Source of the DNA: a virus
Lineage: Duplodnaviria > Heunggongvirae > Uroviricota > Caudoviricetes
Strand: one strand, 5' to 3'
IMG/VR virus record: IMGVR_UViG_2909282993_000005
DNA: 27,486 nt
Of this stretch, positions 1 through 27,486 are shown piece by piece. Positions within the stretch are counted from its first letter, which is position 1. Each line of letters starts with the position of its first letter. The notes below the pieces were generated by a model. The model was not told the origin of the DNA and did no database searches. It worked only from the letters and a program-made list of their open reading frames with translations. The translations under genes and the position numbers were made by a program.

Positions 1-1284
1 TTACAGACTTCTGGAAGGTTGCGCAGCTCTTACAACACGCGGTTGATCTTCCGCAGCGTCTTCCAGCGCACTTAAATCACGGTCTTTCACTTCTGGCATT
101 TTCAGTGCAGAGATTAAACCAATCACTGAATATGCCATGATCATAATGGCGATTGGATACCAGGATTCCGTCATGGTGCAGAAAATACCTGCCAGGATAG
201 GACCAAAACCGGAAGCGATAAGACCACCAATTTCTTTTGAAATAGCCATCCGGGTAAAGCGGTTTTTACAGCCGAACATTTCTGCCATGGTAATGTTTTC
301 CAGAGCAAATAATCCCAGCACCGCACAGTTATGAATCACAATCAGTGCAACCATAATGGTGCTCGGGGCATAGCTTTTATCTACGATGATAGAAAGCATT
401 GGCCACGCCAGCACAATCGCGGAGGTATTCATAATAATATACGGGATCCGGCGACCAATTTTATCGGATAACCAACCAAGCAACGGAATGGTCATAAAGC
501 CGAGAATCGAACTGATCATCAATGCATCTGTTGGAATTGCTTTGTTAAACAATAACGTCTGTACTAAATAGCCTGCAAGGAAAGTCTGAATTAAACCGGA
601 GTTACCCGCCTGACCAAAACGCAGCCCTGTTGCCAGCCAGAAGGATTTGCTCTGGAACATGCTACCAGCAGGTGCAGGTTTTGCTGTCGGTTGGTTGCTG
701 TCATTAACCTTCTCAAAGACCGGGCTTTCTTTCAGATTCATACGCAACCAGATAGCAAAGACCATCACGACAACGCTCGCCAGGAACGGTATACGCCATC
801 CCCACGCCAGCAGTTCCTCTTTACTGAGAATGAAGAACATAAAGGCCCAGATTGCCGTTGCGCTTAAGGTTCCGCAGTTAGTTCCCATAGCCACAAATGA
901 GGAGATAATTCCGCGCTTACCTTTTGGCGCATATTCCGCCAGCATCGTACCGGCACCGGAAATTTCCGCACCTGCACCCAACCCCTGAATAATACGCAGC
1001 GTCACCAGCAAGATGGGGGCAAAAACACCAATCTGTGCATAGGTCGGTAACACACCAATTAAGGTGGTACAGATCCCCATCATGGTGATGGTAATAAAGA
1101 GCACTTTTTTACGCCCTATTCTGTCGCCCATTTTGCCGAAAATAAATGCTCCGACAATACGCGCCACATAACCTGCACCGTAGGTTCCCATTGCCAAAAT
1201 TAACGCCATTGCCGTTGATGATTCAGGAAAAAATATTTCATGAAACACTAACGCTGCGCCGAGCGAATATAACTGGAAATCCAT
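1..1284 (-). CDS. ydfJ: MFS metabolite:H+ symporter family transporter, YdfJ-like; appears 5'-truncated (in-frame stop two codons upstream of the first Met; about 30 N-terminal residues including part of TM1 missing compared with ShiA/ProP-type relatives)
   Basis: 427-aa ORF with MFS signature motifs (GKMGDRIGRKK loop, WGWRIPF). The N-terminus aligns to about residue 35 of ShiA/ProP-like transporters. From recall, ydfJ is the gene split by the Qin prophage in E. coli K-12. Confidence 0.8.
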   Translation of the reverse strand: MDFQLYSLGAALVFHEIFFPESSTAMALILAMGTYGAGYVARIVGAFIFGKMGDRIGRKKVLFITITMMGICTTLIGVLPTYAQIGVFAPILLVTLRIIQGLGAGAEISGAGTMLAEYAPKGKRGIISSFVAMGTNCGTLSATAIWAFMFFILSKEELLAWGWRIPFLASVVVMVFAIWLRMNLKESPVFEKVNDSNQPTAKPAPAGSMFQSKSFWLATGLRFGQAGNSGLIQTFLAGYLVQTLLFNKAIPTDALMISSILGFMTIPLLGWLSDKIGRRIPYIIMNTSAIVLAWPMLSIIVDKSYAPSTIMVALIVIHNCAVLGLFALENITMAEMFGCKNRFTRMAISKEIGGLIASGFGPILAGIFCTMTESWYPIAIMIMAYSVIGLISALKMPEVKDRDLSALEDAAEDQPRVVRAAQPSRSL

Positions 1285-2330
1285 AATTCACAGATGTTTT
1301 TTCTCATTCTGTGGTTTCCTTGGCGCTTTCTAGGTTTTTTCAGATAGTTACATTTTTTCAAAAGCATCCTGAGTTCGATCTTACTATCTATCTGTGGCCT
1401 ATTTCTGTCCCATATATGCCCCAAAAAACACCCCAACAGATAAGCAATCTTTTCATGGTGTTACGCGTAAAAACAATAACGGCTTGAAATTATTCAATAC
1501 ACTCTCGAAAGTGCATCAGCCAACCGCAGAACGTTATTGCATACAACGTTTCTGCGGCATATCACGAAACGATTACTTAATGACTGGGACTTCAGACCAC
1601 TCAATATCCGGTACAATTATGTATCAACGCAGTTTAACAACACCCTATATTTAATCCAGAGTGCGAGCAACGTTGTCCCTTTCTCTTTTGCACTCTTAAA
1701 ACATACGATTACTTAAGTGAAGATGCTTGACGAATCGCCAAATAAAACATCTTCATCAGCATAAAAATCCATATATGATTGAAAATTTAGTCATTAATAC
1801 CATTCATATCTGAATACTAACCTAATACGCTTACTAACCGTGAGAAATCTTTTTTTTCGACTTAATCACTCGAAATAAACTTTCACTCAATTGAAAACAA
1901 TTAGCTACAATTATCATTGCAATATCAAATCAAACATAACAACTTGCATAAATTCTCATGGGATACAGCATCAGTTGTGCCAAATACATAAGGAATTGAA
2001 ATGGACGGAGAAAGCTTTAACTTTGATGACAATGATATTGAATTTATTGCTTCAATGTATGCATCATGTAAATTATCAGGAAGTATCGCCCCCATAATGC
2101 ATATAATGGTTAGCATTCCAAAAAATAAGAAAAAACAATTCTACGAACGAGTTGAGCATTATTGTAGTTTATATTCCAATAAAAACCCACCTTCTTAAAT
2201 TCGCTGCATTCTAGTGGATTCCATTAAGAAAACAATGACATACACTCAAACACATCTTTTTTATCAACAGTGAATTTCAGTTCGGCCAGTTTTTACCAGC
2301 TATTATAAAAATAGCACCCATATAAAGTTT

Positions 2331-2436
2331 TTACCCCACAGGTACAGCTGGCCATTCGATAACCGCACTAAGGAAGTGCCAACACGACATCAGCAAGACC
2401 CGATATTTCTTCCATGCCGCCAGCAACGATGTTAAG
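2331..2436 (-). pseudogene. Remnant of the 3' end of a second tail fiber assembly (tfa) gene
   Basis: About 80 bp at 2340..2420 are clearly similar to the 3' end of the intact tfa at 3035..3115. The minus-strand translation ends ...[10 protein letters not shown]...IEWPAVPVG*, matching the Tfa C-terminus, with a disrupted middle. Confidence 0.45.
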
Positions 2437-2901
2437 GTTAAATTAATTATAAAAAAATATATTATAATTCCATCTTCGCATTAAATTTTAACCTTTAATC
2501 TCCACACGGAACAAGTTGCATAGGTGACTATATTAAGAAAACTTATAACCACCAAAAAGATTTGCTTTGCAAGCAAAAACAGTGACCATTGACTCTAAGA
2601 AAATTCCGATCTATTGTTAGTGTCATCAAAGTTACTTAACAGTATTCCGAAATGAAAATACAAAGCAAGCTAATTGTCTTATTAAACATTATCATTGCAT
2701 TTATATTATTTGAGCTTTTAGCTCAAAAATTTGGTTTGAGTACATTATTTTAAAGCAAGATAAACAATATCGGGCACTCTAGTTTTTATAATTAACAATT
2801 AAACGCCCATAAAATGTTATTTACTTTTCTTCGCTATTGTCATATCTTAATATAGTGGCTTACGCCACTCTACTTTCATCATATTTTGTACGTTTATGTA
2901 C

Positions 2902-2932
2902 TCGCCATGAAGCTCTTTCATGGCGATTTTTT
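2902..2932 (+). terminator. Intrinsic terminator-like hairpin (10-bp perfect stem tcgccatgaa/ttcatggcga, 5-nt loop, T6 tail)
   Basis: Read directly: stem 2902-2911 and 2917-2926, then tttttt at 2927-2932. The upstream transcript is unknown. Confidence 0.4.
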
Positions 2933-3018
2933 ATTCTTAATCCAAGAACATACTCCCTACCTATAGAAAAATCACTTTTTGAACAAAAGAATAACGTATT
3001 TAGGTAATCATTACGAAT

Positions 3019-3600
3019 TTACCCTATAGGTGCTACTGGCCATTCAATATCCGGTGCAGTTGTTGTATTAACACGGTTCAGCAACACCCGATACTTCTTC
3101 CAGGCTTCCAGCAACGAGATTTCTTCCTCCGTTGCAATTTCCAGATCTGCAGCATCCTGAAGCGGCGCAATATGCTCACTGGCTACCTGCATCAGGTTGT
3201 TTTTTGTTTCTTCCGCCTCCCGGATCCGGAACAGTTTTTCTGCTTCCGTATCCTTCACCCAGGCTGTGCCGTTCCACTTCTGATATTCCCCTTCCGGCGA
3301 TAACCAGGTGACATTTTCCGGTAACGAGCCAAGTTCAGAAATAAATAACGCGTCGCCGGAAGCCACGTCATAGACGGTTTTTCCCCGATGATCTTCAACG
3401 AGATGCCACGATGCCTCATCACTGTTGAAAACAGCCACAAAGCCAGCCGGAATATCTGGCGGTGCAATATCGGTACTGTTTGCTGGCAGACCTGTATGAG
3501 GCGGAATATATGCGTCACCTTCACCAATAAATTCATTAGTTCCGGCCAGCAGATTATAAATTTTTATGGTCCGTGGTTGTTCACTCATTCTGAATGCCAT
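3019..3600 (-). CDS. Tail fiber assembly protein (Tfa family)
   Basis: 193-aa ORF starting [54 protein letters not shown] and ending [13 protein letters not shown]...IEWP, characteristic of lambdoid TfaQ/TfaR/TfaE proteins. Its start overlaps the stf stop. Confidence 0.85.
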
Positions 3601-4193
3601 TATGCAAGCCTCACAATATAGTTAAATGCGATGTTTTTGACGGTGTTTTCCGCGTTACCAGCAGCGTTAACGGTGATGGTGTGTCCATGTGAACCAATCG
3701 CAACGGAGTGCGTATGAGCACCAATACCGACAGTATGCGCGTGTGCACCTGCAGATGCTGCTGTGCCGGACAGTGAGTGGCTATGATTACCATCTGTACT
3801 GGTATTAGCTAACCACCCCGTAGACATACCTACTGAGCCTTGTACACCCCAGGTATTTTGACCTGAGCTTGTATAACCATATTGATAAGTATCTTTAAAA
3901 ACACTGGGGTTAAATCGACGGCCATCTCTATGGCTGTGATTACCAGCTGCATTCGTGCTGCCACTTAAACTATGGGTATGCGCACCAGTGTTATTCGTGG
4001 ATTTAGTGCCGTAATCAAACGACGATGTGGTTTTCGTCCCCAAATCCGTACTGGATGCGCTGGCGCTGTGGGTATGCGATTTAATGCCGTCCTGTTCCTG
4101 AGACAATACGGCCCGACCACTGGTAGGTTTGCCCTTAATCGTCCAGCCACGCATAACCCTGCGTCTGTCAGCACAGTAAAACCCGGTGTGCAT
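3600..4193 (-). pseudogene. Side tail fiber protein, C-terminal fragment only (5' part and all upstream morphogenesis genes deleted)
   Basis: 197-aa ORF with Gly/Ser/Thr/His-rich repeats ([46 protein letters not shown]) typical of the C-terminus of Stf proteins. The first ~20 residues look unrelated, and no tail genes lie upstream. Confidence 0.7.
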
Positions 4194-4468
4194 CGTTTTT
4201 GATTATTCCCGCACACTCACGCAGAAGGAATTCCCCGTCGGGCTACGGTCATGGTTAATGCGGGAATACGGCGACGATACAGCGCAGCTAAAAGGGTAAT
4301 GGACAGAAAGAGCGGTTTATTTCATTCCACAGGATTCTGAGTGTCCCCAACTTCCTCCAATAGTCTGAGCGTACACCTATATAGTTTTAATTTTCATCAA
4401 TCCATTTAACTATCGTTTAATTGTTGTCACATAGGATTCCGCCGTTTTTAACAATGCAGGATAATAAG

Positions 4469-4762
4469 ATGAAAAAAATGTTGTTTTCTGCCGCTCTGGC
4501 AATGCTTATTACAGGATGTGCTCAACAGACGTTTACTGTTGGAAACAAACCGACAGCAGTAACACCAAAGGAAACCATCACCCATCACTTCTTCGTTTCG
4601 GGAATTGGACAGGAGAAAACTGTTGATGCAGCCAAAATTTGTGGCGGCGCAGAAAATGTTGTTAAAACAGAAACCCAGCAAACATTCGTAAATGGATTGC
4701 TCGGTTTTATTACTTTAGGCATTTATACTCCGCTGGAAGCGCGTGTGTATTGCTCACAATAA
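4469..4762 (+). CDS. bor: Bor lipoprotein (serum-resistance / outer-membrane lipoprotein of lambdoid phages)
   Basis: 97-aa product MKKMLFSAALAMLITGCAQQTFTV...GIYTPLEARVYCSQ with lipobox LITGC and an AGGA RBS. It is on the opposite strand to the lysis genes, as in lambda. Confidence 0.85.
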   Translation: MKKMLFSAALAMLITGCAQQTFTVGNKPTAVTPKETITHHFFVSGIGQEKTVDAAKICGGAENVVKTETQQTFVNGLLGFITLGIYTPLEARVYCSQ

Positions 4763-4852
4763 TTGCATGAGTTGCCCATCGATATGGGCAGCTCTATCTG
4801 CACTGCTCATTAATATACTTCTGGGTTCCTTCCAGTTGTTTTTGCATAGTGA

Positions 4853-5254
4853 TCAGCCTCTCTCTGAGGGTGAAATAATCCCGTTCAGCGGTGTCTGCCA
4901 GTCGGGGGAGGCTGCATTATCCACGCCGGAGGCGGTGGTGGCTTCACGCACTGACTGACAGACTGCTTTGATGTGCAACCGACGACGACCAGCGGCAACA
5001 TCATCACGCAGAGCATCATTTTCAGCTTTCGCATTAGCTAACTCCTTCGTGTATTTTTCATCCAGTGCAGCAACATCACGCTGGCGCATCTGCATGTCAG
5101 TAATTGCCGCGTTCGCCAGCTTCAGTTCTCTGGCATTTTTGTCGCGCTGGGCTTTGTAGGTAATGGCGTTATCACGGTAATGATTAACAGCCCATGACAG
5201 GCAGACGATGATGCAGATAACCAGAGCGGAGATAATCGCGGTTACTCTGTTCAT
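4853..5254 (-). pseudogene. Rz (i-spanin), frameshifted: the Rz N-terminal 117 residues read through into the Rz1 frame and end with the Rz1 C-terminal peptide [16 protein letters not shown]
   Basis: Product [64 protein letters not shown]... is lambda-Rz-like. After ...VDNAASP the frame switches at a G5 run (plus 4904-4908), which lambda-type Rz/Rz1 needs to be one base longer. Confidence 0.65.
4885..5034 (-). pseudogene. Rz1 (o-spanin lipoprotein) embedded in Rz, with altered and truncated C-terminus from the same 1-nt indel
   Basis: Embedded ORF with AAGGAG RBS: [44 protein letters not shown] then TGRHR* in place of the expected [16 protein letters not shown]. Lipobox VVGC present. Confidence 0.55.
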
Positions 5255-5748
5255 TGCTGACCCCACAAACAGATTTCACGCTCAATCTCACGACGAGTCA
5301 TGAGACCTTTCCATTGCTTACCGCCAGCATATGTCCAGCGACGTAGCTGATCACATGCGCCTTTGATATCGCCCTGGTTTATTTTGCGAAGAAGCGTCGA
5401 TGTTCTGAAATTGCCAGCGCCCACGTTGTAAACGAACGAGTAAAGAGCGCCGCGCGTTGTTTCCGGTATATCAACTTTGATGTACGGGTTAATTTGTCTG
5501 GCGACCGTGGCAAGGTCTTTATTCAGGAGGGCTTTGCATTCTGCTTTGGTATACGTTTTACCGAGCATGATGTCTTTTCCTGTATGCCCGTGACATACAG
5601 TCCATACACCAACAATATCTTTGTATGGTATGTAGCTGACACCTTCCAGACCATCGTTACCACTTGGGCCAGTAATTAACACTGATGCTATAGCAATTGC
5701 TCCGCCACCAATAGCAGCAGCAACGGCTTTTCGTAATGATGGAGGCAT
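5251..5748 (-). CDS. SAR endolysin (phage 21-type lysozyme R, T4-lysozyme-like muramidase with N-terminal signal-arrest-release domain)
   Basis: 165-aa product [59 protein letters not shown]... with a Gly/Ala-rich SAR helix followed by the catalytic E-D-T region. Start/stop overlaps with S and Rz. Confidence 0.9.
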
Positions 5749-5963
5749 TATTCACCTCTCGCAGCCTTGCGCTTATCTTCTTTAATCTTGAAATAAAGGT
5801 TTGTCAGGTACGTCAGCAGGCCAAATACCAGGCTACCCAGCACACCTATTGCTGCCCACTGTGAGGGCGTGACTTTATCGAGCAGCTGTAAAAACCAGTA
5901 GCCAGCACTGCCTGCGGAGGTGCCGTAGGCAATGCCTGTTGAAATTTTGTCCATGGATTTCAT
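5748..5963 (-). CDS. Pinholin (phage 21 S21-type holin/antiholin with dual start MKSM)
   Basis: 71-aa product [71 protein letters not shown] with two TM segments. It lies immediately upstream of the SAR endolysin with an ATGA overlap. Confidence 0.85.
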
Positions 5964-6214
5964 AGCCTCACCTCCGCACGGAACGGATGGCATAGTTATT
6001 ATGTGTAGGCTTTCAGACACATCAATCAGAGCCTTAATTGATATATATGCTGGAGACGATGCAATATAAAAAGCTCGCCATAGCGAGCTAATAAAATGTA
6101 TTTCTCTGATATTATGTTTATTTGTATTAGCTCAGACTTGACATCACAGGTTTCGTATATAGAACATCATCAAATCTGTCAGTTTGCTATGAATGAGATA
6201 TAGTAATTGAAGAG

Positions 6215-6610
6215 CTAACCTCGCATGTCAAAGCCAGATTTCTGAAAATCTCTGTAGACTTCCGGATTGTTGAAGGCCGGAAATTTGGCTTTATGAGCTG
6301 CGGACTTTATCGCTTCGCAATAGGCTTTATCACCGTTACTGGTAGATATTTTTAACGCCGTGCCATCCTGAGAGAATTCCATATGCAACCTGCATTTTTT
6401 CCCTTTCCAGTTATGCGGCTCATCAAGTTTGGCATTAATTGCAGCTCTGATTCCCCGCGCTTGCGCCCCCCATTCATCCTGATCATCCCAGCGTCCTGAA
6501 CTGCAACTACCTGTAGCAGTAGTTTTGTGGCAATCTGAAGGGTGTAAAGGTGTGCATCCCGCAACAAAACCGACCCAAAAAGTCAACATAACGATTTTCT
6601 TTAATCCCAC
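6215..6610 (-). CDS. Lipoprotein with TolA domain-III-like C-terminus (moron)
   Basis: 131-aa ORF with signal peptide and lipobox (FVAGC). The C-terminus KKCRLHMEFSQDGTALKISTSNGDKAYCEAIKSAAHKAKFPAFNNPEVYRDFQ resembles the TolA C-terminal domain (GKTCTLRIKLAPDGMLLDIKPEGGDPALCQAALAAAKLAKIPKPPSQAVYEVF, from recall). Confidence 0.7.
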   Translation of the reverse strand: MGLKKIVMLTFWVGFVAGCTPLHPSDCHKTTATGSCSSGRWDDQDEWGAQARGIRAAINAKLDEPHNWKGKKCRLHMEFSQDGTALKISTSNGDKAYCEAIKSAAHKAKFPAFNNPEVYRDFQKSGFDMRG

Positions 6611-6760
6611 TTCTTGCTCCTCAATCCATTAAAATCTCAGCAATAGTAGTTGTTACGTCCGCCACTGGCTCAGAGCTGACTATCCGCTAAATTTAGCTCA
6701 GTGCCGTAGCTGTGTCAGAACAAACCTAAGCCGAAACCGTTTATTACAAAACAATAAATA

Positions 6761-7189
6761 TCAGGGTTTAAAATCCAGCACCCCATTTTGAAATACTTTA
6801 TATACTTCCGGCGAAGGGGGGGCAGGTATATCAGCATTCTTTATCGCATTCATCGCTTCACGACATAAATCGAGGTCTCCACTTTCTCTTTTAACCTCCA
6901 GTAGAAGGCCATTCGGGGCCATATGCATTCTCAGTGTACACTCTTTTCCTGAATACTTACTCGCATCCCCGAACTGTTTTTCGATGGCGCTCTTGATTTG
7001 ATGGGCATACAGACGGATATTCTCACTAACATCAGAAGTACGTTCAGATGAACTCACATACTGTGTCTCTATTGCTTTATCGGAGTAATATGATGTACGG
7101 TCATGATAATTTGTCGATACAGCATCAGTGCACCCGATAATAATCCCACTAATAATCAACGTAAGAATTGATGCGCTACGAAAACCCAT
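6761..7189 (-). CDS. Lipoprotein with TolA domain-III-like C-terminus (paralog of 6215..6610)
   Basis: 142-aa ORF with lipobox (IIIGC). The C-terminus GKECTLRMHMAPNGLLLEVKRESGDLDLCREAMNAIKNADIPAPPSPEVYKVFQNGVLDFKP closely parallels the TolA C-terminal domain and the neighbouring ORF. Confidence 0.7.
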   Translation of the reverse strand: MGFRSASILTLIISGIIIGCTDAVSTNYHDRTSYYSDKAIETQYVSSSERTSDVSENIRLYAHQIKSAIEKQFGDASKYSGKECTLRMHMAPNGLLLEVKRESGDLDLCREAMNAIKNADIPAPPSPEVYKVFQNGVLDFKP

Positions 7190-7306
7190 TTTTCCTCACA
7201 TATGTCATATAGTAAAGGATTATATATACCGTTGTTTTGGACGCTCAAACAGCGAATCAGATCAAATAAAACGCACATTTGTTAACATTTACACAAAGTC
7301 TGCGTG

Positions 7307-7327
7307 GGATATTCTGAAAGAATATCC
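7307..7327. promoter_or_regulatory. 21-bp perfect palindrome ggatattc-tgaaa-gaatatcc (candidate dimeric regulator binding site)
   Basis: Read directly: 8-bp inverted arms around a 5-nt spacer, about 120 bp upstream of the lipoprotein gene start at 7189. No T-run, so not a terminator. Confidence 0.3.
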
Positions 7328-7722
7328 ATAATGTGGAGAGAATCTATTGAAGTGCATGGTGCCGGGTGCCTCCCGGTGAATTCAGTACCAGCACCTGAAT
7401 CCGCGATTATCCCATATACCTACTCGCTGATTGCCCCTCCGCACAGGGGGATTCACCATGCCAGTTTCTTTTAACAAACTCCCCGCAAACCAGAGAACAG
7501 TCAACCGCCTGAATTGTGAAGTATTTAAAAATTTCTCCCGCTAACTGATACCCGGCTAACAGTCTGGCGTTTTCTTTTTCAGCAACGGGAAAGCAACAAC
7601 CACCACACCCGCCACCAGCACACCGTCAGCCAGCACTGACATTATCCGGCTGCTGCAATGCCATTCACAAAAACAGTAAGCAATCACTTTTTACCGTAAC
7701 AGGTGATAATCCAGATATGTAT

Positions 7723-8076
7723 CTACCCCAGATGAGTAATCCGAAGTTCATCCATACCACAGGTCCTGGCTATTCTGTTGTACTCCTGAACAAGAGCAAA
7801 TAATTCTGAATTAGCAACCATGAACTCATCGCAAACCCTCTGTATAGCATCACTATTCAGAAGAATAACGTCTCTTCCCGAAAGACGATCAGGAGTACAG
7901 AACAAAACTGTCAAACGGCTGAAGGCCTTTGCTCGTGCTGCATTGACTATATCAATACGCTGCCTAAGGATGAAACACCCCGACGCCTCATCAATATTCA
8001 CTCTACCCACACCATATGAATGATAAATATTTAATGCTGAAAAAACCATTAGACCGTATAACAAACACTCAATCAA
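7723..8076 (-). CDS. Hypothetical protein (moron between phage tRNAs and lysis cassette); start codon uncertain (TTG at 8076 or internal ATG at 8049)
   Basis: 117-aa ORF with no recognisable motif. Its position matches the accessory slot used by stx in Stx phages. Confidence 0.3.
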   Translation of the reverse strand: MIECLLYGLMVFSALNIYHSYGVGRVNIDEASGCFILRQRIDIVNAARAKAFSRLTVLFCTPDRLSGRDVILLNSDAIQRVCDEFMVANSELFALVQEYNRIARTCGMDELRITHLG

Positions 8077-8186
8077 TACTTAACAGAACTTTTATTTTTG
8101 ACAAACATATAATATTTTCAACAATATCCTGAGCCAGGTATATTCCAGTATAAGGCTCTGCCGGAAGGAATCTGGAAGAATGAATA

Positions 8187-8263
8187 TGGCGCGCTGTACT
8201 GGATTCGAACCAGTAACCGATTGCTTAGAAGGCAATTGCTCTGTCCGGCTGAGCTAACAACGC
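8187..8263 (-). tRNA. tRNA-Arg (anticodon UCU)
   Basis: 77-nt cloverleaf GCGTTGTTAGCTCAGCCGGACAGAGCAATTGCCTTCTAAGCAATCGGTTACTGGTTCGAATCCAGTACAGCGCGCCA. 7-bp acceptor stem, T-loop GGTTCGAATCC, anticodon loop CTTCTAA (U33, anticodon TCT, A37), encoded CCA. Confidence 0.85.
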
Positions 8264-8367
8264 TGAATACCGATAATGGACCGCTATCGGGGACCCGCCC
8301 CCCCCCGCACCAACAACCCTGTTATCGTGTCGTCTGCTCTTCCTGATAAGCTCATGGCGGTTTGTGA

Positions 8368-8443
8368 TGGTGGCCCTTGCTGGATTTGAACCAGCGACCT
8401 GGCGATTATGAGTCGCTCGCTCTCACCACTGAGCTAAAGGGCC
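8368..8443 (-). tRNA. tRNA with CAU anticodon, most similar to tRNA-Ile2 (lysidine type, ileX/ileZ-like); elongator Met not fully excluded
   Basis: 76-nt cloverleaf GGCCCTTTAGCTCAGTGGTGAGAGCGAGCGACTCATAATCGCCAGGTCGCTGGTTCAAATCCAGCAAGGGCCACCA. Anticodon loop CTCATAA; strong resemblance to E. coli ileX from recall. Confidence 0.8.
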
Positions 8444-8481
8444 GGGAGCAGAATAATAACGGTCCGTAATTAATTCCGCAA

Positions 8482-8506
8482 TAAAAAACCCGCTCGGCGG
8501 CGGGTT
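8482..8506 (-). terminator. tR'-like intrinsic terminator between the late promoter region and the tRNA genes
   Basis: Minus-strand RNA AACCCGC-CGCCGA-GCGGGUU followed by UUUUUUAU (7-bp GC-rich stem, then U-run). Confidence 0.45.
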
Positions 8507-8553
8507 GTAGAAACTCTTCTAACGTCAGGCATAAAAAGCCCATCGTTATGATG

Positions 8554-8581
8554 AATTTACCACAGATTTCGGAAAAATCAA
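8554..8581 (-). promoter_or_regulatory. Candidate late promoter pR' (sigma70-like -35 TTGATT, 16-bp spacer, -10 TAAATT) directly downstream of the Q-like gene
   Basis: Hexamers read on the minus strand. The position (Q stop to tR' to tRNAs to lysis genes) matches lambdoid late-operon layout. Short leader of about 60 nt before the terminator. Confidence 0.3.
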
Positions 8582-8586
8582 CCTTG

Positions 8587-9408
8587 TTACCTAGTTACCT
8601 TTTTTAACTGCCGCTCAGCCCATCCTTCTTCAATATCAAACCGGGTCACCAGCGCATCATAGAATTTCTTAACTGTTTTTTCCCATGACGCGCGTGTTAT
8701 CTGGTTTGTCACCTCGCATATAGCATTAAATGCCTCCGTTGATGGTAGTCTTTCATAGCCACGACCACCACAACGCTGGCAGTCTCTGATAACAGGCATA
8801 CCACGTTTTACCGACTCTTCACGGTGAATGGCGACACCACGCCCACGGCAATCCTTACAGGCGGTGGAAACCTCACCCTTTCCGCCACACTCCGGACAGG
8901 CAACTTTTACCACCTCCCTGACTTTTTTCCATTCTTCCCAGTAAGACGGATACACACCTTTCGTACACTTTGCCCATACCGGCGGCTTACCATCCGGATA
9001 CTGGACCTTGTTTGTAAAAACTACGCTTTCAATAAATTTTTCCCCATAGCAACAAGGGCACTGCTTTTTACTCGCTGCGCTGCGGGCATAATCCTCAAAA
9101 GCGTACGAAGCCATAATGCGCATCACTACCGGTTTTATTTCTGCCGGAAGTTTTCTCAACGCCGCCACACGATCGCACCGACTGAGTGCATAATCTGCCA
9201 GTAATTCTGTTGCCCGCGCCCTGTCATTCATACTGATGCCCATTTTCCCCAGGAACGCAGAAAACCCCATCTCAGCCCGATTCTGTGTCATGCCCTGCGC
9301 GGCCATCACATCAGTGATACTCAGCGCATCTTTTGACGTTGAGGCCGATGCATCGGTCAGGCAAGGGGATTTTGGGGAGTAGTATTTCGGTAAATCTTCC
9401 AGTTTCAT
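8587..9408 (-). CDS. Late-gene antiterminator Q-like protein with Cys-rich zinc-finger region (CPCC plus three CxxCxGxG motifs)
   Basis: 273-aa ORF immediately upstream of pR'/tR' and the tRNAs and downstream of rusA, the canonical Q position. Motifs CPECGGKG, CKDCRGRG, CQRCGGRG. Family assignment is by position plus Zn-binding motifs, not verified by search. Confidence 0.55.
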   Translation of the reverse strand: MKLEDLPKYYSPKSPCLTDASASTSKDALSITDVMAAQGMTQNRAEMGFSAFLGKMGISMNDRARATELLADYALSRCDRVAALRKLPAEIKPVVMRIMASYAFEDYARSAASKKQCPCCYGEKFIESVVFTNKVQYPDGKPPVWAKCTKGVYPSYWEEWKKVREVVKVACPECGGKGEVSTACKDCRGRGVAIHREESVKRGMPVIRDCQRCGGRGYERLPSTEAFNAICEVTNQITRASWEKTVKKFYDALVTRFDIEEGWAERQLKKVTR

Positions 9409-9782
9409 TTTTTGACCTGCTCTTCATGCATTATGGGGTAAATCTTCACCCCCAGACGTCCACCAGATACTGGCTGACCACGAACGATATTGATTTCATC
9501 AAACTGCTCATCGTCCATTAACACTCCCGCATGCGTCAGCGCATCCAGCGGTGCTTTCAGGATATTGTCCAGGTCGCGACGACGCTTATCCGGTGGCTCT
9601 GCAATCACCTTTATCGCCAGCCTTCCGGACAGGCTTAATTTCAGCCGCTGCTGGCGAACAATAAGCGCCACAGCCCGGCGATAACGCTTTCCCTCCTCCG
9701 AGATAAAATATGTGCTGCCACGGCGTCGCCAGTAAGTGTTCACCGTCGGCGGGTATGGTAAAACCAAATCTATGAGCATCAC
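9405..9782 (-). CDS. rusA: Holliday junction resolvase RusA
   Basis: 125-aa product with LPYPPTVNTYW and PPDKRRRDLDNILKAPLDALTHAGVLMDDEQ motifs characteristic of RusA. In the nin region upstream of Q. Confidence 0.85.
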   Translation of the reverse strand: MMLIDLVLPYPPTVNTYWRRRGSTYFISEEGKRYRRAVALIVRQQRLKLSLSGRLAIKVIAEPPDKRRRDLDNILKAPLDALTHAGVLMDDEQFDEINIVRGQPVSGGRLGVKIYPIMHEEQVKK

Positions 9783-9791
9783 TCACCTCTT

Positions 9792-10841
9792 TTACCCAAG
9801 CACGCCAGTTGCAAAGGCGTGATCAAGAAAACGAAAAATTAAATCAACCTGAGAACCATGCTTTTCTTCGAACGCCAGAGGATCCGCATGAAGCTCGTTG
9901 TGATGCTCCCGACACAGCGGTAGCGTGAAAATATCGTGAGATTTTGTCCCCATTCCGCCCTGACCATGACCAATCAGGTGATGGGGATCGTCGGCTGGCT
10001 TACCACAATACGCACACGGCTGTGTCTTCACCCAGCGTGTGTATTTCTCGTTAACCCAGCGGCGACGTTTAGGTCGTTTCATGAAAGATTCCGGAGACTC
10101 AGGATCAACGGCAATGCTGACCACCGTCTTTTCCTGTGGTGGGTTCTGTTGCTGGTGGGCGTGAGGCAGCGGCGCAAGATTTTTTGTGCGCTGTTTCAGT
10201 ATGCTGGTGGCGGTCTGCTCTCCCGGTACGATGTCGCTTTCACGGTACATTGAGCGGATTTTTTCCGCACGCAACCCCAGCGAACGACGTAATACCGCTT
10301 CCGGTAGCGCGTCCGCCACCTGATTGCGGACCGCCCACCAGGATAATTCAGCCAGCGATAATTCCCGCTCCTGTGTGCCATTCATTGCGTGACGAATGAC
10401 GTCAATCATCCATGCTGACAAGTTTTGGTGAGCAAGTTGCTCAAGTGATTCGGAGGTCTGGTCACGCAACTGGTTGTCGCAGTGCCAGCACAACACCATT
10501 GCGCCGGTACCATAACGGTGAATGACGGTTTCGCTGTGATGATAATCGCCGTGTGGCCACTGGCAGGATTTAATATGGCGCAACAGCCAGTCAGACAATG
10601 CACCAGCACCACCAGCAGCACGAATCACCCGTGCGTTACTGAAAAACGGCAGCAATGTTTTGTCTTCCACCAGCGGCTGGCGAACGGCAGGAACGCCCCC
10701 GGACGGCAGATTACGCATGCTTTTCGGTTCCGGCTCCACCAGTACCCGGGTATTGTGGAATACCGGCATGGATTCACGGCCCGGCTTAACGATCACCAGC
10801 CCGAGTTCCGGTACCAGAACAGGTCGAAGTAATACTCGCAC
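9792..10841 (-). CDS. DUF968-family phage protein (YdfU-like) with C-terminal HNH/zinc-binding-like motif
   Basis: 349-aa ORF. C-terminus CAYCGKPADDPHHLIGHGQGGMGTKSHDIFTLPLCREHHNELH is an HNH-like Cys/His cluster. Same length and position as ydfU of Qin (recall). Confidence 0.65.
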   Translation of the reverse strand: MRVLLRPVLVPELGLVIVKPGRESMPVFHNTRVLVEPEPKSMRNLPSGGVPAVRQPLVEDKTLLPFFSNARVIRAAGGAGALSDWLLRHIKSCQWPHGDYHHSETVIHRYGTGAMVLCWHCDNQLRDQTSESLEQLAHQNLSAWMIDVIRHAMNGTQERELSLAELSWWAVRNQVADALPEAVLRRSLGLRAEKIRSMYRESDIVPGEQTATSILKQRTKNLAPLPHAHQQQNPPQEKTVVSIAVDPESPESFMKRPKRRRWVNEKYTRWVKTQPCAYCGKPADDPHHLIGHGQGGMGTKSHDIFTLPLCREHHNELHADPLAFEEKHGSQVDLIFRFLDHAFATGVLG

Positions 10842-10842
10842 G

Positions 10843-11121
10843 TTACCTCCAGATGCGTTGCTGGAATGTGCGGGACGGACGCGGTGATCGTTCGGAGTAA
10901 GGAAGCCTGACGGAGATTATCCAGTGACGATAATCGAGGCTGAGGGCTTTCTTAATCTCGTATCCGTGTCTGCGGTAGCACTGAATTAGCCACTCGGCCT
11001 GTTCTTCAGTGCATGGGGGATGCTGGAACCAGTCAGATTTGAAAGTGCGGGAACGCCGCCCGTGCCTGCTGGCAAAGACGGCAGAATCATCAGAATTGTG
11101 TAATTTGGTATCGTGCGCCAT
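10843..11121 (-). CDS. Hypothetical small phage protein (occupies the position of rem in Qin); start chosen at MAHDTK because the upstream part of the ORF overlaps a terminator
   Basis: 92-aa ORF translationally coupled to the downstream DUF968 gene (1-nt gap). No recognisable domain. Confidence 0.4.
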   Translation of the reverse strand: MAHDTKLHNSDDSAVFASRHGRRSRTFKSDWFQHPPCTEEQAEWLIQCYRRHGYEIKKALSLDYRHWIISVRLPYSERSPRPSRTFQQRIWR

Positions 11122-11192
11122 CGGTTGTCTCTGCTGGCGCAGCAGGTGCCAGTTGTTCAGGCTGGCGTGCGAATTGTAAACCAGAATGCCAG

Positions 11193-11220
11193 GAAAAAAC
11201 AAAACCCGCCGAAGCGGGTT
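11193..11220 (-). terminator. Intrinsic terminator downstream of hok (stem AACCCGC/GCGGGTT with UUCG loop, then U-rich tail)
   Basis: Read directly on the minus strand: aacccgc-ttcg-gcgggtt followed by ttgttttttcc. Confidence 0.6.
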
Positions 11221-11288
11221 ACGTGCGGGTGCGTTGAGGATGCCTGACACATCAGAGGTGGCGAGGGATTTCTCCCTCGCCGGGTCTC

Positions 11289-11444
11289 TTACTCCTCAGG
11301 TTCGTAAACTGTGAAGACAGCGACCTCCGTCTGGCCGGTTCGGATTCGTAACTCGCAGAGGTCTTTCCTCGTTACCAGTGCCGTCACTATGACGGTTAAA
11401 CAGATGACGATCAGGGCGATTAACATCGCCTTTTGCTGCTTCAT
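11289..11444 (-). CDS. hokD: Hok/Gef-family type I toxin (HokD/RelF-like, 51 aa); in-frame upstream extension to 11501 corresponds to a Mok-like reading frame
   Basis: MKQQKAMLIALIVICLTVIVTALVTRKDLCELRIRTGQTEVAVFTVYEPEE, near-identical to HokD/RelF from recall: single TM helix plus conserved C-terminal periplasmic tail. Confidence 0.9.
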   Translation of the reverse strand: MKQQKAMLIALIVICLTVIVTALVTRKDLCELRIRTGQTEVAVFTVYEPEE

Positions 11445-12164
11445 AGCCTGCTTCTCCTTGCCTTTCGGCACGTAAGAGGCTAACCTAGATTTGCCGTTCA
11501 TAGATTGAGCCTCAGATTAATGTTAAGCGTCTTGCAGGACGCGTAATGTTAACTGGGGCTTTTCTCTATCTGCCTTTGGTGTTCATGCCTGAGGCAGATA
11601 GCCTCAAGCACCCGCAGCAATTCTACTTAACTCCCGTCACCTCGCCAATATAAAATCAATCAGAAAGGCGATCCATAAGAACAACAGCAAGACAATAAAT
11701 TGCCATTACAGCCGCAATAGCTAGCGCACATTTGAGAACCAGCACGACAACCTCCTGTATTGGACGTACACCAGTTCTGATAAATATGAGGCTGTCTCAT
11801 CATTGATTCAATATAACTATTGGGTATAGTTTCTGTGATTTTGTTCTGTAGAAATGGAACACAACAACCAGTCACCACCAGCACTTCTTTAAATACGCCA
11901 AGTCCGACGCAAGCTAACCTTCTAGTCCGCTTTGAGCGAGGAGCGGACCAAACCCGGCCAACTGACTCTTAAAGGGGCCGCAGGAATTTTTCGTCTGAAC
12001 TTTCGAAGCTCCTCTCCCTGAAGACAGAAAACTTCTGTGTGCTGTGGGAATATTGAATCTTTGCATTAGATATAAATAATTTTATCCCGCCTGAAGTTTA
12101 CATTATTTTATTTATCTGTTTTTCTAAATCAGACTGCACTCCTTACTTAAATCAGGAGCCAGTC

Positions 12165-13364
12165 ATGCCATTTGTTATTTATGTGTTTACTATCAGTGCC
12201 TTTGCGCTCGGACTCGCGGAATTTGTCCCCATTGGGCTGACAGACGTTATGGCTCAGGGGTTGTGTGTGGGTGTGGAGCAGACCGGGGCAGCGGTTACAA
12301 CCTATGCACTGGGGGCAACGTTCGCGGCACCCGTACTGTCTGCGCTGACAGCAAGCTGGAGCCGGAAAAATGTAATGCTTACAACTGCCGTTGTGTTTAC
12401 TGCCGGTAGTCTGGCGGCCGCGTTTGCAGCCACATTACCTCAGCTCCTGTTAGCGCGGTTCATTGCTGGTCTGGGACACGGCCTGTTTCTGGCTGCGGCA
12501 TCCAGTACCGCAGCTCGTCTTGCTGGACCGGGTAAAGCAGGCAGAGCGGTGGCTGTGGTATTTGGTGGCTTTACTCTGGCGATGGCAATCGGCGTACCGC
12601 TGAGTACATGGTTGGGGGGGGTGGTCTCATGGCGTCCAGTTCTCGGCGCTATTGCCGCTTTTGGCGCGTTCGGATTCCTTGGACTGTTGTTCGGTATGAA
12701 AGATCCCGTACGCAGCGTGCCCGGTGAACATAGTGACTCAGCAATGCAGAATATCGGCATGCTGTTTAACCGTAAGTTGCTGGCCGGCGCGCTGGTTACG
12801 GTGCTGGCGTATGCAGGCTCGTTTACGGCTTACACCTTTATCGCACCTATTCTGACGCAGGTGACAGGGGTTACCGGAGCAAAGGTGAGTCTGTTTATGC
12901 TGGTTTACGGTATTACAGCTGCGGTAGGTAATATTCTTGGTGGGAAACTTACCGACAGCATGGGGGTTAATCGTGCCAATATACTCATCATTAGCGGCAT
13001 TGTTGTTGTCGTGCTTGGTATGTGGCTGCTGTCATCCTCACCGGTGAGCATGGGCATTCTGGTTGCGCTGCTGGGTATGGTGACATTTGCCGCAGTGCCG
13101 GCACTGCAGGCCCGTCTGATTGGTGTCGCTGAGCAACATGCTCCTCATGCGCATGGTGTTGCTGCCGGCCTGAATATTGCGGGCTTCAACTCAGGTATAG
13201 CGCTGGGATCAGTACTGGGCAGCATTACTATAAGCCACGCCGGTATCGTGTATACCGGTATCAGCGGTGCGATTGTTTCTCTGCTCGGCCTGCTGTTGCT
13301 GCTTGCACAAATCCGTCGCAGCCACAGTCGTAAATTTCAACAGGTTAAAATCGTAGGCCAGTAA
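12165..13364 (+). CDS. MFS transporter (12-TM, DHA1-like efflux/sugar-type family); GC-rich gene
   Basis: 399-aa highly hydrophobic ORF with MFS loop motifs; AGGAG RBS. Nucleotide composition is visibly more GC-rich than the flanking phage DNA. Confidence 0.8.
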   Translation: MPFVIYVFTISAFALGLAEFVPIGLTDVMAQGLCVGVEQTGAAVTTYALGATFAAPVLSALTASWSRKNVMLTTAVVFTAGSLAAAFAATLPQLLLARFIAGLGHGLFLAAASSTAARLAGPGKAGRAVAVVFGGFTLAMAIGVPLSTWLGGVVSWRPVLGAIAAFGAFGFLGLLFGMKDPVRSVPGEHSDSAMQNIGMLFNRKLLAGALVTVLAYAGSFTAYTFIAPILTQVTGVTGAKVSLFMLVYGITAAVGNILGGKLTDSMGVNRANILIISGIVVVVLGMWLLSSSPVSMGILVALLGMVTFAAVPALQARLIGVAEQHAPHAHGVAAGLNIAGFNSGIALGSVLGSITISHAGIVYTGISGAIVSLLGLLLLLAQIRRSHSRKFQQVKIVGQ

Positions 13365-13375
13365 AGGGAGGTTAT

Positions 13376-14068
13376 ATGCTTACCCGTGAAAATATGCTTA
13401 ATGGCACATTTGTCAGGGTGCATGAAGCGCTGCTCCCGGCGAATATGCTCTGGGACGCTGAAAAAATACGCGCATCAATGAACTCTACTCTGGAGGAGCG
13501 CCCGACGGGTGCTCCTTTCTGGATATTTGCCTACGGGTCATTGATGTGGAATCCCGTGCTGGCAATTGAAGAAATGCAACGGGCCCGTCTGAAAGGATGG
13601 CAGCGCAGTTTCTGCATTCGTTTGATATCCGGACGAGCGACTCCTGATGTCCCCGGCAGGATGTTATCGCTCGACGAAGGTGGAATTACCGAAGGTATTG
13701 CGTTCAGACTGCCGGAATCGACTCTTATTAATGAGCTGGAAATTGTCTGGACGCGCGAGATGATAACCGGTCTTTACCGTCCGGTCTGGGCAGACGTTTC
13801 GCTAGGAAACGGTGAGGAAATTCAGGCGCTGGCTTTCGTATCAGACAGACTGCATCCGCATTATGAACAGGACAATCTTACAGCGACCGTAGCGTTGAGC
13901 ATCGCATCTGCCCGTGGAGACATTGGCACGAATGCAGATTATGTATGGAAACTGCAGGCCACTCTGGGTGCGTTGGGAATACGGGATGATTACGTGAGTG
14001 AACTGGCCCTTGCTCTGCATGAGGCTCCCTGTAACGATAAACTTCATCAGCGAGGCGCTTCACTATGA
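13376..14068 (+). CDS. ChaC-family gamma-glutamylcyclotransferase-like protein
   Basis: 230-aa product with FAYGSLMWNP and GRMLSLDEGG...WTREMITG motifs matching the ChaC/GGCT fold signature (YGSL catalytic region). Confidence 0.8.
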   Translation: MLTRENMLNGTFVRVHEALLPANMLWDAEKIRASMNSTLEERPTGAPFWIFAYGSLMWNPVLAIEEMQRARLKGWQRSFCIRLISGRATPDVPGRMLSLDEGGITEGIAFRLPESTLINELEIVWTREMITGLYRPVWADVSLGNGEEIQALAFVSDRLHPHYEQDNLTATVALSIASARGDIGTNADYVWKLQATLGALGIRDDYVSELALALHEAPCNDKLHQRGASL

Positions 14069-14946
14069 GCCATCTGAGCCATCTGCGAACGTTTCTTGAG
14101 GCCTATCGCTCTGGCTCCTTTTCAAAGGCGGCAGAACTACTGGGCATCACTCAGCCCGCGGCGTCACAGCATATCCAGTCTCTTGAGACTCTGGTTGGTA
14201 AGCGTCTGTTTATCAGGCAGGCCAGAGGCGTGACGGCAACCGAAGCTGCGGATGAGCTTGCCCGCTCAGTTTCACCCTTCATTGATGGTCTGGAAGAAAA
14301 GCTGTCCTCTTTCCGGTCAGGCTCTGTACACGGGGGAACAATTAATCTGGCAGGACCGCCAGATTTTATTCATTCCCGGCTTGGGACAGTAATGGCTCCA
14401 CTAATGAAGGAGGGGTATCGCCTACGCTTTCATACCGGCAATAAGCAACGTATTTATTCCCTTTTGCATGACGGGAGCGCCGATCTCGCTGTTACCGCAT
14501 CTATGCCTGATGACCGTCTGTACGGCTATGCACATCTACTGACTGAACGCATGCTCCTTGTTCATGCTCCCGCCATGTCAGAGATCATCGGATCAGAACC
14601 TGGTGCTGAAACGCTTGCCTCATTACCGCTGATTGCTTATGACGAAGAGTTGCCACTGATTAGAGCGCTCTGGGCCTCCATGTTTCAGAGAGCCCCTGAG
14701 ATGCAGGCTACATTCACCATTCCGGATTTACGTATTATCCGCGACTTGGTCTGTGACGGCCACGGGTGGACAGTGCTGCCGGATTATCACTGTGACAATG
14801 ACCTGAAAAGTGGTCGCCTGATTTCAGTGACACCTGCAGACCTCGCTCCGACTAATCATCTTTATCTGGTCTGGAACAAAAGGACGGCTAATAACAGCCG
14901 AACCGCCTATGTTCGGGATTACATTCTTAAAACGTTTCCGCGTTGA
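14065..14946 (+). CDS. LysR-family transcriptional regulator
   Basis: 293-aa product with an N-terminal wHTH typical of LysR (LRTFLEAYRSGSFSKAAELLGITQPAASQHIQSLE) and a C-terminal substrate-binding domain. 4-bp overlap with the ChaC-like gene. Confidence 0.85.
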   Translation: MSHLSHLRTFLEAYRSGSFSKAAELLGITQPAASQHIQSLETLVGKRLFIRQARGVTATEAADELARSVSPFIDGLEEKLSSFRSGSVHGGTINLAGPPDFIHSRLGTVMAPLMKEGYRLRFHTGNKQRIYSLLHDGSADLAVTASMPDDRLYGYAHLLTERMLLVHAPAMSEIIGSEPGAETLASLPLIAYDEELPLIRALWASMFQRAPEMQATFTIPDLRIIRDLVCDGHGWTVLPDYHCDNDLKSGRLISVTPADLAPTNHLYLVWNKRTANNSRTAYVRDYILKTFPR

Positions 14947-14990
14947 TGTTTGAAACGGATGATTGGCGATGTGTATCATAAGTTACGTAT

Positions 14991-15020
14991 GTCCGCTTCT
15001 GGCACAAAGCAGACGCCCAC
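14991..15020. repeat. 30-bp imperfect direct repeat, copy A (gtccgcttctggcacaaagcagacgcccac)
   Basis: Matches copy B at 18664..18693 in 24/30 positions, with a 14-bp core GGCACAAAGCrGAC. Lies between the LysR stop and the convergent membrane-protein gene. Confidence 0.5.
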
Positions 15021-15076
15021 TCTCACGCGAATGCTTTGCCCTTGACTTGCCAACAACCGTATCGCTTGCTCCGCAA

Positions 15077-16369
15077 CTATGGTTTTTTATTAGAACCTTC
15101 GCCACTAAATAAATTATAATAAATTGATTTTATTAGATATCTGTCAGAATCTATATGGTCAGCACGAGTAGCATGCTCTAATGTTTCAAATGCTAGGGTT
15201 TGTGCGGCTTCAGCAAAAATTCCAGGCCAACCCTTACTCAGCATCGACAGTCCTTTAAGTACCCTTATCTGAATTTCCCTCATACTGGCACCATCGCGCG
15301 CAACAGGTGAGAAAAAGTCTTCAAGTAGATCGTTATTCTGAAGTGGTGCAACATGTACAGAAGGATATTTCACTTCTATTTCATCAGATTTATTCTGCGC
15401 GTAAGCGGAAAGTATACGTACACCTCTGCCAATGACATCAATGGCGGTTCCAGGATCGTTCACTGCGGGGGAAAGGGCTCGGCAGGCTATTTCGGCCATG
15501 ACGCTAAGACAAAATCGGGGGTCCTGAGCAAATGAACGTACATCCGAGACAATAATCGTCTCAAGTAAATCGGTGCTGATTGATGACTCCTGGCCCTGAC
15601 TCAGGTACAAAACTGGCGTGGACGGATGTATGAAACTGCCCGGCTGCGCCACGAGGTATACATGACGGGGATCATTGGTCAGCAGCTTGCTGAGTTTCAC
15701 CATATCAACATATTCAACATAGCCAATCTTTTTCGGATAAACTGCAACCGTTCCTTTCGGCTGTTCATTGTTCTCAAGCCATGGATATCCGCCGAGACAG
15801 GGATTTCTTGCTCTCGCAATAAATGTTTCGATGGCCGCCTGTTCTACTTTTGCCGTTGTCTCACCAACCCTCCCCAGAGAGGTCAAATGCTGTATCCAGC
15901 GAAGCAATGTGATGAGGATTAAGGCAATGACAACCAGTGTTACAATGAATAAAATGACTCTCCCCCTTTCTCCATAAGCTCCCATATTGAGGGCAATAAT
16001 CCCTACCAGACTGAAGAGAAAAGAACCGATGAAGGTGGCCAGTACATTTTGTGTGGTGACGTCTTCAACAACTAAACGAGTAGCTCTGGGAGTCACATTA
16101 GTAGTGGCTGAACCGTAGGCTGTGACCATGATGCTCAGCGAAAATGTGGTCACTGCCAGCATACTCGATGCCAGTATGTTCAGAATGTTATCGACTGCTT
16201 CCGCACCAACCTTCACGGAAACCGACTCAGGTATCATTGATTTAAAAAGAATTGATAAAAGGGCCGTTATTATTGCGACAATTGCGAATAACGTTGCCCT
16301 GAACCATAGTTTTTTAAATGTCTGCTTCAGCATCCATTTCCAGCGTGAAATCATTCTGCATTCCCTCAT
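15077..16369 (-). CDS. Membrane protein with N-terminal multi-TM region and C-terminal soluble domain (tentatively DUF2254-like); exact start uncertain (alternative Met codons at residues 6 and 13)
   Basis: 430-aa ORF with four predicted hydrophobic helices in the first ~160 residues and a long hydrophilic C-terminus. Family name is tentative recall. Confidence 0.55.
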   Translation of the reverse strand: MRECRMISRWKWMLKQTFKKLWFRATLFAIVAIITALLSILFKSMIPESVSVKVGAEAVDNILNILASSMLAVTTFSLSIMVTAYGSATTNVTPRATRLVVEDVTTQNVLATFIGSFLFSLVGIIALNMGAYGERGRVILFIVTLVVIALILITLLRWIQHLTSLGRVGETTAKVEQAAIETFIARARNPCLGGYPWLENNEQPKGTVAVYPKKIGYVEYVDMVKLSKLLTNDPRHVYLVAQPGSFIHPSTPVLYLSQGQESSISTDLLETIIVSDVRSFAQDPRFCLSVMAEIACRALSPAVNDPGTAIDVIGRGVRILSAYAQNKSDEIEVKYPSVHVAPLQNNDLLEDFFSPVARDGASMREIQIRVLKGLSMLSKGWPGIFAEAAQTLAFETLEHATRADHIDSDRYLIKSIYYNLFSGEGSNKKP

Positions 16370-16417
16370 ATTGCAGCCGGGATAAATAAATGCCGCCTCT
16401 GTGGCGGCATGTTGCTG

Positions 16418-18421
16418 TTAACGAACCAGATGCAGGAAGTGCAGGTGTTTTTCGTACTGGTCCAGTATGTCATTAATCAGCTGTTCCTGATTCCAGCCCA
16501 TTACATCATAATTTTGGCCGCCCTCTTTGAGATAGACTTCAGCGCGATAATATCGATGTTGTTCACTCTGCTGCTCATCATTATCCAGCGCAGCGAGCGC
16601 GAAGGTCGGTGAGTTATACCCGCGAAGCCTCACTTCATATATATAATTCAGCTCGTTGCCCAAATCGACTTCAAGGCGAATACGATCCTCGGCGGCGTCA
16701 CTGATGTGGCTTATCGTTCCCTGCTTGTTAAGTTCCTCCTGAACCAGCGTCATGGCGGGTTGGATAATGTCGTCCATAAAACGTTTCACAAGAGAGCGCT
16801 TCGGCAAATACGCGATATTGCGTAACCTTCTCTGCCAGGGAATTGGGTTACGTGCAGCCGTAGGAGCAATAGTCGCCATGCTAAGGCTTTCACGCTTGGT
16901 CAAATCCCGACGCAGGGCTTTTAACAGTCCGTATATGGATATTAATAAGATAACTGAGAAGGGCAATGCACTCGCTATCGTTACGGTTTGCAACGCACTC
17001 AGCCCCCCTGCGATCAGCAGGGCAATAGCAACAACGCCCATGAGCGATGCCCAGAAAATTCGCTGCCAGACGGGCGTGTTTGCCACCCCACCTGATGCCA
17101 GAGTATCCACAACCATTGCCCCCGAATCAGCAGACGTTACAAAGAAGACGATGACCATCGCCATTGCAATGAATGACAGCACGGAAGAGAACGGGAAATG
17201 CTCCAGGAAATTAAACAGGGCAAGCGCAACATCCTGCTGAACGGTATTGGCGAGGTCAGTGGCGCCCTGGTTCATGATGAGATAGATGGCGCTGTTTCCA
17301 AACACCGTCATCCACATGAGCGTAAAGCCGGCGGGAACAAACAACACGCCAGTCACGAACTCACGAATTGTCCTGCCGCGGGAAACGCGTGCAATGAACA
17401 TACCTACAAACGGCGACCATGAAAGCCACCATCCCCAGTATAATAATGTCCAGCCCCCCAGCCAGTTGCTCGACTTGGGTTCATACGCGTAAAGGTTGAA
17501 CGTTTTACTCACCAGTTCCGACAGATAACCACCCGTATTTTCCACAAATGACTTCAGCAGAAGCACAGTGGGACCCAGGCACAAGACCAGCGCCAGGAGC
17601 AACACCGCCAGGCCCAGATTAAGCTCAGACAGGATGCGTATTCCCTTGTCCAGGCCGGACACCACCGAAATCGTCGCTAACCCCGTGATGACCACGATCA
17701 AAATGACCTGTACCGTTTCATTGATGGGCACGCCGAAAAGATGGTTCAAACCGGCATTCACCTGCAATACACCGTAACCCAGTGATGTTGCAACGCCAAA
17801 GACAGTGCCTATCACGGCGAAGATATCAACCGCGTGGCCTATAGGCCCGTAAATGCGATCGCCGATAATGGGATAGAGCGCAGAACGCAGCGTTAAAGGC
17901 AGACCGTGACGGTAACTGAAAAAGGCCAGAATCAGCGCCACGATGGCATAAATTGCCCATGCGTGCAGACCCCAGTGGAAGAACGTCAGGCGCATGGCTT
18001 CCTTCGCTGCCGCAACGGTCTCTGGAGTGCCGACAGGTGGCGAAAGATAATGCATCACAGGTTCGGCAACGCCAAAGAACATCAGGCCGATCCCCATCCC
18101 TGCCGAAAAAAGCATCGCGAACCAGGAGTGGTAGCTGAAATCAGGCTGCGCATGGTCTGGGCCCAGCTTTATATCACCGTAACGTGAGAGTCCAAGGAAC
18201 GTGACGCTCAGTAAAATCAGGGCCACAGCAAGTATGTAGAACCAGCTGGCATTCGTGAAGATTTGTTGCTGAAGTAGTTTAAAATTTTTGTCGGCGACAT
18301 CCGGGAATACGGCGGCAAAGGCGACAAGAAGGAAAATTAGCAAAGCAGATGTAAAGAATACCGCTTTGTTAATCTGGCTTGTAGACTTCTTTGGGGTTGT
18401 ATCATTTTCACTCATAATCAT
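16418..18421 (-). CDS. BCCT-family transporter (BetT-like choline/betaine/carnitine transporter)
   Basis: 667-aa product with BCCT signature regions (WTLLYWGWWLSWSPFVGMFIARVSRGRTIREF) and the C-terminal DILDQYEKHLHFLHL tail typical of BetT. Confidence 0.85.
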   Translation of the reverse strand: MIMSENDTTPKKSTSQINKAVFFTSALLIFLLVAFAAVFPDVADKNFKLLQQQIFTNASWFYILAVALILLSVTFLGLSRYGDIKLGPDHAQPDFSYHSWFAMLFSAGMGIGLMFFGVAEPVMHYLSPPVGTPETVAAAKEAMRLTFFHWGLHAWAIYAIVALILAFFSYRHGLPLTLRSALYPIIGDRIYGPIGHAVDIFAVIGTVFGVATSLGYGVLQVNAGLNHLFGVPINETVQVILIVVITGLATISVVSGLDKGIRILSELNLGLAVLLLALVLCLGPTVLLLKSFVENTGGYLSELVSKTFNLYAYEPKSSNWLGGWTLLYWGWWLSWSPFVGMFIARVSRGRTIREFVTGVLFVPAGFTLMWMTVFGNSAIYLIMNQGATDLANTVQQDVALALFNFLEHFPFSSVLSFIAMAMVIVFFVTSADSGAMVVDTLASGGVANTPVWQRIFWASLMGVVAIALLIAGGLSALQTVTIASALPFSVILLISIYGLLKALRRDLTKRESLSMATIAPTAARNPIPWQRRLRNIAYLPKRSLVKRFMDDIIQPAMTLVQEELNKQGTISHISDAAEDRIRLEVDLGNELNYIYEVRLRGYNSPTFALAALDNDEQQSEQHRYYRAEVYLKEGGQNYDVMGWNQEQLINDILDQYEKHLHFLHLVR

Positions 18422-18663
18422 TTATTCCATTAATTAAATCCGCACTGGATAGAAGGTACTACCTCTCACAGAGTAGCAAAGTTCAACTGGCTATGCGGGG
18501 TTAATCGGAATGCATGGTGGAATGAGTGCCGATACAAATCATCCTATATTCTAAGGAGTTTTAAGTTACTCAGCCTGCCAATTACTGGGGCATTTAATTT
18601 GTATGATCTGTATCAAAGCTGGGATATAAGTTAAGTGAAGTATATTAGGCACGAATTACCAGC

Positions 18664-18693
18664 GTCTGCTCTTGGCACAAAGCGGACAACCAC
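18664..18693. repeat. 30-bp imperfect direct repeat, copy B (gtctgctcttggcacaaagcggacaaccac)
   Basis: See copy A. Lies between the BetT-like start and the first phage replication-module ORF. Confidence 0.5.
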
Positions 18694-18755
18694 GCTAGCT
18701 CTACCCTGTGCCACAAAATGTCAATTTGCATCTGAACTAATGCACTTTAATCTCG

Positions 18756-19178
18756 TCACTTCAATAAATACCGAACATCCCCCTGATAAAACGACAATAT
18801 GCGCTGCATAACTTCGCTCTTCCGGCACTCGCGACAGATTATGTTTAGGCGACTGTCGTAGCGACGTATTTCTCCGTCAGGTAATGACCAGATAAGGTCC
18901 GGATCAACCACAACCGGTTTCTTCAGCTTTGCCCTCGATAATTTTTTGCGGGCATTTTGCCAGTCTTTACGAGCCTGTTCAGACGGGAATAACCCGTAGC
19001 CAGAATTGTATACATCGCCACTGGCAACCAGCTCTCTGGCCAGAACGCTCATCAGATATCTTGTTGCCCCAGTTTTAGCTTCCAGTTGTCGTAACGTCTC
19101 GCGCCCACTCTGGCGTACGAGTTCAAGAACCTGCCCTTTAATTTTTTCCCGCTCTTCTTGTGTAAAAACTTTTGCCAC
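18756..19178 (-). CDS. Hypothetical phage protein downstream of the replication initiator (P-position of lambda, but too short to be a helicase loader)
   Basis: 140-aa ORF with a strong AGGAGG RBS. C-terminal CRECRK motif; no recognisable domain. Confidence 0.5.
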   Translation of the reverse strand: MAKVFTQEEREKIKGQVLELVRQSGRETLRQLEAKTGATRYLMSVLARELVASGDVYNSGYGLFPSEQARKDWQNARKKLSRAKLKKPVVVDPDLIWSLPDGEIRRYDSRLNIICRECRKSEVMQRILSFYQGDVRYLLK

Positions 19179-19218
19179 AAGCCCTCCTGAAAATTACCTC
19201 ATGACCAGAAATTAACAC

Positions 19219-20289
19219 TTACCCCCTGAAGCCCGGCGGAATTTCGTTATCCGGTTCAGAAATATGATTCACACAACGCTGGTTGTTCGTGCCGCTTACC
19301 GGGAGCAACCAGGGGTTCTCAAAATTCCGGTCCGGTCCAAAAAACGTCGTCGCTCGCTGAACAAATTCCGTTCCCGTTTTCCCGGTAGCCGCCAAGTATC
19401 TTGCGTAACGCCTCACGCCATCCAGCATGGCCTCTGGTGGCACCCCCTCGCGTAATCTGGCCTTCCAGGCACTGAAAGCGGATTTCTTCGGGTTTGCCCC
19501 AGCACGCAACGGGTACTCCCGCCAGACCTGTTCGAACACATCCGGATAATCCACTCGTCCCACAGACTGCCCGGTGTTTTCCGGGACTACCCGATCGGCT
19601 TCCCGCTGAATGGCGGAATCGGCTTCAGGCTGCTGCAGTTGGTGTGATTGCTCCGCCCTTGCGGTCATCACCTGCTGCACAGCGCCCGAATCGGCTTTCA
19701 GCGCATACGCTGAATCGGCTTCCGGTGTCGTGCCTGCTGGCTGACCAAGATTGACGGTCTGAACATCCCCTGCCTGGTTCGTGGCGTTTTTTACGCCATG
19801 GACCATAGTGTTTTGATCTTCTTGATCTGTATCTTTATCTGTATCTTTATCTGTCGTGACTCGTCGTGACATGTGCGTGACATTTCGTGACGCGCCGTGA
19901 CAATCGCCATTTTGTTCCCGCTTTCTTTCCCTCTCTCGCTGCGCCCTCTTGCGCTCTGCAGGAGATTTTGCGGTTTGCGAAATATTGCCGTTGTCCTCTT
20001 TAAGCACCTGGCGTTTTTCCCATCCAGTGATTAAATCACCATCAAGTACCCGCCCCTGCATCGTCTGCAAAATTGAATCAATTACCTCTTCTGTCACGTC
20101 GAGCGCACTTGCCAAATCTTCTGTCGTGACATCAATGTGACCTCGCGTGACATTTCGTGACGCGCTCACCAGGAGGTGGATATACACTGCCATCACTGTT
20201 GCAATTGGCTGCCCTGACACCCTGGCAATTGTTCGCCACTTAGGGTCATTTGGCATGTCATGCCATAATCTGAGCCAGGCGTTAGCCAT
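19219..20289 (-). CDS. Putative replication initiation protein (lambda O-like organisation: iteron arrays inside the coding sequence)
   Basis: 356-aa product from the ATG at 20289 (RBS AGAGGTGA); the ORF track starts two codons earlier at GTG. Sits at the O position after the cro/cII-like genes. Contains two arrays of CGTGAC repeats at 10-11-bp spacing, mirrored in the protein as repeated SRNVT(R/H)..VTT motifs. Confidence 0.55.
   Translation of the reverse strand: MANAWLRLWHDMPNDPKWRTIARVSGQPIATVMAVYIHLLVSASRNVTRGHIDVTTEDLASALDVTEEVIDSILQTMQGRVLDGDLITGWEKRQVLKEDNGNISQTAKSPAERKRAQRERERKREQNGDCHGASRNVTHMSRRVTTDKDTDKDTDQEDQNTMVHGVKNATNQAGDVQTVNLGQPAGTTPEADSAYALKADSGAVQQVMTARAEQSHQLQQPEADSAIQREADRVVPENTGQSVGRVDYPDVFEQVWREYPLRAGANPKKSAFSAWKARLREGVPPEAMLDGVRRYARYLAATGKTGTEFVQRATTFFGPDRNFENPWLLPVSGTNNQRCVNHISEPDNEIPPGFRG
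19855..19901. repeat. Iteron array 1: five CGTGAC motifs spaced 10-11 bp (starts 19855, 19865, 19876, 19886, 19896), preceded by two GATC sites and a tandem 12-bp repeat tatctttatctg
   Basis: Read directly from the sequence. Helical-turn periodicity and location inside the rep ORF resemble lambdoid ori organisation. Confidence 0.6.
20093..20161. repeat. Iteron array 2: CGTGAC/TGTGAC motifs at 20125, 20136, 20146, 20156 plus an inverted copy GTCACG at 20093
   Basis: Read directly; same motif and spacing as array 1, about 225 bp away within the same ORF. Confidence 0.55.
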
Positions 20290-20360
20290 ACTCACCTCTT
20301 TTGATACCGAATCTTTTTACTCACAAATTGCCGGAAGTGATCCGGTATGAATATTGCGAG

Positions 20361-20786
20361 TCAATGCACAGCCACAATATTTCCTGCAGGGCCACCACGA
20401 TTCATCTGGTTGAAACCAGCGATCGCCACTGCGACAAAATCATCAGCGTCTCTCACCAGTCGTTCCCGCGTCTCCACTAGTTCCCGAAAATAGGCTGAGC
20501 TATGGCTGCGCATTCGGGCCACCAGCAGAGGTGGCATTGCTTTTTCGATAGCTGGTAACAACGCCTGAATTTTTTCAACTGCATCAGGGGTGTCTTTCTC
20601 TACCCAGCGGAAAATTTTCTGGGTATTGCGAGCCAGGGCTTCCGGATGGCTGTCGTCATACAGTTCTGGGAACGTCATACCCAGTTCAAAATAAGCCCTG
20701 GTTATTTCAGCTGCCGGAACTTTTTCACCGTCCGGATGCGCCCAGGCATTCATCGCCATGCGGATGTGTTCATGCTTGATTTTCAT
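20361..20786 (-). CDS. YdaT-like protein (cII-position early protein of Rac-type prophages)
   Basis: 141-aa product beginning MKIKHEHI and ending VH with central KIQALLPAI, resembling Rac YdaT from recall; AGGAG RBS. Confidence 0.5.
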   Translation of the reverse strand: MKIKHEHIRMAMNAWAHPDGEKVPAAEITRAYFELGMTFPELYDDSHPEALARNTQKIFRWVEKDTPDAVEKIQALLPAIEKAMPPLLVARMRSHSSAYFRELVETRERLVRDADDFVAVAIAGFNQMNRGGPAGNIVAVH

Positions 20787-21051
20787 GAATCAAGCTCCTA
20801 GAAAGTGGTTGTGTTAACATTTTGGTATCTTCCAGCTCGGGCCAAATATTCATCCAATCAAAAGGCCTTAGTTGCTGACGTGTAACTTCACCATTACTGG
20901 CTCGCTCAATAAGGACACATAACGATGCCCCTAACACTTGACCTTTACTCAATGCCTTTCTTAGATAACCGATGCTGGTACCACACTCGCATGCAAACAT
21001 ACGCTGTTCATCTGACGAAAGAGAATTGAGAAATATTCTTAATTCTTCCAT
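20770..21051 (-). CDS. Cro-like HTH protein of the YdaS family
   Basis: 93-aa product with HTH (QRMFACECGTSIGYLRKALSKGQ) and an ERASNGEVTRQQLRP motif resembling YdaS. Strong AAGGAG RBS; divergent from the repressor gene. Confidence 0.6.
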   Translation of the reverse strand: MEELRIFLNSLSSDEQRMFACECGTSIGYLRKALSKGQVLGASLCVLIERASNGEVTRQQLRPFDWMNIWPELEDTKMLTQPLSRSLIHENQA

Positions 21052-21080
21052 AGCTACTCCTTAGTAAACACAGCAAAGAA

Positions 21081-21116
21081 TACCCACAGGTAAACAAAAG
21101 TCAATACCCACAGGTT
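21081..21116. promoter_or_regulatory. Operator-like sites in the divergent repressor/cro-like intergenic region: TACCCACAGGTA (21081-21092) and TACCCACAGGTT (21105-21116)
   Basis: Two copies of a 12-bp near-palindrome spaced 24 bp apart between divergent genes, related to two more copies downstream of the repressor gene. A further half-match overlaps the repressor start codon. Confidence 0.5.
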
Positions 21117-21151
21117 GTTTACCTTGCAGTAATCGCATCTATTATTTACCT

Positions 21152-21571
21152 ATGGACAAATATGAATTTAGACGACAGCAACTCATCAAAATTCGTGATG
21201 AGAAATGCGATGGTAAAGCGGTTAACGTGGCCAGAAAGATCGGGCGCGAGCCTTCTTATGTATCAAGAATGTTGTACCCAGAGGGGAAAAAGGGAAAAAA
21301 ACGGATCGCTGATGATATGGTGGAGATTATCGAAGAGTCCTTTGGGTTACCCCGGGGATGGATGGATGGTATCGTTTCATCATCAACGAACACAGCCTCC
21401 AGTTATGAAACAAGGGTTCTAACGCCACGACAACGTATTTTTTTAGATCTCTTAGACGAACTGCCAGAAAGTGAAGCGGATAACTTATTAAAAACTCTTG
21501 AAGAGAAAAAACAGTATTACAATATGATCTACGAAGAAATCCGTAAAAAGAAAGCACAAAACGCATCATAG
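21152..21571 (+). CDS. CI/DicA/RacR-position prophage repressor-like protein
   Basis: 139-aa ORF divergent from the cro-like gene with a putative HTH (KAVNVARKIGREPSYVSRMLY). C-terminal FLDLLDELPESEADNLL resembles the DicA C-terminus from recall. No obvious RBS, so possibly a leaderless transcript. Confidence 0.5.
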   Translation: MDKYEFRRQQLIKIRDEKCDGKAVNVARKIGREPSYVSRMLYPEGKKGKKRIADDMVEIIEESFGLPRGWMDGIVSSSTNTASSYETRVLTPRQRIFLDLLDELPESEADNLLKTLEEKKQYYNMIYEEIRKKKAQNAS

Positions 21572-21613
21572 CTCACCAAACAACTAGTCACCAGTTAAGA
21601 CACCGCAAAAAGT

Positions 21614-21650
21614 TACCCATGGGTATTTACTTTTTAAATACCTATGGGTA
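21614..21650. promoter_or_regulatory. Operator-like palindromes downstream of the repressor gene (OL-equivalent): TACCCATGGGTA (21614-21625) and TACCTATGGGTA (21639-21650)
   Basis: Perfect and near-perfect 12-bp palindromes, 13 bp apart, upstream of the rightward ydfA-like operon. Confidence 0.5.
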
Positions 21651-21836
21651 TCCTTCTTTTCATACCAACCCACCCCGCCCCACAGAATGCAGGGCAATAC
21701 TTCGAGTTACCAGGCAGTGGTCAGGGGTTAAGTAGCCAGCCCGAGGCGTAAGAACATGACGGCAGGGTTCAACTTTAATAACTATGCAGCAGGTTTTTGT
21801 TCCGCTACCCCGGCGTTAAGGGGAAATGAGGTCAGC

Positions 21837-21992
21837 ATGGATACTATCGATCTTGGCAACAGCGAATCTCTGGTATGTGGCGTGTTCCCCAACCAAGACG
21901 GTACGTTCACCGCGATGACGTATACCAAAAGCAAAACGTTTAAAACCGAAAATGGTGCCCGTCGCTGGCTGGAAAGAAACTCAGGTGAGTGA
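21837..21992 (+). CDS. Small phage protein, YdfA-like (51 aa)
   Basis: MDTIDLGNSESLVCGVFPNQDGTFTAMTYTKSKTFKTENGARRWLERNSGE with a GAGG RBS. First gene of the early-left operon, as in the Qin dicA-ydfABC-dicF-dicB arrangement. Confidence 0.5.
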   Translation: MDTIDLGNSESLVCGVFPNQDGTFTAMTYTKSKTFKTENGARRWLERNSGE

Positions 21993-21993
21993 T

Positions 21994-22122
21994 ATGGATT
22001 TCGACACAATCATGGAAAAGGCTTACGAAGAATACTTCGAAGGTCTTGCCGAAGGCGAAGAAGCTCTCAGCTTCAACGAATTTAAACAGGCGCTTTCCAG
22101 TTCGGCAAAATCTAACGGCTGA
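21994..22122 (+). CDS. Small acidic phage protein, YdfB-like (42 aa)
   Basis: MDFDTIMEKAYEEYFEGLAEGEEALSFNEFKQALSSSAKSNG. Start 2 nt after the preceding stop with a GGTGA RBS. Not in the supplied ORF track (below size cut-off). Confidence 0.4.
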   Translation: MDFDTIMEKAYEEYFEGLAEGEEALSFNEFKQALSSSAKSNG

Positions 22123-22151
22123 TAAGCGAAACAGCACCGCGAGGAATCAGT

Positions 22152-22367
22152 ATGCAGAAACGAGAACCCGTCATCATCGCGCCAGACTATACCGATGATG
22201 AACTTTATGAGTGGATGCACCAGAAAATTAATGCAGCGCAGGATCTGAAATGGGCCAATGAAGCTAGGGCTAAGCAGGCTGAAAATCTGTCCGCTCTGGA
22301 GCAGGATATCACCAATCTGGAAAAAGCAGCAGCATTAAGCATTGCCAGAATGATTACAGGTTGGTAA
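22152..22367 (+). CDS. Small phage protein, YdfC-like (71 aa)
   Basis: ORF with GAGGA RBS, positioned between the ydfB-like gene and dicF. Confidence 0.5.
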   Translation: MQKREPVIIAPDYTDDELYEWMHQKINAAQDLKWANEARAKQAENLSALEQDITNLEKAAALSIARMITGW

Positions 22368-22678
22368 TAAAGGAGTTCTCCACGGGTGAGGTGGAGTGCG
22401 TGTGCCGGACACGGGTGAGCATCCGGCACTGACAGTTTACTGAAAGGATATTTCCCTGAAAAGTCAGACCATAACGCGAAAGCGCACGGCGAGGTAGCTG
22501 GTTCATAGATAGCCTGTCGTTAAATTTTCGTCGACCGTGCGCTTCCGGTTGTGGCAATCCGCGAAATGGCGCGGCGGTAAGTATGGCGGGGTTATTCCTT
22601 CCCCGTTGAGGACACCGGGTTGTCAGGTTGACCATACGCTTAAGTGACAACCCCGCTGCAACGCCCTCTGTTATCAAT

Positions 22679-22731
22679 TTTCTGGTGACGTTTGGCGGTA
22701 TCAGTTTTACTCCGTGACTGCTCTGCCGCCC
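22679..22731 (+). ncRNA. dicF: DicF small RNA (cell-division inhibitor sRNA targeting ftsZ mRNA)
   Basis: 53-nt sequence TTTCTGGTGACGTTTGGCGGTATCAGTTTTACTCCGTGACTGCTCTGCCGCCC matches DicF from recall, followed by a T-run (22732-22736) and preceded by a structured ~300-nt leader. Confidence 0.8.
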
Positions 22732-22905
22732 TTTTTAAAGTGAATTTTGTGATGTGGTGAATGCGGCTGAGCGCACGCGGAACAGTTAAAACCAAAAACA
22801 GTGTTATGGGTGGATTCTCTGTATCCGGCGTTAATTGTTAACTGGTTAACGTCACCTGGAGGCACCAGGCACCGCATCACAAAATTCATTGTTGAGGACG
22901 CGATA

Positions 22906-23094
22906 ATGAAAACGTTATTACCAAACGTTAATACGTCTGAAGGTTGTTTTGAAATTGGTGTCACTATCAGTAACCCAGTATTTACTGAAGATGCCATTAA
23001 CAAGAGAAAACAAGAACGGGAGCTATTAAATAAAATATGCATTGTTTCAATGCTGGCTCGTTTACGTCTGATGCCAAAAAGATGTGCACAATGA
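22906..23094 (+). CDS. dicB: Cell division inhibitor DicB (MinC-activating, 62 aa)
   Basis: MKTLLPNVNTSEGCFEIGVTISNPVFTEDAINKRKQERELLNKICIVSMLARLRLMPKRCAQ, essentially the DicB sequence as recalled. Confidence 0.85.
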   Translation: MKTLLPNVNTSEGCFEIGVTISNPVFTEDAINKRKQERELLNKICIVSMLARLRLMPKRCAQ

Positions 23095-23282
23095 ATTCAG
23101 CATTTGCGCTTGTTCTGACAGTTTTTCTTGTTTCCGGAGAGCCAGTTGATATTGCAGTCAGTGTTCACAGGACAATGCAGGAGTGTATGACTGCAGCAAC
23201 CGAACAGAAAATTCCCGGTAACTGTTACCCGGTCGATAAAGTTATTCACCAGGATAATATCGAAATCCCGGCAGGTCTTTAA
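23091..23282 (+). CDS. ydfD: YdfD-like small membrane protein (63 aa; the Qin homolog is reported to cause lysis when expressed)
   Basis: MNSAFALVLTVFLVSGEPVDIAVSVHRTMQECMTAATEQKIPGNCYPVDKVIHQDNIEIPAGL with an N-terminal TM helix. ATGA overlap with the dicB stop. Confidence 0.6.
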   Translation: MNSAFALVLTVFLVSGEPVDIAVSVHRTMQECMTAATEQKIPGNCYPVDKVIHQDNIEIPAGL

Positions 23283-23375
23283 AACAGTTCCGTAATAAAT
23301 ATCCGGTTTCATTCTTATATGCCAGCAATGGCAGGGATTTATTCATCCTTAAATCTGTCATGAGGTTAAAATAAA

Positions 23376-25847
23376 ATGAGTAAAGTCTTTATTTGCGCCG
23401 CTATTCCTGACGAACTGGCAACAAGGGAAGAAGGCGCTGTGGCTGTAGCCACAGCCATTGAAGCTGGCGACGAACGCCGTGCTCGAGCAAAATTTCACTG
23501 GCAATTCCTGGAACATTATCCGGCTGCTCAGGACTGCGCTTATAAATTTATTGTCTGCGAGGATAAACCTGGCATACCCCGCCCAGCCCTCGATTCATGG
23601 GATGCTGAATATATGCAGGAAAACCGCTGGGATGAGGATTCTGCTTCTTTTGTTCCGGTTGAGACTGAATCCGATCCGATGAACGTCACTTTTGACAAGC
23701 TGGCCCCTGAAGTACAGAACGCTGTCATGGTTAAGTTCGACACATGTGAAAACATCACCGTTGATATGATTATTAGCGCGCAGGAATTGTTGCAGGAAGA
23801 CATGGCAACATTCGACGGACATATCGTTGAAGCGTTGATGAAAATGCCAGAAGTTAACGCCATGTATCCGGAGCTTAAGTTGCACGCCATTGGGTGGGTT
23901 AAGCATAAATGTATTCCTAGTGCTAAATGGCCCGAAATTCAGGCAGAGATGCGCATCTGGAAAAAACGTCGCGAAGGTGAACGCAAGGAAACCGGAAAAT
24001 ACACGTCTGTTGTTGATCTCGCCCGCGCCAGAACCAATCAACAGTACACTGAAAATTCAACAGGAAAAATCTGCCCGGTCATTGCTGCCATTCATCGCGA
24101 ATACAAGCAGACATGGAAAACACTGGATGACGAACTGGCCTACGCTCTCTGGCCTGGTGATGTGGGTGCCGGAAACATTGACGGCAGCATCCATCGCTGG
24201 GCAAAAAAAGAAGTTATCGACAACGACCGCGAAGACTGGAAGCGTATCTCGGCATCAATGCGCAAACAGCCTGATGCCCTTCGCTACGACCGCCAAACTA
24301 TTTTTGGCCTTGTCCGTGAGCGTCCGATCGACATTCACAAAGATCCCGTAGCACTGAACAAATATATCTGCGAATACCTGACGACAAAGGGCGCGTTTGA
24401 GAATGAAGAAACAGACCTGGGCACTGTTGATGTTCTCCAGTCATCAGAAACACAAACTGATGCAGTGGAAACTGAGGTATCTGATATCCCAAAAAATGAA
24501 ACCGCGCCGGAAGCTGAACCATCTGTAGAGCGTGAGGGGCCGTTCTATTTCCTCTTCGCAGATAAGGACGGAGAAAAATACGGTCGCGCAAACAAACTTT
24601 CTGGTCTGGATAAGGCACTGGCTGCTGGCGCCACTGAAATCACAAAAGAAGAATATTTTGCCCGAAAAAATGGCACATACACGGGCTTACCGCAAAATGT
24701 AGATACCGCTGAAGATTCAGAACAACCAGAGCCGATAAAAGTTACCGCTGACGAAGTAAACAAAATTATGCAGGCAGCCAATATCAGCCAGCCTGACGCC
24801 GATAAGTTGCTTGCTGCATCACGTGGTGAATTTGTTGAAGGGATTAGTGACCCGAATGATCCGAAATGGGTTAAGGGGATCCAGACCCGCGATTCTGTGA
24901 ACCAGAACCAGCATGAATCGGAACGGAACTACCAAAAAGCGGAACAAAACAGTCCAAATGCGTTACAAAACGAGCCAGAAACGAAACAGCCTGAACCAGT
25001 GGCGCAACAGGAAGTGGAAAAAGCCTGCACCGCCTGCGGTCAGACCGGCGGCGGCAACTGCCCTGATTGTGGCGCGGTGATGGGCGACGCAACATACCAA
25101 GAAACATTCGATGAAGAGTATCAGGTTGAAGTTCAGGAAGATGATCCGGAGGAAATGGAAGGCGCTGAACATCCACACAAGGAGAACACTGGCGGCAATC
25201 AGCATCACAATAGCGATAATGAAACTGGCGAGACGGCAGATCACCCAATTAAGGTGAACGGTCATCACGAAATCACATCCACCAGCAGGACGTGTGACCA
25301 TCTAATGATCGACCTTGAAACCATGGGAAAAAATCCTGATGCCCCGATCATCTCAATAGGTGCAATATTTTTCGATCCGCAAACCGGAGATATGGGACCG
25401 GAATTTAGTAAGACTATCGATCTGGAAACTGCTGGCGGAGTCATTGATCGGGACACCATTAAATGGTGGCTTAAGCAATCACGCGAAGCGCAATCTGCCA
25501 TTATGACCGATGAAATCCCGTTAGATGATGCACTGTTACAATTGCGGGAATTTATCGACGAAAACTCCGGTGAATTTTTTGTTCATGTCTGGGGAAATGG
25601 AGCCAACTTCGACAACACGATTTTGCGCCGTTCATACGAACGGCAGGGGATCCCCTGCCCGTGGCGTTACTACAACGATCGCGATGTACGCACAATCGTT
25701 GAGCTGGGGAAAGCCATAGACTTCGATGCCAGAACGGCTATTCCATTCGAAGGTGAGCGCCATAATGCACTTGATGACGCCCGTTACCAGGCAAAATACG
25801 TTTCAGTTATCTGGCAAAAACTGATCCCGAGTCAGGCTGATTCTTAA
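23376..25847 (+). CDS. Large recombination-module protein (YdfE-like, often annotated exodeoxyribonuclease VIII-like) with central acidic region, C4 zinc ribbon and C-terminal DEDDh (DnaQ-like) 3'-5' exonuclease domain
   Basis: 823-aa ORF with GAGGT RBS. Exo I LMIDLETMG, Exo II VWGNGANFDNTIL and Exo III HNALDDARYQAKY motifs in the last ~190 residues. Zinc ribbon CTACGQTGGGNCPDCG. Conserved LLAASRGEFVEGISDPNDPKWVKGIQTRD block. Confidence 0.7.
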   Translation: MSKVFICAAIPDELATREEGAVAVATAIEAGDERRARAKFHWQFLEHYPAAQDCAYKFIVCEDKPGIPRPALDSWDAEYMQENRWDEDSASFVPVETESDPMNVTFDKLAPEVQNAVMVKFDTCENITVDMIISAQELLQEDMATFDGHIVEALMKMPEVNAMYPELKLHAIGWVKHKCIPSAKWPEIQAEMRIWKKRREGERKETGKYTSVVDLARARTNQQYTENSTGKICPVIAAIHREYKQTWKTLDDELAYALWPGDVGAGNIDGSIHRWAKKEVIDNDREDWKRISASMRKQPDALRYDRQTIFGLVRERPIDIHKDPVALNKYICEYLTTKGAFENEETDLGTVDVLQSSETQTDAVETEVSDIPKNETAPEAEPSVEREGPFYFLFADKDGEKYGRANKLSGLDKALAAGATEITKEEYFARKNGTYTGLPQNVDTAEDSEQPEPIKVTADEVNKIMQAANISQPDADKLLAASRGEFVEGISDPNDPKWVKGIQTRDSVNQNQHESERNYQKAEQNSPNALQNEPETKQPEPVAQQEVEKACTACGQTGGGNCPDCGAVMGDATYQETFDEEYQVEVQEDDPEEMEGAEHPHKENTGGNQHHNSDNETGETADHPIKVNGHHEITSTSRTCDHLMIDLETMGKNPDAPIISIGAIFFDPQTGDMGPEFSKTIDLETAGGVIDRDTIKWWLKQSREAQSAIMTDEIPLDDALLQLREFIDENSGEFFVHVWGNGANFDNTILRRSYERQGIPCPWRYYNDRDVRTIVELGKAIDFDARTAIPFEGERHNALDDARYQAKYVSVIWQKLIPSQADS

Positions 25848-25919
25848 TGTTCAACTGTCGCCGGTTGTGACTGGTATTCTGCAACCGGCGCTCGTCTAAT
25901 GTAAGAGATAAAGAAATCG

Positions 25920-26171
25920 ATGAGCGAAGTAATCATGATTGTCTCTCCCGGCAAATGGGTATCCGAAGAGCAGTTAATTGCGCTGAAAGGAATAAAAAAA
26001 GGTACGTTAAAAAAGGCCCGGGAAAAATCGTTTATGGAAGGAAGGGAATATAAGCATGTCGCTCATGACGGTATGCCATGGGATAACAGCCCATGCTTTT
26101 ACAACCTGGAAGAAATTGATCGCTGGATTGAGCGCCAGGCATCAGCGAGACCAAGACGTCATCTTACTTGA
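25920..26171 (+). CDS. Excisionase-like protein (Xis)
   Basis: 83-aa ORF immediately upstream of the integrase. The GREYKHV segment resembles the lambda Xis DNA-binding region (DGREYLFHESA, recall). Confidence 0.55.
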   Translation: MSEVIMIVSPGKWVSEEQLIALKGIKKGTLKKAREKSFMEGREYKHVAHDGMPWDNSPCFYNLEEIDRWIERQASARPRRHLT

Positions 26172-26190
26172 CTAAAAGCCACACTAACTA

Positions 26191-27486
26191 ATGAGAGAAG
26201 TTGAAATGAAATATCCGACAGGCGTGGAAAACCATGGAGGGAAATTACGTATCTGGTTTGTTTATAAAGGCGTAAGAGTCAGGGAAAATCTGGGGGTTCC
26301 TGACACAGCAAAAAACAGGCGCGTTGCAGGTGAACTACGCGCCTCTGTTTGTTACGCAATAAAAACTGGTGTTTTCGACTATGCAAAACAGTTTCCCTCC
26401 TCACGCAATCTGGAAAAATTTGGTGAGGCCCGACAAGATTTAACCATAAAAGAACTGGCTGAAAAATTTCTGGCACTGAAAGAAACTGAAGTCGCAAAAA
26501 CATCACTCAACACATACCGTGCCGTCATCAAAAATATCCTGAGCATAATCGGTGAAAAAAATCTTGCCTCATCGATTAATAAAGAAAAATTACTGGAGGT
26601 TCGTAAAGAGCTACTGACTGGATACCAGATCCCCAAAAGTAACTATATTGTTACACAACCAGGGAGATCGGCTGTAACTGTAAATAATTACATGACAAAT
26701 CTTAACGCCGTGTTCCAGTTTGGTGTTGATAACGGCTACCTGGCAGATAACCCGTTTAAGGGGATCTCGCCATTAAAGGAATCAAGAACCATTCCGGATC
26801 CTCTTTCGCGGGAGGAATTCATCCGTCTTATCGATGCGTGCAGAAATCAGCAAGCCAAAAATTTATGGTGTGTTTCTGTTTATACTGGCGTTCGCCCTGG
26901 TGAGCTGTGTGCACTTGGATGGGAGGACATAGATCTGAAAAATGGAACAATGATGATCAGGAGAAATTTAGCAAAAGACCGTTTCACGGTACCAAAAACA
27001 CAGGCGGGAACCAATCGGGTCATTCATCTTATTAAGCCAGCAATCGACGCTCTCCGGAGTCAGATGACATTAACGAGACTGAGCAAAGAGCATATCATTG
27101 ATGTTCACCTCAGAGAGTATGGCAGAACAGAAAAACATAAATGCACCTTTGTTTTTCAACCTGAAGTGTCAGCGAGAGTAAAAAATTATGGTGACCATTT
27201 TACCGTTGACTCAATAAGGCAGATGTGGGACGCAGCGATAAAACGTGCCGGACTCCGCCATCGAAAATCATATCAGTCGAGACATACTTATGCCTGCTGG
27301 TCGCTGACTGCTGGTGCTAACCCGGCATTTATAGCAAACCAGATGGGCCATGCAGATGCGCAAATGGTATTTCAGGTATACGGAAAATGGATGTCTGAAA
27401 ACAATAATGCACAGGTAGCTTTGTTAAATACACAGTTAAGCGAGTTTGCCCCAACCATGCCCCATAACGAAGCAATGAAAAATTAA
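26191..27486 (+). CDS. Tyrosine recombinase / phage integrase (likely true start at ATG 26206, which has a GAGAAG RBS)
   Basis: 431-aa ORF with the C-terminal catalytic region of the integrase family (RHTYACW, GHADAQMVFQVYGKW with catalytic Tyr). The window ends at its stop codon, so the att site is outside the window. Confidence 0.9.
   Translation: MREVEMKYPTGVENHGGKLRIWFVYKGVRVRENLGVPDTAKNRRVAGELRASVCYAIKTGVFDYAKQFPSSRNLEKFGEARQDLTIKELAEKFLALKETEVAKTSLNTYRAVIKNILSIIGEKNLASSINKEKLLEVRKELLTGYQIPKSNYIVTQPGRSAVTVNNYMTNLNAVFQFGVDNGYLADNPFKGISPLKESRTIPDPLSREEFIRLIDACRNQQAKNLWCVSVYTGVRPGELCALGWEDIDLKNGTMMIRRNLAKDRFTVPKTQAGTNRVIHLIKPAIDALRSQMTLTRLSKEHIIDVHLREYGRTEKHKCTFVFQPEVSARVKNYGDHFTVDSIRQMWDAAIKRAGLRHRKSYQSRHTYACWSLTAGANPAFIANQMGHADAQMVFQVYGKWMSENNNAQVALLNTQLSEFAPTMPHNEAMKN

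What the first reader, a model, noticed from the sequence alone, without database searches (positions are those of the whole stretch)
20361..21051. YdaS/YdaT-like pair at the cro/cII position
The cro-like HTH protein and the following 141-aa protein resemble the Rac YdaS-YdaT pair, which has been discussed as a toxin-antitoxin-like or division-inhibiting module. Here they directly precede the replication gene, so they may function as cro and cII analogues.
Basis: partly seen in the sequence, partly recalled or inferred. Interest (0 to 1): 0.35.

Follow-up and report, generated by a model that had tools for sequence, protein, structure and literature searches.

The report
Prophage Cro and CII-like regulator pair
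These two overlapping genes are the Cro-type and CII-type (YdaT family) switch regulators of a common lambda-like E. coli prophage; this is an already published system, not a toxin-antitoxin pair.

Summary
Window 21051..20770 (-) encodes a 93-aa Cro-type HTH protein. Window 20786..20361 (-) encodes a 141-aa YdaT-family protein. The two genes overlap by 17 nt and lie between a divergent repressor gene and an O-like replication gene.

The 141-aa protein matches PDB 3C4R at 140 of 141 residues. It is about 85% identical to the characterised CP-933P YdaT (8BT1) and 33% identical to Rac YdaT. The exact YdaT operator, TTGATT-N6-AATCAA, occurs once in the window (20776-20793), spanning the ydaT ATG as in CP-933P and Rac.

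The 93-aa protein is only weakly YdaS-like: Pfam gives 25.8 bits against a cut-off of 30. It is 73% identical to the Cro of phage mEp043 and 36% identical to the CP-933P-type YdaS/Cro.

Five phages carry a 96-98% identical YdaT joined to four different cro/repressor cassettes, none close to the window's. The break lies at the YdaT box, which argues against a toxin-antitoxin pair.

The Cro/CII reading is supported, but it was published in 2003-2025. Interest is therefore low.

One side lead is new. Half of the diverse YdaT homologues end in hydrophobic-His on a disordered tail. This matches the published C-terminal Lon degron and suggests Lon controls this CII analogue.

The parts
20770..21051 (-). 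cro analogue (93 aa, HTH; 'YdaS-like'). Its last residues, ...LIHENQA*, are read from the YdaT box.
   Evidence: ORF. phrog_35 'transcriptional repressor', E=1e-22. 73% identical to phage mEp043 Cro. 36% identical to the CP-933P-type YdaS/Cro, which matches PDB 8C7K/8CO2. Pfam YdaS_toxin is below the cut-off.
20361..20786 (-). ydaT: the CII analogue (141 aa). It has a POU-like HTH domain, a tetramerisation helix and a disordered tail ending ...IVAVH.
   Evidence: PDB 3C4R 140/141 identical and 8BT1 about 85%. Pfam YdaT_toxin above the cut-off. phrog_163 'CII-like transcriptional activator', E=9e-46. The family-invariant residues N54, Q56, R60, L76 and P78, and the near-invariant W61, are all present.
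20776..20793 (.). YdaT box / OM operator, TTGATTTTCATGAATCAA. It is a perfect match to TTGATT-N6-AATCAA, and the ydaT ATG lies in its spacer.
   Evidence: It is the only exact match in the window; matches with 2-3 mismatches occur at chance level. The same site was footprinted in CP-933P (PMC9986795) and Rac (PMC11879457). The box sits at -7 from the ATG in 8 of the 10 YdaT loci checked, in E. coli and Klebsiella.
21077..21104 (-). Predicted PR-type promoter for cro-ydaT-O (TTGACT-16-TATTCT).
   Evidence: Consensus scan. The position is inferred; the number of promoter-like hits in the region equals the chance expectation.
21080..21117 (.). Right operators: two sites, ATACCCACAGGTAA and ATACCCACAGGTTG, 24 bp apart. 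They overlap the -10 and -35 of PR and abut the -35 of the repressor promoter.
   Evidence: All four sites with 2 or fewer mismatches to ATACCCAYRGGTAT in the 27 kb window flank the repressor gene.
21118..21145 (+). Predicted PRM-type promoter (TTTACC-16-TATTAT). Its expected start falls on the repressor ATG at 21152, which implies a leaderless mRNA.
   Evidence: There is no Shine-Dalgarno sequence before 21152. Lambda cI and PaaR2 are leaderless in the same way (PMC8630535). This is inferred.
21152..21571 (+). Repressor (cI/DicA/PaaR2 analogue, 139 aa).
   Evidence: phrog_5736 'transcriptional regulator', E=4e-70. DicA-like C-terminus. 23% identical to the PaaR2-type repressor of phage Evi, E=1e-8. 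39% identical to the Tritos CI. No Pfam or PDB match.
21613..21651 (.). Left operators: palindromes TTACCCATGGGTAT and ATACCTATGGGTAT, 25 bp apart, ahead of the ydfA-dicF-dicB operon.
19219..20295 (-). O-like replication initiator with internal CGTGAC iterons.
   Evidence: phrog_3729, E=2e-257. Iterons.

Best explanation
This is the right half of the immunity switch of a lambda-like E. coli prophage at the Qin site.

Proposed mechanism:
1. From a PR-type promoter in the 100-bp divergent region, one leftward transcript carries cro (93 aa), ydaT (141 aa, overlapping cro by 17 nt) and the O-like replication gene.
2. The 139-aa repressor binds 14-bp ATACCCAYRGGTAT operators on both sides of its own gene. 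This shuts off PR and the ydfA-dicF-dicB operon. The Cro protein is expected to bind the same operators to turn the repressor gene down.
3. YdaT is a tetrameric HTH protein. It binds the TTGATT-N6-AATCAA box that spans its own start codon.
4. From that box it activates a reverse (PRE-like) promoter reading back through cro into the repressor gene. This pushes the switch towards lysogeny, as lambda CII does.

What is shown here: gene identities, near-identity to solved and characterised proteins, the box, the operator repeats and the mosaic structure. What is inferred by homology with CP-933P and Rac: binding, activation and the promoter positions.
For: - Gene order and families.
- YdaT is 140/141 identical to PDB 3C4R and about 85% identical to 8BT1. 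The 8BT1 protein was shown to be a tetramer binding TTGATT-N6-AATCAA at the ydaS/ydaT junction (PMC9986795).
- That exact box occurs once in the window, on the ydaT ATG.
- YdaT-dependent activation of a reverse promoter was measured in CP-933P (PMC8630535) and Rac (PMC11879457). Rac and CP-933P YdaT cross-bind each other's boxes (PMC11879457).
- The forward primer that defined the active PRE fragment in CP-933P matches the window 18 nt before the box.
- The box is kept at -7 of the ATG in loci whose YdaT is only 33-34% identical, and it lies upstream in a Stenotrophomonas phage.
- Operators cluster only around the repressor gene.
- Phages Tritos, 689R5, 606R7, 813R8 and Evi annotate the same protein as cII, or place it at the cII position.
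Against: - No experiment exists on this allele.
- The promoter calls are consensus matches at the chance rate.
- No convincing -35/-10 pair for a PRE-like promoter was found next to the box. The best candidate scores 8 of 12, and the 3' end of cro is not conserved between immunity types.
- Only one strong YdaT site exists, so the second DNA-binding face of the tetramer has no obvious target.
- The prophage carries a non-phage gene island and may be defective, so the switch may no longer decide anything.
Confidence: 0.88

Rival explanations
1. The two genes form a toxin-antitoxin (or toxin-repressor) module. YdaT or YdaS would be a dedicated toxin that arrests growth or division, and its partner or the repressor would neutralise it.
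For: Pfam and RefSeq still name the families 'toxin'. Ectopic Rac YdaS/YdaT expression causes filamentation and death (PMC11879457; the Bindal and Krishnamurthi 2017 papers cited in PMC5917428). The genes are small, adjacent and overlapping.
Against: - YdaT is a solved HTH DNA-binding tetramer with a defined operator (PMC9986795).
- CP-933P YdaT, about 85% identical to this one, showed no toxicity (PMC8630535).
- Rac toxicity is attributed to off-target activation of rcsA (PMC11879457).
- A 96-98% identical YdaT is found joined to four different Cro types (3-31% identical to this one), so the two genes are not co-inherited partners.
- This prophage carries its own division inhibitors, dicF and dicB, in the other operon.
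Confidence: 0.04
2. The pair is a decaying remnant with no present function. The prophage is defective, and the genes persist only because they are silenced by the repressor.
For: A 6-kb island of transporter and regulator genes interrupts the early-right region. At the same site in K-12 (Qin), the YdaT gene is truncated to ydfX and its box is degraded.
Against: Both ORFs are intact. All family-invariant YdaT residues and a perfect box are retained. The 861-bp query region (window 20300-21160) is at least 99% identical in 218 complete E. coli genome records. The YdaT-O block is 96% identical at the DNA level and 96-99% at the protein level in sequenced phage genomes.
Confidence: 0.08

Closest known systems
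YdaS-YdaT-PaaR2 immunity region of cryptic prophage CP-933P / Sp12 of E. coli O157:H7 (PDB 8BT1, 8C7K, 8CO2; PMC8630535, PMC9986795)
   Same: YdaT is about 85% identical, with an identical operator box on the ydaT start. The order is the same: divergent repressor, cro-type gene, ydaT, O. The repressor mRNA is probably leaderless in both. The repressor shares a PaaR2-like core.
   Different: Cro is only 36% identical and the repressor 23%. The operators are different (ATACCCAYRGGTAT here, GTTTAGTAA-type repeats there), so the two are heteroimmune. No paaA2-parE2 toxin-antitoxin genes follow the repressor; ydfABC-dicF-dicB follow instead.
racR-ydaS-ydaT of the K-12 Rac prophage (PMC11879457)
   Same: Same family of CII analogue (33% identity). 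Nearly the same box, ATGATTCATGAAAATCAA, at -7 of the ATG. Same position before a replication gene. Both YdaT proteins end in a hydrophobic-His tail.
   Different: YdaS matches only over a 28-aa local stretch. RacR is unrelated to this repressor. No extra YdaT sites are seen in the divergent region here. Toxicity through rcsA is shown only for Rac.
Lambda Cro / CII / PRE
   Same: The logic and gene positions are the same. In both, a tetrameric HTH activator encoded after cro acts at a site at the cro/cII junction to drive antisense transcription into the repressor gene.
   Different: There is no sequence relationship. YdaT binds an inverted repeat as a 222-symmetric tetramer, whereas CII binds direct TTGC repeats. 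cro and ydaT overlap, so there is no nutR/tR1 region between them.
dicA-dicC-ydfX of the K-12 Qin prophage (same chromosomal site)
   Same: Same insertion site and the same left operon (ydfABC, dicF, dicB, ydfD). The cro-type gene overlaps the YdaT-type gene by 17 nt. The repressor has a DicA-like C-terminus.
   Different: The K-12 copy is truncated (ydfX, 96 aa) with a degraded box. DicC and DicA belong to a different immunity type.

Membership tests
YdaT family (Pfam PF06254; CII analogues of lambdoid phages) | Sequence match above the curated family threshold | tested here: met
   39.6 bits against a cut-off of 21. phrog_163, E=9e-46.
YdaT family (Pfam PF06254; CII analogues of lambdoid phages) | POU-like HTH domain plus a C-terminal tetramerisation helix, with the conserved recognition-helix Arg-Trp | tested here: met
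   140/141 identical to solved structure 3C4R and about 85% to 8BT1. R60 and W61 are present and invariant or near-invariant in 29 homologues.
YdaT family (Pfam PF06254; CII analogues of lambdoid phages) | Cognate inverted repeat TTGATT-N6-AATCAA at the cro/ydaT junction | tested here: met
   Exact match at 20776-20793, the only one in the window. The position is conserved across loci.
YdaT family (Pfam PF06254; CII analogues of lambdoid phages) | Binds the box and activates a reverse promoter towards the repressor gene | not testable with these tools
   Shown for CP-933P and Rac only (PMC8630535, PMC9986795, PMC11879457).
YdaS family (Pfam PF15943 / COG4197 Cro-type HTH) | Sequence match above the curated family threshold | tested here: not met
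   25.8 bits against a cut-off of 30, covering residues 35-66 only. No NCBIfam hit.
YdaS family (Pfam PF15943 / COG4197 Cro-type HTH) | Homology to an experimentally characterised YdaS/Cro | tested here: met
   36% identity, E=5e-17, to the CP-933P-type YdaS carried by phage Evi. E=1e-10 to PDB 8C7K/8CO2 'Cro'. 73% identity to mEp043 Cro.
YdaS family (Pfam PF15943 / COG4197 Cro-type HTH) | First gene of the rightward operon, divergent from the repressor gene, with shared operators between them | tested here: met
Type II toxin-antitoxin module | One partner has a toxin fold or activity directed at a cellular target | tested here: not met
   Both proteins are HTH DNA-binding regulators.
Type II toxin-antitoxin module | The two genes are inherited and diverge together as a cognate pair | tested here: not met
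   YdaT is 96-98% identical in five phages, while their Cro proteins are 3-31% identical to this one. The mosaic break is at the box.
Type II toxin-antitoxin module | The antitoxin neutralises the toxin by direct binding | not testable with these tools
   No evidence for this in the literature read; it was rejected for CP-933P (PMC8630535).

The most novel reading that the evidence does not exclude
The disordered C-terminal tail of YdaT (here ...GGPAGNIVAVH) may be a Lon 'H-degron'.

- 14 of 27 full-length family representatives, which share less than 50% identity, end in His. 13 of those 14 have a hydrophobic penultimate residue (binomial p about 1e-16 at a 2.3% His background, not corrected for shared ancestry).
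- The rest of the tail does not align between homologues.
- The pattern matches the autonomous C-terminal Lon degron x-[LI]-[LIV]-H, which is shared with SulA (PMC11986505).

If the reading is correct, this CII analogue is kept unstable by Lon, as lambda CII is by FtsH. The lysis-lysogeny choice of these phages would then depend on Lon activity.

Overproduced Rac YdaT might also titrate Lon and stabilise SulA and RcsA. That would add to the filamentation and Rcs activation now ascribed to rcsA transcription alone. No paper in the searched library links YdaT to Lon.
Probability: 0.3. Interest if true: 0.45.

Novelty: already known. Interest (0 to 1): 0.15.

Why it matters
The result matters mainly as a correction of annotation. 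Genes labelled 'toxin YdaT' and 'YdaS toxin' in thousands of E. coli genomes are the CII-type and Cro-type regulators of lambdoid prophages, and this locus is a clean, intact example.

Two small additions come out of the comparison:
- The YdaT box marks the junction at which immunity cassettes (cro, operators, repressor) are swapped between phages that share the ydaT-replication block.
- The family has a conserved C-terminal hydrophobic-His tail. This gives a directly testable idea for how the level of this CII analogue is controlled.

Tried and rejected
- Extra YdaT sites: scans with 2-3 mismatches gave chance-level numbers and none in the divergent region. A 3-mismatch site at the ydaT stop (20347-20364) is not significant.
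- An oop-like antisense RNA against ydaT: the terminator-like hairpin at 20518-20545 is unremarkable. The fold z-score is -0.69 and no promoter was found.
- A conserved PRE core promoter next to the box: no shared -35/-10 geometry was found across the eight loci examined.
- Similarity of the repressor to RacR: none.
- Solved structures for the repressor: only chance-level hits.
- Similarity of the O-like protein to Rac YdaU: limited to the C-terminal PPGFRG motif.
- NCBIfam gave nothing for Cro or YdaT.
- Structure prediction was not run, because a solved structure with a single residue difference exists.

Full report
**What is at the coordinates.** The stated span holds two minus-strand ORFs. 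One is a 93-aa protein (21051..20770) and the other a 141-aa protein (20786..20361). They overlap by 17 nt. The 861-bp stretch (window 20300-21160) that contains them is 100% identical to many complete E. coli chromosomes. 3042 of 5426 genomes match at least part of it, and 812 match at least 80% of it. In strain AR_452 the genes are annotated 'transcriptional regulator' and 'toxin YdaT family protein'. They lie inside a lambdoid prophage at the Qin site, between rspB/integrase and the packaging genes.

**Gene context.**
- Upstream and divergent is a 139-aa ORF (21152-21571, +). It is followed by ydfA, ydfB, ydfC, DicF RNA (22680-22731), dicB and ydfD.
- Downstream of the pair is a 358-aa ORF that PHROGs calls a replication initiation protein (phrog_3729, E=2e-257).
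- Next is a DUF977 / Ren-like gene.
- The order is therefore repressor / cro / cII-position gene / O / ren, as in lambda.

**The 141-aa protein.**
- It passes the Pfam YdaT threshold (39.6 bits against 21) and falls in phrog_163, 'CII-like transcriptional activator' (E=9e-46).
- It differs at one residue from PDB 3C4R and is about 85% identical to 8BT1, the YdaT of prophage CP-933P.
- It aligns over its full length with K-12 Rac YdaT at 33% identity (E=2e-15).
- In an alignment of 29 diverse homologues the invariant positions are M1, N54, Q56, R60, L76 and P78. W61 is nearly invariant. All are present here.
- R60 is the residue that Prolic-Kalinsek et al. single out as essential in the recognition helix (PMC9986795).

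**The 93-aa protein.**
- Its link to Rac YdaS is weak. Pfam gives 25.8 bits, below the cut-off of 30, and BLASTP finds only a 28-residue local match.
- It is nonetheless a Cro-type regulator. It is 73% identical to the Cro of lambdoid phage mEp043, where an ordinary lambda-type cII follows.
- It is 36% identical, over nearly its whole length, to the CP-933P-type YdaS carried by phage Evi (E=5e-17).
- It matches PDB 8C7K/8CO2, deposited as 'Cro', at E=1e-10.

**The operator.** CP-933P YdaT was footprinted on the inverted repeat 5'-TTGATT-N6-AATCAA-3' at the ydaS/ydaT junction (PMC9986795). Rac YdaT was footprinted on ATGATTCATGAAAATCAA, with the ydaT ATG in the spacer (PMC11879457).
- The window contains exactly one perfect match, TTGATTTTCATGAATCAA at 20776-20793. 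On the coding strand this reads TTGATTcATGaaAATCAA, with the ydaT start codon in the spacer.
- Matches with two or three mismatches occur no more often than in shuffled sequence.
- I checked the same position in other loci. The box sits 7 nt before the ATG with 0 mismatches in phages Tritos and Evi, 1 in Rac, 689R5, 606R7 and Klebsiella phage Kp4882-1 (34% identical YdaT), and 2 in 813R8.
- In a Stenotrophomonas phage the N-terminus is unrelated, and a one-mismatch box lies 41 nt upstream. The repeat is therefore not just a by-product of coding for MKIKHEH.

**The pair is not a cognate pair.**
- BLASTN against phage Tritos shows 96% identity from window 20798 leftwards (box, ydaT, O, DUF977) and again from 21668 rightwards (ydfA onwards). 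Between these points there is almost nothing in common.
- Across five phages, YdaT is 96-98% identical and O is 98-99% identical to the window's proteins. Their Cro proteins are 3-31% identical and their repressors 9-35% identical. They represent four immunity types, all different from the window's.
- The break falls at or inside the left half of the box.
- Cro proteins end either ...HENQA* or ...DS*. These are two reading frames of the box itself.
- This is the classical lambdoid immunity-cassette mosaic. It is the opposite of what a toxin and its antitoxin would show.

**The immunity core (not part of the finding, but needed for the mechanism).**
- All four sites in the window with 2 or fewer mismatches to ATACCCAYRGGTAT flank the repressor gene. 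Two lie in the divergent region (21080-21093 and 21104-21117, 24 bp apart). Two are near-perfect palindromes downstream of the gene (21613-21626 and 21638-21651).
- A weaker copy covers the repressor ATG (21146-21159).
- The consensus scan places TTGACT-16-TATTCT on the minus strand (21104..21077) and TTTACC-16-TATTAT on the plus strand (21118..21145). The count of such hits equals the chance expectation, so these promoters are inferred from position only.
- The plus-strand -10 ends 6 nt before the repressor ATG, and no Shine-Dalgarno sequence precedes it. This suggests a leaderless mRNA, as shown for lambda cI and PaaR2 (PMC8630535).
- The repressor has no Pfam or PDB match. It shares a PaaR2-like core with the Evi repressor and a DicA-like C-terminus.

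**Mechanism.** By homology with two experimentally studied systems, the most likely working is as follows.
1. PR drives cro-ydaT-O.
2. The repressor and Cro compete at the shared operators.
3. YdaT, a tetramer, binds its box and activates a reverse promoter that reads through cro into the repressor gene.

YdaT-dependent activation was measured for CP-933P (PMC8630535). It was also measured for Rac, where mutating the box abolished a 29-fold induction (PMC11879457). The forward primer of the active CP-933P PRE fragment matches the window 18 nt before the box, so the promoter must lie at or beyond the box. I could not find a convincing or conserved -35/-10 pair there, so this step stays inferred.

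**Toxin-antitoxin and division-inhibitor readings.** The toxin label comes from a 2007 prediction that later work did not confirm (PMC5917428, PMC9986795). CP-933P YdaT was not toxic (PMC8630535). Rac YdaT toxicity is explained by activation of host rcsA (PMC11879457). This prophage has its own division inhibitors, dicF and dicB, in the leftward operon. I give the toxin-antitoxin reading about 4%.

**A side lead: the C-terminal tail.**
- The YdaT family is small: 74 clusters at 50% identity among 1.84 billion proteins.
- Of 27 full-length representatives, 14 end in His, and 13 of those have a hydrophobic penultimate residue. The proteins of the window (IVAVH), CP-933P (VVMH), Rac (VIVH) and two Klebsiella phages end the same way.
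- The tail is otherwise unalignable, and it is disordered in the crystal structure (residues 125-141, PMC9986795).
- A 2025 study defines a widespread autonomous C-terminal Lon degron, x-[LI]-[LIV]-H, which always ends in His and is shared with SulA (PMC11986505).
- No paper in the searched library links YdaT to Lon.
- This suggests Lon proteolysis as the counterpart of FtsH control of lambda CII. It is a hypothesis only. The enrichment statistic ignores shared ancestry, and nothing here tests degradation.

**Verdict.** Both are already in the literature, and the YdaT protein itself has a solved structure. The locus is an ordinary, well-preserved member of a known system with an undescribed immunity specificity. 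Interest is low.

Noticed in passing
window 19820-19901 and 20125-20161: The O-like replication gene contains CGTGAC iterons. Five lie at 19855-19896 with 10-11 bp spacing and three at 20125-20156. Three tandem 12-bp TCTTKATCTGTA units lie alongside. This is probably the phage origin inside the initiator gene, as in lambda.
   Followed up: partly
window about 12165-18421: A block of non-phage genes sits inside the prophage between hokD/sok and the DUF977/Ren-like gene. It comprises an MFS transporter, a gamma-glutamylcyclotransferase, a LysR regulator, a DUF2254 protein and a 667-aa BCCT transporter. It occupies the place where helicase-loader and nin-region genes would be expected.
   Followed up: no
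window 21152-21571: The 139-aa repressor has no Pfam, NCBIfam (above cut-off) or PDB match in its N-terminal DNA-binding part. Its mRNA is predicted to be leaderless. Together with the ATACCCAYRGGTAT operators, it defines an immunity type for which I saw no description in the papers read.
   Followed up: partly
window 21609-21660: The two left-operator palindromes can also pair with each other as a 16-bp hairpin followed by a T-run. The same DNA may therefore serve as terminator of the repressor transcript and as operator of the dicB operon.
   Followed up: no
window 20361-20420 (YdaT residues 125-141) and homologues P0006-P0074: A conserved hydrophobic-His C-terminus sits on an otherwise variable, disordered tail. 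It is present in 14 of 27 diverse family representatives and matches the published Lon H-degron.
   Followed up: partly
window 20763-20798; L004-L009: The YdaT box coincides with the recombination junction between immunity cassettes. The last residues of otherwise unrelated Cro proteins (...HENQA or ...DS) are read from the box in two frames.
   Followed up: yes
L012 3100-3160 (K-12 Qin dicC/ydfX): At the same chromosomal site, K-12 keeps only a 96-aa YdaT remnant (ydfX). It also overlaps dicC by 17 nt, and its box is degraded to TTGAACAATGAAAATCAC.
   Followed up: yes
window 3059-3257, 7300-7490, 8190-8443, 11439-11613, 22680-22731: Rfam matches above gathering score: IS009 RNA, STnc100, two tRNAs, the sok antitoxin RNA next to hokD, and DicF.
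   Followed up: no

Follow-up and report, generated by a model that had tools for sequence, protein, structure and literature searches.

The repeated sites around a short repressor gene in this E. coli prophage DNA are very probably the operators of a lambdoid immunity switch, at which a 139-aa repressor would act on the motif TACC-N4-GGTA. An earlier note had read lambda-like OR/OL logic into the region, and this reading is supported by the overlap of the sites with promoters, by their conservation in 42 related loci, and by their covariation with the type of repressor. The whole stretch of DNA that was analyzed (27,486 nucleotides) is referred to below as the 27.5-kb window. The genes concerned are as follows.

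20770..21051, minus strand: cro-like gene (93 aa, YdaS-type), first gene of the predicted PR operon; matches phrog_35
21152..21571, plus strand: repressor gene (139 aa); matches phrog_5736; hypothetical protein in RefSeq
21837..23094, plus strand: downstream operon with ydfA, ydfB, ydfC, the DicF RNA (22680-22731), and dicB (22906-23094)

Five candidate operators and one further site, at the repressor start codon, are considered here.

21081..21092, no strand: OR1, TACCCACAGGTA, exact TACC-N4-GGTA
21105..21116, no strand: OR2, TACCCACAGGTT, one mismatch to TACCYAYRGGTA, weak right half
21120..21131, no strand: OR3, TACCTTGCAGTA, one mismatch to TACC-N4-GGTA
21147..21158, no strand: start-codon pseudo-site, TACCTATGGACA, two mismatches
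21614..21625, no strand: OL2, TACCCATGGGTA, perfect palindrome, exact match, directly upstream of the PL -35
21639..21650, no strand: OL1, TACCTATGGGTA, exact match, right half overlapping the PL -10

The conserved part of the repeated sites is TACC-N4-GGTA. Exact matches to TACCYAYRGGTA occur three times in the window, at 21081, 21614, and 21639, where shuffled sequences predict 0.01, and no exact copy was found elsewhere in the 27.5 kb. The earlier note had counted four copies of a 12-bp palindrome, two between the genes and two downstream, and had seen the motif nowhere else. The downstream pair stands, as does the restriction of exact copies to these positions; however, the copy at 21105 carries one mismatch, and the 100-bp gap between the cro-like and repressor genes holds three sites, the one at 21120 having been missed, which brings the total to five (three OR and two OL). 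When one or two mismatches are allowed, the count over the whole window is near the shuffled expectation, as it would be if the repeats were a chance or compositional feature without function. We rejected a chance origin, to which we give next to no credence, on the basis of the excess of exact copies both in the window and in the related loci (120 versus 4.4 expected), where they lie at fixed positions; the exact copies also overlap promoters and covary with the repressor type. The palindromy of two of the intergenic sites is limited to the outer TACC and GGTA, because the center CACA is not self-complementary. OR1 and OR2 are spaced by 24 bp in the window, and OR2 and OR3 by 15 bp, a distance that leaves only 3 bp between the latter two sites and makes their joint occupancy uncertain. 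A third OL site was rejected, since the interval 21572-21613 contains nothing within two mismatches of the motif.

Within 20900-21900, a promoter scan with a threshold of 9 of 12 hexamer matches selected exactly two promoter-like sites, both lying on operator sites. A third promoter was read from the sequence; its hexamers are weak (8 of 12) and fall under the scan threshold.

21077..21104, minus strand: PR-like promoter, -35 TTGACT (21104-21099), 16-bp spacer, -10 TATTCT (21082-21077)
21118..21145, plus strand: PRM-like promoter, -35 TTTACC, 16-bp spacer, -10 TATTAT
21626..21654, plus strand: PL-like promoter, -35 TTTACT (21626-21631), 17-bp spacer, -10 TATCCT (21649-21654)

PR would start near 21070, with OR1 and OR2 centered at -16.5 and -40.5 from this position; the PR -35 adjoins OR2, and the -10 has its first two bases in common with OR1. 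The likely PRM start is 21152, the A of the repressor ATG, which would make the mRNA leaderless. Relative to this start, OR1 is centered at -65.5 and OR2 at -41.5, and the left half of OR3 overlaps the PRM -35. PL, facing ydfA-dicF-dicB, would start near 21661, and the centers of OL2 and OL1 fall at -41.5 and -16.5 from this putative start. Over 20-24 nt, PL and PR share inverted homology (repeats I1 and I3).

The earlier note had suggested looking for the sites in homologous prophages. They lie at the same positions in the functional phage mEp043 and in 42 distant loci from other Gamma- and Betaproteobacteria, which have the same N-terminal repressor domain and repressor homologues 38-82% identical. 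Among the 120 exact sites in these 42 loci, 62 are located at -110 to -20 from the repressor ATG and only 1 further upstream. They cluster at about -73 and -33, more weakly near -48, and in a downstream pair 25-26 bp apart, 3' of the repressor operon, besides which there are a few isolated downstream sites. The counterparts of OR1 (-71 to -75) and OR3 (-32 to -35) are exact in most of the related loci. The OR2 consensus is CAATACCnnnnGGTtATTTACC, and its degenerate right half is itself conserved, as is TTGA(C/T)T between OR1 and OR2. The downstream pair is exact in 23 of the 42 loci. The PL design recurs in 33 loci, made up of 30 of the 42 scan loci together with mEp043, allele L003, and the window itself: a TTGACA-like -35 hexamer comes immediately after the first site of the pair, and a -10 hexamer overlaps the second, whose consensus in related loci is tTACCnnnnGGTAtnnT. 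In the site logos, the information content of TACC and GGTA is 1.4-2.0 bits (for OR1 and both OL sites, mostly 1.8-2.0), and that of the center is near 0.1-1.1. The operators are unchanged while the C-terminal domain of the repressor varies (S24 peptidase, DicA-like, other), which supports the view that the N-terminal domain sets operator specificity.

We then derived the center from 131 exact sites (window plus related loci). Position 5 is a pyrimidine in 89% of the sites and position 7 in 79%, position 8 is a purine in 86%, and position 6 is free. The center YAYR of the earlier note was rejected because it constrains position 6, and these preferences give the operator consensus as TACCYNYRGGTA rather than TACCYAYRGGTA. 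Neither TACCCATGGGTA nor TACC-N4-GGTA in its various spellings turned up in any paper of the literature searched.

The earlier note had also seen a half-site over the repressor start codon and taken it as a sign of autoregulation or of a leaderless transcript. The leaderless transcript gains support from the related loci: among the 34 that keep OR1 and OR3, most have a -10-like hexamer ending 6-7 nt before the ATG (TAnnnT in 20 of 34, looser AAT-ending hexamers in most others), and only 5 of 34 have a Shine-Dalgarno-like sequence, which is absent before the repressor ATG in the window. The half-site itself is not conserved. It is intact in close Escherichia coli alleles, degraded in a Salmonella allele, and absent from mEp043 and all 42 distant loci. 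Being confined to close enterobacterial alleles of the cassette, it was rejected as an operator, and the site at 21147..21158 is probably not one.

Alleles of the cassette show what is held constant and what varies. E. coli alleles differ in the central four bases of the sites but not in TACC or GGTA. In alleles L003, L048, and L049, OR3 reads TACCTTGCGGTA, an exact match, compared to which the window has a G-to-A change in the right half; autoregulation may therefore be weakened in the window allele. In phage Tritos, the ydfA-dicB flank is shared with the window, whereas the repressor has another N-terminal domain and the repeats are of GTAC type. Homology between the two resumes at about 21668, and the sequence joint falls no more than about 10 nt past the predicted PL start. 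The operator motif thus covaries with the repressor type, as in Tritos.

The cro-like protein scores 25.8 bits against Pfam YdaS_toxin, under the cutoff of 30, and the YdaT protein scores 39.6 bits against YdaT_toxin (cutoff, 21). An exact YdaT box, TTGATTN6AATCAA (motif taken from PMC9986795), lies at 20776-20793. PR is predicted to drive the cro-like, YdaT, and replication genes. The downstream operon was recognized from Pfam DUF1391 and DicB, Rfam DicF (76.7 bits), and RefSeq annotation; its putative promoter, PL at 21626-21654, was found by position and sequence only. In prophage Qin, a single promoter located 5' of ydfA serves the ydfA-dicB operon (PMC10448788). We presume that ydfABC-dicF-dicB is under OL/PL control in the window, with a PL transcript that would extend through these genes. 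As the earlier note suggested, repressor control might also reach the recombination genes beyond them.

This layout suggests the following mechanism. Repressor dimers would bind TACC-N4-GGTA via their N-terminal helix-turn-helix domain. OR1, which covers the PR spacer and -10, and OR2, next to the PR -35, would jointly silence the cro-like, YdaT, and replication operon. As lambda CI likewise sits at about -41.5/-42 when it activates PRM, repressor at OR2 may stimulate repressor synthesis. The predicted order of filling has OR3, over the PRM -35, limiting that synthesis at high repressor concentration. The repressor mRNA would begin at the ATG or within 1 base of it. OL2 and OL1 would repeat the PR design on the promoter facing ydfABC-dicF-dicB, so that the division inhibitors would be silent while repressor is present.

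An alternative that we considered assigns the sites to the cro-like (YdaS-type) protein, or to some other factor, instead of the 139-aa protein. Cro-like homologues are divergent from the repressor gene and accompany the sites in 34 of the 42 related loci, and the footprints of YdaS and PaaR2 overlap in prophage CP-933P (PMC8630535), which means that the sites cannot be attributed to one protein on sequence grounds alone. However, Klebsiella loci L009, L010, and L012 have exact -73 and -33 sites without a cro-like gene, and L006, likewise without one, retains the site at -73; a downstream pair is still present in L006, L010, and L012. Moreover, the motif tracks the repressor N-terminal domain whatever the C-terminal domain. 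We consider exclusive ownership by the cro-like protein or another factor improbable. Since operators are common to both proteins in lambdoid switches, the cro-like protein is more a complement than a rival to the repressor, and it probably binds the TACC-N4-GGTA sites too.

The downstream pair might also work at the RNA level, through the following element.

21614..21660, plus strand: OL2/OL1 hairpin (RNA), 16 bp with a loop of 5 nt and UCCUUCUUUU on its 3' side; possible terminator for the repressor mRNA

The palindromes may act mainly or additionally as RNA, as an intrinsic terminator of the PRM transcript, a reading that we hold to be possible but rather doubtful. Such a terminator would end the repressor mRNA and keep read-through out of the toxic dicBF operon, and it is compatible with an operator role. 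A terminator scan selected 21614-21650 plus TCCTTCTTTT, and the hairpin, with a fold energy of -24.1 kcal/mol (z = -4.6), exceeds all others among 33 OL pairs in stability. No other terminator was found in the 42 nt from the repressor stop codon to OL2, while a canonical GC-rich terminator occupies this gap in each of the ten S24-type relatives where it spans 69-132 nt. On the other hand, hairpin potential is partly automatic, as any two nearby copies of one palindrome can pair; G-C pairs make up only 5 of the 16, and the U-tract UCCUUCUUUU is broken by C residues. The T-rich tail is kept in E. coli alleles L003, L048, and L049 but not in the Salmonella allele, and in L003 the center of one site is changed without compensation, leaving two stem mismatches. 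Across taxa, TACC and GGTA are fixed relative to the -35 and -10, which is a constraint at the DNA level. We tentatively propose, without counting on it, that in the short-repressor cassette the OL pair has a double role, as DNA operator shutting PL and as RNA terminator of the leaderless repressor transcript. If true, one 47-bp element insulates the toxic dicBF operon from both upstream promoters.

Returning to the repressor as the likely ligand of the operators, the 139-aa protein consists of an N-terminal helix-turn-helix domain (residues 1-75), a disordered linker, and a C-terminal DicA-like helical domain. A Pfam search with it gave no match. NCBIfam DicA scores 23.9 bits (cutoff, 101), the match being confined to residues 86-136, and BLASTP aligns the C terminus to DicA with 33% identity over 46 aa (E = 1e-7). 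The AlphaFold2 model (mean pLDDT, 83.8) matched Xre-type helix-turn-helix proteins and SPC32H Rep in Foldseek, and a sequence search of the PDB returned nothing meaningful (best, ADAR Z-alpha, E = 0.08). An S24 (LexA-like) autocleavage domain was not found, given the lack of a Pfam match and the helical C terminus. Since the C terminus is DicA-like and helical and lacks S24, induction would proceed via an antirepressor or loss of repressor, not by RecA-stimulated self-cleavage. PF00717 (S24) is present in many homologues of the repressor; it is a defining feature of the classical subtype seen in lambda, not of the switch in general. In addition, a cargo island interrupts the prophage, and repressor alleles with frameshifts occur in other strains; part of the population may therefore carry a decaying switch.

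The cassette lies ahead of dicF and dicB in 821 of 5,426 complete E. coli genomes (about 15%). The operator, the three promoters, and the limits of the cassette provide a testable model of the timing of DicB/DicF expression in the strains that carry it. TACC-N4-GGTA offers a sequence rule that groups Beta- and Gammaproteobacterial prophages into one predicted immunity group. Separately, the N-terminal domain, for which there is no Pfam model, may mark an operator and switch geometry that ranks among the most widely conserved in prophages of these bacteria; we put this forward as a possible but rather doubtful reading, by which immunity groups would become predictable from sequence. The combination of one DNA-binding domain with S24, DicA-like, and other C termini forms a natural domain-swap series for the evolution of induction modes on a fixed switch.

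Among known systems, DicA/DicC of Qin is close in gene order (a cro-like gene, a divergent short repressor gene, then ydfABC-dicF-dicB-ydfD) and in its repressor, which like that of the window is about 135-139 aa long, lacks a RecA-cleavage domain, and has a related C-terminal domain. Operators have been reported on both sides of dicA, and DicA lowers the activity of dicBp, which lies 5' of ydfA, 22-fold, an effect relieved by the antirepressor Rem (PMC10448788). In contrast, the N-terminal DNA-binding domains are unrelated in sequence, and the DicA operator Oc, TTGTTAGTCATAACTAACAA (PMC3441716), is not in the intergenic sequence of the window, which holds TACC-N4-GGTA sites. DNA homology between Qin and the window starts only near the ydfA ribosome-binding site. 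A literature search on DicA/DicC in O157 found no description of the 139-aa repressor.

In PaaR2/YdaS/YdaT of CP-933P, a short repressor gene stands divergent to genes for a Cro of YdaS type and a CII of YdaT type; the window too has a divergent short repressor gene, and a YdaT-family CII analogue with the exact box described above. The paaR2 mRNA is leaderless, footprints of PaaR2 and YdaS fall on OR-like and OL-like sites, and the second operator set lies on a PL-like promoter with hexamers resembling those of PR (PMC8630535). The differences are the repeat consensus, GTTTAGTAA (PMC8630535) versus TACC-N4-GGTA (PaaR2 being compared by its published description); the genes that follow the repressor gene, paaA2-parE2 toxin-antitoxin genes versus ydfA; and the score of the window cro-like protein, below the Pfam YdaS threshold.

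Lambda has three operators between divergent PR and PRM and more on PL, downstream of the repressor operon. Its OR1-OR2 spacing of 24 bp and its OR2 centered near -42 from PRM are as in the window. It differs in having 17-bp operators (12-bp core in the window), an OR2-OR3 spacing of 23 bp (15 bp), and three OL sites (two). Unlike lambda, the window allele has no S24 domain and no N gene, and its PL is presumed to drive dicBF. The lambda cI mRNA is leaderless, as cited in PMC8630535.

The best structural match to the repressor model is SPC32H Rep (PDB 5d50, 5d4z), a short repressor that combines a helix-turn-helix with a helical C-terminal part and was crystallized together with its antirepressor. 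With E = 1.7e-3, a TM-score of about 0.45, and 16-22% identity, the similarity is weak and extends only to the fold class.

The cI of mEp043 belongs to the same DNA-binding domain family (65% identity over residues 1-86), and its cro-like protein is 73% identical. The motif is the same, and the sites agree with those of the window in number and spacing at both OR and OL, with three OR sites spaced by 25 and 15 bp and two OL sites 25 bp apart. This cI is 228 aa long, with a longer and different C-terminal part; close homologues of it carry an S24 peptidase domain. In mEp043, PL drives gene N, and a separate terminator precedes OL. Among the papers listed for mEp043, judged by title and abstract, none concerned its operators.

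Altogether, the window holds an uncharacterized immunity type within a familiar class of switch rather than a system of a new kind. It leaves the current understanding of lambdoid regulation unchanged, the same logic being already established for DicA/DicC in Qin (PMC10448788) and PaaR2/YdaS in CP-933P (PMC8630535).

The prophage segment in the window is lambdoid and of E. coli origin; its 20300-22200 interval matches many E. coli chromosomes at 100% identity, and of 5426 complete E. coli genomes, 821 have the cassette (coverage at least 80%). The main features around the repressor gene are as follows.

19219-20295, minus strand, replication-initiator gene
20361-20786, minus strand, YdaT/CII-like gene
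20770-21051, minus strand, cro-like gene (93 aa)
21152-21571, plus strand, repressor gene (139 aa)
22680-22731, plus strand, DicF RNA

After the repressor gene, the plus strand carries, in order, ydfA, ydfB, ydfC, DicF RNA, dicB, ydfD, and the exonuclease VIII-like, excisionase, and integrase genes. At the cro-like/ydaT gene junction, 20776-20793 (TTGATTTTCATGAATCAA) covers the ydaT start codon and is the sole exact copy in the window of the YdaT recognition motif, TTGATTN6AATCAA (PMC9986795). Non-phage genes (12165-18421: MFS transporter, ChaC-like gene, LysR regulator, DUF2254, BCCT transporter) separate the replication genes (DUF977, 18756-19178) from the hok/sok, DUF968, and Q-antiterminator region, and represent either a cargo island or the joint of two prophage remnants. 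In the late/lysis part of the prophage, Rfam matches were obtained for IS009, STnc100 sRNA, two tRNAs, and the sok antitoxin RNA (RNA matches at 3059-3257, 7300-7490, 8190-8443, and 11439-11613).

The earlier note had described four copies of a 12-bp palindrome flanking the repressor gene like lambda OR and OL. Repeats indeed lie on both sides of the gene, but we count five sites, three of them exact, with TACC-N4-GGTA as their consensus and a weak preference for Y-N-Y-R at the centre. The pattern originally described, TACCYAYRGGTA, is exact only at 21081 (predicted operator OR1), 21614 (OL2), and 21639 (OL1), against 0.01 expected from shuffles, and the site at 21105 (OR2) has one mismatch (GGTT). 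The overlooked fifth site, OR3 (21120-21131, TACCTTGCAGTA; TACCTTGCGGTA in other E. coli alleles of the cassette), emerged when the motif centre was left free. The half-site at the start codon (21147) has two mismatches, and its role as an operator was not supported. The right half of OR3 reads AGTA in the window versus GGTA in all three E. coli alleles compared with it, possibly a mutation that weakens negative autoregulation in this strain.

A consensus promoter scan of 20900-21900 returned exactly two promoter-like sites, each on the repeats, and a third was read from the sequence.

21104 to 21077, minus strand, PR-like promoter (TTGACT, 16 bp, TATTCT), consensus scan
21118 to 21145, plus strand, PRM-like promoter (TTTACC, 16 bp, TATTAT), consensus scan
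21626-21631 and 21649-21654, plus strand, PL-like promoter (TTTACT, 17 bp, TATCCT), read from sequence

In the predicted PR, directed toward the cro-like gene, OR2 adjoins the -35 element and OR1 fills the spacer, having two bases in common with the -10 element. The left half of OR3 overlaps the -35 element of the predicted PRM, which faces the repressor gene. The PR design recurs on the plus strand past the repressor gene, where OL2 is followed by the PL -35 element and then by a -10 element overlapping OL1. The predicted PL scores 8/12, under the scan threshold, but over 20-24 nt its surroundings are homologous to the PR region in inverted orientation. Operator centres fall at -16.5 and -40.5 from the inferred PR start, at -16.5 and -41.5 from that of PL, and at -26.5, -41.5, and -65.5 from that of PRM. 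The predicted PRM -10 element stops 6 nt short of the repressor ATG and no Shine-Dalgarno sequence is present there, which suggests that the transcript should start at or beside the A of the start codon and be leaderless, one of the two options raised earlier for this position.

No Pfam domain was found in the repressor, but its first ~75 residues are widely conserved. The cI protein of phage mEp043 is 65% identical to the window repressor across residues 1-86, and the mEp043 cro-cI intergenic region carries TACCTGTAGGTA, TACCCATAGGTT, and TACCGGCAGGTA (spacing 25 and 15 bp), with TACCTATAGGTA and TACCTGTAGGTA (spacing 25 bp) before gene N. By scanning species-representative genomes, we collected 42 loci (290 kb in all) from Enterobacterales, Aeromonas, Neisseria, Xanthomonas, Stenotrophomonas, Burkholderiales, and other groups, with N-terminal domains 38-82% identical. 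Exact TACC-N4-GGTA occurs 120 times in these loci versus 4.4 expected. Of these, 62 lie at -110 to -20 from the repressor ATG, grouped at -73 and -33, and just one lies further upstream; one-mismatch sites group at -48. An exact downstream pair, 20-40 bp apart, is present in 23/42 loci, and a cro-like protein (36-73% identity) is divergently encoded in 34/42. The consensus upstream of the ATG is tTTACCnnnnGGTAA, n6, aaTCAATACCnnnnGGTTATTTACCnnnnGGTAA, n7, TAnAAT, n6, ATGGATAAATAC. In site logos, TACC/GGTA reaches 1.4-2.0 bits (mostly 1.8-2.0 for OR1 and the OL sites) and the centre ~0.1-1.1 bits; the first OL site is directly followed by a TTGACA-like hexamer, and the second is overlapped by TAtnnT. 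Among 131 exact sites, positions 5 and 7 are pyrimidines in 89% and 79%, position 8 is a purine in 86%, and position 6 is free. Of the 34 loci in which OR1 and OR3 are both present, most show a -10-like hexamer whose end is 6-7 nt from the ATG (20 with TAnnnT, most others with a looser hexamer ending in AAT) and only 5 show a Shine-Dalgarno-like sequence, which argues that a leaderless repressor mRNA is a predicted trait of the family.

Four Klebsiella loci (L006, L009, L010, L012) have the exact -73 site, the exact -33 site in all but L006, and the downstream pair in three, but have neither OR2 nor the cro-like gene, and their protein is of S24 type with 233 aa; here the same repressor and operator may have been domesticated or may serve something other than a switch. 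In mEp043 (L002, 3553-3574) and several S24-type loci (L011, L013, L016), a wider inverted repeat, TTACCTGA, n8-10, (T)CAGGTAA, lies ~40 bp upstream of OL2. It might represent an additional, third OL site whose half-sites are spaced differently, and it has no counterpart in the window.

The operators are constant across loci, yet the C-terminal part of the repressor varies between S24 peptidase, DicA-like helices, and other types, indicating that specificity probably tracks the N-terminal domain. Phage Tritos has the ydfA-dicF-dicB-ydfD-exonuclease flank of the window and a 139-aa CI that shares the C-terminal domain of the window repressor but differs in its N-terminal domain. Its intergenic and post-repressor regions contain GTAC-type repeats and no TACC-N4-GGTA. 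Homology between Tritos and the window restarts at ~21668, no more than ~10 nt past the inferred PL start, so the exchangeable immunity cassette ends just beyond the predicted PL, with the OL sites inside it. Among E. coli alleles of the same immunity type (94-97% identical), the central four bases vary and TACC/GGTA is constant. The ~170-nt leader from the inferred PL start to the ydfA ATG (21668-21836) is conserved in Tritos and in the related locus L003 (other immunity types); Qin homology is absent until the ydfA ribosome-binding site.

The repressor, labelled a hypothetical protein in RefSeq, was modeled with AlphaFold2 (mean pLDDT 83.8) in three parts.

Residues 3-63, N-terminal helical domain, then a conserved GWMDG segment
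Residues 77-87, disordered linker
Residues 92-138, C-terminal two-helix hairpin

Foldseek matches were all weak and comprised Xre-type helix-turn-helix proteins, including restriction-modification controller proteins, HigA, and SinR; the top one was Rep of Salmonella phage SPC32H, an antirepressor-controlled protein. Over 46 residues, the C-terminal domain shares 33% identity with its DicA counterpart. As there is no S24 domain, RecA-stimulated cleavage seems unlikely; if DicA, with its antirepressor Rem (PMC10448788), is a guide, the switch would be induced by an antirepressor or by repressor loss. Some database homologues of the repressor (P0012, P0018, P0110) start with MNLDD in an alternative frame (21162-21422, +2 frame, in the window) before shifting to the repressor frame; they are frameshifted alleles and suggest a repressor decaying in some strains.

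The OL2/OL1 pair might also terminate the PRM transcript, in addition to its operator function. Its RNA would fold into a 16-bp stem free of mismatches, a 5-nt loop, and then UCCUUCUUUU (-24.1 kcal/mol, z = -4.6), the most stable hairpin among 33 OL pairs examined, although any two copies of one palindrome inevitably pair to some extent, and this stem is rich in A+U with an interrupted U-tract. All 10 S24-type relatives with a stop-to-OL gap of 69-132 nt have a canonical GC-rich terminator inside that gap, whereas none was found in the 42-nt gap of the window, hence the idea that the pair may end the transcript. Also against it, allele L003 has an uncompensated stem change and no T-rich tail is present in the Salmonella allele. 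On balance, we regard this added function as rather unlikely.

Overall, the operator reading of the repeats is supported as far as sequence can take it, by the promoter overlap, the related loci, and the covariation in Tritos. Our literature search found no paper on this repressor family or its motif. The OR/OL logic is already established in two related systems, Qin and CP-933P. The Qin dicA-dicC locus has been likened to an immunity region, with operators reported on both flanks of dicA, and the entire dicBF transcript comes from dicBp (upstream of ydfA), a promoter that DicA represses 22-fold (PMC10448788); the Oc operator of DicA is TTGTTAGTCATAACTAACAA (PMC3441716). In CP-933P, the footprints of PaaR2 and YdaS fall on repeats that lie between divergent promoters; both proteins also control a PL-like promoter with similar operators, and paaR2 is leaderless (PMC8630535). 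The window has the same arrangement but its own DNA-binding domain and its own operator, and is a further immunity type of the Qin/CP-933P arrangement.

Follow-up and report, generated by a model that had tools for sequence, protein, structure and literature searches.

The question raised by positions 22368-23282 of a 27,486 nt stretch of viral DNA (IMGVR_UViG_2909282993_000005; the whole stretch is referred to as the window) is whether a defective prophage still holds a complete set of genes for cell division inhibition and lysis, and what the palindromes among these genes are. The interval begins with the first base past the ydfC stop codon and ends with the last base of the ydfD stop codon. 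An earlier note on this DNA claimed a complete dicF-dicB-ydfD module here, and DicF, dicB and ydfD were all found to be uninterrupted by Rfam, Pfam and alignment with K-12. Judged by its sequence, the region is a dicF-dicB-ydfD cell division inhibitor and lysis cassette almost identical to the K-12 copy, and it fell within the dicBF operon family in every test that was run. It is very probably the distal part of an early-left (PL-type) operon with the gene order ydfA-ydfB-ydfC-dicF-dicB-ydfD-exo-xis-int in a Qin-like lambdoid prophage, and would function as its K-12 counterpart does. The module in general is already known biology, as the earlier note had remarked; the dicBF operon has been characterised experimentally in K-12 (PMC10448788, PMC5069750, PMC8835842), and because this operon has been dissected there, current understanding is not changed. 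The one mildly new point is that the RNA cassettes flanking DicF are also found ahead of phage genes other than dicB, such as kilR and tciA.

Of 5426 complete E. coli genomes, 4770 contain a match to the 1.7 kb around the module; the identity is 99.9% for strain AR_452 and about 98% for K-12 derivatives. The genes ydfA, ydfB, ydfC, dicB and ydfD are so annotated by RefSeq in near-identical loci. All lie on the plus strand of the window. The first gene of the operon is ydfA (21837-21992), a DUF1391 gene identified by Pfam PF07151 with 96 bits (cut-off 27) and by near-identical genomes. It is followed by ydfB (21994-22122), identified by phrog_2061 and the RefSeq annotation, and by ydfC (22152-22367, 71 aa), identified by phrog_1744 and by alignment. 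The 3' end of ydfC shows a 32 nt gap in the alignment with K-12, and the C-terminus of YdfC is different. The comparison of 22340-23300 with K-12 J53 gave unbroken identity over DicF, about 130 nt upstream of it and about 135 nt downstream. Only two coding changes relative to K-12 were found within 22368-23282, G59R in DicB and V6A in YdfD.

The 53 nt DicF sRNA that had been claimed occupies 22679-22731(+), and together with its intrinsic terminator hairpin and T5 run it reaches 22736. The Rfam search, which covered the whole window, matched RF00039 at 22680-22731(+) over the full model (1-52) with 76.7 bits, compared with a gathering score of 48 (E 1.6e-15). Alignment with K-12 dicF and dicB, which the earlier note had proposed as a check, gave no differences in DicF and one substitution in DicB. 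Disabling substitutions in the DicF seed are absent, as all 53 nt are the same as in K-12 J53. In 69 of the 122 IMG/VR loci with the DicF core, the DicF allele is that of the window, which makes it the commonest. The terminator hairpin, GGCGGUA...UGCCGCC, has a folding energy of -15.9 kcal/mol and is followed by UUUUU. A DicB-family ORF is found at a fixed distance past DicF in about 97 of 101 unique related regions.

The dicB gene at 22906-23094(+) encodes the 62 amino acids expected, and residues 1-62 match positions 1-62 of Pfam profile PF05358 from end to end with 131.6 bits (cut-off 27). The protein is RefSeq WP_001331023.1, as annotated in AR_452 and F8111-1SC3. Its identity to the K-12 protein is 98%, G59R being caused by a change from GGA to AGA at 23080. 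The overlapping ORF of 63 amino acids was likewise confirmed. It is the lysis gene ydfD at 23091-23282(+), which shares 4 nt with dicB, the stop codon of one and the start codon of the other forming ATGA, and which matches Pfam DUF1482 (PF07358) with 92 bits (cut-off 25). In K-12, YdfD causes lysis via inhibition of IspG (PMC8835842). The description of the three elements as apparently intact stands for DicF and for YdfD, where A6 is the majority allele in related loci, and has to be qualified for DicB, which is full-length but carries a rare substitution.

G59R could leave DicB fully active, disable it or have an effect in between. If it weakens or abolishes DicB, the module would be partly disarmed, with DicF and YdfD left as the toxic products on derepression, and the allele may have become fixed in one lineage since it lowers the carrying cost of the operon. 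The R59 allele is indeed rare, with one copy each in 61 of the 5426 complete genomes, while the K-12 (G59) query matches 2645; these counts were obtained with 55 nt queries centred on the SNP, which forced the megablast word across it. Column 59 of DicB is mostly glycine, both in the full-length cluster representatives (G in 48 and K in 5 of 67, with R outside the four commonest residues listed) and in the curated homologues (G in 24 and K in 4 of 28), and the replacement of glycine by arginine is non-conservative. A partly disarmed module is nevertheless unlikely. Conservation in the curated alignment of 28 is lowest in the C-terminal third of DicB, and the lysine that a subgroup of natural homologues has at this column is also basic. 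An AlphaFold model of low confidence (mean pLDDT 65.8) has two helices (11-21 and 24-54) followed by a coil at 55-62, and these last residues are probably an unstructured tail. The reading frame and start context of dicB and the overlapping ydfD are untouched. G59R is thus a rare substitution, non-conservative in kind, of a glycine that is mostly conserved within a variable and probably flexible C-terminal tail. For the DicB of the window, MinC-dependent inhibition of FtsZ ring assembly is predicted from the 98% identity to the K-12 protein.

The untranslated spacer of 543 nt between ydfC and dicB is unusually structured (z = -4.76 in folding compared with shuffled controls), and several long inverted repeats were found inside it, both upstream of DicF and between dicF and dicB. 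The first of these, the inverted repeat I7 at 22477-22547(+), has arms of 13 nt (22477-89 and 22535-47) that are 92% complementary. The stem and its flanks are conserved with K-12; among loci the base of the stem is kept and the apical part, which carries an insert, varies. In K-12, RNase III generates the 5' end of a 190 nt DicF species, from which RNase E then yields the 53 nt form (PMC10448788). Counting 190 nt back from the end of the terminator (22736) leads to 22547, the 3' edge of the stem, and 22477-22547 would accordingly be the published RNase III site. Covariation was looked for in I7 and the variants are mostly mismatches or wobbles, so that they give no independent support beyond the published cleavage site.

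Between this stem and DicF lies a conserved structured leader, designated module A (22548-22670, plus strand), which was delimited by conservation and a consensus fold and would make up the body of the 190 nt precursor. Its consensus fold has an outer helix, GUUGUGG/CUGCAAC, around three hairpins, with a few compensatory changes, which support it more weakly than covariation supports the STnc100-like fold described below. Module A is present in all 101 unique DicF-bearing related regions, and it also occurs without DicF in phage Ayreon, in Stx2c phages, in Salmonella phage F1055 and in the leader of the ban operon of P1, which carries the label "dicF-like region" in the P1 record. A tRNA-like gene was considered and rejected, as none was found by ARAGORN. 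A cis-acting RNA that modifies the polymerase, like put of HK022, and so allows read-through of the DicF terminator for expression of dicB and ydfD would suit the position of module A, which is always found just upstream of a strong intrinsic terminator that has to be read through, and which also opens the long ban operon of P1 and lies near the beginning of PL-side transcripts in other phages. This function is very improbable. Module A has no sequence similarity to the put region of HK022, located from putL/putR inverted similarity, and was rejected as a homologue of it; its three hairpins within an outer helix differ from the two stem-loops of put (PMC9378689); and a stabilising or processing domain of the 190 nt species explains the data equally well.

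The spacer between dicF and dicB is enclosed by the inverted repeat I2, of 19 nt and 95% complementarity, which forms the outer helix (22741-59 and 22870-88) of a structured RNA at 22741-22888(+). This element is the 5' leader of dicB, and its outer helix ends 5 nt short of the dicB Shine-Dalgarno sequence (GAGGA, 22894-98). The Rfam family STnc100 (RF02076) matched the spacer at 22743-22883 over model positions 21-154 only, with 38.4 bits, which is less than the gathering score of 47 (E 8e-7). An alignment of 13 sequences was made from a STnc100 copy elsewhere in the window (7300-7490, minus strand), P1, D6, Rac-SA53, Shigella phage 75/02, the spacer of the window and seven IMG/VR spacer variants. 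In this alignment 98.2% of the cells are paired in the STnc100-like fold, and 11 of 30 pairs are changed on both sides, compared with 2.0 +/- 1.3 in shuffles and at most 4 with slid partners. Because the score is below threshold, the spacer is not ranked as a member of the curated family; with covariation backing a shared fold, it is treated here as a relative of STnc100 in structure. The other copy in the window, at 7300-7490(-), scores fully; it belongs to the late region of the prophage, where a TolA-like ORF follows it. A recent study of STnc100/PasD does not mention DicF or dicB.

The inverted repeats upstream of dicB that had been described as operator-like palindromes thus exist, and the part of that description which does not stand is their role: on the sequence evidence the palindromes inside 22368-22905 are RNA stems of DicF biogenesis and of the dicB leader, read as helices because their arms carry compensatory base changes across phages. 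That they are instead operators of an internal promoter driving dicF or dicB independently, as the wording of the earlier note implies, has hardly any likelihood, although a promoter in front of dicB had once been proposed (ref. 21 of PMC10448788) and the spacer holds GTTAAC-type palindromes, and operators within 22368-22905 were rejected: primer extension and Northern blots in K-12, where the DNA is nearly identical, gave processing from a long transcript and no internal promoter (PMC10448788), the promoter scan reported no promoter-like site on the plus strand of 22368-22905, the boxes of the resident repressor were not found in the spacer, and arms that covary as RNA indicate helices and not protein sites.

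The RNA cassettes around DicF recur ahead of unrelated small genes, dicB in Qin-type, kilR in Rac-type and tciA in P1 and D6 prophages or phages, and among the genes behind them are some known or suspected division inhibitors. The STnc100-like fold lies directly upstream of dicB here, of kilR in Rac-SA53 and in Shigella phage 75/02 Stx, and of tciA in P1 and D6. Copies outside the window were placed at 1534-1723 of the Rac-SA53 locus (L126), 3842-3961 of the P1 locus (L003), 1589-1787 of locus L125 and 1501-1621 of locus L128. RNAs with a DicF-like terminator hairpin and a 5' part unlike that of DicF are found in Rac-type and other phages, at 1490-1544 in Rac-SA53 (L126), about 1625-1675 in Ayreon (L127) and 2553-2654 in P1 (L003). 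They follow module A in Ayreon, the Stx2c phages and P1, and precede the STnc100-like leader in Rac-type phages. They suggest that early-operon sRNAs form a family in which the 5' (seed) part can be exchanged. A tentative extension, for which the odds are rather low, is that module A (about 120 nt) and the STnc100/PasD-like leader are mobile cis-acting elements that gate small phage genes. The gating may act through RNase III processing, access to the ribosome binding site or terminator read-through. If the cassettes do gate expression, at least part of the "STnc100-family sRNAs" would have to be regarded as leader elements and not as free-standing regulators.

Homology to K-12 starts only about 38 nt ahead of ydfA, and the immunity region further upstream differs. 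The position of dicA, upstream of ydfA and on the same strand, is taken by a gene for a 139 amino acid repressor (21152-21571, plus strand; phrog_5736 "transcriptional regulator", E 4e-70), an analogue of DicA/CI of an immunity type unlike that of K-12. Its C-terminal 46 amino acids are 33% identical to the C-terminus of DicA. It has no Pfam match, and hence no S24 peptidase (self-cleavage) domain, which makes RecA-mediated self-cleavage unlikely, and a PDB sequence search gave only matches to winged-helix Z-alpha domains at chance level (E >= 0.08). The places of dicC and ydfX are occupied by genes for a divergent YdaS-like protein (93 aa) and a YdaT-like protein (141 aa), a pair in the cro/cII position at 20361-21051(-). 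The YdaS and YdaT families are labelled toxins in Pfam; here they look like Cro-side immunity regulators. A tblastn search of the window with DicA, DicC, Rem, RelE, YdfX and YdfW gave only the DicA-like C-terminal stretch and a YdfX/YdaT-like match. With dicA and dicC replaced and rem absent, control of the operon as in K-12 was ruled out, and derepression cannot go by the DicA/Rem route of K-12.

The candidate operators lie outside the region, about 1 kb upstream. Two palindromic TACCYATGGGTA boxes, TACCCATGGGTA at 21614-25 and TACCTATGGGTA at 21639-50 (inverted repeat I1), start 43 nt past the stop codon of the repressor gene and are candidate operators of OL type for the 139 amino acid repressor. 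Exact matches to the box were found only at 21614-21650, and copies with one or two mismatches in the divergent promoter region at 21081-21158. The gene layout fits a lambdoid PL-type operon under a CI-like repressor, with the repressor gene upstream on the operon strand and a divergent cro-like gene. All 19 fetched loci whose repressor is 83% or more identical have the boxes, and the boxes are missing from the 106 loci that lack this repressor and from the 7 with a homologue of 39% identity. This co-occurrence fits an operator-repressor pair, and linkage in near-identical DNA would give the same pattern. As RNA, the boxes could form a terminator-like hairpin after the repressor gene, and 21614-21650 was flagged as terminator-like. 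The putative dicBF promoter would be flanked by the boxes, with a -35 hexamer TTTACT at 21626-31, a spacing of 17 nt and a -10 hexamer TATCCT at 21649-54. It is weak, with 8 of 12 consensus positions, and falls below the threshold of the promoter scan.

Every element known to matter in K-12 is conserved, among them the upstream genes, DicF and all the surrounding RNA stems. The parts are established here by sequence alone, and the downstream steps of the following scheme are taken from the K-12 work (PMC10448788, PMC5069750, PMC8835842). In the lysogen, the 139 amino acid DicA analogue, with its different specificity, would keep the operon off, probably at the two boxes. When repression fails, one long transcript would be made. 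RNase III would cleave it in the stem at 22477-22547 to give the 190 nt species, and RNase E would trim this to 53 nt DicF ending at its own terminator. DicF would then block translation of ftsZ mRNA, and likewise of manX, pykA and xylR. Transcripts extending past the DicF terminator would contain the STnc100-like leader, then dicB and ydfD. DicB would bring MinC to the division site, dismantle FtsZ rings and also inhibit ManYZ, and YdfD would cause lysis through a block of IspG.

The integration site of the prophage in E. coli lies between ydfJ and rspB, and the window is 99.9-100% identical to sequenced strains. From 4154 to its end it is 99.9% identical to AR_452. To the left of 4154 it contains ydfJ, tfaQ and a tail-fibre fragment; AR_452 has these three about 22 kb away, on the far side of its terminase, head and tail genes. 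The first 4.4 kb is 100% identical to F8111-1SC3 and O169:H41 F6326-C1, which have the same layout. A deletion junction is placed at about 4154, where the sequence upstream of iss/bor directly adjoins the tail-fibre fragment (3600-4154, minus strand). The loss of about 22 kb of terminase-to-tail genes relative to AR_452 bears out the view of an otherwise decayed prophage, and with the packaging, head and tail genes lost, no particles are made. Retained are immunity, replication-region genes, Q, tRNAs, the lysis cassette, hok/sok and the full exonuclease, xis and int. By its sequence the prophage is less eroded at the int end than Qin of K-12. The next gene of the early-left operon after ydfD, followed by xis and int, encodes an exonuclease of 823 amino acids (23376-25847, plus strand) with a C-terminal Pfam Rv2179c-like 3'-5' exoribonuclease domain (225 bits); it is full-length here, whereas ydfE of K-12 is truncated beside an IS2 remnant and the AR_452 gene is frameshifted.

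Several other features of the window were recorded. An IS009 RNA match (225 bits) lies at 3059-3257(-) inside the tail-fibre assembly gene tfaQ. Two tRNA genes, Arg and Ile in near-identical genomes, are located at 8190-8443(-), downstream of the gene for the Q antiterminator. The type I toxin-antitoxin locus hokD/sok at 11289-11613(-), with an Rfam sok score of 111.7 bits, is a second toxic function retained by the defective prophage and lies beside the DUF968/RusA/Q genes. A non-phage cargo block of five genes at 12165-18421, between hokD and the replication-region genes, encodes an MFS transporter, a gamma-glutamylcyclotransferase, a LysR regulator, a DUF2254 protein and a BCCT transporter; at this position K-12 Qin has relBE-ydfV-flxA.

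As read from its sequence, the strain would carry a repressor-controlled self-toxic set consisting of an sRNA against ftsZ, a MinC-dependent division inhibitor and a lysis protein, all three functions being in a prophage that is no longer able to make virions. By analogy, the DicB of this set would also block phages that depend on ManYZ. The result is useful for annotation and for studies of filamentation, phage resistance and prophage domestication in this lineage. What goes beyond the textbook case is the different immunity module without Rem, the rare G59R allele of DicB and the RNA elements common to other phage operons.

Among known systems, the closest is Qin of K-12. The chromosomal site beside rspB and the gene order are the same, and both prophages are defective. 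DicF is 100% identical, DicB and YdfD are one residue each apart, and the RNA of the leader and spacer is almost identical. The window differs in the lack of dicA, dicC and rem, in place of which it has the phrog_5736 repressor and the YdaS/YdaT-like pair, and in the C-terminus of YdfC and residue 59 of DicB. Its exonuclease, xis and int are full-length, whereas the exonuclease and integrase of K-12 are truncated on either side of the IS2 remnant.

The dicBF locus is widespread and has been recorded in a number of prophage contexts, at times as multiple copies (PMC5069750), and in a functional temperate phage (PMC10448788). A phage search found it in sequenced temperate phages as well. The multiple copies in O157:H7 prophages and those in the temperate phages PhiR42_1, vB_EcoS-813R8 and PPompW share module A, DicF, the STnc100-like leader and a DicB-family ORF with the window, but their upstream genes and their DicB and YdfD sequences vary. 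In some copies a gene for a zinc-binding protein is found in place of ydfA/ydfB. For the Stx-phage and PPompW records (H45-H51) among the matches listed, the DNA match ends at about the first 110 nt of dicB and ydfD is unmatched.

The Rac-type kilR region of Rac-SA53 and Shigella phage 75/02 Stx has the same early-left operon position and a similar succession of a DicF-like terminator-hairpin sRNA, an STnc100-like leader and a small division inhibitor directed at FtsZ. This inhibitor is Kil and not DicB, and the DicF-like RNA, with 41 bits, is below the Rfam threshold and has a different 5' (seed) part. With the STnc100/PasD sRNAs, the dicF-dicB spacer shares the outer helix, a GGUGAAU motif and the CACCNGGAGGCACCNGGCACC hairpin, with compensatory changes; unlike these free-standing sRNA genes, the element in front of dicB is an mRNA 5' leader.

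Follow-up and report, generated by a model that had tools for sequence, protein, structure and literature searches.

A RecE-family prophage protein with a predicted DEDDh 3'-5' exonuclease domain in place of the RecE nuclease

Introduction

The exodeoxyribonuclease VIII of the Rac prophage, RecE, is an 866-aa protein, and its full-length form has been reported to enhance linear-linear recombination (PMC11611040). Its nuclease (residues 600-866) is of the PD-(D/E)XK class and has 5'-3' polarity. The recE gene lies in the early-left operon ahead of xis-int, and in Rac it is overlapped by recT.

DEDDh nucleases have been described in other settings. Rv2179c of Mycobacterium tuberculosis, a single-domain protein, is the founder of the Pfam family PF16473 and, by the Pfam description, a bacterial exoribonuclease. 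T4 exonuclease A (DexA; 8KEL/8KEN) and its Escherichia coli homologue EcD are stand-alone 3'-5' DNA exonucleases of 189-227 aa, and EcD degraded T4 DNA and protected Escherichia coli from T4 (PMC12153337). A 2025 study in Genome Research (PMC12315714) presented phage Tritos as the prototype of a nuclease-only, Chi-rich class of Rec modules without annealase or anti-RecBCD protein.

Here we analyzed a stretch of viral DNA of 27,486 nt (the window) containing an 823-aa gene that combines features of these systems. A previous sequence-only reading had described its product as a YdfE-like recombination protein ending in a DEDDh exonuclease.

Results

An intact gene closes the early-left operon of a Qin-like prophage

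The gene (23376..25847) is an intact ORF of 823 aa with an ATG start and a GAGG Shine-Dalgarno sequence 10 nt upstream; it and the other genes and protein domains of the window given below lie on the plus strand. The surrounding prophage is degraded and Qin-like, harbors inserted cargo genes but no virion (head and tail) genes, and is located at rspB, the site where Qin is found in K-12. The gene order is ydfABC, DicF, dicB, ydfD, the 823-aa gene, xis and int. Upstream, the same operon contains the DicF sRNA (22680..22731; Rfam RF00039, 76.7 bits), dicB (22906-23094) and, directly in front of the gene, ydfD (23091-23282), both co-oriented with it. Downstream, the excisionase gene (25920..26171) starts after 72 nt and is followed by the tyrosine integrase gene (26191..27486), which reaches the end of the window. 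The 823-aa gene ends the early-left operon, between dicB/ydfD and xis-int, which is indeed where lambdoid phages carry exo or recE, and it also directly precedes xis-int in phages Tritos, mEp460 and 640R1. A promoter-like site of its own was looked for in front of the gene and none was found; a weak terminator-like hairpin is present at 23320-23333. No annealase gene was found between the nuclease gene and xis, nor elsewhere in the operon.

As proposed, the protein is YdfE-like. Pfam YdfE_N and YdfE_C both match it, and ydfE of K-12, a Qin pseudogene that shares with the 823-aa gene both the chromosomal site beside rspB and the dicBF operon, corresponds to nt 1-767 of the gene at 99%, followed by an IS2 transposase fragment and then by a truncated integrase. 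The IS element by which the previous reading held the K-12 copy to be disrupted is thus an IS2 fragment. In the K-12 pseudogene, unlike the 823-aa gene, neither the middle region nor the zinc ribbon is present, and the exonuclease domain is missing altogether.

The non-catalytic region corresponds to that of RecE

We next compared the protein with RecE along its length. The N-terminal domain (aa 1-205; 23376..23990), matched by Pfam YdfE_N, is remotely homologous to the N terminus of RecE (Pfam Exonuc_VIII), as judged by hhalign of YdfE_N against RecE_N (95.7%, E=8e-9). It is followed by a helical middle domain (aa 245-343; 24108..24404; pLDDT about 90), which falls in the region given to Pfam YdfE_C by hit order, without a residue range, and overlaps a partial match (aa 246-623) to the RecE equivalog model NF007259. 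By BLASTP, aa 278-627 aligned with RecE 293-592, zinc ribbon and acidic tract included (E=9e-63), so that the middle domain aligns with RecE from residue 293 onward, starting at aa 278. This alignment contains the LLAASRGEFV.GISDPNDPKWVKGIQTRD block, which had been named as a RecE-family feature and is indeed common to the 823-aa protein and Rac RecE. Its last 150 residues are nearly identical in the two proteins: the block aa 472-627 (24789..25256) corresponds to RecE 452-592, with 86% nucleotide identity to recE, and stops exactly at the start of the catalytic domains, RecE residue 592 being the catalytic boundary. By a motif survey, one element is not found in Rac RecE, a small beta-hairpin/helix mini-domain (24537..24680; pLDDT about 80) with the invariant columns GPFY (388-391), GRANK (403-407), G418 and E421-I422.

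Two further motifs precede the catalytic domain. The zinc ribbon, also present in RecE, was confirmed as C551-x2-C554-x7-C562-x2-C565 (25026..25070), with a middle spacing of x7 and not of x10 as had been read. The acidic region is real as well: aa 561-600 contain 14 D/E and no K/R, and the tract aa 571-600 (25086..25175), without basic residues, is modelled as disordered. A His/Asn/Gly-rich linker extends from there up to aa 640.

The similarity to RecE did not extend into the nuclease. A phmmer search with the RecE nuclease (aa 600-866, PD-(D/E)XK) gave no match in the 823-aa protein, and NF007259 scored 278 bits where 1269 are required, with a match confined to model positions 271-600 of 877. 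As PF06630 (Exonuc_VIII) represents the part of RecE that is N-terminal and not catalytic, the absence of a PF06630 match is uninformative on the nuclease. By these comparisons, the whole non-catalytic region (aa 1-627) is homologous to RecE 1-592, the N-terminal match being remote and the middle region and zinc ribbon close.

The C terminus matches DEDDh 3'-5' exonucleases

PF16473 (Rv2179c-like) covered aa 642-813 (25299..25814) with E=6.9e-67 and 225 bits (cutoff 27), over model positions 2-177 of 177. PF00929 (RNase_T) also matched (E=2e-4), and a PDB sequence search retrieved T4 DexA (8KEL, E=6e-6) and gave no direct match to Rv2179c. The three DnaQ-like motifs lie where they had been placed, namely, MIDLET at aa 644-649 (D646/E648), NGANFD at aa 741-746 (D746) and HNALDD at aa 796-801 (H796/D801). 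We aligned the 823-aa protein with a T4-like DexA (phage RB27), an EcD-like E. coli protein and a 72%-identical variant. In this four-way alignment, D646, E648, D746, H796 and D801 were invariant and paired with DexA D7/E9/D119/H186/D191, the catalytic residues listed in PMC12153337; all four acidic residues (D, E, D, D) and the histidine, in an H-x4-D arrangement, are there, making up the complete two-metal-ion catalytic set of 3'-5' exonucleases. With an input of only near-identical sequences for aa 569-823, the AlphaFold full-length model stayed below pLDDT 50 over these residues, and the fold of the DEDDh part therefore rests on sequence profiles and not on structure. From these profiles and the catalytic residues, we consider it very probable that the C terminus is a DEDDh 3'-5' exonuclease on a RecE-homologous scaffold.

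The sequence comparisons thus characterize the protein as a RecE-family nuclease of the early-left operon in which the PD-(D/E)XK 5'-3' exonuclease is replaced by a predicted DEDDh domain. It shares its genomic slot with RecE but has no recT after it. Two-component recombinases such as Red and RecET pair a 5'-3' exonuclease that produces 3' tails with a cognate single-strand annealing protein; here the nuclease class predicts the opposite polarity, and no annealase partner was found in the operon.

The closest characterized relatives, DexA and EcD, are DNases, and DNA 3'-OH ends are therefore a likely substrate; that the substrate is DNA at all seems probable on this ground. An enzyme acting on RNA as Rv2179c does, for instance on dicBF operon transcripts or others from phage or host, would fit the name of the Pfam family and the many database entries called '3'-5' exoribonuclease', although these names were transferred from that of the Pfam family. 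The nearest characterized relatives by sequence and the other partners of the scaffold are DNA enzymes, and we regard this activity as quite improbable. PF16473 is named after an exoribonuclease, and an RNA substrate is to that extent possible.

The catalytic residues are identical in DexA and EcD, but overall identity is low with DexA (23%) and reaches 37-38% with the EcD-like protein. EcD itself is not a fragment of the 823-aa protein, as we had considered: its primers and A78 match a separate, stand-alone E. coli cluster of 189/193-aa proteins, only 38% identical to the DEDDh domain. The EcD type ('HREX') is reported to destroy incoming modified (e.g., 5hmC) phage DNA selectively, and the 823-aa protein could be an anti-phage or superinfection-exclusion nuclease of this kind, kept in cryptic prophages as host protection. 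However, the protein lacks the signature that PMC12153337 gives for this type. DexA D90, which is lost in EcD (A78) and is likewise an alanine in the EcD-like protein of the alignment, is retained as Asp718. Furthermore, the proposed 5hmC-contact residue Trp152 is replaced by Tyr766 and Asp169 by Lys779, where the EcD-like protein has W and E; Asp169 lies in a gapped loop, so that its pairing is uncertain. PADLOC gave only a match to a generic DEDDh model (E=1.5e-5).

The retained aspartate would suit another activity. D90 was tied by the DexA paper to the tetramer active on unmodified DNA, and the domain family is common to both proteins; like DexA in its first role, the enzyme might degrade host or linear DNA to nucleotides in lytic growth, apart from recombination. 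Against this, the RecE-homologous scaffold, which bears an annealase elsewhere, points to targeted end processing rather than to bulk degradation. Temperate lambdoid phages are not known to degrade the host chromosome. We find such scavenging improbable.

The DEDDh form is widespread and under purifying selection

The protein was already known: an identical RefSeq entry exists (WP_000048286.1, 'exonuclease'), the architecture is recorded in Pfam, and PHROG 2082 matches the protein end to end. In the assembly collection, 1315 blocks list a protein identical to it. Of 5426 complete E. coli genomes, 4068 carry the DEDDh module (about 75%; 8106 copies, up to 7 copies) and 1735 the RecE nuclease module (32%; 1826 copies). 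A literature search found no functional study on ydfE, PF16473 or RecE+DEDDh prophage proteins. The architecture, suggested to be poorly characterized, is so in biochemical terms only, being both well catalogued and extremely common. Phage records often label this DEDDh-ended relative 'exodeoxyribonuclease VIII'.

Full-length near-identical homologues of the gene occur in thousands of genomes and whole-gene dN/dS is 0.24-0.28, so that chance is excluded. Between diverged copies, dN/dS was 0.12-0.17 in the N-terminal domain, 0.3-0.44 in the middle and 0.16-0.22 in the DEDDh module. The degraded state of the surrounding prophage, with its cargo genes, and the disrupted copies in K-12 and some O26-type prophages would be expected if the gene were a non-functional relic of a decaying prophage. 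This is already contradicted by the intact frame, by selection in every module and by the number of identical copies, and plaque-forming phages carry the gene.

The same data can be read in favor of a role in defense: a prophage remnant without head and tail genes has retained an intact ORF that is under purifying selection, and the module is present, in up to 7 copies, in three quarters of the complete E. coli genomes. The neighboring dicB reportedly protects against some phages. However, the gene lies at the distal end of a repressor-controlled lytic operon, without a promoter-like site of its own, and fully functional temperate phages carry it too. Together with the residue differences from EcD, this leaves defense unlikely, although less so than scavenging. 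Intactness in a prophage without virion genes could equally point to a benefit for the host, defense being one example.

The scaffold carries different C-terminal modules

The initial homologue search returned so many near-identical E. coli copies that it showed no diversity; diversity was obtained from a search of 50%-identity representatives and from one seeded with a distant relative. Among the 50%-identity representatives, two N-terminal types pair with three C-terminal modules: the DEDDh module, the RecE nuclease and a third one. Neither this third module nor the N-terminal scaffold matched any PDB sequence in sequence and profile searches, and the only significant PDB fold match for the model with the third module was human Rad52 (E=1.6e-5, probability 1.00).

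Phage Tritos carries a close relative of the gene

The Tritos gene TRITO_27 is 98.8% identical in nucleotides to the window gene over its full length, and the gene order from repressor to int is the same. Chi sites are biased to one strand in both: 9 top and 2 bottom in Tritos (0.86 expected) and 6 top and 2 bottom in the window (0.27 expected). Unlike the degraded prophage of the window, with its cargo genes, Tritos is a complete phage of 46 kb. No annealase is annotated in its complete genome, and none was found among five of its unnamed or weakly named proteins. Two points speak against a role of the protein in recombination. Stand-alone DnaQ-type genes adjoin int in other phages. According to PMC12315714, 3'-5' exonucleases usually inhibit homologous recombination, and that study leaves int-proximal DnaQ-type genes out of Rec-module membership.

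Discussion

Overall, we interpret the 823-aa protein as a RecE-family nuclease of the early operon whose DEDDh domain processes DNA ends in lytic growth, and give this reading a probability of about 60%. The predicted enzyme would remove nucleotides from free 3'-OH ends of DNA, its nuclease being tethered flexibly to the scaffold by the disordered acidic linker, and would act with neither an annealase nor an anti-RecBCD protein from the phage. Its carrier phages are rich in Chi and are believed to rely on host RecBCD/RecA, which makes DNA end processing in lytic growth its likeliest role. Trimming of 3' tails by host 3'-5' exonucleases makes ends usable by RecBCD, and the phage enzyme may trim 3' tails during lytic growth. 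That this processing supports host-dependent recombination or replication is a tentative proposal, and the label 'recombination protein' derives from position and homology.

A broader hypothesis is that the RecE/YdfE non-catalytic region is a platform that delivers interchangeable DNA-end effectors (a 5'-3' PD-(D/E)XK nuclease, a 3'-5' DEDDh nuclease or a Rad52-like annealase) to one common target, be it DNA ends, RecBCD or the replisome. The DEDDh version could then serve the host RecBCD-Chi system as a dedicated partner, blunting ends in Chi-rich, annealase-less lambdoid phages, or a prophage-borne nuclease directed against competing phages. We consider this speculative and rather unlikely as it stands.

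In E. coli, the RecE that has been studied is outnumbered by its DEDDh-ended relative, and a 'RecE-like' annotation should imply neither 5'-3' polarity nor recombineering potential. The 823-aa gene is also relevant to recombination in Chi-rich lambdoid phages that lack an annealase (PMC12315714). Finally, the swapped modules, with a nuclease of either polarity or an annealase on one scaffold, offer an experimental handle on the RecE N-terminal region, and the delivery-platform hypothesis, if true, would give this N terminus a testable function.

A DEDDh domain on a RecE-homologous scaffold

The YdfE-like 823-aa exonuclease gene (23376-25847, plus strand) starts with an ATG and has a GAGG ribosome-binding site. 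The sequence-only reading had proposed that its product ends in a DnaQ-like exonuclease and not in a RecE-type nuclease, an observation that proved correct and well made. The three motifs on which it was based lie at aa 644-649 (MIDLET), 741-746 (NGANFD) and 796-801 (HNALDD), and a domain search assigned this region to PF16473, the Rv2179c-like 3'-5' exoribonuclease domain (aa 642-813, E=6.9e-67), with RNase_T as a weak second Pfam match. We then aligned the protein with a T4-like DexA (exonuclease A) from phage RB27, an EcD-like Escherichia coli protein and a diverged variant. D646, E648, D746, H796 and D801 were invariant and coincided with D7/E9/D119/H186/D191 of DexA, its catalytic set (PMC12153337), and the motifs thus map onto the DEDDh catalytic residues. 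Among solved structures, a sequence search of the PDB matched only the T4 DexA entries 8KEL and 8KEN. Since the AlphaFold model is confident for the N-terminal half only, the DEDDh fold rests on sequence. A phmmer search with residues 600-866 of RecE gave no match in the 823-aa protein.

The remainder of the protein was compared with RecE of the Rac prophage. By BLASTP, aa 278-627 pair with RecE 293-592, and the similarity ends exactly where the catalytic domains start. The last 150 or so aligned residues are near-identical and include the LLAASRGEFV block of RecE-family proteins (LLAASRGEFV...GIQTRD), the zinc ribbon and the acidic tract. The zinc ribbon is formed by C551/C554/C562/C565, with a central spacing of x7 instead of the x10 first read, and the acidic region follows it on the C-terminal side (aa 561-600 contain 14 D/E but lack K/R). 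The NCBIfam RecE equivalog matched aa 246-623 only (model positions 271-600 of 877) and, with 278 bits, scored far below its cutoff of 1269. The N-terminal 240 residues correspond to Pfam YdfE_N and at first seemed unrelated to RecE, an impression overturned by a profile-profile comparison in which YdfE_N and the RecE N terminus appeared as remote homologues (probability 95.7%, E=8e-9, 222 columns). The entire noncatalytic part is thus RecE-like, the nuclease alone having been exchanged. The suggested check against Exonuc_VIII says nothing on RecE nuclease activity, because PF06630 covers approximately residues 1-200 of RecE-type proteins (seen on P0160, P0237 and P0133), that is, their noncatalytic N terminus. 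Overall, the protein consists of a RecE-homologous scaffold, a disordered acidic linker and a DEDDh domain whose active site is complete.

Stand-alone relatives and a possible role in defense

T4 DexA and its E. coli homologue EcD are 3'-5' DNases, and EcD is reported to protect against T4 (PMC12153337, NAR 2025). The main alternative to a role in phage DNA metabolism is a defense or superinfection-exclusion nuclease acting like EcD, which is favored by retention of the gene in cryptic prophages. However, the signature residues of HREX, the EcD-type exonuclease specific for 5hmC DNA, are not conserved in the 823-aa protein, and the position of its gene in the operon also argues against defense. 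The EcD family, which we located via the EcD primers, comprises stand-alone proteins of E. coli, 189/193 aa long and with an alanine at position 78, and is only 38% identical to the DEDDh domain studied here. The proposed 5hmC-recognition positions differ (Y766 and K779 here, in a loop whose alignment is uncertain), and the proposed tetramer-switch position, an alanine in the EcD family, is D718.

A closer stand-alone DEDDh gene (189 aa, 57% identical to the C-terminal domain) was found in Salmonella phage 118970_sal3 (locus L043, 4498-5067). Its location directly upstream of xis-int suggests an origin of the fusion in which a gene of this kind became attached to a RecE-type scaffold, and the fused domain could plausibly derive from the 118970_sal3 gene.

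Prophage context and Chi sites

The window corresponds to a degraded, Qin-like prophage located at rspB. Its minus strand encodes tail-fiber assembly and fiber fragments, lysozyme, a TolA_C-like ORF, the Q antiterminator, RusA, DUF968 and hok/sok. A nonphage cargo block (12165-18421; MFS transporter, ChaC, LysR regulator, DUF2254 and BCCT) separates hok/sok from the replication genes and a cro-like gene; its BCCT transporter is intact here but frameshifted in strain F8111-1SC3. The plus strand carries the repressor, ydfA/B/C, the DicF sRNA, dicB, ydfD, the 823-aa exonuclease gene, xis and int. Downstream of the Q antiterminator, Rfam placed two tRNA genes (8190-8263 and 8371-8443); its other matches were the sRNA STnc100 (7300-7490), an IS009 RNA element overlapping the tail-fiber assembly gene (3059-3257) and the sok antitoxin RNA (11439-11613). 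All of these lie on the minus strand. The TolA_C-like ORF of the lysis region (142 aa; 6761-7189, minus strand) matches (E=3.6e-23) the TolA C-terminal domain, an unusual one among prophage genes.

Directly after the repressor gene lies a strong terminator-like hairpin (21614-21650, plus strand; 16-bp stem and T-rich tail), so the dicBF-type operon ending in the exonuclease must start from its own downstream promoter. A simple scan found neither a consensus promoter for this operon downstream of the hairpin nor a promoter-like site upstream of the exonuclease gene.

The same gene order occurs in the functional phages Tritos, HannyBb, PhiR42_1 and mEp460. The gene is encoded in the lytic early-left operon and has no annealase or anti-RecBCD partner: unlike in Rac, where recT overlaps recE, no annealase gene follows it. 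Likewise, no annealase is annotated in the complete Tritos genome, nor was one found among the five Tritos proteins with no name or a weak one that we examined.

By analogy with its relatives, the domain would act by two-metal-ion 3'-5' exonucleolysis, probably on DNA ends. Its likely role would be end processing, such as removal of 3' tails, in phages dependent on the host's RecBCD/Chi/RecA; on the model of host 3'-5' exonucleases, this would let RecBCD load. Scavenging of host DNA and degradation of RNA are less likely. Chi (GCTGGTGG) occurs six times on the minus strand of the window (7612, 10609, 10667, 11875, 20519 and 25279) and twice on the plus strand (10151 and 10203), against 0.27 expected per strand, and one site falls within the exonuclease gene. 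In Tritos we counted nine top-strand and two bottom-strand sites (0.86 expected), confirming the published Chi bias. The excess is on the equivalent strand in both, the exonuclease gene being on the plus strand in the window and on the minus strand in Tritos. PMC12315714 names Tritos as prototype for Chi-rich phages that have a nuclease but neither an annealase nor an anti-RecBCD protein.

Prevalence and selection

Databases already list the 823-aa exonuclease, and recent literature has drawn attention to it. RefSeq gives the identical protein as WP_000048286.1 ('exonuclease'), and the assembly collection contains it in 1315 blocks; PHROG 2082 matches end to end, and the Pfam architecture, as precomputed, reads YdfE_N + YdfE_C + Rv2179c-like. 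DNA of the DEDDh module was present in 4068 of the 5426 complete E. coli genomes (8106 places) and that of the RecE nuclease module in 1735 (1826 places). By tblastn, the DEDDh domain was found in 1628 phage records, T4-like dexA among them.

Between diverged copies, dN/dS was about 0.12 for the N-terminal domain, 0.16-0.22 for DEDDh and about 0.31-0.44 for the middle region. The gene is thus not decaying, which excludes a dead relic. Within one pair, dS differed up to ~25-fold between modules, a signature of mosaic recombination. In a K-12 derivative, as the sequence-only reading had indicated, the counterpart is disrupted: only nt 1-767 remain (the ydfE pseudogene), and next to them lie an IS2 fragment and then a truncated integrase. 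A 90%-identical gene is annotated as frameshifted in PPompW prophages of O26-type STEC (locus L041, 3001-5468), indicating that loss is under way in some lineages.

Interchangeable C-terminal modules in the RecE family

Searching 50%-identity representatives with aa 1-640 recovered only 247 relatives. The long ones form a combinatorial set: N termini of either the YdfE or the RecE type occur, the C terminus can be a DEDDh domain, the RecE nuclease, a third module or some other sequence, and the zinc ribbon and a GPFY/GRANK mini-domain are each optional. The mini-domain (24537-24680, aa 388-435), which Rac RecE lacks, shows GPFY...GRANK...G..EI invariant in all YdfE-type relatives sampled.

The third module (~270 aa) sits on a YdfE_N/YdfE_C scaffold in Klebsiella, Salmonella, Enterobacter and Citrobacter proteins labeled 'exodeoxyribonuclease VIII', such as P0129 (Klebsiella), P0284 (Citrobacter; locus L037, 6001-8364) and ~100 relatives; those recorded with an organism name are all from Enterobacterales. 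It had no Pfam match and no PDB sequence match. The confident AlphaFold model of P0129 had human Rad52(1-212) as its sole significant PDB fold match (E=1.6e-5, probability 1.00, 180 columns). Since the Foldseek output holds no query coordinates, we attributed this match to the C-terminal module on account of the long beta-hairpins followed by a conserved KKSLTDAxKKAL helix there. In a Citrobacter prophage, one such gene lies between GamL and xis/int. Judged from this model, third-module proteins look like scaffold-annealase fusions, not nucleases, and their label is probably a misannotation. They may be the 'RecE-2' proteins mentioned as lacking a nuclease domain (PMC12315714). The resulting picture of a RecE family with interchangeable effectors is the most interesting by-product of this analysis.
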